From Patescibacteria group bacterium (lineage in GTDB: Bacteria > Patescibacteriota > Patescibacteriia > 2-12-FULL-60-25), in the NCBI GenBank assembly GCA_038061235.1, contig JBBTZS010000002.1:4672-68671 (forward strand): a stretch of 64,000 bases of DNA. The letters run 5' to 3'. The notes below the pieces were generated by a model that was not told where the DNA came from, did no database searches, and worked only from the letters and a program-made list of their open reading frames with translations. Shown here piece by piece: positions 1-64,000 of the stretch. Made by a program: the position numbers and the translations under genes. Position 1 is the stretch's first letter. Each line of letters starts with the position of its first letter.

Positions 1-1
1 C

Positions 2-160
2 GAGGTCGGCAAGCACAAGATTTTCATGATGGATCCGGACACGGAATCAGGGATTCGCATCATGCCGATCGAGGAGTTCGAAAGCGTCTGGCACGACACC
101 GAGGGCGGAAAAGAAAAGGTCGAGCGCTGGATGATGGCGATCACGAAATTCAAACAGTAG
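2..160 (+). CDS. 3' end of a CDS entering from upstream (52 codons); tentatively the C-terminal part of a papain-like (C39-like) peptidase domain
   Basis: Frame 2 open from window edge to TAG at 158-160 (..KIFMMDPD..FESVWHD..RWMMAITKFKQ). Family call rests only on recalled motif resemblance. Confidence 0.4.
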   Translation, partial: EVGKHKIFMMDPDTESGIRIMPIEEFESVWHDTEGGKEKVERWMMAITKFKQ

Positions 161-184
161 GGACATGGCGTGCCGTGTCCCTAC
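157..184. repeat. REP-like 28-bp palindrome, copy 1 (GTAGGGACATGGCGTGCCGTGTCCCTAC)
   Basis: Self-complementary with GTAG..CTAC termini. Overlaps the stop codon of the upstream CDS, between convergent genes. Confidence 0.8.
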
Positions 185-190
185 GACACG

Positions 191-430
191 TTATTTTTTC
201 GTATCCAAAAATTTGTTGGTTGCATGCACGAGATATCCGCTCGCAACGGCGATAAATCCGATATCGTCCATCCACCCTACGATCGGGGCAAAATCCGGCA
301 GCACGTCGAGCGGCCAAAACAAATACAGGACGGCAAGCACCGACAGGATCTTCGGCTTCCAATCTGTCTTCGGATCTTTGAGAAATCGCCAGAGGCCGGC
401 AAGATCGGGGACGAACGATATCTTTCTCAT
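191..430 (-). CDS. DUF1232 (YkvA-like) small membrane protein
   Basis: 79-aa ORF with the family-typical WPLDVLPDFAPIVGWMDD segment and hydrophobic helices. Confidence 0.7.
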   Translation of the reverse strand: MRKISFVPDLAGLWRFLKDPKTDWKPKILSVLAVLYLFWPLDVLPDFAPIVGWMDDIGFIAVASGYLVHATNKFLDTKK

Positions 431-442
431 ACACTCATCCTA

Positions 443-510
443 CCAGTTGCCAGTTACCAGTGACCAGTTGCCAGTTGCCTCCCTACTCCCTACTTACTCC
501 CCCCTGCTAC
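443..510. repeat. Tandem heptanucleotide arrays (CCAGTTG/CCAGTTA/CCAGTGA x5, then CCCTACT-type units)
   Basis: 7-nt periodicity read directly, in the divergent intergenic region between 191-430(-) and 521-2332(+). Confidence 0.85.
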
Positions 511-520
511 ACTTCTGCGG

Positions 521-2332
521 ATGATACCGCGGCGCGACACATGGATCGAATACGCGTTGGTCCTCTTACCGGGACTCGGCTTGATAGTCGTTCGCGTATG
601 GCCCTGGACATGGCCGTTTCTCGTCGGATCCGCGCTTGCGGCCGCGCTTCCCTTTTTCCTCGCCACGTTGCGCGGGTTGCTCGACCGTCGGTTTGCGACG
701 GAGGCGTTTCCCGTCGTCGCGTTCTTCTCGCTTCTCTTGTTGCGCGATTGGAATGCGGCGGCGGCCATCGTGCTCATTCTCGGAATGCTCCGGTTGGCCG
801 AACAGCGTATGGAAGACCGCTCGCTTGCCGCGCTCGGCGAATCGCTCACGGACATCCGGTCGGTGGCCCGCCCGGACGAAATCGTCACGCTTGAGGCCGG
901 CGACCGCGTCCCAGCCGACGGAACGATCGTCCATGGAACGGCCTTCGTAGACCAAGCGCTCATCACGGGCGAACAGGAATCCGTCGAGCGTCGGACCGGA
1001 GATCCGGTATTCGCCGGCACGAGTCTGCGCGCCGGCTCGATCAAAGTACGCGTCCGCGCCGTCGGCGGAGACACGCTCATGGAGCGCATGCGCGCCGTCA
1101 TCCTGGACGCGCATCGATGGCCGTCGGCCGCGGAACGGGTCGCGGGCCACGTATCCGCCTTTTCCTATTGGGTGCTCGCGTTACTCGCCATGATCGTCTG
1201 GTTTTTTTTCAAGGACATCGAGCGGTTAGCGGCCGTGTTGCTGGTCCTACGGCCTGATGCGCTCGAAGCCGTCGTATCCCTGACCGCTTCGTTGGCCGCG
1301 GCGGCGGCGGGCAGGCTCGGGGCGATGGTCCGCGGCGGGGACGCGCTTGATCGACTGGCAACCGCGAATGTCGCCGTCTTCGATAAATCGGGGCCACTGA
1401 CGTTTGACGAGATACGCATCGGTCGACTGGAGCATGACCGGGAAATCAGCGACGCGTACGTCTGGGAATGTATCGCCGTCGCCGAGTCATCGTCGCGCCA
1501 TCCGGTCGGCCGCGCCCTGTATCGCGAGGCCATGCGACATATCGGTCGGGTGAGCGAAGCCGAATCGCTGCAGAATTATCCCGGACGCGGAGTCGTGGCG
1601 TCCCTTGGCGGACACGAGATCGTCGTAGGGACGGCCGAGCTGCACCGTGCCTACGGCGTCACGTTTGACGGAGCATGGCTCGTGGGATCCACGACACCGA
1701 TAGAGGGCCGCGTCTCGGACGGTTTTCTCGCGTTGGACGGCCGCTGCGTCGCGCGTCTGCGTATTGAGGAGCATCCGCGTACGGACATCCGGTCCGCGTT
1801 GGAGCGCCTGCGCGCGCTCGGCGTAACGCGCGACGTCTTGTTCACGCCGGACACCGTGCGCATCGCCGCAAAACAGGCCGCAACCGTCGGTTTGTCCGAT
1901 TACCGCCCGTCCATGACGCCGGCAGAAAAGTGGAAAGAGCTCGGGCGGCTCTCGCAAGAGGGACGCGTGCTTTTGATCGGCGACGGCATTCAAGATGCGG
2001 TGGCGATGAATCGCGCGCATATCGGAGTCGCCGTCGTTCCCGACGGAACCCCGGTCGAGGGGGTTCGCATCGCGCTTGCGGCGGACGAACTTTCCCGACT
2101 GCCGGATCTTCTCGTGCTCGGCCGCGTGTTCCGCGGCGTCATCCGTCTGCAGTCCGTGATCTGGATCGTGACGGGACTCTTTGGCCTGATCCTCACGTCT
2201 TTTGGATGGCTGACTCCCGTCTCCGCGGCCGGGTACGCCTTCACGACATCCGTCGTGCTCCATGCATTCACGTTTCGCATCCTCCCGAAAAAGAAACCGC
2301 ATGGACAGACGGCTCAAAACAAGGGAACATAA
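521..2332 (+). CDS. Divergent P-type (P1B-like) ATPase homologue with altered catalytic motifs
   Basis: 603-aa ORF. TGE (LITGEQ), PADG and SxHP (SSRHP) motifs present. Phosphorylation loop reads DKSGPLT (canonical DKTGT), the TM6 CPC position reads RPD, the hinge reads GDGIQD (canonical GDGxND). No N-terminal metal-binding domain. Confidence 0.7.
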   Translation: MIPRRDTWIEYALVLLPGLGLIVVRVWPWTWPFLVGSALAAALPFFLATLRGLLDRRFATEAFPVVAFFSLLLLRDWNAAAAIVLILGMLRLAEQRMEDRSLAALGESLTDIRSVARPDEIVTLEAGDRVPADGTIVHGTAFVDQALITGEQESVERRTGDPVFAGTSLRAGSIKVRVRAVGGDTLMERMRAVILDAHRWPSAAERVAGHVSAFSYWVLALLAMIVWFFFKDIERLAAVLLVLRPDALEAVVSLTASLAAAAAGRLGAMVRGGDALDRLATANVAVFDKSGPLTFDEIRIGRLEHDREISDAYVWECIAVAESSSRHPVGRALYREAMRHIGRVSEAESLQNYPGRGVVASLGGHEIVVGTAELHRAYGVTFDGAWLVGSTTPIEGRVSDGFLALDGRCVARLRIEEHPRTDIRSALERLRALGVTRDVLFTPDTVRIAAKQAATVGLSDYRPSMTPAEKWKELGRLSQEGRVLLIGDGIQDAVAMNRAHIGVAVVPDGTPVEGVRIALAADELSRLPDLLVLGRVFRGVIRLQSVIWIVTGLFGLILTSFGWLTPVSAAGYAFTTSVVLHAFTFRILPKKKPHGQTAQNKGT

Positions 2333-2336
2333 GCCC

Positions 2337-3197
2337 ATGACAGGCCGTCGATGGGTTCGGGCGTTTAAAACGCATCTCATTCCTCATGAAGGAAATGATC
2401 ATCATCCGCACGCGTTGCGTCACCGGGGGTTGATCGGGTTCAGCCTCCTCTTGATCGCGTTCAAAGGCGCGGTCGTGGTCGTCCCGTTCGCCGTAGCGAT
2501 CGTGACGCATGCCGATGAAGCCGTTATCCCCATCACGCCGACGACCGTGATCGAGCTGAGTAACCGGGTTCGCGCGTCACTGGAACTCCCTCCGCTCGTC
2601 ACGGATGAGCGGCTCTCGCAAGCCGCGCAAGCGAAAGCCGACGACATGGCCACACGCGGATACTTTGCCCACGCGTCTTTGGACGAAAGGACGGCGCTCG
2701 ACCGCATCCGCCACGCCGGGTATCCCGCGCGTTATGCGGCGGAAAACCTGGCCGTGCATTTCATGACGGCGCAGGACGTTCAGCGCGGATGGATGGACAG
2801 TCCGTCGCATCGCTCCATCCTCCTCGACGAGCGATACAAAGACAGCGGCGTAGGCGTAGCCTACGGCTTTTTTGAGGGGCGCGAGACGACGTTCGTGGTT
2901 CATCTCTTCGGAACAAAGGTGGAATCGGCCATGCCCGAAGCCCCGCCCCGCCTTGTCACGAACGCCGTCCTCGCTTCAACCGACGCGGTTGAAACGGGAT
3001 CCGGACGCGTGCTCGCGCAAACGTTTTCCGCGGAGCGGGTCGACGGCGCCGTCCGCGAACTCTATTTGTACGCCATCGCTTTTCTTACGGCGCTCCTCCT
3101 CATCACGCTCGTCATCCGTTTCCGCGTCCTTCACGTCGCCTCGATCTCGCATACCATGCTCGTGATCGGCTTCGCCATTATCCTGATGCTTGTGTAG
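2337..3197 (+). CDS. CAP/SCP (YkwD-like) domain protein with flanking TM segments
   Basis: ORF 2262-3197; ATG at 2337 avoids overlap with the upstream gene. Central segment AKADDMATRGYFAH..GWMDSPSHRSILLD..YKDSGVG is typical of the CAP domain. Confidence 0.7.
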   Translation: MTGRRWVRAFKTHLIPHEGNDHHPHALRHRGLIGFSLLLIAFKGAVVVVPFAVAIVTHADEAVIPITPTTVIELSNRVRASLELPPLVTDERLSQAAQAKADDMATRGYFAHASLDERTALDRIRHAGYPARYAAENLAVHFMTAQDVQRGWMDSPSHRSILLDERYKDSGVGVAYGFFEGRETTFVVHLFGTKVESAMPEAPPRLVTNAVLASTDAVETGSGRVLAQTFSAERVDGAVRELYLYAIAFLTALLLITLVIRFRVLHVASISHTMLVIGFAIILMLV

Positions 3198-3198
3198 C

Positions 3199-3309
3199 GA
3201 CAAGGGACAAAGAGCAAAGAGCAGCTCCAGATTGGAACTGCTCTTTGCTCTTTGCTCTTTTCTAACTGCCCCCGCTCTCTGCTCTTTGTTTACTGTTCTC
3301 TGTGCTTAG
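3199..3309. repeat. Composite AAGAGCA/TGCTCTT heptamer hairpin element, copy A
   Basis: GACAAAGAGCAAAGAGCAG-13 nt loop-CTGCTCTTTGCTCTTTGCTC followed by a CTCTGCTCTTTGTTTACTGTTCTCTG tail. Near-identical organisation at 40808-40905. Confidence 0.85.
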
Positions 3310-4193
3310 TCGATCGTCACGTTCGCTTCCAACTGCCCCGTGACGCTGTACTGGCTCGCAAGATCGATGTCCGGACCGAACGTATAGTCGTTATAAAACA
3401 CGTCGGAAATGTCATCGATTTTGGTGTTCCAGTTTTCGCCATACAGCGAGCGGGCGACGTCCTCCGTCTTTACCCAACGCAATGTGCCGTCGCGTTCCAC
3501 TGCATACACTTTGTTCAGCGTAGTAAATTTCACCATACGCGATCCCGGGCGGTAACGCACGTTCGAACCAAGCTGATACGCGGCGAGCTCCGTCAACGAA
3601 ATTTCCCGTACCGTATCGAAATTCTGATACCAAGTGAAAAAGATACGGCTATTGGGGAACGCATGACGGCGTTCGTCACGACCGACGTAATAGACGGCAC
3701 GACAAGGATCATCCACGCCCGCCCCTCCCGGACAGACGAGCTTAATGAGTCTCCGAACGACATCGTCCGGCGGCGCGGGAGTCGGCTCGGGTTCCGGTGG
3801 CGGTATCGTATCGCCTCCGCCACCCAACGGCGGTTCGTTTTGAAGTTGGCCCGTGACCCAAATCGCCGTATTCGGACCTGCGGCAATCCCGCCCGCCGTG
3901 TCGCGGCAGAACACGAACGCGATGCGTGATCCGCCAAAGGGAAACGTGTACGACTTGCTCACCGTTCCGGCCGAAACGGTCATCGCGCCCGCATCCTCCA
4001 AGTCCACGTACAAGTTACAGGACTGGATCGGTACCGAGGATTGGACGGTGGTGGAAAAAATAATGGGATTGTTCGCGGAAGCGGAAACCGGCGTAACCGA
4101 GCCGATCGTCGGGGCGGCTAAAGCCGGGGCGGCGGCCGCAAGCAGGGCGGCGCCGGAAATGGCGGCGGCCGAGCGAAAAAGAAAACGTTTCAT
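3306..4193 (-). CDS. Secreted hypothetical protein
   Basis: 295-aa ORF with signal peptide MKRFLFRSAAAISGAALLAAAAPALA. No family recognised. Confidence 0.6.
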   Translation of the reverse strand: MKRFLFRSAAAISGAALLAAAAPALAAPTIGSVTPVSASANNPIIFSTTVQSSVPIQSCNLYVDLEDAGAMTVSAGTVSKSYTFPFGGSRIAFVFCRDTAGGIAAGPNTAIWVTGQLQNEPPLGGGGDTIPPPEPEPTPAPPDDVVRRLIKLVCPGGAGVDDPCRAVYYVGRDERRHAFPNSRIFFTWYQNFDTVREISLTELAAYQLGSNVRYRPGSRMVKFTTLNKVYAVERDGTLRWVKTEDVARSLYGENWNTKIDDISDVFYNDYTFGPDIDLASQYSVTGQLEANVTID

Positions 4194-4209
4194 GACGGGC
4201 AGTATACCG

Positions 4210-4578
4210 CTATTGACGCTTGCGAGGCCAGATCTTCGGATACGTGTCGGACAAGACCGCCAACGCGCCGGCGAGCAATCCGATATCGCGCACGGTAATC
4301 GCGTTAATACCGCTCACCGTCAACACGACGGCAATATGGAAGGCGGCCAGAGCCGCCGCGATCCAGGTCCACACGCCGACCAGAAGTAAAACGCCCACCA
4401 CGATGTCGAGAATGGCCGTGCCGATCATCATCTGCCTGATGGGAAGCGGCAATAGCTCCATCGCCCAAGGCTGCAAATATCCGCCCCAAGCCTCCGGCGA
4501 TTTCAAAATGAGGATGCCGATCCACAAAAAGGTGATCGCGAGCCCGACACGCAACAGATGGAAGGACGCTTGTTTCAT
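4210..4578 (-). CDS. DoxX-like integral membrane protein
   Basis: 122-aa ORF with four hydrophobic helices and a DoxX-like N-terminus (LLRVGLAITFLWIG). Confidence 0.55.
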   Translation of the reverse strand: MKQASFHLLRVGLAITFLWIGILILKSPEAWGGYLQPWAMELLPLPIRQMMIGTAILDIVVGVLLLVGVWTWIAAALAAFHIAVVLTVSGINAITVRDIGLLAGALAVLSDTYPKIWPRKRQ

Positions 4579-4588
4579 ATGAATCGAT

Positions 4589-5002
4589 CTAGTAGATAAT
4601 AAAATATATCCTGAGTATACACGCCATACCCCATACCGTAAACGCCGACATCAGACACCAAAAACACCACGCCTTGAGTACGCGCCACTGGATGTACACG
4701 AGCAAAAGCGACAAGAGGGACGCCACTGCCAGCATGAGCGCGAATACATCGACCAATAATTGTTCCGGGCCTATCTCCAATACGAGCAGCGCGGTCAACA
4801 CCGAAGCCGCGATATAAAAGAGCAAGCCGGCGACATCGTTATGGAAGCCGAAGAGCTTGTTGTACTTGCTCGTCAGCACCATCGCGCACTGACCGCCGAT
4901 GAGGCACACGGGTTGCTCCGCCGCCCTTCTCGTCCGAATGAGATAAACAACCTCGCTTATGCCGATGGCGGCGAGGGTAAAAAGAAGGGCAAAGGCGGAC
5001 AT
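4589..5002 (-). CDS. Vitamin K epoxide reductase (VKOR) family protein
   Basis: 137-aa membrane ORF with a loop cysteine pair (CLIGGQC) and a CFWC redox motif in the last helix. Confidence 0.7.
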   Translation of the reverse strand: MSAFALLFTLAAIGISEVVYLIRTRRAAEQPVCLIGGQCAMVLTSKYNKLFGFHNDVAGLLFYIAASVLTALLVLEIGPEQLLVDVFALMLAVASLLSLLLVYIQWRVLKAWCFWCLMSAFTVWGMACILRIYFIIY

Positions 5003-5016
5003 GGGGGCGTGAGAAA

Positions 5017-5820
5017 CTATTTGATCGGGATCGTCGCGCTCGCGAGCTTGGCGAGATCCGTGTCCGTGATCCCGAGGCTATAGAGCCGCATTACCTGATA
5101 AGCCTCTTCGCCATTCTGGAGATAATACATCTTCAAATCCTTCGGATGGATATAATACGCCTCGCCCTTGGCCTGCGCGCGCAACACGATGCGGCCGCGC
5201 AACTTGTTTTTTAGCGTGTAGCTCCCGGATTTCATCGATTCATAATCCTCCTCCGAAACGCCGAGGCTAAACGAGCGCATCATCTGATACGCCGCCGGAC
5301 CGTCCTTCATGTAATACCGTTTTGATGTGATCGGATCGACGTACCACGCCTCACCGTGTTGTTCGACCTGGAGCAGGATATAGCCCTTCGTTTTGCTCAA
5401 CACGGTCGTATCGGAGGTGACACGCTCTAAGCCAAGATCCTCCGATGTCAGGGAACCGGATGAAACCGGCTTGCTTGGATATTCGGACATGTACGCGTGA
5501 TACGAAGACCACGTCGTCCCGGTCCGCTGTGCGCCCGTGTCGAGGAATTGCTGACCGATCCAGCCGCGACCGCCGTTCCACGCGATGCGATACCAACCGT
5601 CCGTGAAACCGATCACATCAACGCTCGCGCCGACGGCAAGCGTGGTCAGAATCGTCGATCCCTCCATGCAGGCATGATCGCGCATAAAAACACCTGACTT
5701 GATCGTCCCCTTCCCTGAATACTGATGCACCGGATCGACGTAGCAACCACCGGCATGTACCGTCGGAATCATCGCAAACATGAACGAAAAAACGCTCAAA
5801 AATGAAAGGATTTTTTTCAT
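5017..5820 (-). CDS. Secreted SH3b-domain protein with two C-terminal repeats
   Basis: ORF 5017-5919; ATG at 5820 gives signal peptide MKKILSFLSVFSFMFAMIPTVHA. SH3b-like GASVDVIGFTDGWYRIAWNGGRGWIG. Duplicated GEAWYVDP..YYM / GEAYYIHP..YYL modules. Confidence 0.65.
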   Translation of the reverse strand: MKKILSFLSVFSFMFAMIPTVHAGGCYVDPVHQYSGKGTIKSGVFMRDHACMEGSTILTTLAVGASVDVIGFTDGWYRIAWNGGRGWIGQQFLDTGAQRTGTTWSSYHAYMSEYPSKPVSSGSLTSEDLGLERVTSDTTVLSKTKGYILLQVEQHGEAWYVDPITSKRYYMKDGPAAYQMMRSFSLGVSEEDYESMKSGSYTLKNKLRGRIVLRAQAKGEAYYIHPKDLKMYYLQNGEEAYQVMRLYSLGITDTDLAKLASATIPIK

Positions 5821-5915
5821 ATATCTCCATCCTAGATCAAAAACCGTACCCATGCGAGTGCAATATGTATCTGGCCTTATGCAGGTGTTTTTATAAAGAA
5901 TCGATGTGCCGCCTT

Positions 5916-6119
5916 TCATCCCTCGATATATTGCACCCTCCCCACTTCTCCCGTTTCGAGACGCACCTTGATACCTCGAGGATGAATTGACGCGCTCGTC
6001 AAAAGCTCTTTCACGACGCCGTAGGTCACTTCTCCCGTTTTTTGATGCTCTTTTTTCACGATCGCCACGCGTAAACCGGGACGGATATTTTTGCGGATCG
6101 TATGGTCGACGTACTGCAT
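5916..6119 (-). CDS. YwbE-family small protein (DUF2196)
   Basis: 67-aa ORF; RPGLRVAIVKKEHQKTGEVTYGVVKELLT..HPRGIKVRLETG matches the recalled YwbE pattern. Confidence 0.7.
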   Translation of the reverse strand: MQYVDHTIRKNIRPGLRVAIVKKEHQKTGEVTYGVVKELLTSASIHPRGIKVRLETGEVGRVQYIEG

Positions 6120-6128
6120 ACGATGACG

Positions 6129-8009
6129 TTAAACCAAAACCTCCTCCTGCGCGACCCCATGACGCGGCGCCGTCTTTAAAATAAGTCGAGCGAATCTCAA
6201 TTCATCATAGGAATAGGAGTCTCCAAGCTGGGCGCGAACCGGCGCAAGAAAATCGTTTCCGGTTTTGCGGAAGGCTTCCGCGATACGCGTCAAGCGTTCT
6301 TCGGAGGAAAAGGTGACATGCGACGCGTCCAGCGCTCGCCCTTGTTCAAGGGCTTTTTCCAAGTGCTGAATGACCGTTCCGACGCCGATATTCCGTATCT
6401 CTGCAATACGCTCCGGCGTTTCTTTCGCGTCGAACAAACGAACCGTCTCAAGCATCGTGCTCGTGAGAGCGCGCCTTGTAGACGCCCTGCTTCGAACGAC
6501 GGTTTGCGCCACATCCTGCTCCCCGATCCCCCGTTCAGACGCGTAGGAGCGGATCACCTGCAAAAACGGTTCTCCAAACTGCGCAAGCTTGCCTTTGCCC
6601 ACGCCAAACACCTGCGCCAACCGCTCCGTATGTTGCGGAAATGAGCGAGCCATCTCCTGCAACGTCTTATCGCCAAAAATCATGTACGGCGGAACGCGCG
6701 CGTCTTCGGCGAGACGGCGGCGTAAGGCGCGAAGTTGTTCGAAAAGATCGCGGTCGAATTCCGTAGGCGCTTCGGCATCCGATTCTGTCGCCGCCGGAGG
6801 CACGCAAATATCACAGGCTCCGCAATTCGCCTCAGGCCAAGCCTCGCCAAAATAATTCAACAGAAAGGCGCGGCGACACGTGCGTAACTCGCCGTACTTC
6901 ATCATTTCCTGGAGCTGGCGACGCGTTCGTTGTCGCTCCTCCGGATCCTCCATCCCGCGAATAAAATATTCATGCTTGACGCGATCGCCTGTCGAAAAAA
7001 ACAAAAGACAATCGCTTGGCAAACCGTCTCGGCCCGCGCGACCCGTCTCTTGATAATAGCCCTCGGCCGACTTGGGCAAATCCATATGCACGATCAATCG
7101 CACGTCCGGCTTATCAATCCCCATGCCAAACGCGATCGTCGCCGTAATGACCGGAGTCTGATCGCGGATAAACCGCTCCTGAACGCGCGTCCGCTCGGCA
7201 GACGTAAGGCCCGCATGATACGCCGCGGCCTTTACTCCGTTCGCACGCAAGTCAGCCGCAATTTTTTCCGTGGATTTGCGTGAGAAGCAATAAATGATGG
7301 CGGATGACTCGGGTCGGCGTTTTAACTCCGCAAGCAATCGGTCAAACGAACGTTTTTTAGGCAAGACACGATACGTAAGATTTGGCCGATTAAAACTCGA
7401 CCTAAAGATGCGACCCTCCTCCAATTTTAAGTGGCTTACGATATCGTCGCGCACGCGCGCATTGGCCGTTGCCGTCAACGCCATGACCGGAATGCCCGGA
7501 AAATACTGGTGGAGAAGCATATTCCGATAGTCGGGACGAAAATCATGACCCCACTCGGAGATACAATGCGCTTCATCAACGGCAATGAGGCTGATCGAAA
7601 GCGTCCGGAGAAAATGGCGCACTTCGGGCTTTGTGAGCCGCTCGGGAGCAAGATACAAAAGCTTGATTCGCCCTTGCGCCGCCTTTGCCTCGACCTGTGT
7701 CATCTCGCTCGGAGATAACGTACTATTCCAAAACGCTGCCGGAATCCCGTTCGCATTGAGCGCATCCACTTGATCTTTCATCAACGCGACCAATGGCGAG
7801 ACGACCACCGTTAAACCGGAAAAAGCGAGGGCCGGTATTTGATAGCAAAGAGATTTACCGCCGCCGGTCGGCATTAAAACCAACGCATTCTTTCCCAAAA
7901 GGCAATGTTCGATGATTTCCTCCTGAAACGGACGGAACGACTCGTACCCAAAATGTTTTTTTAGCAGTTCAAGGATCATACGCTTTCTTCTACCACGTTC
8001 CATAAACAA
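6129..8009 (-). CDS. recQ: ATP-dependent DNA helicase RecQ
   Basis: 626-aa ORF: FGYESFRPFQ, Walker A PTGGGKSLCYQ, DEAH box (VDEAHC), a four-Cys cluster (zinc-finger-like), C-terminal HRDC-like region. Alternative start at 7979. Confidence 0.92.
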   Translation of the reverse strand: MFMERGRRKRMILELLKKHFGYESFRPFQEEIIEHCLLGKNALVLMPTGGGKSLCYQIPALAFSGLTVVVSPLVALMKDQVDALNANGIPAAFWNSTLSPSEMTQVEAKAAQGRIKLLYLAPERLTKPEVRHFLRTLSISLIAVDEAHCISEWGHDFRPDYRNMLLHQYFPGIPVMALTATANARVRDDIVSHLKLEEGRIFRSSFNRPNLTYRVLPKKRSFDRLLAELKRRPESSAIIYCFSRKSTEKIAADLRANGVKAAAYHAGLTSAERTRVQERFIRDQTPVITATIAFGMGIDKPDVRLIVHMDLPKSAEGYYQETGRAGRDGLPSDCLLFFSTGDRVKHEYFIRGMEDPEERQRTRRQLQEMMKYGELRTCRRAFLLNYFGEAWPEANCGACDICVPPAATESDAEAPTEFDRDLFEQLRALRRRLAEDARVPPYMIFGDKTLQEMARSFPQHTERLAQVFGVGKGKLAQFGEPFLQVIRSYASERGIGEQDVAQTVVRSRASTRRALTSTMLETVRLFDAKETPERIAEIRNIGVGTVIQHLEKALEQGRALDASHVTFSSEERLTRIAEAFRKTGNDFLAPVRAQLGDSYSYDELRFARLILKTAPRHGVAQEEVLV

Positions 8010-8115
8010 AAGCCCCTGTCAAGATGCCTTTGCCCTTGCCAAAGGAAAAAAAATGACATATGATCAGCCGGCGAAATTGACCACGTAAAGCACTCTGTGC
8101 CACGTGGCGAGACAT

Positions 8116-8191
8116 GGTGGCCATGGTGAAACGGTTATCACAGCAGGTTGTGGTCCTGTTATTACGGGTTCGATTCCCGTTGGCCACCCCA
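8116..8191 (+). tRNA. tRNA-His(GTG) with encoded G-1 and CCA
   Basis: Hand-folded cloverleaf: G-1 + GTGGCCA/TGGCCAC acceptor, D stem GTGA/TCAC, anticodon loop TTGTGGT, T arm ACGGG-TTCGATT-CCCGT, C73, CCA. Confidence 0.9.
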
Positions 8192-8200
8192 TCGAGAATA

Positions 8201-8226
8201 AACCTCCTCAACACGGGAGGTTTTCT
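8201..8226 (+). terminator. Rho-independent terminator after tRNA-His
   Basis: AACCTCC-loop-GGAGGTT hairpin followed by a T-rich tract. Confidence 0.6.
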
Positions 8227-8568
8227 CGTACATAGGGGCTTTTTTGAGAGGTTCTAACCGTTTTATATCCATTTTGATGCTTTCCAGTGCGTTGGAAATG
8301 GGAACAATCCATTCTGCTTTCAGTTCGCGGCGCATGGCGAGAAGTTTTTCCATGCTCTCTACTGAGATGTTTTTTTCAATGCCCATTGCGATCCAGTCGA
8401 AGCCTACAAACGGCATGTGAAAGCCGTGATGGAAGACCCGGACTACGCATCTGCGTTTTACGCGCAGGATGTGACGCTATCTTATCTGTTCGGATATCTT
8501 GAGCTTGGCGAGTATCCGATAAGAACCGAGGAAATTAGCCAATCTGGCGTTAATGAGTAACTGCGACT

Positions 8569-8835
8569 ATGCTAGAGACTATGCAATACGATTTCATTGA
8601 AAGGTTCAAAGCGATGAGCGACGCTGAACTCGTGGAGGCTTTCAACAAGGAGGTCGGTAATCCGGGATGGGTTAGCGCGAGAGCAGAGTATTTAACCGTA
8701 TTACATCGCGAGTTCGATGAGCGTGGATTTGATTACTCGGTCATCGGTAACGAGGGCGGCCTATCTCTCTCACGAGAAGTGGGACTGGAGGGAAAGAAAA
8801 TCATAATAGTTGATAAAGCAGACCAGACGTTGTAA
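8569..8835 (+). CDS. Hypothetical protein in the low-GC islet
   Basis: 88-aa ORF followed by a hairpin/T-run at about 8873-8920. No family recognised. Confidence 0.5.
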   Translation: MLETMQYDFIERFKAMSDAELVEAFNKEVGNPGWVSARAEYLTVLHREFDERGFDYSVIGNEGGLSLSREVGLEGKKIIIVDKADQTL

Positions 8836-8938
8836 GGTACAGCTAATCATGACCTACCACTTCAGGAGAATATAACCCGCACAGCCGTTCACCTTTCGTG
8901 AGCGGTCTTTGCGGGTTTTTGATTTGTTCGATTCTCCT

Positions 8939-9015
8939 GCCCTCGTAGCTCAACTGGATAGAGCAAGGCGTTTCTACCGCCAAGGCTGTAGGTTCAAATC
9001 CTATCGAGGGCGCCA
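8939..9015 (+). tRNA. tRNA-Arg(TCT)
   Basis: Acceptor GCCCTCG/CGAGGGC, D arm GCTC-AACTGGATA-GAGC, anticodon loop TTTCTAC, T arm GTAGG-TTCAAAT-CCTAT, G73, CCA. A27:A43 mismatch. Confidence 0.8.
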
Positions 9016-9016
9016 C

Positions 9017-9091
9017 GCTCCCGTCGTCCAAAGGTTAGGACAGCAGTCCTATGAACTGCCCATCAAGGTTCGATTCCTTGCGGGAGTACCA
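9017..9091 (+). tRNA. tRNA with non-canonical anticodon loop CCUAUGA (nominal anticodon UAU, C at position 33)
   Basis: Otherwise regular 75-nt cloverleaf: GCTCCCG/CGGGAGT acceptor, D arm GTCC-AAAGGTTA-GGAC, anticodon stem GCAGT/ACTGC, T arm CAAGG-TTCGATT-CCTTG, A73, CCA. Starts 1 nt after the preceding tRNA. Confidence 0.6.
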
Positions 9092-9094
9092 AAG

Positions 9095-9116
9095 CGCCTG
9101 ATTCGTCAGGCGTTTT
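9095..9116 (+). terminator. Rho-independent terminator after the tRNA pair
   Basis: CGCCTGA-TTCG-TCAGGCG followed by TTTT. Confidence 0.75.
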
Positions 9117-9118
9117 GA

Positions 9119-9189
9119 TAATCAGGAATAAAAGAACACGGCGGCAGATTCGCTATAGCGGTGCTAACAGCCTCGACGATGTGACCCCA
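9119..9189 (+). repeat. 71-bp direct repeat, copy 1
   Basis: TAATCAGGAAT..GAACACGG(C/T)GGCAGATTCGCTATAGCGGTGCTAACAGCCTCGACGATGTGACCCCA, about 66/71 identical to 9954-10024. Followed by its own hairpin/T-run (about 9196-9223). Confidence 0.85.
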
Positions 9190-9274
9190 CGAAAATCTCC
9201 GCATAAACAGCGGGGATTTTTGTATACCCTACAGCTAGTTAGAACTCTTCAGGCATTGTTGATAGCATGTGTCC

Positions 9275-9949
9275 ATGAAACTTCAATTCCAATACGACAT
9301 ACAGAAAGACATTGAAAATTATAAAAAGGCATCCCAATCGGTGAATAATAAAAAACCAACAAAGATGCAGGCGCTATATATGGCCGAATATGGTGAGAGC
9401 TTTGAAGATCAGAAGCTGGAAGCCTTTATCACGAAATACACAGCAGGACAAAAGCTGAACCTCTCAAGTGAAACAGAGCGAATCGAAAACGCATGGCAAC
9501 CGATTGAGCGAGGGTTCTTGAAGAAGGTTGAGTCAATCTTTGGTATCCCAAGCCCGTTGGATTACGTTCGAGTTTTCCTTACTACGGATACCCGCTGCTC
9601 TTATAGCATTGAAAATGGTTACTTTTTTGTTTCTGTTTCAAGACCATTTCAAAATAAAACCATCATGCACGAACTGCTCCATTTTTGGACGTGGTGGATG
9701 TTTCATCAAGAAGTAGAGAGCGGGCGCATGACTAAGGAGTGTCATAACGACGTAAAGGAATCTCTGACGGAGCTGCTCAACATTGAGTTTCAAGACTTGT
9801 TGGACGGAGCGCGCGATGACGGCTATCCGCAACATAAGGAAATGCGAGCTATGGCGGGTAAGGTCTGGATTGAAACGAGAGATATTAAACAAACCTTTGA
9901 AGCACTCGCCAAGCTGTGCCCGATTGATAAACAAGATTCACCGCTGTAA
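9275..9949 (+). CDS. Hypothetical protein with HExxH motif (putative metallopeptidase-like)
   Basis: ORF 9269-9949 (ATG at 9275). AT-richer than surroundings. HELLH motif. No family recognised. Confidence 0.55.
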   Translation: MKLQFQYDIQKDIENYKKASQSVNNKKPTKMQALYMAEYGESFEDQKLEAFITKYTAGQKLNLSSETERIENAWQPIERGFLKKVESIFGIPSPLDYVRVFLTTDTRCSYSIENGYFFVSVSRPFQNKTIMHELLHFWTWWMFHQEVESGRMTKECHNDVKESLTELLNIEFQDLLDGARDDGYPQHKEMRAMAGKVWIETRDIKQTFEALAKLCPIDKQDSPL

Positions 9950-9953
9950 GGAG

Positions 9954-10024
9954 TAATCAGGAATGAATGAACACGGTGGCAGATTCGCTATAGCGGTGCT
10001 AACAGCCTCGACGATGTGACCCCA
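9954..10024 (+). repeat. 71-bp direct repeat, copy 2
   Basis: Starts 5 nt after the stop of 9275-9949. See copy 1. Confidence 0.85.
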
Positions 10025-10027
10025 ACC

Positions 10028-10057
10028 AAAAATCCCTCGAAAAATCGAGGGATTTTT
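10028..10057. terminator. Bidirectional hairpin terminator
   Basis: AATCCCTCG-AAAAA-CGAGGGATT flanked by an A-run and a T-run. Lies after repeat copy 2 (+) and after the pilin gene (-). Confidence 0.7.
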
Positions 10058-10090
10058 GTGCCCCGCGTTGGAGCGATTTGAAGCGCGTGC

Positions 10091-10540
10091 TTATTGCGTC
10101 ACGCTGATGGCGCCCACTCCGGCTTCACCGGTCGCCCAAACCGTAATACGGTTACTTGCATCTTTGCTGATGGAATAGCCGGTATTGTAATCCGCGGCAC
10201 TCGTAAAGTGAGCACCCGTTGCATTCGGGTCGACAGGAAGCGACGCCATTTGGCTCGGTACGAGACAGTCATAGATGTTCAAACCGGCGCTTGAGATCGT
10301 GGAGCTGGTCGCGAGAATCATCTGCCCGGGGCATGTCCATACACCCTTGTTCTCTGTGGTGTTTGACGTTACGGCTCCAACGATGGCCGAGACGTGGCTC
10401 CAACGTTCGGAGTTACGTGCGAGCTGGAATTGACGAGCCGGGTTAAGAGCGATGATCACGGCACCGGCCAAGACGGCGATCAAGGCGATGACGATCAACA
10501 ACTCGATGAGGGTAAAACCCTGTAATTTGTGCACCTTCAT
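10091..10540 (-). CDS. Type IV pilin (major pilin candidate)
   Basis: 149-aa ORF with the prepilin leader/methylation motif MKVHKLQGFTLIELLIVIALIAVLA. Confidence 0.85.
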   Translation of the reverse strand: MKVHKLQGFTLIELLIVIALIAVLAGAVIIALNPARQFQLARNSERWSHVSAIVGAVTSNTTENKGVWTCPGQMILATSSTISSAGLNIYDCLVPSQMASLPVDPNATGAHFTSAADYNTGYSISKDASNRITVWATGEAGVGAISVTQ

Positions 10541-10612
10541 AATAAAGGACTAAGAATAATAGAGCGATAAAGATTTAAATCTTATCCACAAGATATAGTA
10601 TAGCACAAAAAA

Positions 10613-11017
10613 TCAAAAACCTCCCAGTTCCGTCCACGAACTGATCGTCGGAGGCTCGATGCCGGATAGCGTGACGCGATAATTCGTGTGTTGTCCGCTT
10701 GATGTCGCCGTTGTTTCCAGCGTCCAGGTTCCGGCGTCGGCGATGATCGGTCGTATGTGGCAGTCGCCGTCCGCAACGTCGAGCGTTTCATTTCCGGCGT
10801 ACCCCGCGTTTCGACCGAGGCGATCCATGGCCTGTTCCGCGCATGCCGTTGCCGCGGCCTCCGAAAGCGTCTTGTTTTCCATCGCGACGTGTATTTGCGC
10901 CGCTCGTCCGAGCGAGAGGTTGCCGATTAAAATAAACGTCAACGTAAGCGCGCCGAGCACGAGCATCGAAATGATCATGGCCTGTCCGGAAGCGAGGTGG
11001 ATGTGCGGGGGGTTCAT
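10613..11017 (-). CDS. Pilus-associated protein (PilX-like minor component, tentative)
   Basis: 134-aa ORF with one N-terminal TM helix, inside the pilin operon. Confidence 0.5.
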   Translation of the reverse strand: MNPPHIHLASGQAMIISMLVLGALTLTFILIGNLSLGRAAQIHVAMENKTLSEAAATACAEQAMDRLGRNAGYAGNETLDVADGDCHIRPIIADAGTWTLETTATSSGQHTNYRVTLSGIEPPTISSWTELGGF

Positions 11018-11021
11018 AGGA

Positions 11022-11513
11022 TTATCGGCGCACGGCCGCGGTCGTCGTGACGGTGAACGTCGCGTATGCGGATGTCGCGTTTCGCATGCCTCCGGTCGCG
11101 ACGATGCGAATGATGGCCGACGTGCTGCTCACGCGCGTGAAAGAAAGGGTTGAAAACGAAACTTCGTTCGATGTGAGCGCCACGGTCGTTCCCGTGGTTT
11201 GGGTGAGGAACACGGTTCCGTCCGTGAGCGCGATCGTCGTCGGACTGTTGGCGACCGAAGGCATCGATAAGATGAGCGTCCCGCTCGTCGAGCCGACGGT
11301 CGGTACGCTCACGTCCGAAGCCTCGGAAACGAGCGAGGCGATTCGTCCCAGAGAAAAGCGAACGTTTTCCTCCACGATCAGCGACGCGCGCAGTTTGCCG
11401 CGGATGCTGAAGGCCGTATACGCAAGGAGCGTCATGCTCGTCATGAGCATGCCGACGAACAGCGTGTATAGCAGCGTTTCGATCAGCGTGAATCCCGGGC
11501 GATGACGTGTCAT
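11022..11513 (-). CDS. Prepilin-type pseudopilin
   Basis: 163-aa ORF with RPGFTLIETLLYTLFVGML cleavage/methylation motif. Confidence 0.8.
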   Translation of the reverse strand: MTRHRPGFTLIETLLYTLFVGMLMTSMTLLAYTAFSIRGKLRASLIVEENVRFSLGRIASLVSEASDVSVPTVGSTSGTLILSMPSVANSPTTIALTDGTVFLTQTTGTTVALTSNEVSFSTLSFTRVSSTSAIIRIVATGGMRNATSAYATFTVTTTAAVRR

Positions 11514-11519
11514 AATCGA

Positions 11520-12963
11520 TTATTGCGACGTGATGATGCGCAGCGCGTCGTTTGATCGGACGGCCGTATAAAGAATATTATCTTCAAACGCGATGTCGCT
11601 CGCCATTTGCGGGAAGTTGAGTCCGGAGTAGTAGGTCAGGGCTTGCGTGTTCGTCGCATCGAAAATTTGGAATTCCAGGTTGCTGACGGTCGTGCCCAAG
11701 AACATGAGCGTGTCGGCGGCGAATACGGCCGGAATATCATTTGAGAACTCTTTGGAACCGAGGAAGAGCGGGGCGTTTGGATTGGAGATATCGTAGATGT
11801 TGATTTCCGGCGACGTTCCGGCGACGTTTTTGCGCGTGACGTAGGCTCGTCCGTCCTGATCGTTCACGTAGAGACCGATGGCCTCGGCGCTTCCCGGAAG
11901 ATTGACGGAGGCGACGATGATCGGATTGCCCGGGATTGAGATGTCTACCACGACGAATTCTCCGGTGCTGCTCGACGTGCCGAGGAACGCCGTATTCCCG
12001 AGGATCGCGATGCGATTTACGTTTCCTCCGATGTCCAGCGCGCCTTTGATTTCCGGGATCGTCTTGTTGGTTACGTCTATCAGGAAGAGTTCGGTACCGT
12101 CGTCTTCCTCCGTCCCGACAAGAACGAGCGTATTCGTCACCGCGATGCTCAACGCCTCCTCGGTGTTTCCCGTGAGCGTAAAGTTTTTGATGTTGTCGGG
12201 CGAGCTTGTCACGCTGATATTGATGATGGAAAGTTGGTTTGAGGAATCGTTAATTTGCGACGAAAGCAAAGGTTCCGGTGGTCGCGACGGCGTTTGATCC
12301 CGGACCGATATGGATGCTCGCCGCGAGCGTGGGATGTGCGCCGTCCGTCGCGTTGATGACGAAAAAGTCGTCTTTTGCGGCACTGGCCGCGGTTCCGGTC
12401 ATAAAGACGATTTTATTTTTCACCGCGACTCCCGTCGCCGAGAGGCCGGCTCCAAGGTCAATCACTCCCAGCGTTTGCGGGTTTTTCCAGTTTCCGCTTA
12501 ATCGGGGCGGAGCCGCGTCCGGAACGGCGTTTCGCCAATCCGACATGTTGGTGGAAAGCGCGATCGTGCGCGTGCGTTGCGCGGCATCAATCCACGACAC
12601 GGTGGAAATCACTTCTCGTTCATGCGTCGCGAGATCCGAGACGGTTATTTGGCGCGTGTATCCGGCATTCGTATCCGACGCGCTTTGAAAGCTCCATACG
12701 GCATTGTTCCAAAGTAATCCGTGCGTGCCCGTTGCAAGAGATGGCCAGCTCTCGTCGCGGATCGCACGCGCGGCCTCCAAGCCTTCGCGGGCAAGCGAAA
12801 GGGCTTCCAACGAGCGTTGCGTGTTGACCGAGACGAGCAGCTGGCTTGCGATGTACACGAACACGGCCGAGGCGAAGATCGCCAACAGGCCGATCACGAT
12901 GATCACTTCAAACAGGGAGCCGCCGGGACGAACGCGCGATTGCCAACGGGAAATCAGGATCAT
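11520..12963 (-). pseudogene. Pilus-associated protein: prepilin-like N-terminus plus LVIVD-like beta-propeller repeats, split by a +1 frameshift near 12250-12256
   Basis: ORF 12250-12963 (GGSLFEVIIVIGLLAI N-terminus) stops at TAA. Repeat-type sequence continues without a usable start in the next frame (ORF 11520-12383). Junction reads ..FAFVAN-(T)-NDSSNQLSIINIS. Confidence 0.65.
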
Positions 12964-12964
12964 A

Positions 12965-13402
12965 TTATTGCATTTCGATGGCTCCGACGGCGTTGATCGT
13001 CGTCGTCGCGCGCAACGCTCCGTTTGTGATGATGATCGTCGCGGCCGCGATCGGAGCGCCGGTCGGGCGGACAAACGTCACGTCCGTGTCGCCGCTCAAC
13101 GTCACGCCGTTTCCAAACGTCGTGACGAGATCGAGCGTTTGATCTCTTGTCGCGTAACTCGTGCCGCGATATCGCGTGATCGAACCGGACGAGAACGCCA
13201 CGCCCCATGACGAATCCGATGTCCCGCCGATCGTATCGGCCCGGGCGGCGGCAAGCTCGCTCCTGACGGTTTCCCGCACTCGATCGAACTCGGCGTTTCG
13301 CAAGGCCGGCGTGCTCACCGCGGCCGCGAGTCCCGCAAAAAGCACGAGCATCCCCATGACGATGAGGAGTTCGAGGAGGGTAAAAGCGGGCCGGGTTTTC
13401 AT
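12965..13402 (-). CDS. Prepilin-type pseudopilin (GspH/FimT-like)
   Basis: 145-aa ORF with MKTRPAFTLLELLIVMGMLVLFA. Stop lies 1 nt before the next start. Confidence 0.8.
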   Translation of the reverse strand: MKTRPAFTLLELLIVMGMLVLFAGLAAAVSTPALRNAEFDRVRETVRSELAAARADTIGGTSDSSWGVAFSSGSITRYRGTSYATRDQTLDLVTTFGNGVTLSGDTDVTFVRPTGAPIAAATIIITNGALRATTTINAVGAIEMQ

Positions 13403-13405
13403 GGG

Positions 13406-14536
13406 TTACGCATGGACGCCTTCCGTAATCTGGTAGATGGGAGTGATGATGGAAAGCGCGATGAATCCGACGAGCAATCCGACGACGATAAGCGTGATCG
13501 GCTCGATGAGCGTCGATAAGTCGCGCGTCATCGTGTCTACTTCGCTCTCGGTGAATTCGGCGAGCGCGATCAAACTGTCGGAAAGCTTGCCCGTGCGTTC
13601 TCCCACCCCGACCATGCCGGCGGTCGTGCTGGAAAAGAGCGATCTGTGCCTGTGCAGTTCGTCGCCGATCGTCTCTCCGCGCTCGACGGATTGCGCGACG
13701 GCCTCGAGCTCGCTTTTATAAACCGGATTATCGGTAGATTCGGCCGTCACGTTCAACGCGACCACAATCGTCACGCCGCTTGAGAGCAAGGTTCCCAGAA
13801 TGCGTGAAAATTTGGCCGTCTGTATGTTTTGCACGAGCTTGCCCACGACGGGCAGGCGAAGGAGAAGCGAGTGAATCACAAAACGCACACGAGGTATTTT
13901 AAAAAGGAAGAACAAGCCGACGATCGCAAGCACGAGGCCGCCGAGCATCCACGGCCAGTATCCCGTGAGCCAGCCGCTGACGGCGAGCAAGGCACGCGTC
14001 GTCGGAGGAAGTCGGACGTTGAGTGTCGTAAACAGCGGCAGAATCTTCGGTAGTAAGAAAAAGGCGAGGTAAATACCGATGCCAAGCGCGCCCGTGAAGA
14101 TAATGACGGGATAGAGGAGCGCCGAACGCACCTTTCCTCGGAGGGACTCCGATTTTTCTAGCTGCGTTGCCAGATAACGGAGCGTAGACGCAAGCGTACC
14201 CGATGCTTCGCCCACGCCGAGCGCGTTCACAAAGAACGGGTTGAACAGTTTTGGAAACTTGGCGATGCTTGTGTGAAGCGGCAAGCCGTTGGCCAGATCG
14301 ATAATCGCGGTTTGCAATACGTATCGAAACGACGGGGCGACGATCTGTTCTTTCATGACGCTCAGCGCTTCATGAAGCGGGATGCCGGCGTCGAGCATAA
14401 CGGCGAGATGACGCGAGAAGTTTATTTTATCGCGCGTTTTGAGCTGCAAGAAAAGCGGTTTTTTCACCGGCTTTTCGGAAGGATTTTTCCGCGTCTTTGT
14501 CGGCGGAATATCGTTCTTGGTTTTCGATGGGGGCAT
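13406..14536 (-). CDS. pilC: Type IV pilus assembly platform protein PilC (GspF family)
   Basis: ORF 13406-14626; ATG at 14536 follows the pilB stop. Two GspF-type repeats and three TM regions. Confidence 0.85.
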   Translation of the reverse strand: MPPSKTKNDIPPTKTRKNPSEKPVKKPLFLQLKTRDKINFSRHLAVMLDAGIPLHEALSVMKEQIVAPSFRYVLQTAIIDLANGLPLHTSIAKFPKLFNPFFVNALGVGEASGTLASTLRYLATQLEKSESLRGKVRSALLYPVIIFTGALGIGIYLAFFLLPKILPLFTTLNVRLPPTTRALLAVSGWLTGYWPWMLGGLVLAIVGLFFLFKIPRVRFVIHSLLLRLPVVGKLVQNIQTAKFSRILGTLLSSGVTIVVALNVTAESTDNPVYKSELEAVAQSVERGETIGDELHRHRSLFSSTTAGMVGVGERTGKLSDSLIALAEFTESEVDTMTRDLSTLIEPITLIVVGLLVGFIALSIITPIYQITEGVHA

Positions 14537-14552
14537 AAGCGGTATGGAATCC

Positions 14553-15848
14553 TCAATCGTGAATGACGCGCAAGAGTTCGGCGATGGACGTGACTCCCGC
14601 GGCGGCTTTTTGAAAGCCGTCTTCAAGCATAGGCGTCATGCCGCCTTTGATCGCGGCCTCGCGGATTTCATCGGCGCTTGCGCGCCGCATGATGAGCTGG
14701 CGGACGGGTTCCGTGACTTCGAGCACCTCGTAGATACCGACGCGCTTCACGTAGCCCGTGTGGTTACAAATGTCGCATCCTTCCGCTTTCCAGACTTTTT
14801 TGACGGACGCGAGGAACTCGGCGTTGATAAGGCCCGTGAGCGCGTTTCGCTCTTCGTCGGTGAGCGTGTAGGACTTGCGGCAGTCCTGACATAGTTTACG
14901 GATAAGCCGCTGGCCGACGGCGATATTCACGGTCGACCCGATCAAAAACGGCTCGATCCCCATATCGAGGAGACGGGGCAATGTGGTCGCGGCGTCGTTT
15001 GTATGGATGGTCGTGAGCAAAAGGTGGCCGGTCATGGCGGCGTTTACCGCGATCGCGGCGGTTTCATTGTCGCGAATCTCGCCGACCATGATGATATTCG
15101 GATCTTGGCGGACGATAGACCGCAATCCTGCCGCAAAGGTGAGATTGGTCTGGACGTTCACGGGAATTTGCGTGATTCCGGGAACGGAGTATTCGATCGG
15201 GTCTTCAATCGTGACGACCGACACCTGGCGCGTATTCAGAACCTGAAGGATCGCATAAAGCGTCGTGGTTTTTCCGGAACCCGTCGGGCCGGTTGCGAGG
15301 ATCATGCCGTATGGTTTGCGGATGTAACGCCGAATCGTCTCCATATCTTTTTCGGAAAAACCGAGTTCTTCGAGACTGATAAGCCGGGATCCGCTGACCA
15401 AGAGACGCATCACCACGTCTTCGCCGCTATAGGTTGGGACGATGGAGACGCGAAGATCGATTTCGGTCGAGCCTACCGGAAGTCGAAACCGCCCGTCCTG
15501 CGCCATGGCGTGCTCGTCCGTTCGCAGACCCGACAGAACTTTCACGCGCGTCACGATGAGCGACTGTTCTTCTTTGGGGAGGGAGAGGACGTCGTAGGTG
15601 ATGCCGTCGATGCGATAGCGTACAATGACCGTCTCCGGCGTCGGGTCGATATGGATGTCGGACGCTTTGGCCTCCCAGGCCTTTTCAATAATAAGATTCA
15701 CAAGCTCGGTGACGGATTTGACGGAGTCGAAGTCTTCAATCTTCGGAACCAACTTCATGCCTCGCGTTCGCTGGATGCTTTCCGTGATGATGTTTTTGAG
15801 CGTTTGCTTCATCCCGGAATCTTCTTCTCTGATTTTTTTTTCACGCAT
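14553..15848 (-). CDS. pilB: Type IV pilus assembly ATPase PilB (GspE family, short form)
   Basis: 431-aa ORF: Walker A GPTGSGKTT, GspE Asp/His boxes, C-terminal CQDC..CDIC four-Cys motif. Confidence 0.9.
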   Translation of the reverse strand: MREKKIREEDSGMKQTLKNIITESIQRTRGMKLVPKIEDFDSVKSVTELVNLIIEKAWEAKASDIHIDPTPETVIVRYRIDGITYDVLSLPKEEQSLIVTRVKVLSGLRTDEHAMAQDGRFRLPVGSTEIDLRVSIVPTYSGEDVVMRLLVSGSRLISLEELGFSEKDMETIRRYIRKPYGMILATGPTGSGKTTTLYAILQVLNTRQVSVVTIEDPIEYSVPGITQIPVNVQTNLTFAAGLRSIVRQDPNIIMVGEIRDNETAAIAVNAAMTGHLLLTTIHTNDAATTLPRLLDMGIEPFLIGSTVNIAVGQRLIRKLCQDCRKSYTLTDEERNALTGLINAEFLASVKKVWKAEGCDICNHTGYVKRVGIYEVLEVTEPVRQLIMRRASADEIREAAIKGGMTPMLEDGFQKAAAGVTSIAELLRVIHD

Positions 15849-15903
15849 AGTTCGTATCGGATAATATCAGTATAACAGAAAAACATGTGAGACTTAACGC
15901 ATA

Positions 15904-15932
15904 CAAAATACGACCCGATTGGTCGTATTTTG
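15904..15932 (-). terminator. Hairpin terminator after gene 15939-16529
   Basis: AAAATACGACC-loop-GGTCGTATTTT read on the minus strand. A TATACT -10 candidate for the pilus operon follows. Confidence 0.6.
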
Positions 15933-15938
15933 TGCGCG

Positions 15939-16529
15939 TTATTTGACGGCGAGCCGAATCGGAGCAGTTTGCTCGACGGTAAGCGGCTCATTCCAGAAAC
16001 GGGCGGCATGACGCTTTACCTTGCCCACGTACCCGTTGCCCGCGTTACAGCCGTTGTGACACTGAATCGCATAATTCACGTACTTGGGGTACTGGTTGCG
16101 CTCCAGATAGGAGATCGTCCAGTTCGAGGAACACACGAGATCTTCCGCACAGGCCGTCGTGATTTTATGGAGCTTATAGTGAATTTGGAAATATCCGCGC
16201 GCGCGACCGCCGTCACCGATCACGGTCGAGCGGTTCGAGGATTCCGTCCAAAGCATGCCCAAGAGGGTTTTGGCACAATCCTCGCCGTAGCCACGTTCCT
16301 CACAAACGTCCAGCAACACTTCCTGAACCGTCCGGGGGATCTCCGGGATCGTTTCTTCCTGTTCCTGCACGTTTGATACCGCAACCATAATTGCCGAATC
16401 GGTATTCGGAGCGGTCACCGCAAGCACGGGCTGTCCCGTAACAAGCACGGTGAGTACAAGCGAACCGATGGACTTATTCATCCACGCCTGAATCGGCATG
16501 GTTGTAATTTTTGTGGAGAAGTAGTTCAT
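15939..16529 (-). CDS. Secreted lytic transglycosylase-like (SLT) protein
   Basis: 196-aa ORF with an N-terminal hydrophobic leader and an SLT-like catalytic stretch LWTESSNRSTVIGDGGRARGYFQI. Confidence 0.55.
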   Translation of the reverse strand: MNYFSTKITTMPIQAWMNKSIGSLVLTVLVTGQPVLAVTAPNTDSAIMVAVSNVQEQEETIPEIPRTVQEVLLDVCEERGYGEDCAKTLLGMLWTESSNRSTVIGDGGRARGYFQIHYKLHKITTACAEDLVCSSNWTISYLERNQYPKYVNYAIQCHNGCNAGNGYVGKVKRHAARFWNEPLTVEQTAPIRLAVK

Positions 16530-16563
16530 AAATCAAAACGACCGCGGTTGCGATCGAGGAACG

Positions 16564-16592
16564 AAGATACCATTTTTTGAGGGTTTTGTCAA
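16564..16592 (-). promoter_or_regulatory. Sigma70-type promoter for 15939-16529
   Basis: Minus strand reads TTGACA-17 nt-TATCTT, about 35 nt upstream of the ATG. Confidence 0.6.
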
Positions 16593-16757
16593 GAGTAAAA
16601 GGGTGATTTTATCGCTAGCATTAGCTAAATTGCCTTAAATAAGGCCACGCGTACTTCAGCCAAAAAAGAAGAATAAATAAATACATTTTCCAAGATCAAA
16701 TCGAGTTCTTGCCGGAAAAAAAATCCCCCGAACATCAGGGGATTTTTTTTGGAGCGA

Positions 16758-17531
16758 TTATTTCTTGGTCCAGCTCTCAAACGCGCGCAGCACCTCGAGC
16801 GGTATGGCGAAGACCACGGTGTTGGATTGGTCGCTCGAAATGTCATTGATCGAATTCAACGTGCGCAGATGCAGGGCGCCCGGCGAGCTCACGAGAATTT
16901 CTGCGGCCTTACGTAGGTTTTCAGCTGCGGCAACCTCACCTTCCGAGTTGATAATCACGGCACGACGCTCGCGCTCGGCTTCGGCCTGTTTGGCGATCGT
17001 ACGCTTCATGTCTTCCGGAAGCTGAATATCCTTTAACTCCACATTCAGGATCTCAAGTCCCCAATTAGCCGCATCCTGTTCGATAATCCCTTTGATACGG
17101 CTCGACGCCTGATCGCGCTGCGAGAGAAGCTCGTCAAGCGCGAGCTGACCCACGACGTTACGCATCGTTGTCTGCGCAAGCTGCGAAACGGCGTGCCAGA
17201 AGTTCTCGACCTCGAGTACGGCTTTGCCGGCATCCGAAACGCGATAATAGATCACGGCGTTGATGCGGCACGAGACGTTATCCTTGGTAATCGCCTCCTG
17301 ATCCGGCACATCCACGGCCTTGGTACGGATGTCGATTTTCGACATGGACTGGATCACCGGAATCACGATGCGCCAACCCGGTTCCACGAGCTTGTGAAAA
17401 CGGCCGAACATGAATTTCACGCCGCGTTGATACTGGTTTACTTGGCGAATCGTCGTAAGAAATGCGGCTATCAGAACCCAAAATAAAATAGTAAAAAGGA
17501 TGTTCATATGGACAGAGGCTAGACCGAACAC
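16758..17531 (-). CDS. SPFH/Band 7 (stomatin/slipin-like) membrane protein
   Basis: 257-aa ORF with N-terminal TM, an SPFH core (QYQRGVKFMFGRF..IDIRT..) and a C-terminal AEAERERRA coiled segment. Confidence 0.85.
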   Translation of the reverse strand: MFGLASVHMNILFTILFWVLIAAFLTTIRQVNQYQRGVKFMFGRFHKLVEPGWRIVIPVIQSMSKIDIRTKAVDVPDQEAITKDNVSCRINAVIYYRVSDAGKAVLEVENFWHAVSQLAQTTMRNVVGQLALDELLSQRDQASSRIKGIIEQDAANWGLEILNVELKDIQLPEDMKRTIAKQAEAERERRAVIINSEGEVAAAENLRKAAEILVSSPGALHLRTLNSINDISSDQSNTVVFAIPLEVLRAFESWTKK

Positions 17532-17570
17532 GAAAAAGCGTCAATGGCGGCGCCACGTGGAGACGTAGTA

Positions 17571-17597
17571 AAAAGCCGCAGCTTTGCTGCGGCTTTT
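17571..17597. terminator. Bidirectional hairpin terminator
   Basis: AAGCCGCAGC-TTT-GCTGCGGCTT flanked by A and T runs. Immediately 3' of the tRNA 3' half on the minus strand. Confidence 0.7.
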
Positions 17598-17600
17598 ACG

Positions 17601-17820
17601 TGGTGCCCCCGGTTGGATTTGAACCAACATTGCACGGCTTACCTGCCCGCCATGCCGACAAAAAAACCACGTTGTTACGTAGTTTTTTCATGGTGCCTCG
17701 AGTTGGAGTCGAACCAACATCTCACGGCTTAGAAGTCCGGTGCTCTATCCGGTTGAGCTATCGAGGCATGGCTTTGGCAGGCGGGGAAGTCCAGCGTTCT
17801 ATCCATTGAACTACAGGGGC
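17601..17820 (-). tRNA. Interrupted tRNA-Arg-like gene: 5' half 17786-17820 and 3' half 17601-17641, separated by a 144-nt insert
   Basis: 5' half: GCCCCTG-TA-GTTC-AATGGATA-GAAC-G-CTGGA-CTTC. 3' half: TAA-GCCGT-GCAAT-GTTGG-TTCAAAT-CCAAC-CGGGGGC-A-CCA. The acceptor strands pair 7/7 (one G:U). Joined loop would read CTTCTAA. Confidence 0.6.
17691..17767 (-). tRNA. tRNA-Arg(TCT), nested inside the interrupted tRNA gene
   Basis: GCCTCGA/TCGAGGC acceptor, D arm GCTC-AACCGGATA-GAGC, loop CTTCTAA, T arm GTTGG-TTCGACT-CCAAC, A73, CCA. Weak anticodon stem (CCGGA/GCCGT, 3 Watson-Crick pairs). Followed by its own hairpin/T-run (17662-17688). Confidence 0.75.
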
Positions 17821-17867
17821 AAGGATTTCGGACGGAGAATAGCCGAAAAATGTCTTTTTGTCGAGCC

Positions 17868-18212
17868 TTATCTCTCATCCCCTTCCCCTCCCAGCTTGCC
17901 GCGATCCATTCTGGAAAACAACTTTTCAATATTTGCCGTCGCCACGTCGTCCAACGACAGGCCGAGCTCGGTCGCGAGTTGCGCCACATACCACAACACA
18001 TCGCCGAGTTCTTTTTTGACGGCGTCGCGCGTCGCGTCGTCCATAACGCCCCCCTTGTCGCGCAATACTTTCTTAATCTTTTCCGCGACCTCGCCCGCCT
18101 CTCCGGCAAGTCCGAGCGTCGGGTAGATAAAATTCGATCCGACCTCCGGATACTTGGCCGTTTTCCGCGACTCTCTTTGATATTCATTCATTTCCATATC
18201 GTTATTCGTCAT
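17868..18212 (-). CDS. mazG: MazG-like nucleotide pyrophosphohydrolase
   Basis: 114-aa ORF: LGLAGEAGEVAEKIKK..ELGDVLWYVAQLA is the MazG EXXE motif arrangement. Confidence 0.8.
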   Translation of the reverse strand: MTNNDMEMNEYQRESRKTAKYPEVGSNFIYPTLGLAGEAGEVAEKIKKVLRDKGGVMDDATRDAVKKELGDVLWYVAQLATELGLSLDDVATANIEKLFSRMDRGKLGGEGDER

Positions 18213-18215
18213 TCG

Positions 18216-19148
18216 TTATTCAATCGTCCTCCCATGGAACGCTTTATGCACGTCCTTCAATTGTTGATTCGTTACATGCGTATAAATCTGCGTCGTGGTG
18301 ATGGATGAGTGCCCGAGCATCGCCTGAACGCTTCGTAGGTCGGCCCCGTTCATGAGCAAATCCGTCGCGAACGAATGACGAAGCGTATGCGGCGAAACGT
18401 TTTTTGGAATGCCCGCCATTACCGCATAGTATTTCACCAGTCGCTCGATCGATCTCGGCGTGATCGGGCCGACCTCCTTCCCCGATGCGGAGGACGGCGC
18501 GGCGCGGTCGTGTCGCACGAACAGGTGCGGCGACTCATCCCGTCTCATCTCCACATACCGCTTCAACGCATGCTTTGCCTGGTGCGACAAAAACGCGACG
18601 CGCGTCTTATCTCCCTTCCCACGCACCGTGAACTCGTCACGCTCGAGATTGATCTGATCTCGTTTCAGTCCGGCGAGTTCCGAGACGCGCATACCGGTCG
18701 AAAAAAAGAGTTCGAGAATCGCCTTGTCGCGCGCCTTCACGATCGGCGCAAGATCCGCCTTCTCCGGCGCTTCGAGCAATCGCTGCAAGTCCGCTCCGTC
18801 GAGAAACGCGACGTCGCGCGACCCCTGCTTCGCAAGCTCGATCTTTTCCGGCGCCATCGTTTTCACATCGCGCTTGGCAAGAAATTTGAGAAACGACCGA
18901 AGTGCGATTAAGTGATAATTCTGCGTCGATTTTTTCAACGTACCCTCTCCGCGACTTTCAAGACGATTCAAATACAAACGATACCGATGCACCATGTCCG
19001 ACGTGATGTCGTCCGGTGCCGGATCTTCCGCCCATTCGATAAAACGCCGGAGATAGAACTCGTAATTACGGATCGTAAGCGAAGAGCGGCCTTTCTCCAC
19101 TTCAAGATACTCGAGAAACGTGCGGAGATGCGAGGAAAGTGTTGCCAT
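18216..19148 (-). CDS. Tyrosine recombinase XerC/XerD
   Basis: 310-aa ORF: N-terminal SAM-like domain, catalytic R..HxxR..Y signature (TLRHSFATDLL, LGHSSITTTQIYTHV). Confidence 0.88.
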   Translation of the reverse strand: MATLSSHLRTFLEYLEVEKGRSSLTIRNYEFYLRRFIEWAEDPAPDDITSDMVHRYRLYLNRLESRGEGTLKKSTQNYHLIALRSFLKFLAKRDVKTMAPEKIELAKQGSRDVAFLDGADLQRLLEAPEKADLAPIVKARDKAILELFFSTGMRVSELAGLKRDQINLERDEFTVRGKGDKTRVAFLSHQAKHALKRYVEMRRDESPHLFVRHDRAAPSSASGKEVGPITPRSIERLVKYYAVMAGIPKNVSPHTLRHSFATDLLMNGADLRSVQAMLGHSSITTTQIYTHVTNQQLKDVHKAFHGRTIE

Positions 19149-19314
19149 GGGCAGATGGTATCAGCCGAGGCCATGCGTCGCAAAACTATGTCCTGAGCTC
19201 GTCGAAGGAGCGAAGGAGTATTGACAAGGGACGCATTTTTTGGTGGGGTTCGGTCGGAGGTGCCGAGTGTCACACGATAATGACCGAGACCTGACGCTTT
19301 TTCTCATAGAGGCG

Positions 19315-19845
19315 ATGACGCAGGCCTTCAACGGTCTCGTCTCGCCTGTGGCCAAGTCCACCATCCCGGGAACGGTCCAGCGCTTATACAAGCGCGAAGG
19401 CTCTCCCTATCTGTTCCTCGAAACGACGGCCGGTTCGGCGATGCGCTACCAGACGCACATCTTCGTGATGCTGCGCGAAAAATCCGTGCCGATCTTCGGC
19501 ATGCATATCGTCGCCGAATTCGACACGAAGGCACTGGTCAAGCACTCGATCATCTTCACCGATGTCCGCAGAGTGGTGATCGCGGCGCGCCTTAAGGGGT
19601 TCGAGCAAACGACGGCTGACATCGCCGCCGGAAACGAGAACTACTCCTTCTTCCGTATCCCGGGCTACACGGAACCGGCGCCCGTCGGTAAAACCGGCGA
19701 GCCCGGCATGCTCCGGTACTCCGAAGACATCGACGATCGTCTCGATCACTTCGGCGGAAGCGAAGAAGTCGGCTTCCGCCCGCAAGCGTTTGGAGGTCGC
19801 GAACAGAGGCTCTTTCACTCGCAGATCCAAGGCGGCAGACTCTAG
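19315..19845 (+). CDS. Hypothetical protein
   Basis: ORF 19240-19845 (ATG at 19315 or the upstream start). Protein-like composition, whereas the antisense ORF 19384-19953 is Arg/Asp-rich. Ends in a shared hairpin AGACCC-ACTC-GGGTCT + T-run. Confidence 0.5.
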   Translation: MTQAFNGLVSPVAKSTIPGTVQRLYKREGSPYLFLETTAGSAMRYQTHIFVMLREKSVPIFGMHIVAEFDTKALVKHSIIFTDVRRVVIAARLKGFEQTTADIAAGNENYSFFRIPGYTEPAPVGKTGEPGMLRYSEDIDDRLDHFGGSEEVGFRPQAFGGREQRLFHSQIQGGRL

Positions 19846-19862
19846 ACCCACTCGGGTCTTTT

Positions 19863-21284
19863 TTAGTACGCTCCCTTTTTCTTCAACACGGCCCAGGGTG
19901 TTTTTAATAAAATATAGAGATCGAGAAGCGGCGACCAGTTTTCGATGTACCACGCGTCGAGGCGCACCTCATCTTCAAACTCAAGATCGGATCTTCCGCT
20001 GATCTGTGCCATACCCGTCATCCCCGGCTTGATCGCAAACACGCGGCGATGGCGCGGTTCGTACTTTTCGACCTCGCGCGGCTGATGCGGACGAGGCCCC
20101 ACGAGCGACATGTCGCCTTTAAACACGTTGAAGAATTGCGGCAGCTCGTCGATGGACCAACGGCGGATGAATTTCCCGACGCCCGTGATGCGCGGATCAT
20201 CCAGAATCTTATACACCGGCCCCCCTTTTAGACTCTTCTCCTTGATGAGTTTTTGTTCGAGTTTCAGCGCCTCTTTTTGCTTGCCGAATTGAGGCCCGAT
20301 CGAAAACTTTCGATACATGGATCGAAGCTTAAACAACCGGAATATCCGTCCGCGTTCGCCGACGCGCTCGTTTACAAAGAACACCGGCCACCCGTCTTCG
20401 ATAAGAAGGGCGATGCTGACGAGCAAGAGAACCGGTGAAACGAGAATGATGAGAATCGACGAAACGATGACATCAAACACGCGCTTGGCGATGCGACCCC
20501 ACCCGTCGAGCGGCGTGCGCTTGACCTGCAACACGGGGATGCCGCCGGTCGTATCCATTTCGACGCGCGTGAACGTGGCGGAAAACAGATCCGCGAGATA
20601 CCGAAACTCGATGTGGCTTTCTTCCGCGAAGGCGATGAGATCGAGCGCGGTTTTTCGGTCGAGTTCCGTATCGGCAAGCAGGATGACGTCCAAACGGCCT
20701 TTACGCGCGAGCGAACCCAGCTCTTTGCGAGCGGCGTCATTCCACGTACTGAGATGCTTCTCGACCGTGATGCCGATCCAAGGCGCCGCGCGGTACAGCT
20801 CCACGAGATCGTCTGCGGCGGACGAATGGCCCACGAGGGCGAGTCGCTGATGCCCGATCCGCGCACGCAATAACGTCTTGCGGACAAGATGGAGGAACAG
20901 GCGAAAAAAACCGACGTATAAGATGGCCAACGCCCATACGGCGAGAACGAGAAAGCGCGACGTCTGCCATTCGAGACGAAAGAACACCGTCGCGATCACG
21001 AGCATCGCGCCGGCGGTACACGCAAGGATCACGCGCCCGAGCGTGTTCCACGCGCGACGTCCGCGAAGGCGGTACAACCCGGCCAGCGCAAACAACGCCA
21101 TCCAGATCAGCGCGAAGAACATCGAAACCGAAAGCCAGCGATTGAACGGGATGTCGGTCAGGATCGGGCGGATTTCCGTAAAAAATTGCGAGTAGCGCAA
21201 CGCGTACGCCGTCACGGCCGCGCCTATCAGCGCCAAAAAATCCAGCGGGAGCAGCAGGGACGCAAACGTAAGGTCCATTCGACG
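19863..21284 (-). CDS. Polyprenyl-phosphate glycosyl-1-phosphate transferase (bacterial sugar transferase, WbaP/EpsL-like)
   Basis: ORF 19863-21338. Likely start MRRMDL at 21284, because the first 18 codons are heptamer-array sequence. Multiple TM helices and a C-terminal DELPQFFNVFKGDMSLVGPRP motif. Confidence 0.85.
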   Translation of the reverse strand, partial: RRMDLTFASLLLPLDFLALIGAAVTAYALRYSQFFTEIRPILTDIPFNRWLSVSMFFALIWMALFALAGLYRLRGRRAWNTLGRVILACTAGAMLVIATVFFRLEWQTSRFLVLAVWALAILYVGFFRLFLHLVRKTLLRARIGHQRLALVGHSSAADDLVELYRAAPWIGITVEKHLSTWNDAARKELGSLARKGRLDVILLADTELDRKTALDLIAFAEESHIEFRYLADLFSATFTRVEMDTTGGIPVLQVKRTPLDGWGRIAKRVFDVIVSSILIILVSPVLLLVSIALLIEDGWPVFFVNERVGERGRIFRLFKLRSMYRKFSIGPQFGKQKEALKLEQKLIKEKSLKGGPVYKILDDPRITGVGKFIRRWSIDELPQFFNVFKGDMSLVGPRPHQPREVEKYEPRHRRVFAIKPGMTGMAQISGRSDLEFEDEVRLDAWYIENWSPLLDLYILLKTPWAVLKKKGAY

Positions 21285-21294
21285 CATAACGGTG

Positions 21295-21371
21295 ACATTG
21301 TACATTAAACATTGAACATAGAACATTTTATCCCCCAATGTTCTATGTTCAATGTTCTATGCCTTTATGCC
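21295..21371. repeat. Inverted heptamer arrays (ACATTGT/ACATTGA/ACATAGA.. versus ..AATGTTC/TATGTTC) with a perfect 18-bp inverted repeat
   Basis: CATTGAACATAGAACATT (21310-21327), 9-nt loop, AATGTTCTATGTTCAATG (21337-21354). Lies between divergent genes. Confidence 0.85.
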
Positions 21372-21432
21372 TAATGATCAGCCCTTGACGCGTGGATGAG
21401 ACAAGCTTGTGCGCGCTCGCTAGATTGGCTCC

Positions 21433-22608
21433 ATGCCCATGGCCGTGGAACCCGTTCGCTTCGAGACGCGTCGAGAACCGCGTCGCGTCGCGCTCGTCCA
21501 CGACTATCTCGTGCAGGATGGCGGCAGCGAACGCGTCCTCCTCGCGCTGCACGAATTGTATCCGCGCGCGCCGATTTTTACGCTCTTCCACAATCCGGCG
21601 CGCACGCATATCGGCTTCAAACATGCCGACATCCGTCCGTCGTATCTGAACAATCTTCCCTTCGCAAAAAAACGCTACCAGTGGTATCTGCCCTTCATGC
21701 CGGACGCGGTGGAACGGTTCGATCTCTCCAACTTCGACCTCGTCCTCTCCTCTTCCTCCACCTTCGCCAAGGGTGTCATCGCCGCGCCGGAAGGTTTGCA
21801 CGTTTGCTACTGCCACACACCGACGCGTTTTCTCTGGCAAGAACGCGCGGGATACGTAAACGAATTGCCGCAACCGCGTTTCGTAAAACGATTCATCCCG
21901 CCGCTCCTGCATCTCATGCGCCAATGGGACGCGATCGCCGCGCGCCGTCCGGACGTGATGCTCACCAACAGCCAAACGTCGCGTCTACGCATCCGCCGCT
22001 ATTACCAACGCGACGCGGAAGTTCTCGCGCCGCCCGTGGACATCGATCGCATCCCCTTTTCAACGAATCCGGGCTCTTATTGGCTCACCGGCGGGCGTCT
22101 CGTGGCATACAAACGCTTCGATCTTGTCGTGCAGGCGTTCGCAAAACTCAACGTCCCGCTCAAAATCTTCGGCGAAGGCCCGGAGCGTGACAAGCTCCGC
22201 AAGATGGCCGGCCCGAAAACGGAATTTCTCGGACACGTCACGGACGAGGCAAAGATCCAGCTCTTCCGCGACGCCATCGCTTTCCTGCATCCGCAAATCG
22301 AGGACTTCGGCATCACCGCGGTCGAGGCCATGGCCGCCGGTCGTCCCATCATCGCCTTCGGACAAGGCGGCGCGGCCGAGACGGTGTTGAACGGCGTCAC
22401 CGGCACGTTTTTTGAAGTGCAATGTTGGGAAGACGTCGGCAACGCCGTATTGCGATTCGACCCGGCGCGCTTTGATCCGCGCCAAATCCGCAAACACGCC
22501 GAAACCTTCGGCAAGCCACGCTTTTTGGAACAAATGAAACAACGTCTCGACCGCGCATGGTCCAGCCACACATCTGACATCTCACATCTGACATCTCACA
22601 TCGTATGA
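21433..22608 (+). CDS. Glycosyltransferase family 4 (GT-B, group 1)
   Basis: 391-aa ORF with a C-terminal GT1 domain (FLHPQIEDFGITAVEAMAAGRPIIA). Stop overlaps the next start (ATGA). Confidence 0.85.
   Translation: MPMAVEPVRFETRREPRRVALVHDYLVQDGGSERVLLALHELYPRAPIFTLFHNPARTHIGFKHADIRPSYLNNLPFAKKRYQWYLPFMPDAVERFDLSNFDLVLSSSSTFAKGVIAAPEGLHVCYCHTPTRFLWQERAGYVNELPQPRFVKRFIPPLLHLMRQWDAIAARRPDVMLTNSQTSRLRIRRYYQRDAEVLAPPVDIDRIPFSTNPGSYWLTGGRLVAYKRFDLVVQAFAKLNVPLKIFGEGPERDKLRKMAGPKTEFLGHVTDEAKIQLFRDAIAFLHPQIEDFGITAVEAMAAGRPIIAFGQGGAAETVLNGVTGTFFEVQCWEDVGNAVLRFDPARFDPRQIRKHAETFGKPRFLEQMKQRLDRAWSSHTSDISHLTSHIV
22570..22603. repeat. Tandem heptanucleotide array ACATCTG/ACATCTC x5
   Basis: Forms the last 11 codons (HTSDISHLTSHIV) of the glycosyltransferase gene. 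Confidence 0.85.
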
Positions 22609-23711
22609 GAGTTCTGATGGACGGCCGTCCGATGCTGCGCCCATGGATGGGCGGCGTCCCAAGACTCGCGTCGAGTTTAGCGACATCGATCAAGGCGGCA
22701 CTCGGTGACGACCAACTGATCATCGCGACGACGGGCCTGCGCCGCGCGACAGATTCCGCCGTTTTAAGTTTCAAGTTTCAAGTTTCAAGACCCATCCCCA
22801 ACAAACTCATCGCCTTTCTCACCTTCACCGGCCTTTCTTCATTCGATCGTTTGTTTCGAGATCAAAATGCGGACGTGCTCCTCCTGCCGAATCTCGAATT
22901 CGTCGGTCGCCCGCGCATGCCGTACGCGCTTCTCGTCCACGATCTTTCGTTTCTGGTCGAACCGCGCTGGTTTGACCGTAAATCCCGTATCTGGCACGCG
23001 CTCGTGAAACCACGATCGTTGATCAGGAATGCGACGCATCTCTTCACAGTTTCCGAAACAACGAAACGCGATCTCATACGTCTACTCGATATTGATCCGT
23101 CGCGGATTACCGTGATTCCGATGGGACTCGATCCGCTTCCCGCGCTTCCCGACAACGATCGCCTGTCGCGGGCGCATGACCATGCGCCCCTACCGCAAAA
23201 CGGGCGGTTCATCTTGTGTCTCGGCGGATCTAATACGAGAAAAAACGCGTCATGCGTTTTGGCCGCGCATGCCATGCTCGTAAAAAATCCGAAATTTCAA
23301 GATGTGGATTTGGTTATTTGCGGTGGCCTCTCCCCTCAATCCCCTCCTCCCGGAAGAGGGGCAAGGGGTGGTGCGACGCACCTCGACCGTCCTTCCGACA
23401 CCGAACTTTTTTCCCTCATGCGTGACGCCTCAATATTTTGTTATCCGTCTTGGTACGAAGGCTTTGGGATACCACTCCATGAAGCCGCGAGATTCGGAAC
23501 GCCGTGTATCGCTTCGACCTCGAGCTCACTTCCGGAAACTGCACCCGAAGGAACGACGTTTGCCTCGCCCGCTAAACCCCATCATTGGGTCGAAGCGATA
23601 TGTCAGGTCTTGGACAATCCGGAAAAACATCGAACCAAAACCGTACTCGGAGACTGGAGTGAGGCGGGGCGCATAATCACGAATAAGCTGCGTGAAATAG
23701 CAAAGGCCTGA
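22605..23711 (+). CDS. Glycosyltransferase (GT-B, group 1)
   Basis: 368-aa ORF with GT1-type C-terminal domain (FCYPSWYEGFGIPLHEAARFGTPCIAS). Contains two repeat-derived in-frame segments. Confidence 0.8.
   Translation: MRVLMDGRPMLRPWMGGVPRLASSLATSIKAALGDDQLIIATTGLRRATDSAVLSFKFQVSRPIPNKLIAFLTFTGLSSFDRLFRDQNADVLLLPNLEFVGRPRMPYALLVHDLSFLVEPRWFDRKSRIWHALVKPRSLIRNATHLFTVSETTKRDLIRLLDIDPSRITVIPMGLDPLPALPDNDRLSRAHDHAPLPQNGRFILCLGGSNTRKNASCVLAAHAMLVKNPKFQDVDLVICGGLSPQSPPPGRGARGGATHLDRPSDTELFSLMRDASIFCYPSWYEGFGIPLHEAARFGTPCIASTSSSLPETAPEGTTFASPAKPHHWVEAICQVLDNPEKHRTKTVLGDWSEAGRIITNKLREIAKA
22761..22789. repeat. Tandem heptanucleotide array GTTTCAA x4
   Basis: Inside the CDS, translated as VLSFKFQVSR. 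Confidence 0.85.
23327..23385. repeat. G-run/C-run hairpin element inside the glycosyltransferase CDS
   Basis: CTCCCCTCAATCCCCTCCTCCCGGAAGAGGGGCAAGGGGTGG, translated as GLSPQSPPPGRGARGG. Related in style to 27686-27760. Confidence 0.65.
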
Positions 23712-23722
23712 TTTTTGGCTAA

Positions 23723-23750
23723 GTAGGGGCACGGCATGCCGTACCCCTAC
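23723..23750. repeat. REP-like palindrome, copy 2 (GTAGGGGCACGGCATGCCGTACCCCTAC), followed by a T-run
   Basis: 12 nt after the glycosyltransferase stop and followed by TTTTTT, so it probably also acts as a terminator. Confidence 0.8.
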
Positions 23751-23767
23751 TTTTTTGTTTAGGTTCA

Positions 23768-23796
23768 TTGACAAAATACGATTTTTATGCTATGCT
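23768..23796 (+). promoter_or_regulatory. Sigma70-type promoter for the 23901-25563 gene pair
   Basis: TTGACA-17 nt-TATGCT, about 100-nt leader, then AAGGAGG 7 nt before the ATG at 23901. Confidence 0.6.
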
Positions 23797-23900
23797 TACA
23801 CGTTCGAGTCTGATTCCGCATACGGCGGTTTCAGGTCTCGGCACGCACCCGGGGAAGGCGTAAGCCGACTCCATGACAACTCAACAAGAAGGAGGTGGCC

Positions 23901-24749
23901 ATGCGCCACGTAAACCGTTTCGACCTGGTCATCAACACCGAAAGTCTCGAGGAGCGTGACAATCTTCTCCAAGGCTTCAACCTCGTCGGCAAACTCATCG
24001 ACGAAGAGGCGTTCTATGCTCTCGTCGAAAAGTCGAAGGCGACCGAGGAGGCCGGGGTGGAGGGCTTGCACATCCGCAAGCGCATCACCCACGGCGAACA
24101 GCGCGTGGCCGAGGCCACGCGTAAGACCGAGATGAAGCATCGGGGCATCAAGCCCGAGATCGAGGGGCTCATCCACACGGGCGAACTCGCCCTCCCCAAG
24201 GAGGGCGTCGAGTTCGCCGTCATCGACGGCTTGCTCGATCAACTCGAAGTGCGGTTCGACCTCTTCGGGTTCCGACTCGAGCAGAAGGCGGTCAAGTACA
24301 CCGCCGGCGAAGTCAAGGACGCTCGACGGAAGGGGCTGGACGTTAAGTTCGGCGACTTCAAGAAGAGCGAAAAGGGCGGAGAGGTCTTCCTCTGGAAGTT
24401 CCGCTTCCTCTTCTTCACGAAGGGGAGCGTCCCCGTCGTGCAGACGGAGTTGATGCAGCTCCTGAGGGAGTACGGCAGCCAGGCGATCGTGCACAGAGCG
24501 CGATGCTACTACAATGGCGATTTCGATGCCGTCGAGCTCCTGCTCGGTTACATCCCGCCGATACTCGAGCGCGTCACCCGCGTGCTCTACGACGGGAAGG
24601 GATTCTACGTCAGGTCCATCCCGAACAACAGGAAGGGGAGGGTCAAGCCGATCGAGCGACGTCCGTCGCTCAAGGCCTCGCTCGAAGAGCGCGTCGGCGG
24701 CAAGAAGCTCGAAAGCAAGAACGGCGACACCCCGCCGCCCGCGAGCTGA
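23901..24749 (+). CDS. Hypothetical protein (282 aa)
   Basis: ORF 23895-24749. Strong SD AAGGAGG before the ATG at 23901. Two hairpins downstream (24769-24797, 24819-24856). No family recognised. Confidence 0.6.
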   Translation: MRHVNRFDLVINTESLEERDNLLQGFNLVGKLIDEEAFYALVEKSKATEEAGVEGLHIRKRITHGEQRVAEATRKTEMKHRGIKPEIEGLIHTGELALPKEGVEFAVIDGLLDQLEVRFDLFGFRLEQKAVKYTAGEVKDARRKGLDVKFGDFKKSEKGGEVFLWKFRFLFFTKGSVPVVQTELMQLLREYGSQAIVHRARCYYNGDFDAVELLLGYIPPILERVTRVLYDGKGFYVRSIPNNRKGRVKPIERRPSLKASLEERVGGKKLESKNGDTPPPAS

Positions 24750-24936
24750 CCTTCGCCGCTTCCATACTCACCGGCACGCATTTCGTTCCGTGCCGGAACG
24801 AGTCACTTAGAACGAAAAAGACGCCCATCGGGTTCCACTCCCGGCGGGCGTCTTCTATATTTATTCATCGAAAGTCGAGCCGCTTGATTCATGATTCCTG
24901 TATTGCTAAGGTCGTTTCGCAAAAAGGAGGATACGA

Positions 24937-25563
24937 ATGTCGACCGACGCCCCTTTGAAAACCGTCGTCATCGCGCTGCACATGATGGATCAGGATCTCA
25001 TACCGCTAATCATGAGGCTTGGGTACGACCCCGTCACCATGCCCACGCGCGACGCCTCGTGGGGATTCATCGCCAATTCGGATGAAGAGGTTCGCGTCGT
25101 CTTCGGACGTGCCGGACTCAAGCGCGTCTACGCTCCGCTGCTGATCCAGCAACTTACCGCGCACGGATTCAAACAGCAGGGATGCATCCTGGCCCGTAAA
25201 CCGGATACGTACACCAAAAAGGAAGCGCGTATCGCAAAATGCGAAGGCCTCCTGAACGTCCGTGAGGGACGCCCTAAGTTCGGACCGGCAAAGCAGTATC
25301 TCTGGAAACAATGTCTGGAGGTCAGGTTTAGACCCGGCAACGCAGCGCCGGTGCGCGGCGATCGACTTTTGCTTCGTTCAATGTTTGAACACATTTGCTG
25401 GAAACGCGGTCGCGTATACGAGATCACCGAATCAGACGGTCGGCGATACGCGCTCGTCGAGCTGGTCATGCCGTTCCGTCGCCGCAGGATCATCTGGCCC
25501 ACCAACCTCATCTTTGTCGGCAACAGATTTCAGGCGAGACAGATCTCACATCTGCAATTCTAA
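24937..25563 (+). CDS. Hypothetical protein (208 aa)
   Basis: GGAGG 7 nt before the ATG. Terminator AAACCCGATTCGGGTTT + T-run right after the stop. No family recognised. Confidence 0.6.
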   Translation: MSTDAPLKTVVIALHMMDQDLIPLIMRLGYDPVTMPTRDASWGFIANSDEEVRVVFGRAGLKRVYAPLLIQQLTAHGFKQQGCILARKPDTYTKKEARIAKCEGLLNVREGRPKFGPAKQYLWKQCLEVRFRPGNAAPVRGDRLLLRSMFEHICWKRGRVYEITESDGRRYALVELVMPFRRRRIIWPTNLIFVGNRFQARQISHLQF

Positions 25564-25590
25564 ACCCGATTCGGGTTTTTTTATTTTCAG

Positions 25591-25646
25591 CCTACCCCCC
25601 ACATCCTACATCCTACTTTCTACTCACTTCCCCCCTACCCCTCTAA
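25591..25646. repeat. Tandem heptanucleotide array (CCTACAT/CCTACTT/TCTACTC-type units)
   Basis: 7-nt periodicity between convergent genes. Overlaps the last codons of 25635-26309. Confidence 0.75.
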
Positions 25647-33587: not shown

Positions 33588-35270
33588 ATGCCCTCCCCAA
33601 CGCCTCAAACTGTCCCCGACTTCGTTGCCCGTATTCGCACGACGTTTGGAATTGACGAGATTGAGAATCTACCGGAGGACGTGACGACCCTTCGCTACGT
33701 CCTATACGCCCGCAAGAGCACCGATAACTCGGCCAAGCAGGAACGATCCATCGGCGACCAAATCCACGAATGTAAGACATTGGCAGAGCGTGCAGGGCTT
33801 CACGTCGTGGCCGTTCTCCACGAAGAACACTCGGCCAAGCTCTCCGGCAAGAGGGACGTGTTTCATGCCATGCTGGCAAGCCTGTCCAGCGGCGAATATG
33901 ACGCCATCCTGACATGGGCTCCTGACCGTCTTGCCCGCAACATGAAAGACGCGGGGGAGGTGCTCGACCTACTCGATAAAAACGACATCAAGGACATCAA
34001 GTTCGCCAATGGGTACTACTTCCAAAATGACGGCGCGGGCAAGATGATGCTCGGCATCGCCTTCGTGCAGGCTAAACAGTTCATAGACACCCACTCCCAG
34101 AACATCAAACGCGGCATCAGTCGCATCACGGCCGAGGGCAAGTGCTACGACCGTCCCAAACACGGCTACTACAAAGACAAGGACAAGTACCTCCGGCCTG
34201 ACGGGGAGAACTGGAACCTCATCAAAAAGGCCTTCGAGATGCGCCTGTCACGCGAACCGAAGTACGCTTTGCGGGAAATCGGGACATGGTTACAGGGGCA
34301 GGGCTACCCGCTCAAAACCAAGCACCCAGAACGTCACTCAATCGTCGTTGACGATAAGTTCTTGTCTGACCTATTCCGTGATCCTTTCTATGCCGGAGCC
34401 CTCATCTTCGGCAAGCGGATCGTAGACCTGACAAACAAGTACAACTTCCAACCTATCATCACGCCTGACGAGTTCGACATGCTCGCCAAAGAAGATGGCA
34501 TCAATAAGAAGTTCACGTTGTCCGAGGTCATCAAGCCCAAGGGCTCGGTCAAAGCTGACCTCATGCGTGGGATGGTCATTTGTGGCGGTTGCAATCGTCC
34601 CCGTTCCGCTGGCATCACCCCAAAGAAAACCAAAACGGGTACGACAAACTATTTTCTATACCGTTGCGACACGGTGGGGTGCAAATACAAAGGCAAATCC
34701 ATCCGCGCAAAGGAGGTGCTGGCCGCCGCCTACGCCTTCCTCGACAGCCACCCGATGAACTTTGAGAAGGGCTACGCGGCGTACAAGCGCGATATGGAGC
34801 ATCAAATCGGCGTGCGCGACGCGGAACTCCTATCAAAGCTCAAATCCCTTCATAAACAACACGAGGCGGCCAAGGAACGGGTGGACGAGGCCAAGGCATC
34901 GCTCAAACAATATGCGGACGACGCGGTGCTCGTAAAAGAGTTCAAGAAAGACTTGACGCAACAACTCGCAAAACAGCACGAACTCGAAAACGAAATACGC
35001 AAACTACAGAAAAAACGAGAGGACGGAAAAGAGGCGATCCAAAGCTACGAACAGTTCATCGAACTTTTCGGAAATCTGGCTCAACACATCAAAAAAATAA
35101 CCAACATGGACGACTTGGATTACATCATGAAAAAAGTCTTCATGAACTTTGTTATCGAGGGCAAGAAAGTCGCTCAAATAACACAAAACTCCCTGTTTAG
35201 GGAGTTGTGCGGTACACCGGAATCGGTGATGGTAGCCCCAAGGGGAGTCGAACCCCTCTTAACGGCTTGA
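33588..35270 (+). CDS. Large serine recombinase
   Basis: Resolvase catalytic domain (YARKSTD..SIGDQ, DRLARN), recombinase domain, a Cys cluster (CGGCN..C..C) and a C-terminal coiled coil. The last 41 nt overlap tRNA-Glu on the other strand. Confidence 0.88.
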   Translation: MPSPTPQTVPDFVARIRTTFGIDEIENLPEDVTTLRYVLYARKSTDNSAKQERSIGDQIHECKTLAERAGLHVVAVLHEEHSAKLSGKRDVFHAMLASLSSGEYDAILTWAPDRLARNMKDAGEVLDLLDKNDIKDIKFANGYYFQNDGAGKMMLGIAFVQAKQFIDTHSQNIKRGISRITAEGKCYDRPKHGYYKDKDKYLRPDGENWNLIKKAFEMRLSREPKYALREIGTWLQGQGYPLKTKHPERHSIVVDDKFLSDLFRDPFYAGALIFGKRIVDLTNKYNFQPIITPDEFDMLAKEDGINKKFTLSEVIKPKGSVKADLMRGMVICGGCNRPRSAGITPKKTKTGTTNYFLYRCDTVGCKYKGKSIRAKEVLAAAYAFLDSHPMNFEKGYAAYKRDMEHQIGVRDAELLSKLKSLHKQHEAAKERVDEAKASLKQYADDAVLVKEFKKDLTQQLAKQHELENEIRKLQKKREDGKEAIQSYEQFIELFGNLAQHIKKITNMDDLDYIMKKVFMNFVIEGKKVAQITQNSLFRELCGTPESVMVAPRGVEPLLTA

Positions 35271-35304
35271 AAAGCCGCTGTCCTAACCGATAGACGATGG
35301 GGCC
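35230..35304 (-). tRNA. tRNA-Glu(TTC)
   Basis: GGCCCCA/TGGGGCT acceptor (G1:U72), D arm GTCT-ATCGGTTA-GGAC, loop TTTTCAA, T arm AGGGG-TTCGACT-CCCCT, A73, CCA. Confidence 0.85.
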
Positions 35305-35377
35305 ATGGGAAGGATTTGCGTTGCCGAGTGTATTCAAAAAAGCCGCGTACGTCAAGGTCGCATGCTACACTTTGCCC

Positions 35378-36328
35378 ATGATAACGATCCTCACGCTCCT
35401 CGGATTGCTCGTTCTTTTTTATGCGCTCGGCCTTTCCGCGGACCTCGTCATCAAACATATCCGCAGCATCGGAAAAAAACTCGGCATTCCGGTGTTCGTA
35501 CTCGGTCTCATGCTCGGATTGCTTACCTCGCTTCCCGAGCTCGGCATCGGCATCAACGCTCTTGCACAAAACGTGCCGTCCGTTTCCGTAGGGAACCTGC
35601 TCGGAGGCGTGATTGTTTTGTTCTGTTTGATTCTTGGACTCGGCATCGTCCTGAACCGCGAAATCAAAACGGACGGGAAAACGGAAATCCTCTGGCCTAT
35701 CCTGGCCTACATGTCGCTCCCGTTGCTTTTTGGTTTGCGAGGATACATCGGATTCTGGACCGGGTTCGGGCTTCTGCTCCTCTATCCGGCCGTCTTGCTG
35801 TACGCCTATCTGTCGCACGGAGAAAAATCCGGTCATGCGTCGGACGGCAAACGCGTTCCGATCGTAAAAGAGCTGGCCTTTATCGTCCTCGGACTGATCG
35901 GCATCATCTTTCTTTCCAATCTTATCGTCCGCATGACGCTGCCCATTCTGACCACGCTTCGCGTACCGGGCTTTATTGTCGGATTGCTTGTCTATTCGAT
36001 CGGGACCAACTTGCCGGAACTCATCGTGACGATCAGGGCGTGGAAAAACCATGTACGGGAACTCTCCTTCGGCAACATCCTCGGCTCGGCGGCCGCCAAC
36101 GCGGCCCTGCTGGGCGCGTTTGCGATGACGCAAACCCTGCCGGTTACCGTCGACTTCTCCTATGTCGTCACCGTCCTCGTGATGCTCGTTATGTTCGGAC
36201 TCGTTTTACGATTTTATCGTACCGGTAAACGCTTCTCCCGCGTCGAGGGGCTTGTTCTCATCGCCTTATACGTCATATTCGTCCTGTTTCAACTTCCTAC
36301 GCTCTCTGCCTTTGCCGGAACACTTTAG
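35378..36328 (+). CDS. Ca2+/Na+ antiporter (CaCA family, YrbG-like)
   Basis: ORF 35297-36328; ATG at 35378. About 10 TM helices with two alpha-repeats (LTSLPELGIGINA, GTNLPELIVTI). Confidence 0.8.
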   Translation: MITILTLLGLLVLFYALGLSADLVIKHIRSIGKKLGIPVFVLGLMLGLLTSLPELGIGINALAQNVPSVSVGNLLGGVIVLFCLILGLGIVLNREIKTDGKTEILWPILAYMSLPLLFGLRGYIGFWTGFGLLLLYPAVLLYAYLSHGEKSGHASDGKRVPIVKELAFIVLGLIGIIFLSNLIVRMTLPILTTLRVPGFIVGLLVYSIGTNLPELIVTIRAWKNHVRELSFGNILGSAAANAALLGAFAMTQTLPVTVDFSYVVTVLVMLVMFGLVLRFYRTGKRFSRVEGLVLIALYVIFVLFQLPTLSAFAGTL

Positions 36329-36332
36329 CTCT

Positions 36333-38930
36333 ATGCAAACTCCCGTATCCGATACCCCTGTGCCGTTTTGGTCGCAACCGACCGAACGCGTCCTTTTCGA
36401 ATTGAAAAGCTCGTCGCAAGGACTCACGACTCCGGAAGCGGCCAAACGTCTTTCGCGGTACGGAAAAAATGAAATCGACGGACGTCGTCGGCTTGGAGCG
36501 CTTGTCATCCTTCTTTCGCAACTCAAAAGCCCCCTCATCATCATCCTGCTGGTCGGATGCGCGATCTCCCTTGTCCTGCGGGAGTGGGTGAACGCCGTCG
36601 TGATTCTTGCCACGGTCATCGTAAACACGGGTCTTGGTTTTTGGCAGGAAAATAAGGCTGAAACGGTTCTTGAAGAATTGAAGACCTACTTAAAAAGTCA
36701 CGTACGCGTTTTTCGCGACGGAGCGGGGCACAAGCGGGACGCGACGGAGCTCGTGCCGGGCGACGTGATCCATCTTTCGCAAGGCGATCGCGTACCGGCG
36801 GACGGGCGTATTCTGGAAGCGAATAGCTTAGATGTCGACGAATCCGTCCTTACAGGAGAATCGCTGCCTGTGCACAAAGATGGAAAAGCGGTGAAAGAAG
36901 ACGCGCCGCTCGGCGAGCGCGGCTCCATGGTCTGGAGCGGAACGCTGGCGGTGCAAGGGTTCGCGCAAATCGTCGTCACCGCCACGGGAAAAAACACCGA
37001 GTTCGGCCGCATCGCCGAAATGGTTTCCTCGCGCGAACGTGAGACAACGCCGCTCCAAAAAGCCGTGGCCTCGTTCGCCCGCGTCATCGCCGTCGTCGTG
37101 ATCGCCTTGTCGGGCCTCCTGTTTGGGATCGGCTTCGCGCTTGGCCAGGACCCCGCCGAGATGTTTTTTATTTCGATCGCGATCGCGGTATCGGCCGTAC
37201 CGGAAGGACTCCCCGTCGCGCTCACCGTCATTCTCGCGATCGGCGTGGAGCGCCTCGCGAGACAAAAAGGCATCGTCCGCAAATTGCTCGCGGCCGAAAC
37301 GTTGGGATCGACCAGCCTCATCCTGACGGATAAAACAGGCACCCTCACGCAGGCCGACATGCGTCTCGTTGACGTCGTTTCGTATGGGGCGGACACGGAA
37401 GAACGGGTGGCGGCCATGCTGCGTGAAGCCGTGTTGAACACGGATATCATCATAGAAAATCCGGAGGCGGATCCCGATGACTGGCAGATCATCGGACGCT
37501 CCATGGAATCGTCACTCGTGCGTGACGCGGGAAGGCGTGGCGTTCTCTTGCCAAGACTTCACAAAACGTATCGCATCGTTGATCGCGTGCCATTTGATTC
37601 AAAGAAGAAATATGGCGCCGTGCTCGCGGTCGACGGCGGCGAACAACGACTGATTCTCATGGGCGCACCGGAAATCCTGCTCGCGCTTACCGACGTCTCC
37701 GAGGAAGAACGCGAACGGATCGGCCGCGAAATGGAAGATCGGGCGTACGGCGGAGAACGTCTGCTCGGACTCGCGTCCGTCGCTTACCCCAAGGAAAAAA
37801 TCGATACGCGTAGTCGTTACATAAATCTCGAATTTAAAGGCTTCCTCGCCTTCCGTGATCCGGTGCGACCAAACGTGAAGGAAGCGATCAAGCGCATCAG
37901 CCAAGCGGGCGTAAAAACCGTGATCGTCACCGGCGATCACAAGGGAACAGCCGAACACGTGGCGCGCGAACTCGGCATTCTGGAAGGGCGCGGTCTCGTC
38001 GTGACCGGCTCGGAGCTTGCACAGATGGACGTCGCACGATTGCGTGAACGCCTGCCCGACATACGCATTTACGCGCGCGTCACGCCGGAGCAAAAGCTCA
38101 TGCTCACGCGGTTGTATCGCGAGCAGGGCGAGATCGTGGCCGTGACGGGCGACGGCGTAAACGACGCGCCGGCGCTTCAAGCCGCGGACGTGGGCGTCGC
38201 GGTCGGATCGGGAACCGAAGTCGCCAAAGGCGCGGCCGATCTCGTTATTCTCGACGATAACTTCAACACGATCGTCATCGCAATCGAGGAAGGTCGTCGC
38301 ATTCTCGACAATATCCGAAAAGTGTTCGTCTATCTGCTCTCAAACGCGGCGAACGAACTCGCGCTCATCGGCGGCGCGTTGCTGTTTCAAGTCCCGATCC
38401 CCATCACGGCACTGCAAATCCTCTATGTGAACTTCTTTTCCGACAGTCTTCCCGCTATCGCGCTCGCGTTTGAAGAAATCGGTGACTCGAAAAATCGTTC
38501 ACGCACCGTCGGCACCGCCACGATTCTCAATTCCCAAGTGCGCTTCTTCATTTTCGTGCTCGGTCTTGGAACCAGCTTCATGCTATTCGCGCTTTACTAT
38601 ATTCTTCTTGGCCAAGGACATGATCCGGCGCTTGTACGAACGCTTATCTTCGCGTCATTCGCAAGCTATACGCTCTTCGTTGCGTTTTCCCTGCGAAGCT
38701 TGAAGCACAGCATTCTGACATATAACCCGTTCGGCAACCGCTACTTAACGGCGGGTGTCGGCATCGGTCTGGTTCTGACCGCCGGAGCGATTTATCTCCC
38801 CTTTCTCCAAAAAATCCTAAGCACGGTTCCACTTCCGCTCCCTTGGCTCGGCGGCGTGCTCGTCGTCGGTCTCGTAAACGTCATCTTCGTCGAGGGCGCA
38901 AAGTGGATCTATCGAAAGCGAGAGGATTAA
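36333..38930 (+). CDS. Cation-transporting P-type ATPase (P2, Ca2+/Mg2+-type)
   Basis: ORF 36252-38930; ATG at 36333. Canonical TGES, DKTGTLT, TGDHKGTA and GDGVNDAPAL motifs. Confidence 0.9.
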   Translation: MQTPVSDTPVPFWSQPTERVLFELKSSSQGLTTPEAAKRLSRYGKNEIDGRRRLGALVILLSQLKSPLIIILLVGCAISLVLREWVNAVVILATVIVNTGLGFWQENKAETVLEELKTYLKSHVRVFRDGAGHKRDATELVPGDVIHLSQGDRVPADGRILEANSLDVDESVLTGESLPVHKDGKAVKEDAPLGERGSMVWSGTLAVQGFAQIVVTATGKNTEFGRIAEMVSSRERETTPLQKAVASFARVIAVVVIALSGLLFGIGFALGQDPAEMFFISIAIAVSAVPEGLPVALTVILAIGVERLARQKGIVRKLLAAETLGSTSLILTDKTGTLTQADMRLVDVVSYGADTEERVAAMLREAVLNTDIIIENPEADPDDWQIIGRSMESSLVRDAGRRGVLLPRLHKTYRIVDRVPFDSKKKYGAVLAVDGGEQRLILMGAPEILLALTDVSEEERERIGREMEDRAYGGERLLGLASVAYPKEKIDTRSRYINLEFKGFLAFRDPVRPNVKEAIKRISQAGVKTVIVTGDHKGTAEHVARELGILEGRGLVVTGSELAQMDVARLRERLPDIRIYARVTPEQKLMLTRLYREQGEIVAVTGDGVNDAPALQAADVGVAVGSGTEVAKGAADLVILDDNFNTIVIAIEEGRRILDNIRKVFVYLLSNAANELALIGGALLFQVPIPITALQILYVNFFSDSLPAIALAFEEIGDSKNRSRTVGTATILNSQVRFFIFVLGLGTSFMLFALYYILLGQGHDPALVRTLIFASFASYTLFVAFSLRSLKHSILTYNPFGNRYLTAGVGIGLVLTAGAIYLPFLQKILSTVPLPLPWLGGVLVVGLVNVIFVEGAKWIYRKRED

Positions 38931-39670
38931 GACCGTTTGGATTGCGCCTTCCTCCACTCCTCAATCTTTTTATGATTCCCCGAGAGAAGTACGTCGGGCA
39001 CATTCCAAACTTTTAACTTTTGCCTTTTGCCTTTTGACTTACCAAGAACATAATTTTCCGGTCTCGTATACTGCGGATATTCGAGTACGCCTGCGTCCGT
39101 ATGCGACTCGGCCGCAAGCGACTCCGCTTTGCCAAGGACGCCGGGAACCAGGCGCGCGACGGCATCCGTCATGACGAGTGCGGGGAGTTCGCCGCCCGTC
39201 AGAACGTACGGCCCGATGGACAGCTCCTCGTCGGCGAGATGTTTGGCGATGCGCTCGTCCATGCCCTCGTATCGCCCGCACAAAAAGACGAGGCGGTCGT
39301 ATTTCGAAAGTCGCTTTGCCTCCTGCTGTGTGAACGGTTTCCCTTTTGCGGATGTAACGATGACGCGCGCCTTTTTGGCAGCGGCCGTTTTCTTTCCGTC
39401 TTTCGTCCGGAGTTTGAGCGAGACGAGTGCTTCGTGAAACGGCGCGACTTTCATCACCATCCCGGGACCACCGCCAAACGGCTTGTCGTCCACAGTTTTA
39501 TGCGCGTCATGCGTCCAGCGGCGCAAGTCATGCACCTGGATTTGTAGGGGTACGGCGCGCCGTGCTCCTACCGAACGTTGCGCACGCCCCAAAATCGAAC
39601 CGCGTAAATACGGCTCCACCATTTCAGGAAAAATAGTGACGATATCGACGCGTAATGGTTTGCGTTTCAT
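38927..39670 (-). CDS. trmD: tRNA (guanine37-N1)-methyltransferase TrmD
   Basis: 247-aa ORF: IVTIFPEM, VDDKPFGGGPGMVM, CGRYEG.DER, LSIGPYVLTGGE motifs. Carries an in-frame palindrome insertion. Confidence 0.92.
   Translation of the reverse strand: MKRKPLRVDIVTIFPEMVEPYLRGSILGRAQRSVGARRAVPLQIQVHDLRRWTHDAHKTVDDKPFGGGPGMVMKVAPFHEALVSLKLRTKDGKKTAAAKKARVIVTSAKGKPFTQQEAKRLSKYDRLVFLCGRYEGMDERIAKHLADEELSIGPYVLTGGELPALVMTDAVARLVPGVLGKAESLAAESHTDAGVLEYPQYTRPENYVLGKSKGKRQKLKVWNVPDVLLSGNHKKIEEWRKAQSKRS
39544..39571. repeat. REP-like palindrome, copy 5, inside trmD
   Basis: GTAGGGGTACGGCGCGCCGTGCTCCTAC, translated on the minus strand as SVGARRAVPLQ. Confidence 0.8.
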
Positions 39671-39739
39671 GATCGTAAGGATGGCATGATGAGGCGTAAA
39701 TTAAAACCCCCGAACAGATCGAGGGTTTTAATGATGTGA

Positions 39740-40153
39740 CTAGATTCCCAGATCCGACAAATCGTCGTCCGAAACCAATCCTGAATCGCCATGGACCTTT
39801 ACGGTCGGGCGCGCTTCTCTTTCGGAAGATCCGCCCATGGTGGACTTCTTTTCCTGGTGCTGGCGGCGAAGCTCTTCCGGCTCGTAAATCACCATGCTGA
39901 CGCGGGCGTCTTCCTTGGCACCGACGATTTTGAGGAGAATACGGAGCGCGCGGGCGGTTTGGCCCTGACGACCGATGATGTACCCCATGTCTTCCGGGTT
40001 CACGTAGAGCGTGATCTTTACGCCGCGATCATCGATTTCGCGGGTGGTCTTCACGTCTTCCGGATGGTTGACGAGGGACTTCACGACGTACTCGAGAAAC
40101 GGCTGGTCTGTGTGCATGTCTGCCATATCGGCACGAACGGTGCCCGCCTGCAT
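39740..40153 (-). CDS. KH-domain RNA-binding protein (YlqC/UPF0109-like) with an acidic tail
   Basis: KH GXXG loop MGYIIGRQGQTARALRILL. Start probably at 40126 or 40117. Confidence 0.75.
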   Translation of the reverse strand: MQAGTVRADMADMHTDQPFLEYVVKSLVNHPEDVKTTREIDDRGVKITLYVNPEDMGYIIGRQGQTARALRILLKIVGAKEDARVSMVIYEPEELRRQHQEKKSTMGGSSEREARPTVKVHGDSGLVSDDDLSDLGI

Positions 40154-40265
40154 CCCGCTCAGCAGGACTTCGGCGGACGTTAGCTAAGTGTGAAATCGCC
40201 CCTAGGGGCTTAAGGAAAAGGATAGTCGCGAATCGCCTATCATGCAACGCTATAAGAAGCCCTTC

Positions 40266-40294
40266 TTGACGTTTTTCGCTAACTTCCGTAGGAT
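40266..40294 (+). promoter_or_regulatory. Sigma70-type promoter for rpsP
   Basis: TTGACG-17 nt-TAGGAT, followed by a leader of about 110 nt containing the CCTGCCGGCGGGCAGG hairpin and a heptamer array. Confidence 0.5.
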
Positions 40295-40378
40295 TCCGCC
40301 CATGCTCTACGAGCCTTCCTCTGGCGGGGACGGGTTCACGCCAGGCACATCTGGCACCTCGCCTGCCGGCGGGCAGGT

Positions 40379-40406
40379 CTGACATCTAACATCTGACATC
40401 ATTCAT
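40379..40406. repeat. Tandem heptanucleotide array CTGACAT/CTAACAT x4
   Basis: Immediately upstream of the rpsP ATG. Same unit family as 22570-22603. Confidence 0.8.
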
Positions 40407-40408
40407 CC

Positions 40409-40792
40409 ATGTTGATCATCCGTTTAACCCGCGTCGGGAAAAAGAAACAGCCGCAATATCGTTTTATCGTGTCGGAAAAAGCGCGCGACCCGTGGGGCAA
40501 GGCGCTCGAAATTCTTGGTACGTATGAACCGCGCCGCAAGCCGTCGGTCATCACGCTCAAAAAAGAACGCGTCGAATTCTGGATTCAGAAAGGCGCCCAA
40601 TGCTCGGACACGGTGTGGAATCTCTTCGTTGATCAGGGCCTCGTAAAGGGCGAGAAGCGAAAGCAAATCAAACTTTCGACTAAGCGCAAAGCGAAGCTCG
40701 GAAAGAAAGCGGAGGAAACCGCCGCCAAAGCCGCGGCCGCCGTTCCCGCTCCCGCTCCGGAGCCGGCTCCCGCGGAAGAACCCGCCGCATAA
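40409..40792 (+). CDS. rpsP: 30S ribosomal protein S16 with a Lys/Ala/Pro-rich C-terminal extension
   Basis: MLIIRLTRVGKKKQPQYRFIV..DPWGKALEILGTYEP is a canonical S16 N-terminus. Confidence 0.92.
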   Translation: MLIIRLTRVGKKKQPQYRFIVSEKARDPWGKALEILGTYEPRRKPSVITLKKERVEFWIQKGAQCSDTVWNLFVDQGLVKGEKRKQIKLSTKRKAKLGKKAEETAAKAAAAVPAPAPEPAPAEEPAA

Positions 40793-40807
40793 AAGAGGGG
40801 GCGATTA

Positions 40808-40905
40808 GAAAAGAGCAGAGAGCAAAGAGCAGTTCCAATCCGGAGCTGCTCTTTGCTCTCTGCTCTCTGTTCTTTGCTCTTTGTTTACTGCTCTCTGTTC
40901 TCTAC
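40808..40905. repeat. Composite AAGAGCA/TGCTCTT heptamer hairpin element, copy B
   Basis: AAAGAGCAGAGAGCAAAGAGCAG-13 nt loop-CTGCTCTTTGCTCTCTGCTC plus a ..CTTTGTTTACTGCTCTCTG tail. The loop is the reverse complement of the copy A loop. Confidence 0.85.
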
Positions 40906-43112
40906 TCCCTTCCCGGATTCAGTTCTTCGAAGTTCACGGAAAGGAGTTGAGAGACGCCGTCGTCGCCCATCGTCACGCCGTACAGCACGTTTGCCTGCGT
41001 CATGGTGGCGCGATTGTGCGTCACGACGACGAATTGCGTTTTGTCGGCCAGCGTCCCGATGATCTCCGCGAACTTGCGCGAGTTTACCTCGTCGAGTGCG
41101 GCATCCACTTCGTCGAGCACGACAAAGGGCGACGGGTTGGTCGCCATGATCGCGCAAATGAGCGCGATAGACGTCAGCGCTCGCTCCCCGCCGGACAAAA
41201 GCGCAATCGCTTTTGCGCGTTTTCCGGGCGGCGTGGCCATGATGTCGATCCCCGCGACCTCGCCCTCCTTTGGCGCGCGGAGCACGTTACCCTCTTCATC
41301 CACTTCCGGTTCCGGTTGTACTTCGACAAGCGATGCGTCGCCTCCGCCGAACAATTTTTTGAAATACACGCCGAACTCCTTGTCGAGCTTGCGAAACGCG
41401 GTCGCGCTTCGGCCGCGAATCGTGTCGTCCAGCTCCTCGACCACGGTCTCAAGGCCGAGAATTCCCTGTCGCAAGTCCTCGACCTGTTTTGAAAGAAACT
41501 CGAATCGCTCCTTGGTCTCCGCATGCTCCTTTACGGTTTCCGAATCAATCCCGCCGATCCACTCAAGCTGCGAGCGCAGTTTCTGCAACCGCGCCTGCGT
41601 CTCCGGCCCCGTCGGAGTTCTAAGTTCTAAGTTCTGAGTTCTAAGTTCTTCCTCTATCTTCGGCGCATGAAGACGGATATCGGACAGCAGCGCGTCGCGT
41701 CGCGTTTCGAGACGCGCGAGCTCGACCGCCGCTTCCCCGGCTCTACGCTCTACGCTCTGCGCTTCCGCCCTTTTCTGCATGAGCTTGTGTTGCGTTTCGA
41801 AGATGTGCGAGCGCTTGTCCTCTTCACCCTTGTTCCACGCTTCGAGTGCGGCTTCCGCTTCCTTCGCGCGTCGGGCCAATGCCTCGCTTTCTTTGGCGAT
41901 GGACTGCAACTCTTTTTCGATGGCGGGATCGGTTTCCGCTTCCTTCACGGCCTCCGGCGCCGGACGCTGGAGAGAAGTGAGTAGTGAGTAGTGAGTCGTG
42001 AGTAGGTTCTTGAAAAGCGCGCGAAGTTTCGTGATCGGCGGGTTTTCCGTCTTCAACATTGTATCGATCTCTTCGTGTTGATGATGGATTCCTTCAATGC
42101 CCGAAATGATTTTTGAAAGCGGCAACGGCGACCACGGCTTCTCGGCACGAACGGCGGCCACGGCCTTCTTGGTTTCGAGCTTCAATTCTCGTTCGCGCAA
42201 GGCCGCGCGTTCCGTCGCCGCCGCGTCGACCGCGACGCGCAGTTCCTTGAACCCCTCGCCACGCGGCGTCGCCTTCTCGAGTTCCGCGAGTTCCGCTTCA
42301 AGCGTCTTCGCTTCCGCTTCGAGCGCCGCTTCGGCCATCCGCGCCTCGTTACGCCGCGTTTGCGCGGATGCGAGTCCCGAGGAAACCGTGCCCCATTCAT
42401 GCCCGTAATGCGCGCGTTCCAGCGAACGGAGTTCCACTTCGATCATCTCGCGCTCCGCTAAACGCTTCACGTGTCGCTCAAGCGAATTCAATCGGGGTCC
42501 GATCTCCGACAGGATCTGATCGGTTTGAATCAGATTCTTGCGCGACTCGTCGATCTTGTTCAAGGCGCTTTGCCGCTTTAGCTGGAACGATCGCAGTCCG
42601 AACGCTTCGTCGAAAAATTCCTTGCGTTCCGACGGCGACGCGACCAGCACCGCATCGACCATCCCTTGTCCGATCACCGAATACGTCCGTTGGCCGATGC
42701 CGCATTGCGCGAGCAGAAGCGCGACATCGGTGAGACGCGCCGCCTGCTTATTCACCTCGTATTCCGACTGACCGTCACGATAGAGTCGGCGCGTAATCGC
42801 GATCTCCCCCATCTCGACGCCCTCGATCTTGCCGTCGTTTTCAAGAATCATCGTGACTTCCGCAAAACCCGAGCGCGTTCGTTTTTCGGAACCGGAAAAA
42901 ATCACGTCTTCCGATTTCTTCCCACGAAGCAGCTTCAAACTCTGCTCACCCATCACCCACCGGATGGCATCGGCGATATTCGACTTTCCCGAGCCGTTGG
43001 GCCCGACGATGCCCGTCACCCCACGACGCCCGGACGGATCGAGCTTGAACTCGACCACCGTCTTTTGCGCAAAGGTCTTAAAACCTTGAATCTCCAAACG
43101 CTTTAAATACAT
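40902..43112 (-). CDS. smc: Short SMC-like chromosome segregation ATPase (736 aa)
   Basis: N-terminal Walker A GPNGSGKSN, long coiled coil, C-terminal signature LSGGERALT and Walker B FVVLDEVDAALD. About 400 aa shorter than typical SMC, with no recognisable hinge. Confidence 0.75.
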   Translation of the reverse strand: MYLKRLEIQGFKTFAQKTVVEFKLDPSGRRGVTGIVGPNGSGKSNIADAIRWVMGEQSLKLLRGKKSEDVIFSGSEKRTRSGFAEVTMILENDGKIEGVEMGEIAITRRLYRDGQSEYEVNKQAARLTDVALLLAQCGIGQRTYSVIGQGMVDAVLVASPSERKEFFDEAFGLRSFQLKRQSALNKIDESRKNLIQTDQILSEIGPRLNSLERHVKRLAEREMIEVELRSLERAHYGHEWGTVSSGLASAQTRRNEARMAEAALEAEAKTLEAELAELEKATPRGEGFKELRVAVDAAATERAALRERELKLETKKAVAAVRAEKPWSPLPLSKIISGIEGIHHQHEEIDTMLKTENPPITKLRALFKNLLTTHYSLLTSLQRPAPEAVKEAETDPAIEKELQSIAKESEALARRAKEAEAALEAWNKGEEDKRSHIFETQHKLMQKRAEAQSVERRAGEAAVELARLETRRDALLSDIRLHAPKIEEELRTQNLELRTPTGPETQARLQKLRSQLEWIGGIDSETVKEHAETKERFEFLSKQVEDLRQGILGLETVVEELDDTIRGRSATAFRKLDKEFGVYFKKLFGGGDASLVEVQPEPEVDEEGNVLRAPKEGEVAGIDIMATPPGKRAKAIALLSGGERALTSIALICAIMATNPSPFVVLDEVDAALDEVNSRKFAEIIGTLADKTQFVVVTHNRATMTQANVLYGVTMGDDGVSQLLSVNFEELNPGRE
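41617..41651. repeat. Tandem heptanucleotide array GTTCTAA x4-5 inside the smc-like gene
   Basis: Translated as EELRTQNLELRT. Confidence 0.85.
41741..41768. repeat. Tandem heptanucleotide array CTCTACG/CTCTGCG inside the smc-like gene
   Basis: 7-nt periodicity in the coiled-coil coding region (..AEAQSVERRAG..). Confidence 0.75.
41977..42004. repeat. Tandem heptanucleotide array GTGAGTA x4 inside the smc-like gene
   Basis: Translated as LLTTHYSLLTS. Confidence 0.85.
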
Positions 43113-43116
43113 ACGG

Positions 43117-43144
43117 GTTTCAGGTGTCAGGTTACAGGTTTCAG
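43117..43144. repeat. Tandem heptanucleotide array GTTTCAG/GTGTCAG/GTTACAG (left arm)
   Basis: Starts 5 nt upstream of the smc-like gene's start. Inverted relative to 43210-43237. Confidence 0.85.
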
Positions 43145-43209
43145 CCTTGAAAAAGAAGTCCTCGTGTCCAGCCTCTGCAAGGTTGCCTTTTTTAGCGAAA
43201 TCCGCGATG

Positions 43210-43237
43210 CTGACACCTGACAGCTGAAATCTGACAC
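43210..43237. repeat. Tandem heptanucleotide array CTGACAC/CTGACAG/CTGAAAT (right arm)
   Basis: Ends 10 nt upstream of the rbfA start. Reverse-complement family of the left arm. Confidence 0.85.
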
Positions 43238-43246
43238 CGAACCACT

Positions 43247-43594
43247 ATGTCATCGCATCGCCTGGAAGCCGGTTTTGAGCATGTGCGGGAAGCTTTCGCC
43301 GAATCCATCCGTGAAGTCGTGGAGTTCCCGCGTGACATGCTCGTCACCGTTCTCGAAGCCAAACTGACCGCCAATACCGCTCACGTACGGATCACTCTAT
43401 CCGTGTTTCCCGAAACCCTGAAAGACGAGGCCGTCCGTATTTTGCGCGGAGCCGAGCAGGATATAAAAGAGGAATTGATGACACGCATCCGCTTGCGACG
43501 CATGCCTCGTATCCACTACACGTTTGACGATACGGAGGCCGAGGCGGCCGTGATCGAACGCGCGATCAACGAATTGAAGGAAAAGGGTGAATGA
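43247..43594 (+). CDS. rbfA: Ribosome-binding factor A
   Basis: 115-aa ORF; VTVLEAKLT.....A.V..SV and RLRRMPRIHYTFDDT are RbfA-typical. Confidence 0.85.
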   Translation: MSSHRLEAGFEHVREAFAESIREVVEFPRDMLVTVLEAKLTANTAHVRITLSVFPETLKDEAVRILRGAEQDIKEELMTRIRLRRMPRIHYTFDDTEAEAAVIERAINELKEKGE

Positions 43595-43649
43595 TAAAAA
43601 CCCACCTACGCCGGAAGCTTTGGTGGGCGGGCCCGACGCGAGGTCGGGA

Positions 43650-44375
43650 TCAGGGTTTGAGGAACTCCGCGACGTGTCGATGCACGCGTTCATCGAGCAC
43701 AAGGCCCGCGTGATCGACGGGAAGCGTTTCGTTGATCGCAAGTCCGTGCCACGATGAATGGGCGGGAACCACGGTATCGAGCTCGCCCGCGATTGAGAGG
43801 AACTTCTCCCGATTGATCGTGAACGGGGGGATCGGGCGCGGCCCGGAACGGCACGTGGGCGTGAGCTCGGCCGCCGCTCCAGAGAACGGACTTAGGAAGT
43901 AGGCCGCCGAGGTGCCGCGGAACGGCGCGCCGAGCGCGACGAGTCGAACGTCGACGTTATGCAGCGACTTCCGTCCGAGCAGATCGAGTCCAACCAACGC
44001 GCCCATGCTATGGCCGATGATGTCGATCCGCTCGATGAACGGACTTCTGGAACGGATACGTTGCAGGCGATACTCGACATACGAACGAGCCTCCTTGAGC
44101 GCCCGCGCGGAACGCAAACCGAGATTGACCGTCCGCGGCTGAAACCCGTGGAAACGCAGATACGTTTCAAAGGGCTGCATCACGCCGCGCGTGCCAAACA
44201 GTCCCGGGATGAGAAGCGTGAGATGGCTGCATTCCACCGGCGACGGCTCGGGTCTCGAACCGTTTCCCACGGTGTCGAGAAGCAACGCACCATAGTCCAG
44301 CGCCGACATGGCGCTCCGCCAGAGGGCCTTCACCTTCGCCTTGCTTGGGTATCGTCTTGCATAGTCAGAGGACAT
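43650..44375 (-). CDS. Alpha/beta hydrolase (lipase/esterase-like)
   Basis: ORF 43650-44444; GGAGG 5 nt before the ATG at 44375. Nucleophile elbow GHSMGA. Confidence 0.7.
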   Translation of the reverse strand: MSSDYARRYPSKAKVKALWRSAMSALDYGALLLDTVGNGSRPEPSPVECSHLTLLIPGLFGTRGVMQPFETYLRFHGFQPRTVNLGLRSARALKEARSYVEYRLQRIRSRSPFIERIDIIGHSMGALVGLDLLGRKSLHNVDVRLVALGAPFRGTSAAYFLSPFSGAAAELTPTCRSGPRPIPPFTINREKFLSIAGELDTVVPAHSSWHGLAINETLPVDHAGLVLDERVHRHVAEFLKP

Positions 44376-44485
44376 GAGAACCTCCGGTGAAAAGGGTCCG
44401 TTGTTTGTGTATCCGAGATGACGGGAGTTGGCAATGATCTGCACTTGACGGCTCGCTAAAAAATAGCTAATGTAAACCGTTCCCT

Positions 44486-45454
44486 ATGGCCGATATTTCA
44501 TCGCTCAAAATCATGTTCGACGCGCTTCAAAAGGCGAAGCGCGTGCTTGTGATCGGCGACGGCAAGCCCGACGGCGACTCCATGGGCTCCTCGACCGCGC
44601 TGTACGGATGGTTGAAGCGCGAAGGCAAGGACGCGAAGCTGTTCATGGCGGTTCCGACGCCGAAGGCGTTCCTGTTTCTCGACCATGTCCACGAATTCAC
44701 CATGGATCCTTCCCTATTTGACGAAGACTGGGATGTCGTCGTCTCGCTCGATGCGAACATGCCCGGCGCGGGCGGATTTGCCGATCTCCAGCCGCGCCTC
44801 AAGCCGGGACATGTGTTCATCAACGTTGATCACCATGTCACGAATACGAAATTCGGCCACGTCAATATCGTCATGGTCGAGGCGTGCTCGACCTGCGAGG
44901 TCGTCTATCGGTTTTTCGAAGAAAACGGGATCGAGCTCGACGATCGCATCGCCACTTCACTGCTCACCGGACTCTGCACCGACACTTCACATTTCTCGAA
45001 TGCCGGCACAAACGTGAAAGGGATCGAGGCGGCCGGCGTCTGCGCCGCAAACGGCGCGCGTCACGCCGACATTCTGCGTTATCTCGTGCAGAACAAATCC
45101 GTCTCCGCATTAAAACTCTGGGGCCTCGCGCTTGAACGTCTCGTCTTCAATCCGGGATACGACGCCGCCGTCACCTACTTCACGCGCACGGATCTCGACG
45201 GCACCCCCGGTGCCGACGAAGCGGTCGAGGGCATCTCGAATTTCCTGAACGCGACCTGCGGCGGGGCGGATGTCATTCTCGTCCTGCGCGAAAAGCCGGA
45301 CGGGACGATCAAGGGCTCCATGCGCAGTCTCACGCGCGACATCTCGGGCTTTTGCAAAGCGTTCGGCGGCGGCGGCCACAAACAAGCCGCGGGATTTACG
45401 GTCAAAGGCAAAATCGGCACCGAAAACGGCCAAGTCCGCATCTTGTCGGCCTAG
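44486..45454 (+). CDS. DHH-family phosphoesterase (NrnA-like)
   Basis: DHH motifs (GDGKPDGDSMGS, VDHH) and the DHHA1 GGGH motif. Confidence 0.8.
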   Translation: MADISSLKIMFDALQKAKRVLVIGDGKPDGDSMGSSTALYGWLKREGKDAKLFMAVPTPKAFLFLDHVHEFTMDPSLFDEDWDVVVSLDANMPGAGGFADLQPRLKPGHVFINVDHHVTNTKFGHVNIVMVEACSTCEVVYRFFEENGIELDDRIATSLLTGLCTDTSHFSNAGTNVKGIEAAGVCAANGARHADILRYLVQNKSVSALKLWGLALERLVFNPGYDAAVTYFTRTDLDGTPGADEAVEGISNFLNATCGGADVILVLREKPDGTIKGSMRSLTRDISGFCKAFGGGGHKQAAGFTVKGKIGTENGQVRILSA

Positions 45455-45507
45455 CACTCTCACAATTTGACTGCTAACTTGGTTCTGCTATCCTGAGCCC
45501 GTACCCA

Positions 45508-45537
45508 AGCTACCAGCTACCAGCCACCCCCTCCCCC
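45508..45537. repeat. Tandem heptanucleotide array AGCTACC x2 + AGCCACC + CCCTCCC
   Basis: Directly upstream of the clpP ATG. Reverse complement of the unit found inside tsaE. Confidence 0.75.
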
Positions 45538-45538
45538 T

Positions 45539-46150
45539 ATGAACCCCTACGCCATCTCCAACATCAACCCCGCGAATTATCTGATTCCGACGGTGATTGA
45601 AAAAACCCATCAGGGCGAGCGCGCCTACGATATCTATTCGCGTCTTTTGAAGGACCGCATCATCATGCTCGGCACGCCGGTGGATGACGACGTCGCGAAC
45701 GTGATCGTGGCACAGCTTCTCTTTTTGGAAAGTCAGGATAAGGAGAAGGACATCAAACTCTACATCAACTCCCCCGGCGGATCGGTGACGGCGGGCCTCG
45801 CGATTTATGACACGATGCAGCTCATCAAGCCGGACGTTTCGACGATTTGTATCGGCATGGCCGCCTCGATGGGCGCGGTGCTGCTCGCGGGCGGAGCAAA
45901 AGGTAAGCGTTTTGCCCTGCCGAACTCCGAGATCATGATCCACCAAGTGCTCGGCGGTTTCCAAGGCCAAGCCACGGACATCAAGATCCACGCGGAACGC
46001 ATTCTCTCGACCAAGGCGAGCTTAAACAAGATCCTCTCAAAGCACACGGGTCAACCGCTCAAGAAAATCGAGGACGACACCGAGCGCGATAATTTCATGG
46101 AAGCGAAGGCCGCAGTGAAATATGGACTCATCGACAAAGTGATTGAGTGA
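45539..46150 (+). CDS. clpP: ATP-dependent Clp protease proteolytic subunit
   Basis: 203-aa ORF: [22 protein letters not shown], catalytic GMAASMGA and MIHQ motifs. Terminator hairpin at about 46171-46195. Confidence 0.95.
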
Positions 46151-46196
46151 CCACATAACACGTAGCAAAGGACCGGGTAATCTCGGTTTTTTGAAT

Positions 46197-46245
46197 GCTA
46201 CATGCTACGTGCTATTTGTTACATGCTACGTGCTACCTGTACACC
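46197..46245. repeat. Tandem heptanucleotide array GCTACAT/GCTACGT/GCTATTT x7
   Basis: Between convergent clpP and the SpoIID gene. Overlaps the last codons of the latter. Confidence 0.85.
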
Positions 46246-48629
46246 CTCCACAACTCCGTTCCGCGATAGAAATGCGAAAGAATTTGCTGATAGGACGCGC
46301 CGTCTTTGTAGTCCATTTGCAGCGCGCCGGTGGCGGAGAGACCCACGCCGTGACCCCAAAGCGTTTTGCCGACGTCATGCGGCACGGGGACGGATACAAG
46401 CCATGGATACGGGCCGCCGCCCCACACTTCGGTCCAGTCGCGCGTGCGGCCGTCGGAGCGCGAGAAGTACGGCGTGATGGCGAGCTTGCCATTATACGTC
46501 ACGATTTGCCCGCGTGTCGCCTCCACGGCCGCGACGATGGTCGGACTACGCGCTTCCGCGCCGTACCCGCGATACACCTGATCGTACGTCGCATCGACCG
46601 TGAAGTGGCGCGCCGCGTGTTTGGTCTGTCGCTGGACGTGATACATCGCGTAGGTACGGGCGCCGGTCAGCAAGGCGCGCTGATATTGCGGCGGACTTGA
46701 GTTGGACGTCTCCGCGATTCCCTTCAGATACCACTCGATCGGTAGTTCGTTGATCACCCAGACTTGATCTACCGCTTCGGCAAATCGGAGCTCAAGGTTG
46801 GATCGGAATGTGTTGTCGTTTGCGCCCGGTAACCATCCGACCGGACGGCTGAAGTCGGTCATCTCCATGGGCGAAAGAATATCCTGCGCATGCACGACGT
46901 ACCACGTGGCAGATTGTCCCGTGCACTCGCCGGATACGCGATACAGCTTGGCGGCGCGATCATAGGAAACGGTGACCGAACGCTGCAGCGGCACGACGCA
47001 AATAACGGAACCCGCAGGACCGCCGCTCCGGACTTCGAGCGGCGCAAACTTGGCGGTTACCACCATCTTGTCGTCGGCCGTGGCAAAAATCCCGGCGCGG
47101 ATCATGGGTTCCGCCGGCAAGGAAGATTCATCCCCGGTAAGCGGTTGCGGCGTATAGATGGAGGGCGCGGGCGGCGTCGAGGGCGAAGACGGCGGCGTGA
47201 CGGGTACGGGTTTCGGCTCCGGCGTAATCACGCCGTCGGACGTGACGGTGATCGGAATGTCGATCATTCCGCCTTCGACAACATTATTGTCGGCTTGTAA
47301 TTGAAAGCTGGCCGTGTACACGCCTTTCTTGACGGGCGCCTTGATAAAAAACGTCAAAAACCCGATCTCACCGGGATTGGTCACTCCGAGAACTTGGACG
47401 GGCGTCGAAAGATCGCGCCACGAATCATCGCGCATCATCCCATCTTGCGCTTTGAGCGCGCGCATATTCCACGGTACGTTACTCGTATTTTTGAACCCCA
47501 ACGTAACTTGCTGACGTTCATCGCCCGGCAACGACAGGCGGTCCGTCGAACGTAGAAGAAGCGTCGCCGTATAAATCCCGTTTCGCCGGCTCGCGGACTG
47601 GCTCAACACTTCATTCGCATTAAATCCCGGCGGCGCGGAAGCGATAAACTCGCTTGTGATCGGCACGATGATCGGCAAAAGCACGCGCCCGCCGGAAATC
47701 CATGCCGTGTCTTCGGCCGCGAGCATGAATTCTTCTCGATACGACCCGGGCGAGCGAGGCGCGCGAATCTCGATTTTCACGGTTCCGATCTGTCCCGGCT
47801 TCACTTCGGATTCGATCAATCGCGCCGCCTGATTGCCGTTCCAAGACTTGTCCCTGAACGGGCTTTCTCGCTCTTTATTCCCGTTGACGGAATATACGGA
47901 AATATAGGATGCGCCGTCTTTTTTCCATGTTTCCGTACCGACATTCTTGAACGTGAGGGTCACGAATGTATTTTCCTCCATGTTGATCTGCCATTCGCTT
48001 CCGCTCATGGAAACGAGCTCCGCGCGCCACTTTGTCGATCCGGTTGCGATCTCTCCCGTGTCGGAAGACGAAGGCTCGACGACGGGCACCGGTGCGGCGA
48101 TCAATGTCGCTGTCGGCGTCACGATTCCGTGCTTCACATCCAAGCGCAGCGTAAACCGCCCGTTCCCCATGCGTCGCAGCCCCTCGGCGACGAGCAGGAA
48201 GTCGCTCGAATAAACGCCGGGCGCGGACGGGGCCTTGAGCGGAAAAGTGAATATCGCGGTTTGCCCGGGCGCGAGGCTTGAAACGGGTAAACGCGCCGGC
48301 CGCATCGCGTTTTCCCAACCCGGAGACGCGAGCACGCTATTCGCCTCGGTTCGACGATCCCAATCGTACGAGTAAATCGAGACGTAATTTTTTCCGCCGT
48401 TGCTCCACGTAAGTGTGCCGATATTTTTTACCGTGACGGACACGACCGACATCTGTCCCGGCGCGAGTTGCTTGGGAGCGGATACGGCGATGATGGACGC
48501 GTCGTACGATTCAGCGGCTGAAGTCGCGGGCAAAGGCGGCATGACAAGCGAGGAAATCAAGACGAAACAGGCAATGATGCCAGCCTTCGAGCTTCCGCGA
48601 CGGAAGGACGTACGTTCTTTTGCTGTCAT
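46233..48629 (-). CDS. Secreted SpoIID/LytB-domain protein with N-terminal Ig-like repeats
   Basis: 798-aa ORF with a signal/TM segment, repeated modules of about 110 aa (..VKNIGT.TW.. pattern) and a C-terminal SpoIID region (YAMYHV..DQVYRGYG..TPYFSRSDGRT). Confidence 0.8.
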   Translation of the reverse strand: MTAKERTSFRRGSSKAGIIACFVLISSLVMPPLPATSAAESYDASIIAVSAPKQLAPGQMSVVSVTVKNIGTLTWSNGGKNYVSIYSYDWDRRTEANSVLASPGWENAMRPARLPVSSLAPGQTAIFTFPLKAPSAPGVYSSDFLLVAEGLRRMGNGRFTLRLDVKHGIVTPTATLIAAPVPVVEPSSSDTGEIATGSTKWRAELVSMSGSEWQINMEENTFVTLTFKNVGTETWKKDGASYISVYSVNGNKERESPFRDKSWNGNQAARLIESEVKPGQIGTVKIEIRAPRSPGSYREEFMLAAEDTAWISGGRVLLPIIVPITSEFIASAPPGFNANEVLSQSASRRNGIYTATLLLRSTDRLSLPGDERQQVTLGFKNTSNVPWNMRALKAQDGMMRDDSWRDLSTPVQVLGVTNPGEIGFLTFFIKAPVKKGVYTASFQLQADNNVVEGGMIDIPITVTSDGVITPEPKPVPVTPPSSPSTPPAPSIYTPQPLTGDESSLPAEPMIRAGIFATADDKMVVTAKFAPLEVRSGGPAGSVICVVPLQRSVTVSYDRAAKLYRVSGECTGQSATWYVVHAQDILSPMEMTDFSRPVGWLPGANDNTFRSNLELRFAEAVDQVWVINELPIEWYLKGIAETSNSSPPQYQRALLTGARTYAMYHVQRQTKHAARHFTVDATYDQVYRGYGAEARSPTIVAAVEATRGQIVTYNGKLAITPYFSRSDGRTRDWTEVWGGGPYPWLVSVPVPHDVGKTLWGHGVGLSATGALQMDYKDGASYQQILSHFYRGTELWRVYR

Positions 48630-48768
48630 AACGAATATTCGCTTTGATTTCTTCCGTAATCTGACATTATTTTATCATTTTTTAACCCCTCCGTCAAAAA
48701 TCCTCTACTCCCTGCCCCCTGCTTCCTGCTTCATGTTCTATATCCCATGTCCCATGTACCATATGCCC

Positions 48769-50235
48769 ATGTCTCTCATGCGCGCCATCGCCCGGAATAC
48801 GGGCGTTCAAGTCGCCGGCAAAGTGCTTTCGACGGCCTTGGGCATTGCCTTGGTCGCGCTTTTAACCCGACAGCTGGGTCAGGAAGGATTCGGCATGTAT
48901 TCGACGGCGAACGCGTTTCTCCAAATCTTTGCCCTCCTGCTTGATCTTGGGCTGAATGTGACGCTTATCGCCATGCTCGGCGAGCACGCCGACGATAAGA
49001 CCTACGAAAAACGCTGCCTCTCCGCCCTGTTTACGCTTCGCATTGTTCTCGCCGTCATGATTCTCGGCATCATCGCGCCCATCGTTGCATTCGCGTTCCC
49101 ATATCCGATCGAGCTCAAGCTTGCGATCCTCGCGCTCACCGCGTCCTTCATTTTTCCAAGTCTGAATCAGGTCGTCATCGGCGCGCAACAACGCCATCTC
49201 AAGATGCGCATGGCCGCGGTGTCCGAAAACGTCGGTCGCGTGATCGCGCTTGCCGGTGTCATCGCGGCGCCCTCGCTCGGCTGGGGCCTCGTGCCGATCA
49301 TGTGGGTCATCTCCGTCGCGGGATTCGGGAACTTCATTGTGAACTTTCTTTCCGCGCGGCGTTACGCGCCTCTCGGTTGGAACTGGGATCCGGCGTTCTG
49401 GCTCATCGCACTTAAGCGTTCCTGGCCGATCGGCGTTTCCATCGCGTTCGGTCTCGCGTATTTCAAGGCGGATACGCTTATCCTCTCGCTGGTTCGCTCG
49501 CAAGCCGAAGTCGGGTTGTACGGCGCCGCATATCGCGTGCTTGAAGTGCTCATCACCGTTCCGTTCATGTACGCGGGCGTGCTCCTCCCCCTACTCGCCA
49601 ACGCCTTCGTTAAAAAAGAAAAGGACCGCTTGCAAAAATATGTATCCGCTTCGCTCGACGTCATGATTCTGATGGCGATTCCGATGGTCGCCGGCACGTG
49701 GCTCCTTGGCCCGGAAGTCATGCGGCTCATCGCGGGAGCGGACTTCGTCGGCTCGGGCGAGATTCTCCGCATTCTCGTCATCGCCGTCGCCGTGATTTAT
49801 CTCAACACGATTTTTTCACACATTGTCGTCGCCGTGAACGCGCAGAAAAAAATGCTGCCCGTGTATGCCGTGGTGGGGCTCGGAACCATCGGACTCTACT
49901 TCCTTTTGATTCCGATCTACGGCGTATGGGCCGCCGCATGGCTCACCGTCGCGTCGGAGTTCACGATCGGACTCGGATCGCTCCTCGTCGCGCGGCGCTA
50001 TCTCGCCATCACGTATCGCCCGCACGCGACCGTCGCGGCGCTTGGCGCGAGTCTCGTCATGGCCGCGGTCGTCGTCGTGTCGGCCTCGCTTCCCGTCGTG
50101 ATCCGCATTCTGCTTGGAGCCGGGGCCTACCTCGGCTGCGTGATTCTCTTTGGCGGCATCTCGAAAGAAGTGCTGCGGGATATTTTCAAGCTTCAAAAAG
50201 AAACTTCGACGGAACTCGGACCAAAAAATTGGTGA
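48769..50235 (+). CDS. Polysaccharide flippase (Wzx/MOP superfamily)
   Basis: ORF 48400-50235; the first non-overlapping ATG at 48769 gives MSLMRAIARNTGVQVAGKV.. About 12-14 TM helices. Confidence 0.75.
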   Translation: MSLMRAIARNTGVQVAGKVLSTALGIALVALLTRQLGQEGFGMYSTANAFLQIFALLLDLGLNVTLIAMLGEHADDKTYEKRCLSALFTLRIVLAVMILGIIAPIVAFAFPYPIELKLAILALTASFIFPSLNQVVIGAQQRHLKMRMAAVSENVGRVIALAGVIAAPSLGWGLVPIMWVISVAGFGNFIVNFLSARRYAPLGWNWDPAFWLIALKRSWPIGVSIAFGLAYFKADTLILSLVRSQAEVGLYGAAYRVLEVLITVPFMYAGVLLPLLANAFVKKEKDRLQKYVSASLDVMILMAIPMVAGTWLLGPEVMRLIAGADFVGSGEILRILVIAVAVIYLNTIFSHIVVAVNAQKKMLPVYAVVGLGTIGLYFLLIPIYGVWAAAWLTVASEFTIGLGSLLVARRYLAITYRPHATVAALGASLVMAAVVVVSASLPVVIRILLGAGAYLGCVILFGGISKEVLRDIFKLQKETSTELGPKNW

Positions 50236-50270
50236 AGCGAAAAAAGAAAAACCCTCCCGGAAAGGAAGGG

Positions 50271-51155
50271 TCAGATGTCGCGGGCCAGCCGCCGATCAAT
50301 GGCCGTCTGGTCGTAGATTCCCGAAGGAACTATGAAACCGTGCGGGACGCGGACATTCGGCAGGAGAATGGTCCCCGCTCCGAGAACGGCATCCGCTCCG
50401 ATGGTGCAGCCATCCCCGATGACACAGCCCATCTTGGGTCGCTTGAGACGGATCATGCGGCCGAAGGCGCTCTCGCGCGCCTCCATAACCTCGATGATCG
50501 CACCGTTCAAGCCCACGCGGTGTAAAAGCTTGGCTCCGGACATGATGTACACGCCGCGACCGATGAGCGAATCCTTGACCACGGCCAGGTCATCGACCTG
50601 CGAGTCGTCACCCATAACGGAGCGCGTGAAAACGGAGCTCGTGTTGAGCAACGTCCGCGCGCCCAGATGCGAGGGTCCGATGATCTTGGCCGACGCGCGA
50701 ATCGTGCATCGGTGTCCCGCGTAGAGCGGGCCGTGGATGACGGATCGATGATCGAAATTCGACTCGAAGCCGCCGAAAAACGCCACGGAACCGAACGTGA
50801 GGAGATCGGGATGGGTGGGGCCCGTCATCCGACGCTTGTTGCGAAAATCGTCCGCGTCCGCGATGCCCAGACGTGAGTGGACCTCCGGATCGAATGCCGT
50901 GAGCAACATGTGTGCCTCGACGCCCTTCACGGGCTGGAAGCGCATGGAGGGCATCGTACCGGTCAGATCGTCGTCGCCGAGGCGTTTCTGGAAGTCGGAG
51001 TACAGCGTCTTCGCCTTCGGCATGTCCGCCTCACCCGAGGCATCGACGGGATACCAATAGTCGTACGGGGATGTGAGCGCGTCGAGAAACGCGGCGTGCA
51101 CCGGATGCGGATTCCGGAACAGCTCGGTCAGATTGGGAAGGGTCGGCTCGTCCAT
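50271..51155 (-). CDS. Left-handed beta-helix (hexapeptide-repeat) protein
   Basis: The C-terminal half has hexapeptide-like repeats (IGDGCTIGADAVLGAGTILLPNVRV). Confidence 0.55.
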   Translation of the reverse strand: MDEPTLPNLTELFRNPHPVHAAFLDALTSPYDYWYPVDASGEADMPKAKTLYSDFQKRLGDDDLTGTMPSMRFQPVKGVEAHMLLTAFDPEVHSRLGIADADDFRNKRRMTGPTHPDLLTFGSVAFFGGFESNFDHRSVIHGPLYAGHRCTIRASAKIIGPSHLGARTLLNTSSVFTRSVMGDDSQVDDLAVVKDSLIGRGVYIMSGAKLLHRVGLNGAIIEVMEARESAFGRMIRLKRPKMGCVIGDGCTIGADAVLGAGTILLPNVRVPHGFIVPSGIYDQTAIDRRLARDI

Positions 51156-51215
51156 GTACGCCTCCTTGGCATAGAGGAAGATGACGGTGTTCGCACTTAA
51201 ACAGATGACCCCGAT

Positions 51216-51872
51216 TTAGACAAGAGCCGGACGTTCATCCGCAACGAGCCGTCGGAAACGAAAACTGCGAATCGCGGCCGTATGCAAATTCATCGGCTTC
51301 AACAATGAAAACAAACTATTTTGGATGAGAGGATGCTCCCATCCGACCAACCCCGCCTTGATCGATCCATGGATGACGGCCGAAAACCAAAGCGTCGTAT
51401 CCCAAAAGCAAAACGTATTCGTGATGCTCAGCGCACCTTTGCGAATGCGTTCCTCTATTTCGGTTGATAACGTCACTCCGATTGATGGAACATCCGCCTG
51501 ATTGAAGATGATTCGACGCACGGATGTCGGTAATTTCTCATGCGCAAGATACGCGAGAAATAAAAAGCATCCCATGGAATGACACACGATAAGTTCGGGC
51601 TCTTCCGCCATCAGGAACGCATGCAACTTGCGATAGGTATCGGGATCATTTGCGATCTTTTTTTCACGTCGATAGACATTCCATGTATAGAACGGGTTGA
51701 TCGACTGGAAAAAAGACGCGCTCTCTTTAATGTCCCATCGAAACGCCTTCGCCTGTCCCGACTCGATGTCCGGACGGAACGCCGAAAATCCCGCATCCGC
51801 TCCATATGCCGGACGAAAAATTGAGTAACCGATGCCTGTGGCAAATCCGTGAATCAAAACGATGCGTGACAT
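51216..51872 (-). CDS. Alpha/beta hydrolase
   Basis: ORF 51216-51971; start MSRIVLIHGF at 51872. Nucleophile elbow CHSMGC. Confidence 0.65.
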   Translation of the reverse strand: MSRIVLIHGFATGIGYSIFRPAYGADAGFSAFRPDIESGQAKAFRWDIKESASFFQSINPFYTWNVYRREKKIANDPDTYRKLHAFLMAEEPELIVCHSMGCFLFLAYLAHEKLPTSVRRIIFNQADVPSIGVTLSTEIEERIRKGALSITNTFCFWDTTLWFSAVIHGSIKAGLVGWEHPLIQNSLFSLLKPMNLHTAAIRSFRFRRLVADERPALV

Positions 51873-51915
51873 GTCGGATATCTCATCACAAATAGACAAG
51901 AAAGCAAAACACCCG

Positions 51916-52299
51916 TCACGTATTCCGCCGTTCCTCCCACTTCGTTTCGAGTCGGCGCGCATCCTCCTCATTAAAGCCGAAAAAATGCGCGACCTCGTGC
52001 CACACCGTATGGCGGATGATTCGCGCCGGATCCTCCCCAGTCGTCTCCGCCTCCTCTTCGATCACGTTACGAAAAATCGTGATCTTGTCCGGCAGCAGTC
52101 CCGTCGGATCGCCCGTGTACTCGGAACGCGGCACGCCTTCGTACAAGCCGAGACATTCGCCGTCGAATACGTCGTCCGTCGCGTTACGATCGGCCGTTTC
52201 TTCAACGACGAACGCCACGCCCTTGAGCTCCTCTCGGAACCGCTCGGGAATAGCCGCCAACGCTTCTGCGATATGTCGTTCGAATAGTTCGAGAGTCAT
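51916..52299 (-). CDS. Zincin-like metallopeptidase family protein (DUF1025-type)
   Basis: 127-aa ORF with the C-terminal HEVAHFFG motif. Confidence 0.7.
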   Translation of the reverse strand: MTLELFERHIAEALAAIPERFREELKGVAFVVEETADRNATDDVFDGECLGLYEGVPRSEYTGDPTGLLPDKITIFRNVIEEEAETTGEDPARIIRHTVWHEVAHFFGFNEEDARRLETKWEERRNT

Positions 52300-52351
52300 A
52301 TGCGTCGAGCTAACTATCTACCGTGATATCAAAATGATGGATGCCCCGCGC

Positions 52352-52417
52352 AAAACACGCGCTTCTTACCCGCCTAACTTCTTCGAAGAAGATGTTGGCG
52401 GGTTAGGCGCGTGTTTT
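52352..52417. repeat. Nested 66-nt hairpin sharing its outer stem with the 54729-54757 hairpin
   Basis: Outer stem AAAACACGCGC/GCGCGTGTTTT encloses inner stems ACCCGCC/GGCGGGT and TTCTTC/GAAGAA. Confidence 0.8.
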
Positions 52418-52487
52418 TTTCGAATGTTTTTTCAGCCAAGCGGCGACGTCGCCCATGGACTTCTTTTTTGTCGCAACAGCCAAAACA
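52414..52487. repeat. 74-bp direct repeat, copy 1 (orphan duplicate of the 3' end of doc)
   Basis: Identical by eye to 54094-54167, which encodes the last 24 codons of doc plus 8 nt of 3' flank. Confidence 0.9.
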
Positions 52488-52540
52488 CCTCCTTGCGTGC
52501 GGAGTCTATCTCAATGGAAAAGCGGGAAGATGACAAGACC

Positions 52541-53917
52541 TCAGAAATTGAGCTTCAACTCATTCTGACGATCGGCCGGTGAGGGCTGGACGAATAGCTT
52601 GGAACTAAAGTCTTGATCTCCTTGGAACTGGTTGGAAAATTCTTGGTCGAGCTCCATCAACCCTTGAAGCATATCCATGAACTCCTCACTGCCCGACTTG
52701 AGTGATTTCAATTCCTGATAGCTAGCTTCAATCTGACTCAAAATATCTTCCAAGACTGCGGTATCTTCTTTTTTCCGTTTCATGCTTTCAATCGTTTTTT
52801 TCGCCTGATTCAATCGCGCCTTGTATCGGTTCAAGTACATTTTCGCGTTGCGCATGACTTCCATGCGGCGCATGACGCTTTCCATGTCATCAAAACGCCC
52901 ATAGATGTCATCTTCCAGCACACCCTCCACGTCCTCGACATTCCCTTCCTTTAACAAGGCATCAATGGATGCGCGAGAAGTCTTGATCTGACCGAGGAGA
53001 GCGTCCCCTTCGTTAACGATTTCCTTCGCGTCTGCAGGAGGCGAGCGTTTGGCGCGAGTCCAACGACGATCCATGTTTTTGATGTCGCGGTCCAGTTTCT
53101 TCACGAGTTGCCGTGCGCGCAAAATCTGATCAACGGTCATGCGACATTCGTTTAACGTATCAAAAGAATCGCGCAAATCTTCGGTATTGGCATCCTGCAT
53201 CTGTTCCATGGTTTCGGCTTTTTCGGCCGTCGCCAATATCGCTCCGGCCGCGGTCATAGCGGTCTCACAATCAGCCGGGATGGGCGCTCCCTTCGCTTTT
53301 GCGCGATCAAACGTCTTCCGCATGGAAGTCAAACCGCGTTTCGCTTGGGTCAAGCTGCGCTTCATCTCTTTCAATTGTCGCTCTTCCATCTTTTTCCGTT
53401 CTTCTTCCTGCTTTTTCTGCATTTCTTCCCATTCTTGTTGTTGTTCTTCACTCCTCACGTTCTGATCTTGCCCGGGACGACCGTTCATTCCTTCAGGCGA
53501 ACCCTGTATCTGCGAGTTGTCGCGCTGTTCAAAAACAGCGCCATCCTGTGGAGACGTGATCACTTGCGGAGATCTAACTTCGCCCGGAATACCGCCCGTC
53601 TCGATCGGCGGTCCCATTTCTTGTCGAGGTTGTGCATCTACCGGTTGCGCATTTCCCAATGGACCGACCCCGTCTATACGAGGAATCAAGCCTTCGACTC
53701 TGGGAGCCGTGTTTACCGGACCCACGTCTCCGCTTGGCGGCGGGGCCTGCTCAACCGTCCGGAACTCCTCTTGCCCTTCTGACGCTACGGTCGGGAGGAT
53801 CAGCGGACGCGCCAAAACGCCCACGGTCATGGCCGCCAACGCGAGCACTCCGTGAGAAACGATGTGAAAAACGTGACTTCTAATGAACGAGAACATAATA
53901 AAAAGTAAATGGTACAA
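52541..53917 (-). CDS. Hypothetical membrane-anchored coiled-coil protein (458 aa)
   Basis: N-terminal hydrophobic segment, Gln/Pro-rich spacer, long charged heptad-like region. No family recognised. Confidence 0.6.
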   Translation of the reverse strand: MYHLLFIMFSFIRSHVFHIVSHGVLALAAMTVGVLARPLILPTVASEGQEEFRTVEQAPPPSGDVGPVNTAPRVEGLIPRIDGVGPLGNAQPVDAQPRQEMGPPIETGGIPGEVRSPQVITSPQDGAVFEQRDNSQIQGSPEGMNGRPGQDQNVRSEEQQQEWEEMQKKQEEERKKMEERQLKEMKRSLTQAKRGLTSMRKTFDRAKAKGAPIPADCETAMTAAGAILATAEKAETMEQMQDANTEDLRDSFDTLNECRMTVDQILRARQLVKKLDRDIKNMDRRWTRAKRSPPADAKEIVNEGDALLGQIKTSRASIDALLKEGNVEDVEGVLEDDIYGRFDDMESVMRRMEVMRNAKMYLNRYKARLNQAKKTIESMKRKKEDTAVLEDILSQIEASYQELKSLKSGSEEFMDMLQGLMELDQEFSNQFQGDQDFSSKLFVQPSPADRQNELKLNF

Positions 53918-54085
53918 ACTATTATAACAGTTTTTTCGAGGCCTGACAAATTTGCGTAATGCGAGGCAAAAATATCCATTTTTTTTGACATGCGACCCGT
54001 GGAATCTATTTATGTGGAGGCGGGTGTCTGATCCGTTAGGGGCTGCTGCGTGGGCGGCTCGATCTCGAAACGCAAAATTCCATCT

Positions 54086-54487
54086 TCATCTGATTTTTTT
54101 CGAATGTTTTTTCAGCCAAGCGGCGACGTCGCCCATGGACTTCTTTTTTGTCGCAACAGCCAAAACAAAGGTTACAACCTTCGGATTCGATATGATCAAA
54201 TCATGTCCATTCAGCCCCAAAAAAGCAGCCGTTGCCAAAAACGACGTCCGTTTATTGCCGTCCGCAAAGACATGATAGGTTGCGAGGCCCTCTAAATACG
54301 CTGCCGCCTTGCTAAAAACATCCGGATAAAACTCCTGTCCCATCATCGACATTTTTGGACGTTCGGCGATTGAATAGAGCAAACCAAAATCACGAACTCC
54401 TAACACGCCTCCTCGCTTCTCGATTTCGAGGTCATGAATTGTCAAAATCTCTTCCGCAACCAAATAGCGCACACTAGGAGGATGCAA
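54086..54487 (-). CDS. doc: Doc (death-on-curing, Fic-fold) toxin
   Basis: 133-aa ORF with the Fic/Doc motif HVFADGNKRT. Overlaps the antitoxin stop. Confidence 0.88.
   Translation of the reverse strand: MHPPSVRYLVAEEILTIHDLEIEKRGGVLGVRDFGLLYSIAERPKMSMMGQEFYPDVFSKAAAYLEGLATYHVFADGNKRTSFLATAAFLGLNGHDLIISNPKVVTFVLAVATKKKSMGDVAAWLKKHSKKIR
54094..54167. repeat. 74-bp direct repeat, copy 2 (within the doc 3' end)
   Basis: See 52414-52487. Confidence 0.9.
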
Positions 54488-54695
54488 GTCTCTTCAACGC
54501 CGGCTCATAGCGTTTCATCAATTTTTCCGCCCACTCCAAAAGAGCCGGATCAACGGCGTGCTTCTTTGAGGAGCGCCCCTTCTTGAATACCTCGATCTCG
54601 ACCATGTCGCCAATCTTGAGGCGCTGCGCTTTCATAGCCTCCGCCGGAATCAGCACCGCGGCCGATGTCCCGACTTTAATGAGTTTACGCTGCAT
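54474..54695 (-). CDS. AbrB/MazE/SpoVT-type antitoxin
   Basis: ORF 54474-54725; ATG at 54695. MQRKLIKVGTSAAVLIPAEAMKAQRLKIGDMVEIE is a SpoVT-AbrB swapped-hairpin motif. Confidence 0.8.
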   Translation of the reverse strand: MQRKLIKVGTSAAVLIPAEAMKAQRLKIGDMVEIEVFKKGRSSKKHAVDPALLEWAEKLMKRYEPALKRLASS

Positions 54696-54728
54696 AATAA
54701 TGGCATTATAACATAGCTCACTCAAGAA

Positions 54729-54757
54729 CGCAAAACACGCGCTTTAGGCGCGTGTTT
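54729..54757 (-). terminator. Hairpin terminator, probably the original 23S-5S operon terminator now displaced by the island
   Basis: Minus strand: orphan 5S 3' fragment, then CAAAACACGCGCC-TAAA-GCGCGTGTTTTG. Confidence 0.6.
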
Positions 54758-54948
54758 TGCAGATCCGGCAGCGGGCTACTCTTCCGAGCTGAGTGAACGC
54801 TTCAGGGTTCGTCCGGACCCTCGGGGCGCCAACCTCAGCGAAGAACTCACCGTGAACGTTCCCTCGTGGATCCGCACGCTCCCTGCTATTCATCAACCCC
54901 GGGCAATCGGCGGGCAAGGGAGCAATCTCTGCGACTACCCCGGCCATC

Positions 54949-55419
54949 TTATGTGATCGTGTCACTTAGGTCACGACGCCGCCGAATCCTCACATGGACG
55001 CCCAACCATGCCTCAATGAAGACTAGCTTCTGATAGGTATTGGGATCCCGATTCTTGCGTGCCTTTGTGTAGTATAGCACGTACAGAACCTCTTCCAGGC
55101 GCGCCAATGCGGAGGGGAGGGTCTCCTCTGTCTCATTAGCGTAGGTAACAAACACCAAGTGTGAGTCATATTCTGATCGACCATGTTTGGCATTTATCCA
55201 AACGCCGTGACACGCAGGCTGCAAATCGGGAGCCGTGGCTCCGGCCTCATAACTCGGCCACCACTCAGGCGACGGTGCATTTCGATGGCCAAATATCGAC
55301 GCATCCGGATAGTCTTGCAGGAGCAGACGCAGGGCCTCCGATCCGGCCTCGACCTGACTCGCCGTAGCAAAGGGGAGAAAGACCGCGAGTCGCATTCTTG
55401 TGGCAGCTTCGATGGGCAC
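54949..55419 (-). CDS. Hypothetical protein (156 aa), island cargo
   Basis: Long ORF 58 nt downstream of 55477-56700 on the same strand. No family recognised. Confidence 0.5.
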   Translation of the reverse strand: MPIEAATRMRLAVFLPFATASQVEAGSEALRLLLQDYPDASIFGHRNAPSPEWWPSYEAGATAPDLQPACHGVWINAKHGRSEYDSHLVFVTYANETEETLPSALARLEEVLYVLYYTKARKNRDPNTYQKLVFIEAWLGVHVRIRRRRDLSDTIT

Positions 55420-55476
55420 TGTACCTCGATTCTGCAGGCAGCAAGAAAACCCACCGGATGGGCCGATGGGATCGAG

Positions 55477-56700
55477 CTAGCCAGACTTGAGCACGCCGCT
55501 CCTCTGATGAATCTCCACTCGCTCGACATAGTGGCGAGAAAGTCGGGATATCAGCGCGGCGTATGACCTGTCGGGATTGATAACGAATCCATCCGCATCC
55601 CGCTGAATCGGTGGGGGGCGGAGAGCGGTGAGATCGCCTTGAAGAAAGCGTCGCACGTCTTCAATCACCTCGGGCGGATGCCCTAGAGTGACCTCAGCAA
55701 ACAAGTCCTCATGGCGTTCAATGGCATCGTCTTCATGTAGCATTGGCTCAGCGGGCGCCGGAGGATCGAGATTAGAAAGTGCGACTGTTATCGCGTCCGA
55801 GCGCCCCTGGGCGTGCCCAGTTCCCTCACCCGCTTCCGCTTCAACCTGGTGTTTCGACTCGCGAATTGAGCGAGTCAAGGGGGGCTCGGACGTGTCATCG
55901 TGGTACGATGGAGCCGCAAACCACGCGAATGCTACCGTCTTGTGTCGCGCCCAATCGATGTGTATCTCGGAGACATCGCGGAGTTCGTCATCGCATCGGT
56001 CAAGTTCCTCCGGGCTGCTCTTGAGCCAGGTCCGAACGAGTTCCGACCGCCCCAACTTCTCCGAAGCAAGTTCAGCCGCCTCTGCGGCGACCGCCGCGCG
56101 CAGGGGGCGAAACCCATCGCGAGCCACGCGGGACAGCAGAGACTGCGCGTTGTGCTCCACGCGACGGGATCGATGGACCTCGTCGAAGAGTCGGAACGGG
56201 ACAAGTTTCGATAGAGCGCGTGGCGAGCGCAGCTCAAGCTCTGTCTGTATGCCCGCAGGGGAATCATTGTCCGGAATGATACTCTTGTCAACATAGTCCA
56301 TCAACGCCGGGTCATCGGGGAGACCTAGCCGCTTGACGGAGTCGCGCAATGCGAGCCAGCGCTGTTGGGTAAACCCGTGGCGTCGGAACCACACCGATGC
56401 CGACGTGGTAACTTCGCGCGCCCTGTCTAGGTCACGCATAAATGGGGATTGAATGACGCCACTGGCGACGAGATCATTCGTGTAGATGGCGCGCAACCGA
56501 AGAAACGCCGCCACGTACCAGGCATCAAGGTTCACAGCATCAATCGGATCCCCCATCAGGAGCTCGGTTTGTTGCGGCAGGGCATTCACAAACGAGCTCC
56601 GCCGTAGATGACGCCCGAATGCCCGGAGCCAAACAGATTGAGTGCTGCGACTCTTATTGATTCGATGGAGAGTCTCTGCGAGTATTGCGGTTCCCGCCAC
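55477..56700 (-). CDS. Hypothetical protein (407 aa), island cargo
   Basis: Longest ORF in the island, soluble-looking. No family recognised. Confidence 0.55.
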   Translation of the reverse strand: MAGTAILAETLHRINKSRSTQSVWLRAFGRHLRRSSFVNALPQQTELLMGDPIDAVNLDAWYVAAFLRLRAIYTNDLVASGVIQSPFMRDLDRAREVTTSASVWFRRHGFTQQRWLALRDSVKRLGLPDDPALMDYVDKSIIPDNDSPAGIQTELELRSPRALSKLVPFRLFDEVHRSRRVEHNAQSLLSRVARDGFRPLRAAVAAEAAELASEKLGRSELVRTWLKSSPEELDRCDDELRDVSEIHIDWARHKTVAFAWFAAPSYHDDTSEPPLTRSIRESKHQVEAEAGEGTGHAQGRSDAITVALSNLDPPAPAEPMLHEDDAIERHEDLFAEVTLGHPPEVIEDVRRFLQGDLTALRPPPIQRDADGFVINPDRSYAALISRLSRHYVERVEIHQRSGVLKSG

Positions 56701-57270
56701 ATCGCCGGTGGCCTTGGGACCGGTGATGACACCTCAAGGCCCGCGGGCGCCCGCGGCGCCCCGCGGCTCATAATCGACGTTCTTCCGCGTATTTAGGTCA
56801 TCGATCGTGCGGTTTCGGGCGTCGTACTGCCAGACCCACGCAGGTATTCGCTCCGTCCTCGTCGCAAACGAAACGCCGCCCTGGAGGCGGCGAGGAAGAG
56901 TGCGTGCCCGACGGTCTCGGTACGGATAGCGCCGAACCGAGCAAGCGTCAGCGGGGGTCCACGGAGTTGAAAACATGGACCCCTCAAGAACGGTCCCGTC
57001 GGCCACGCCGACGGCGGGCGAGACGCATGGAACGGGCTCGTCCTCAAAGCGTGATCTCGTCTCGACTGCGGCGAGGCCCACGAGCCTCGAACGAACAGAT
57101 CCAGTCAAGTTGACGGAAGCACCCAGCGTAGGACGCCGGTGCCGAACCTGTCAAGATACCTGTCACAAGCGAGAAGAAGATGAAGTTGCGCCGGCAAGCC
57201 TCGGAGTTCTCGCGCGCGCGGCCATTGGTGGCTGTGAACTCTCGCGCGAGAGGCTCTTTCGCGCGCTACC

Positions 57271-57714
57271 GTGATGGATGTCTTTACGAGACAGATCGTT
57301 GGGTGGCATGTGTCCACGCATCACTCGGTCGAGTTGGTTCAAGAGGCTCTACGGATGGCGCTTGGCAAGCGTTCAAAAGCTCCGGTGATCTTCCATTCGG
57401 ATCATGGAAGCGAATACATCAGTGCGGAGTATGTGTCGAAACTGAAGGCGCACGACATCAAGCCGTCCAACAGCGCCAAGGGCAAGCCCTGGCAAAATGC
57501 GTTCGTGGAATCCTTCAACTATCGCTTCAAGGAAGAGCTGGGTGATCCGAATCGCTTTGAGGCATTCGACATGCTCTTCCAAGAGCTCTGCTCCAAGTTC
57601 ACCGAGTACAACGCCGGGAGAATCCACAGTGCGCTCAAGATGTCTCCTGACGCGTTCCACGAAATGAAGACGCGGGAACTGGAGCGATTCACAAACGTGT
57701 CAAAAGCTGCCTAA
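57271..57714 (+). pseudogene. IS3-family transposase remnant (C-terminal part of the DDE/rve domain)
   Basis: VMDVFTRQIVGWHVS..IFHSDHGSEY..AKGKPWQNAFVESFN..EL is an rve core. An in-frame stop lies at 57235-57237, and there is no orfA, N-terminal part or inverted repeats. Confidence 0.8.
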
Positions 57715-57749
57715 AATCGTGGTGCTGAAAGTGTCTAAAAAAAGGTGGT

Positions 57750-58334
57750 CTTGCCACCCTTGCGGAGGTACGCGACGCCCTAAAGGTCGCCGACGAGCCA
57801 TGGCGTACCATGGTCCTCCTCGCGACGTTTGCCGGGCTCCGCTTCGGAGAGCTCGTGGCCCTTCAGTGGGATGCGGTCCACGCGGAAGGGTCGTTCCCTC
57901 ACCTCCGCGTTCACCGGACGCTCGTCGACGGCGTCGAGGGGACACCGAAGAACCACCGAGCTCGAACAATCCCGCTTCCCGCACCCGTCGCGGAGGTTCT
58001 GCGAAACCGTTCTCGCGATGCCGACGGCACGTGGCTCTTCACCAGGTACGGAGGTCCCATCACCCACAAGATGGCGGACAACGCCTTGAAGGCGATCTGC
58101 AAGCGTCTCGGACGAGAGAAGTTCGGCTGGCACACGCTCCGTCACACGTACGCTACGTGGCTCGTCCAGTCGGCTGCCTCGCTCCATCATGTCGGAATGC
58201 TCCTCGGCCACTCGAGCGAGAAGGTGACGAGGGTCTACATCCATCTTCGCCCCGAGTACCTCCAGTCGACCGTCGCCAAACTCGACACGGAGTTCGCAGC
58301 TCTCGGGCAATATACGGGCAAGACAAGCGCCTGA
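57750..58334 (+). pseudogene. 5'-truncated tyrosine integrase (catalytic domain only)
   Basis: LLATFAGLRFGELVALQW..HTLRHTYATWLV..LGHSSEKVTRVYIHL. The frame opens only at 57729, directly after the IS3 remnant. The N-terminal DNA-binding domain is absent. Confidence 0.8.
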
Positions 58335-58349
58335 ACCGCCTCGCCAAAC

Positions 58350-58374
58350 AAAAAAACCGCCAAGGTTGGCGGTT
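58350..58374 (-). terminator. Rho-independent terminator now following the 5S gene (supplied by the island)
   Basis: Minus strand: ACCGCC-AACCTT-GGCGGT followed by TTTTTT, 10 nt after the 5S 3' end. Confidence 0.7.
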
Positions 58375-58384
58375 CTCTGATGGT

Positions 58385-58500
<116 letters not shown>

Positions 58501-58509
58501 CTTTTGGGC

Positions 58510-58602
58510 CAAAGAGCAGTTTGCAAAGAGCAAAGAGCAGCTTTGGAACAGAAGTCGATGGCCGAGAACTGCTCTTTGTTCTTTGAGAGCTGTTCTCTGC
58601 TA
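58510..58602. repeat. AAGAGCA/TGCTCTT heptamer hairpin element in the 23S-5S spacer
   Basis: CAAAGAGCAGTTTGCAAAGAGCAAAGAGCAG-28 nt-CTGCTCTTTGTTCTTTGAG.. Confidence 0.8.
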
Positions 58603-58983
58603 TCGGATCCAATCGTTATACGTGCAAGGCATACTGTACATTCACTAGCTTCACGAGCCATGACAACGCACGAGAACTTTCTTATGTGCGCCGTCCGGTT
58701 TTTACCCGGATGGCTGAAGCATTGGACGATTAGTATGGCTCGGCTAAAGACCTCTCGGTCTGTACACCTACCACCTATCAACCTCCTGTTCTCGGAGGGT
58801 CCTATGACGAAGGTTCATCTTGAGGACGGCTTCACGCTTAGATGCTTTCAGCGTTTATCCGTGCCGAACGTAGCTACCCGGCGGTGCTCCTGGTGGAACA
58901 GCCGGTGCACTAGAGGTTCGTTGTTCCCGGTCCTCTCGTACTAAGGAACAGCCCTCTCAACCTTCCGCGCGCGCAGTAGACAG

Positions 58984-59079
<96 letters not shown>

Positions 59080-59643
59080 CGATGGGCCGACATCGAGGTG
59101 CCAAACCTGGTCGTCGATGTGGACTCTTGGACCAGATCAGCCTGTTATCCCCGGAGTAGCTTTTATCCGTTGAGCTTCCGCCGTCCGATATCGTACGGTC
59201 GGATCACTATGTCCTACTTTCGTATCTGCTCGACTTGTTGGTCTTGCAGTGAAGCCAGCTTTTCCCATTGCGGAACCAGCGCGATTTCCATCCGCGCCTA
59301 GCTGACCTTTGTGAACGCCTCCGTTACATTTTAGGAGGCAACCGCCCCAGTTAAACTACCCACCAGCTACTGTTTCACGATCCGGATTCACGGACCGTGA
59401 TGAGAATACCGTCAGGGCAAGGGTGGTGTCTCATTGGCGCCCGAAGGCTCCCACCTACGCTGAACATGCCAAGCCGGTACCCAATAACAAGTTGTAGTAA
59501 AGCTTCACGGGGTCTTTTCGTCTGACTGCGCGTACAGGGCATCTTCACCCCACTTGCAATTTCGCCGAGTCCCATGTTGAGACAGTCGCTCTCTCGTTAT
59601 GCCATTCGTGCGGGACGGAACTCACCCGTCAAGGAATTTCGCT

Positions 59644-60390
59644 CTTTCTGTTACAAGTCCTTCGACTTGATGCGATCATCTCTGTCGCATTCTGCATGTC
59701 GCCATGCAGATCGGACTATATCTTCTCCGAAATCATTTCGGAGTCTCGGCGTGTAGTCTCTGAGGATTCCAGAAAACGCGATGGAGATTTTCGATTCATA
59801 CTCTGAATGATGTTTGCGATACGGTGAAGACCTTCTGAAATCTTATGCTCGCCTCGATCCATACATCGAAGGATCGAAACGAACTTCTCGAAGTCTTCAC
59901 GTTTTGCGGTGCGCAACGGATATTTCTGAAAGAAAGGAATAATCTTTTCTTGCAGATCCTGTCGCGATCTCACGCAGTATCGAAGCAATGATTCCTTATG
60001 ATTGTCATGACGGCGGTTGATATAGATCTGACCGCACTCAAAGAAATGTTTAATCACTTTGAGAGCTGATCGGCTTTTTTCACCTTGTGTCACGACAAAT
60101 TCCGGAAATACTTGCCACCCAGAACCGGTCGTTATGTTGCGGATCAAGCTGACTGAGAAACACCCTTCTCCGTCAACGAATCCACAAATCCAGTTCGCTG
60201 TTCCTAGTCTTTCCTGCTGATTGTCTGCACTTGAGACTTTTTTACTGGGCATATTCTATGGCCGAATATTACCTTAGTAGCTCAAGATACTCCAGATGTT
60301 CCAGCATTTAGCCAGATTTTCTTCTACATCTCCCGTGGCAACGGAAGTTCGAAGGAGGACTTTCACCTCACTAAGGCAACGAATTATTTC
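59644..60390 (-). mobile_element. Group I intron (747 nt) at E. coli 23S position 1931
   Basis: Exons rejoin to ..CGTCCTAAGGT|AGCGAAATTCC.. 5' exon ends in U. Intron ends in G. Intron nt 14-20 (GCCTTAG) pair with exon CTAAGGT (P1 with U:G at the splice site). Contains a LAGLIDADG ORF. Confidence 0.85.
59716..60252 (-). CDS. LAGLIDADG homing endonuclease (single-motif, 178 aa)
   Basis: NWICGFVDGEGCFSVSL motif. The ORF lies wholly inside the intron, and its sequence is AT-richer than the surrounding rRNA. Confidence 0.88.
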   Translation of the reverse strand: MPSKKVSSADNQQERLGTANWICGFVDGEGCFSVSLIRNITTGSGWQVFPEFVVTQGEKSRSALKVIKHFFECGQIYINRRHDNHKESLLRYCVRSRQDLQEKIIPFFQKYPLRTAKREDFEKFVSILRCMDRGEHKISEGLHRIANIIQSMNRKSPSRFLESSETTRRDSEMISEKI

Positions 60391-61229
60391 ACCTTAGGAC
60401 GATTATAGTTATCGCCGGCGTTCATCAGCGCTTCGGCTCAAGGCTGCCTCCGCCTGAGGCGGAATGACCTCTCCCCTTAACGTTCTGACACTGGCCAGGC
60501 ATCACTTCCTATACGTCACCTTGCGGTTTAGCAGGAAGCTGTGTTTTTGGTAAACAGTCGGAAAGCGTCTTTAGCTGCGGCCGGCTTGCGCCGGCAGGCC
60601 TTATCCCTAAGTTACGGCCGTTGTATTGCCGAGTTCCTAAACATGGGTTCTCTCGTACACCTGAGCACACTTATGCCTACCCACCTGTGTCGGTTTACGG
60701 TACGGTTTCTATAGAGTTAGCCCTAGAAGATTTTCTTGGCACCCCAGTCCCGACCCTCGCTCCGCTTTCGCGAAACTCGCGCTCACCCCGAGGCTTATGA
60801 CCGGCGGATTTGCCTACCGGTCACCCCTGAGTGCCCGAAGATTCATTCCGGGAATCTCGGTCAGTTGAAGGATGCGTCCCTCCATTGGAACTCTACAGAA
60901 GTGCAGGAATATTAACCTGCTGTCCATCGACTACGCCTTTCGGCCTCGCCTTAGGACCGACTAACCCAGGGACGATTCGCGTTGCCCTGGAAACCTTGGG
61001 TTTACGGTGGACAGGATTTTCACCTGTCTTTTTGCTACTTATGCCGACATTCTCTCTTCCGAACGCTCCACGGTGCCTCACGGCTTCCGCTTCGGCGCAG
61101 ATCGGAATGCTCCCTTACCAAAGTATGAATCCTGAGATTCATACCGTCCGCGACTTCGGTATCGTACTTGAGCCCCGGTAAGTTTTCGGCGCCGGACAGC
61201 TTGACCAGTGAGCTGTTACGCTTTCTTTA

Positions 61230-61267
<38 letters not shown>

Positions 61268-62780
61268 AGCCGTCCGACCGCCTTTCACACTTAGTACGAA
61301 TTTTGGGACCTTAGTCTGCGGTCTGGGCTGTTTCCCTCTTGTCCTATGGAGCTTAGCCCCCACGGACTGACTGCTGGGAACACCGAACGGCATTCGGAGT
61401 TTGGTTGGGAGCTGTAAGCTTGCGCCCCAGCTCTCATTCAGTGCTCTACCTCCGTTCGGCTATTAATCAGCGCTAGACCAAAATCTATTTCAGGGAGAAC
61501 CAGCTATTACCCGGCTCGATTGGAATTTCACCCCTAGCCACAACTCATCCCCGAGTGTTGCACGGCTCGTGGGTTCGGACCTCCATCCCGCTTTCGCGGG
61601 ACTTCATCCTGGTCATGGCTAGCTCGCCGGGTTTCGGGTTGTGCATACGCCACAAATTCGCCCTATTCAGGCTCGCTTTCACTACGGCTTCGTCCCCGCA
61701 GGGACTTAACCAAGCGACGTATGGCACACTCGTCGGCTCATTCTTCAATAGGAACGGTGTGACGGACTTGCGCCCGCTCCACCTCCTTGTAAGCGTACGG
61801 TTTCAGATACTATTTCATCGCCCTCCCGGGCTGCTTTTCAACGTTCCATCACTGTACTGGTTCACTATCGGTCAGGAAGAGTATTTAGCCTTGGCACATC
61901 GTCGTGCCTGCTTCCTACGAGGTTTCTCGGGCCTCGTAGTACTTTGGATCTGGACAAAAGGGATGGGTGCCGTTTCGCCTACCGGACTATCACCGTCTTT
62001 GGTTCCGCTTTCCAGCGGTATTCAACTACAGTCCCGTGCCTTTTTGCCTTTCAGAGGAAAGGCGTGTCCGTCCCTACAACCCACAATATGTCGATAGCCT
62101 CTGCTCGCCCCGTTGTCCGCGGTATTACTTGCGTAAGACTCGGTGCAACGGTTAAACATATGTGTTTAGGCTGTTCCCGTTTCGCTCGCCACTACTCAGG
62201 GAATCAAGCAGACTCTGTTGTCACGCCGTGACCATTGCTGATCGCGGGTGACAACAGAATCTGCGTTTCAATTTGTTTCTTTTCCTCTGGCTACTGAGAT
62301 GTTTCACTTCACCAGGTTCCCATCCACGACCTATGTATTCAGTCGTTGGATCATCGTGCTTCACACGATGGGGTTTCCCCATTCGGACATCTCCGGATCA
62401 TAGGTTGCTTGCCACCTCCCCGAAGCTTATCGCAGGCTGCCACGTCCTTCATCGGCTCTTCGCTGCCAAGTCATCCACCGTACGCCCTTACGTGCTTCCG
62501 CCATCCGGAAACCGATCAAAGATCGGACCCGGACGGACAATAAGTGTTCAGATGCGTTGTCATTAATTGACTCGCTTGAAATTGCTTGCCATGCACCGTA
62601 ATGGTGCATGGCGCGTGTGTGTACATGCCTTGCACGTATAACAATTGGATACTGTTATACATTCAAGATCTTCAGTTTTGAAGATTCGATCCGGGTCTAC
62701 CGGCGAATGCCGGTCCGAGCCGGACACGGAACGGATTCGAGTGAGTTCGAACCCGATCTGTGTCCACCTCATGCTCTTGA

Positions 62781-62968
62781 AAAAGAGAGCAAAGAGCAAA
62801 GAGCAGTTGGAAAAGAAAACGGGTCTGGCGTCGGCCAAACCCGTGAACTTTTAGGAGTCCGTGGGTCAGCCAAGTGACGAATGGTTCGTCGGATGAAATG
62901 GATGGCGCATGTTGGATCTCCAGTGGTCCCCTCAGAGCTGCTCTTTGCTCTTTGCTTGCTGCTCTCTG
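62781..62968. repeat. AAGAGCA/TGCTCTT heptamer arms bracketing about 130 nt upstream of the 23S gene
   Basis: AAAAGAGAGCAAAGAGCAAAGAGCAG (62781-62806) and CTGCTCTTTGCTCTTTGCTTGCTGCTCTCTG (62938-62968). Confidence 0.8.
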
Positions 62969-62997
62969 TACAGGGACATGGGTTTTGAAGTGCCGAA

Positions 62998-63026
62998 ACT
63001 TTATAGGAGCCCCGAAACCTTGTCAA
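62998..63026 (-). promoter_or_regulatory. Candidate promoter of the 23S-5S operon
   Basis: Minus strand TTGACA-(15 nt)-TATAAAGT, with either a TATAAA or TAAAGT -10. Only intergenic space lies between it and rlmH. Confidence 0.45.
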
Positions 63027-63054
63027 GCGCCGTCATTCAACGGAAAATCAGGAT

Positions 63055-63585
63055 ATGAAACGCATCCAAATCCGCGCCGTCGGGCGACTCCCCGAGGCCT
63101 GGCAACGCGAAGCCCAAACCGCCCTTCTCGCACGGCTTCAACCGTATGCCAAAACCGAAATCCTCGAGGTTTCCGAGGGGCACGGCGGCTCCCGCAAGCC
63201 GGATGCGACACGCGCTAAACGGGCCGAGGCCGAAGCGCTTCGTAGGGGCACGGCGCGCCGTGCCCCTACGAACGCATTCGTGATTGCGCTTGATGAACAC
63301 GGGAAGGAATATGACTCCCTCGCTTTTGCGAAGCAGATCGAGACGTGGTCCGAGGGTGGCCGACCGCTTGTCTTTCTCATCGGCGGTTCGTGGGGCTTGG
63401 ATGAAGCGCTCGCGAAGGACGCGCACGCAAAACTCTCGCTTGGAAAAATGACATGGCCGCACGCGATCGCGCGCCTGCTGCTTCTCGAACAACTCTTCCG
63501 CGCCGAGACGATTGCTCGTGGCAAGGAGTATCATAAGCGACTCTGTGATATACTCTTTCCATCATTCATTCTTGTCTCAAAATAA
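63055..63585 (+). CDS. rlmH: 23S rRNA (pseudouridine1915-N3)-methyltransferase RlmH
   Basis: 176-aa ORF: MKRIQIRAVGRL.., FLIGGSWGL, TWPHAIARLLLLEQLFRA..YHK are SPOUT/RlmH-typical. Carries an in-frame palindrome insertion. Confidence 0.85.
   Translation: MKRIQIRAVGRLPEAWQREAQTALLARLQPYAKTEILEVSEGHGGSRKPDATRAKRAEAEALRRGTARRAPTNAFVIALDEHGKEYDSLAFAKQIETWSEGGRPLVFLIGGSWGLDEALAKDAHAKLSLGKMTWPHAIARLLLLEQLFRAETIARGKEYHKRLCDILFPSFILVSK
63242..63269. repeat. REP-like palindrome, copy 6 (perfect: GTAGGGGCACGGCGCGCCGTGCCCCTAC), inside rlmH
   Basis: Perfect 28-bp palindrome, translated as RRGTARRAPT. Confidence 0.9.
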
Positions 63586-63599
63586 AACGTACTTTCCGT

Positions 63600-63878
63600 A
63601 TGAAGTCCTCCTCCAAAACTTCCGTGAAAACGCCGAAATCGGTCAAGTCTAACAAAGACTGGCATGGCCCCCACTGGCACAGCGTCGGCTGGATCGCGGC
63701 CGTAGCCCTCGTGCTCTCGGCCTCGACCATGACGCTCTCCGTCTCCGCGGCATCCGCGCCGGCTTCCCGATCGGCCTCGCTCCGCGACATCAACGAAATC
63801 AAAGCCCAGCTCTCACGCTTGGAAATCAAGATTGACCTCCTCCTCCCGACAAACCCGACCGAAGACGCGGCAGACTAA
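63600..63878 (+). CDS. Small membrane-anchored hypothetical protein
   Basis: 92-aa ORF with a Lys/Ser-rich N-terminus, one TM helix and a short coiled segment. Confidence 0.5.
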   Translation: MKSSSKTSVKTPKSVKSNKDWHGPHWHSVGWIAAVALVLSASTMTLSVSAASAPASRSASLRDINEIKAQLSRLEIKIDLLLPTNPTEDAAD

Positions 63879-63924
63879 CTTCGCCGGGTGCGAATTGGTC
63901 GCGCCACATGAACGACGGCAATCT

Positions 63925-63953
63925 AAAAACGACGGCGGTTGCCGTCGTTTTTA
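63925..63953 (+). terminator. Rho-independent terminator
   Basis: AACGACGGC-GGTT-GCCGTCGTT followed by TTT. Confidence 0.75.
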
Positions 63954-64000
63954 CGTGGTGTCTGTAATTATACACTTTGCGCGAACCTACTTTGAACGGA

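Follow-up and report, generated by a model that had tools for sequence, protein, structure and literature searches.

Elements of the REP/BIME type are almost entirely extragenic, and a REPIN, as Bertels and Rainey reportedly described it in 2011, is an inverted pair of REPs with a short spacer that forms a replicative unit. Cutting and rejoining of such hairpins by a RAYT has, to our knowledge, been shown biochemically for the E. coli enzyme only, and as far as we know the insertion of a REP has never been observed directly. Rickettsia palindromic elements (RPE) are units of about 100 bp or more, for which we know of no GTAG/CTAC feet and of no link to RAYT.

A preliminary description of the locus reported here treated intragenic REPs as exceptional and the Rickettsia elements as the main precedent for palindromes in frame. 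Neither view is supported, since the GTAG REPs of two published studies are closer, one of them with intragenic copies and TAG stops (PMC3733652), the other with the exact architecture (PMC6006769). In the first, Di Nocera, De Gregorio and Rocco (2013, PMC3733652) catalogued intragenic, frame-preserving GTAG REPs, found genes whose stop codon is the foot's TAG, and noted that nucleic-acid enzymes are over-represented among the genes that carry REPs. In two Xanthomonas species they saw different REPs at about the same recB site; the short RPE-4/RPE-6 were equated with CGTC-tagged REPs of R. conorii. The second (Quentin, Siguier, Chandler and Fichant 2018, PMC6006769) defines subclass 2.4 of TnpA_REP (RAYT) with the motifs NH[IFV]H, WQ and YIxNNP, with hosts in various phyla, Cyanobacteria and Bacteroidetes among them. 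Some of the REP families of this subclass are of the 'double foot' form, in which the 5' end is GT[AG]G, the 3' end is C[TC]AC and three G-C pairs make up the base of the stem. A unique feature, according to the authors, is that REPs occur in frame within tnpA_REP genes, between HuH and Y. This subclass is the same as RAYT Group 4 of Bertels et al. (2017, PMC5581495), present in 17 bacterial classes.

The DNA analysed by us is a stretch of 64 kb, which we call the window. Its proteins have identical copies in Hainich groundwater assemblies, and their nearest named relatives are Candidatus Uhrbacteria. In our opinion, with a probability of roughly 0.8, the six palindromes in the window are copies of a double-foot GTAG REP of the kind tied to RAYT (TnpA_REP, HUH/Y1) subclass 2.4/Group 4, which were dispersed and then filtered by selection. 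The kind of element is known, what is new is the host lineage (Uhrbacteria-like Patescibacteria), and a claim of novelty would be unsupported. A literature search with the raw sequence GTAGGGGC returned primer noise only, and our search for literature linking REPs to Patescibacteria or the Candidate Phyla Radiation (CPR) found no relevant paper.

A search of the window with the pattern GTAGGGNNNNGGCNNGCCNNNNCCCTAC, at up to three mismatches, finds the palindrome GTAGGG-N4-GGC-NN-GCC-N4-CCCTAC exactly six times (Table 1), and these are the very six copies of the preliminary description. Dinucleotide-preserving shuffles give an expectation of 0.01 copies, and no shuffle reaches six. In a weight-matrix scan of the window, made with a position-weight matrix built from about 150 copies, no decayed extra copies were found: the six score 31-45 bits, the shuffle maximum is 8.9 and the next best window site has only -8.5, so the family is sharply delimited and leaves no decayed relics there. 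The copies are dispersed across 63 kb as isolated single palindromes thousands of bases apart, with the exception of 26848 and 27882, which are 1 kb from each other.

Table 1. Coordinates of the palindromes, the second type of palindromic block and the host genes in the window
Feature	Start	End	Strand	Context and remarks
REP palindrome	157	184		between convergent genes; TAG 158-160 is the stop of plus-strand ORF 2-160; hairpin -9.9 kcal/mol, z -4.8
REP palindrome	23723	23750		intergenic, between convergent ORFs 22605-23711 (+) and 23796-24494 (-); hairpin -9.3 kcal/mol
REP palindrome	26848	26875		tsaD/tsaE junction; foot is the tsaD stop TAG 26872-26874, minus strand
tsaD, t6A37 threonylcarbamoyltransferase	26872	27984	-	370 aa; tsaE immediately downstream
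B-type palindromic block	27664	27765	-	in frame in tsaD; unrelated to the A-type
REP palindrome	27882	27909		inside tsaD; 2 pattern mismatches, hairpin partly decayed; fold -5.1 kcal/mol, no better than shuffles
trmD, tRNA (m1G37) methyltransferase	38927	39670	-	247 aa
REP palindrome	39544	39571		inside trmD, read on minus strand; 1 pattern mismatch
rlmH, 23S rRNA pseudouridine-1915 N3 methyltransferase	63055	63585	+	176 aa
REP palindrome	63242	63269		inside rlmH; perfect 28/28 match; hairpin -14.4 kcal/mol, z -4.8

The element (A-type in what follows, to tell it from a second, B-type palindrome) is 28 bp long and runs from a 5' GTAG to a 3' CTAC; its 12-bp stem has GGG/CCC at the base and closes in a loop of 4 nt. 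The 5' foot is GTAG in four of the six copies, and GTAC stands on one side in 26848 and 27882, which we count as a degenerate third position; the 3' foot is CTAC in five and CTCC in 27882. All six have the three G-C pairs at the stem base (GGG...CCC) once the mismatches listed are allowed. Folded as single-stranded DNA, the four intact copies form the 12-bp stem and 4-nt loop at -7.5 to -14.4 kcal/mol, and pairing is lost in the tsaD-internal copy and in the tsaD/tsaE junction copy.

On either strand, two of the three frames through the palindrome are free of stops, GTA-GGG.. giving VGARRAVPL and AGG-GGC.. giving RGTARRAPT, and the remaining frame opens with TAG. All three outcomes occur in the window, where the local picture is one of n=6 copies in 64 kb. 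Three are in frame, in the VGARRAVPL frame in trmD and tsaD and in the RGTARRAPT frame in rlmH; two give a TAG stop, the foot ending tsaD and the ORF that enters at position 2; one is intergenic. Translation thus bears out the three frame-keeping copies claimed earlier (SVGARRAVPLQ in TrmD, GRGGARRAVSVQ in TsaD and, in the other frame, RRGTARRAPT in RlmH). Peptides that would span the junctions of such blocks are, for instance, SVGARRAVPLQIQVHDLR and those covering RRGTARRAPTNAFVIALDEHGK.

Filled and empty sites are found among close orthologues of TrmD, RlmH and TsaD, and pairs of them were compared at the DNA level. Going by these comparisons, the encoded blocks of 9-10 aa are lineage-specific additions and not ancestral sequence, and their position, according to alignments with solved structures and to two AlphaFold models, is in surface loops. 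The check by orthologue and structure alignment that the preliminary description had proposed hence points to loop insertions in all three proteins. In TrmD the block (VGARRAVPL, here from a GTA-GGA frame) falls in a 6-residue gap in two PDB alignments, with S. aureus-type TrmD chains, and the matched spans of other solved TrmD chains are about 24-31 residues shorter than the window query. It is missing in 58 of the 59 closest orthologues, at identities of up to 85%, and P0042, the remaining one, has a different block there. The A-type peptide signature is present in one of 120 cluster representatives of TrmD, seven of 120 of TsaD and four of 120 of RlmH. Since independent assemblies of several ENA and Logan samples contain the insert-carrying TrmD allele, the insert is not an assembly artefact.

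The identity of RlmH is clear from solved RlmH structures in the PDB, which match at 5e-21, and from a 100%-identical cluster named RlmH, Patescibacteria. In the AlphaFold (AF2) model its block, residues R63-T72, forms a loop between helix 51-64 and strand 75-84, with a pLDDT of about 69. The common state among orthologues is ..EGLAKGY-KDDAF.., most of them being without the block. An A-type block, RRG[TMI]AR[RHY]APT, occurs in four lineages, its left boundary being the same Leu codon in all four, and a B-type block (..PSSSPLGKGRKRGV..) takes the identical position in four other lineages. The stem variants differ by lineage, each perfectly or nearly perfectly self-complementary (..GCACGGCGCGCCGTGC.., ..GCATGGCACGCCATGC.., ..GCATAGCGCGCTATGC..). 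The rlmH genes with A-type copies have a mutual identity of 72-81%, and empty or B-type alleles are at least as close to them as they are to one another. In the pair of RlmH genes with the highest similarity (83% aa identity), one gene has an A-type element in the interval from CTY to CGAAC, where the second gene has a B-type palindrome of 45 nt. Compared with rlmH of locus L128, the window palindrome agrees in 28 of 28 nucleotides, and the gene has 78% nucleotide identity, or 60% at third codon positions (P ~1e-3). To judge from these sequences, the recurrence in RlmH would reflect either repeated hits on one site or active upkeep of the hairpin. A TTC...GAA extension seen at rlmH is not general in the family.

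The tsaD gene holds an A-type copy and a B-type palindromic block, both in frame, and ends with a stop codon that belongs to the foot of another A-type copy. Through the internal A-type copy the frame is open, and the encoded block is GGARRAVSV. In the AF2 model this block (site 1, aa 25-34) is the tip of a beta-hairpin, residues 25-32 being unstructured between strands 15-24 and 33-43. The core of the B-type block, TCTCCCCTTTGTAAGGGGAGA at 27697-27717, adjoins a smaller CCCCTCCTT..AAGGAGGGG palindrome and encodes ..PQPLLGKEGAIRSPLTKGRYRGV..; its region (site 2, aa 75-95) is modelled as a disordered loop with a pLDDT of 48-64. In the alignments to solved TsaD structures, the inserts fall in gaps. 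In other lineages site 2 is filled by A-type blocks (RGTARRAPM, GGTARRAPT, RSTARRAST, RGKARRAPT), and the nearest relatives of these lineages are empty.

The copy at the end of tsaD was said to lie across the stop of that gene as well as the start of tsaE. The stop is indeed part of it; the start, ATG 26843-26841 (MKYIVAK), lies 5 nt outside the element. In three relatives (L130, L131 and L132) the tsaD stop and the tsaE start overlap as ATGA. The window reads GGAATCT[ GTAGGGACACGGCATGCTGTGCCCGTAC GAAT]ATGAAAT, with 32 additional nucleotides, the REP and GAAT, between CT and ATGA. By this comparison the junction copy is a clean addition of 32 nt, which parts tsaD from tsaE and brings a new TAG stop. 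The copy at 157 does cover a stop codon, as described before, and the ORF that it ends enters from the window start on the plus strand. Since the convergent minus-strand gene ends at 191-193, the T-run near this copy is coding sequence. The intergenic copy at 23723 is, again as described, followed directly by a T-run, TTTTTT on the plus strand. By eye this looks like a terminator; a simple terminator scan made no call for this hairpin with its T6.

The wider pattern search recommended in the preliminary description was done with one genome per GTDB species. It finds the same 28-mers in at least 120 stretches of other genomes; the MAGs concerned belong to more than 20 phylum-level groups, a taxonomic spread that is a lower bound. 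The groups include Chloroflexota, Cyanobacteria, Planctomycetota, Omnitrophota, Acidobacteriota, Bacteroidota, Nitrospirota, Desulfobacterota and Armatimonadota, and the Patescibacteria among the matches listed are Peribacteria, Saccharimonadales and Uhrbacteria. Among these matches a few exact 28-mers dominate, with a centre that is mostly AT or GC, and pairing at the four unconstrained stem positions is perfect in 108 of 125 copies, which show at least 12 stem variants. A crude gene call on the matches listed puts 47 of the 125 copies inside ORFs, many of these calls lying near ORF 5' ends and probably due to over-extended start codons, and another 10 over ORF 3' ends. Copies that are deep inside genes and in frame were verified with Pfam in other phyla, namely in an E2 acyltransferase linker, an MmeI-type restriction-modification enzyme (methyltransferase domain), RecO and an AAA ATPase; the copy in PurL (L118) keeps the frame too and lies upstream of those domains that Pfam recognises. 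One 'intragenic' copy, in L021, was rejected because its ORF is a spurious Arg-rich antisense ORF. The palindrome is present in 22 of 2.9 million viral contigs, and a single viral contig encodes a RAYT relative; hence phages are no obvious main route of carriage.

In the 64-kb window no Y1/RAYT gene was found, either by jackhmmer with E. coli RayT or by hmmsearch with a profile of the new RAYT-like ORFs described below, in agreement with the earlier statement that no transposase candidate is visible there. The E. coli RayT query, run against all ORFs of the listed loci, detects six RAYT-like ORFs. Four of the 120 loci listed (L023, L071, L080 and L084) have the palindrome within such an ORF, in frame and directly after the HUH motif; in L031 and L025 it is not demonstrably inside. 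A Dehalococcoidia MAG (L023) reads ..MPNHVHGIIVINC-RGTACRAPT-AERFGKP.., also given as ..VVMPNHVHGIIVINC-RGTACRAPT-AERFGKP.., and an Anaerolineae MAG (L071) reads ..MPNHLHGILVLVHDAPS-RGTACRAPT-DTFGQP..; the block in L084 is RGMARHAPT, and a Prevotellaceae MAG (L080) has five degenerate tandem copies. The RAYT-like ORFs carry the motifs NH[VLF]H, WQ and YIxxNP. They match NCBIfam REP_Tyr_transpos with E values of 1e-8 to 1e-17, at 32-63 bits, which is under the equivalog cut-off of 80, and one of them matches Pfam Y1_Tnp. The proposal that the palindromes are REP-type elements of the GTAG/RAYT kind is thus supported, by the published architecture and by in-frame copies inside RAYT-like ORFs elsewhere. 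The features shown here all agree with what has been published on such elements (PMC6006769, PMC3733652, PMC5581495). By analogy with these genomes, a RAYT may also have mobilised the copies in the window lineage.

If so, the present state of the window has most likely arisen in four steps. A single-stranded hairpin would be recognised by a RAYT through its GTAG foot, cut and rejoined, and dispersed copies would result. These copies, with two open frames on both strands and a third frame that begins with TAG, would encode small, flexible peptides rich in Gly, Ala, Arg and Pro. Because two open frames give small flexible residues, the family should be unusually tolerable inside genes, and this tolerability would matter most in a CPR genome, which has little intergenic DNA. 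In such a compact genome, the copies to survive would be those with an open frame, a net length divisible by three and a permissive surface loop (trmD, tsaD, rlmH), those at gene 3' ends with a TAG stop (tsaD, ORF 2-160) and those between genes (23723). Finally, the in-frame copies would be translated as short loop extensions. A consistent target-site duplication was not found in 148 copies, as is expected for Y1 transposition; 2-nt direct repeats at the same copies are in weak excess (19 observed, 7.8 expected, shuffle maximum 15). Beyond the 28 bp no conserved flanks were found, except for a pyrimidine bias at position -1.

Certain observations are not explained by a simple Y1 'peel and paste' insertion of a 28-nt unit. 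In the in-frame copies 10-16 nt of ancestral loop codons are missing or rewritten, and the net gains over empty relatives are only +12 nt (rlmH), +15 nt (tsaD site 2, L130 compared with L131), +18 nt (tsaD site 1) and +18 nt (trmD), not +28. Further, the RlmH copies show four stem variants at one nucleotide position in genes that are 72-81% identical. Both points suit an explanation in which the palindromes spread, or are renewed, without any RAYT, by hairpin-promoted template switching, gene conversion or a break repair that copies REPs, with target DNA being replaced. Such a process would account for the A-type and B-type palindromes in one interval of the two most similar RlmH genes and for copies at orthologous sites that are better conserved than their host gene; the lack of a RAYT in the window also speaks for it. 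However, the copy at the tsaD/tsaE junction is a clean addition, in other phyla the family goes with RAYT genes (also in PMC6006769), and selection for short loops after insertion could equally shrink the net gains. In our opinion spread without RAYT is rather unlikely. It is a minority reading, which the replacement-type junctions and the recurrence at the same sites keep alive along with that of a site-directed mechanism.

The same protein loops are hit repeatedly, and also by the second palindrome family. It is conceivable, and in our view unlikely, that in genome-reduced Patescibacteria the double-foot REPs and the B-type palindromes together are exchangeable 'loop cassettes', targeted time and again to the same nucleotide positions in surface loops of essential RNA-modification enzymes, where they replace the target and keep perfect hairpins as the host gene diverges. 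If this were true, the mechanism would have to be site-directed and perhaps independent of RAYT, and of a sort undescribed for REPs.

One may also ask if the proteins themselves profit. All three hosts act on RNA, both open frames are Arg-rich, and nucleic-acid enzymes are in excess among REP-bearing genes (PMC3733652), so that Arg-rich loops might aid the binding of tRNA or rRNA by TrmD, TsaD and RlmH, the palindrome being incidental. We find this very improbable. The conserved unit is the nucleotide palindrome, which is identical in intergenic copies and in two frames; it occurs in unrelated proteins of other phyla (the E2 linker, PurL, membrane proteins), and changes in its stem are compensatory at the DNA level. 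Moreover, most orthologues do without the blocks, and the modelled loops are of low confidence. On the preferred reading, that of dispersed and selected REP copies, the in-frame inserts are probably near-neutral passengers and not functional modules.

Excision before translation, intron-like or programmed, would leave the proteins unaltered, and the hairpin has a potential as a processing signal. There is nothing more in favour of this scenario, and we give it hardly any credit: an exact excision of the 28-nt unit would put trmD, tsaD and rlmH out of frame, whereas each of them reads on in frame through the element, and always in one of the two frames without a stop. The in-frame copies must, we infer, be translated. 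Chance similarity or ancestral sequence, with no repeat family at all, is ruled out by the expectation of 0.01 copies, by the near-absence of the blocks in orthologues and by hundreds of copies elsewhere with covarying stems.

Read as double-foot REPs, the six palindromes extend a documented class of mobile hairpins into the Candidate Phyla Radiation. Given the scarce intergenic space of a CPR genome, a large share of the copies would be translated inside essential genes. For annotation, the family accounts for odd blocks of 9-10 aa rich in Gly, Ala, Arg and Pro (VGARRAVPL, RGTARRAPT), and for some TAG stops, in many phyla. The recurrent copies at the same sites and the replacement junctions are material with which REP insertion can be tested.

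It is instructive to set the window family beside the known systems. With the Rickettsia palindromic elements it shares the toleration of palindromes in frame in essential genes, at positions on the protein surface. RPE are, however, much longer and belong to Rickettsia; the unit in the window is 28 bp, not the long palindromic unit of RPE families, and its flanks are unconserved beyond the pyrimidine at -1. With the E. coli REP/BIME and its RayT (YafM), and with the Pseudomonas REPINs, it has in common the GTAG foot, the GC-rich hairpin and a presumed Y1/HUH mobiliser, and the RAYT-like ORFs of other genomes are detectable with the E. coli RayT query. A REPIN consists of two inverted REPs and a spacer, whereas the six units in the window are single, perfectly symmetric 28-mers and not inverted pairs with a short spacer.

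The REPs of Di Nocera and colleagues are similar in being wholly intragenic with the frame kept, in the TAG stop, in having nucleic-acid enzymes as hosts and in recurring at the same site. They have GTAG at one end only and come mostly from Proteobacteria, a few being from Opitutus and Roseiflexus, whereas the window family is fully symmetric and resides in a genome-reduced CPR bacterium. The double-foot REPs of subclass 2.4 differ from the window family in their hosts, since the Uhrbacteria-like host of the window is one of the Patescibacteria, a name absent from PMC6006769, and in the local setting, with no RAYT in the 64-kb window and half of the local copies intragenic. In the feet, the stem base, the scatter over many phyla and the in-frame copies within RAYT genes, the last seen in other genomes, the two are alike.

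The GTAG palindrome (A-type), a 28-bp double-foot REP found in frame in trmD, tsaD and rlmH of the window, is accompanied by a second in-frame palindromic family, which we call B-type. In the tsaD of the window its core is TCTCCCCTTTGTAAGGGGAGA, translated as ..SPLTKGRYRGV.., and in the RlmH of a relative the corresponding DNA is CTACCCCTCTTCATCTCCCCTTGGTAAGGGGAGAAAGATAGGGGTC, translated as ..PSSSPLGKGRKIGV... The RlmH and TsaD loops that hold B-type blocks are exactly those that hold the GTAG palindrome in sister lineages. B-type ends read CTAC...GT[AC], that is, the A-type feet in reverse arrangement. Further, the PurL of a Nitrospirota MAG (L118, 282-3386) combines two blocks in one protein, CREQACLFPT, which is A-type-like, and ..PSSPPFTKGGKGGFS.., which is B-type-like. 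This suggests that the two kinds of palindrome co-occur outside Patescibacteria too.

Identical A-type 28-mers, for example GTAGGGGCACGGCATGCCGTGCCCCTAC and GTAGGGGCGAGGCATGCCTCGCCCCTAC, recur among the matches listed (genome contigs L001-L120) in MAGs that represent more than 20 phylum-level groups; this is a lower bound, the actual spread of the 28-mers being larger. They also occur on 22 viral contigs (L134-L155).

Two observations concern the host proteins themselves. A TrmD orthologue of 74% identity (P0042) has RVPAHGHAPL at the loop where the window has VGARRAVPL; judging by the peptide, it appears to be a palindrome copy that is either different or decayed. Orthologues of RlmH usually end in ..EYHK; the RlmH of the window continues past this point with a 15-residue C-terminal tail, RLCDILFPSFILVSK (residues 162-176), for which pLDDT is below 50 in the model, and this tail may result from a lost or shifted stop codon.

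Features of the window and of other loci
Feature	Location	Strand
B-type block in tsaD	window 27664-27765	-
RlmH with B-type element, relative	L129 77-580	
RlmH C-terminal tail	window 63538-63585	+
Large serine recombinase, ~560 aa, Resolvase/Recombinase domains	window 33573-35270	+
Intergenic inverted repeats, AAAGAGCA-type units	window 3201-3260, 40787-40891, 58510-58599	
Short tandem array, CCAGTTG/CCAGTGA-like heptamers (ccagttgccagttaccagtgaccagttgccagttgcc)	window 446-480	
RAYT-like Y1 transposase ORF, Dehalococcoidia MAG	L023 1898-2590	-
RAYT-like Y1 transposase ORF, Anaerolineae MAG	L071 60-713	+
RAYT-like Y1 transposase ORF, Prevotellaceae MAG	L080 3015-3923	+
RAYT-like Y1 transposase ORF, Abditibacteriaceae MAG	L084 4816-6093	+

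Other elements of the window deserve mention. The AAAGAGCA-type inverted repeats (examples are CAAAGAGCAAAGAGCAGCTCCA / TGGAACTGCTCTTTGCTCTTTG) are a third repeat family with no relation to the GTAG palindrome, and the heptamer array sits just upstream of the start of a minus-strand gene. The serine recombinase is adjoined by a small HTH_17 gene; both genes are absent from the corresponding place in two relatives (L131, L132), and this neighbourhood may be an integrated element.

The 28-bp palindrome is also present in four RAYT-like ORFs, in each case in frame and just past the HUH motif. The Prevotellaceae ORF has it as five degenerate tandem copies, and the Abditibacteriaceae ORF continues beyond its RAYT half with a restriction-endonuclease-like domain. 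These four ORFs with their in-frame palindrome agree with subclass 2.4 as described by Quentin et al. 2018.
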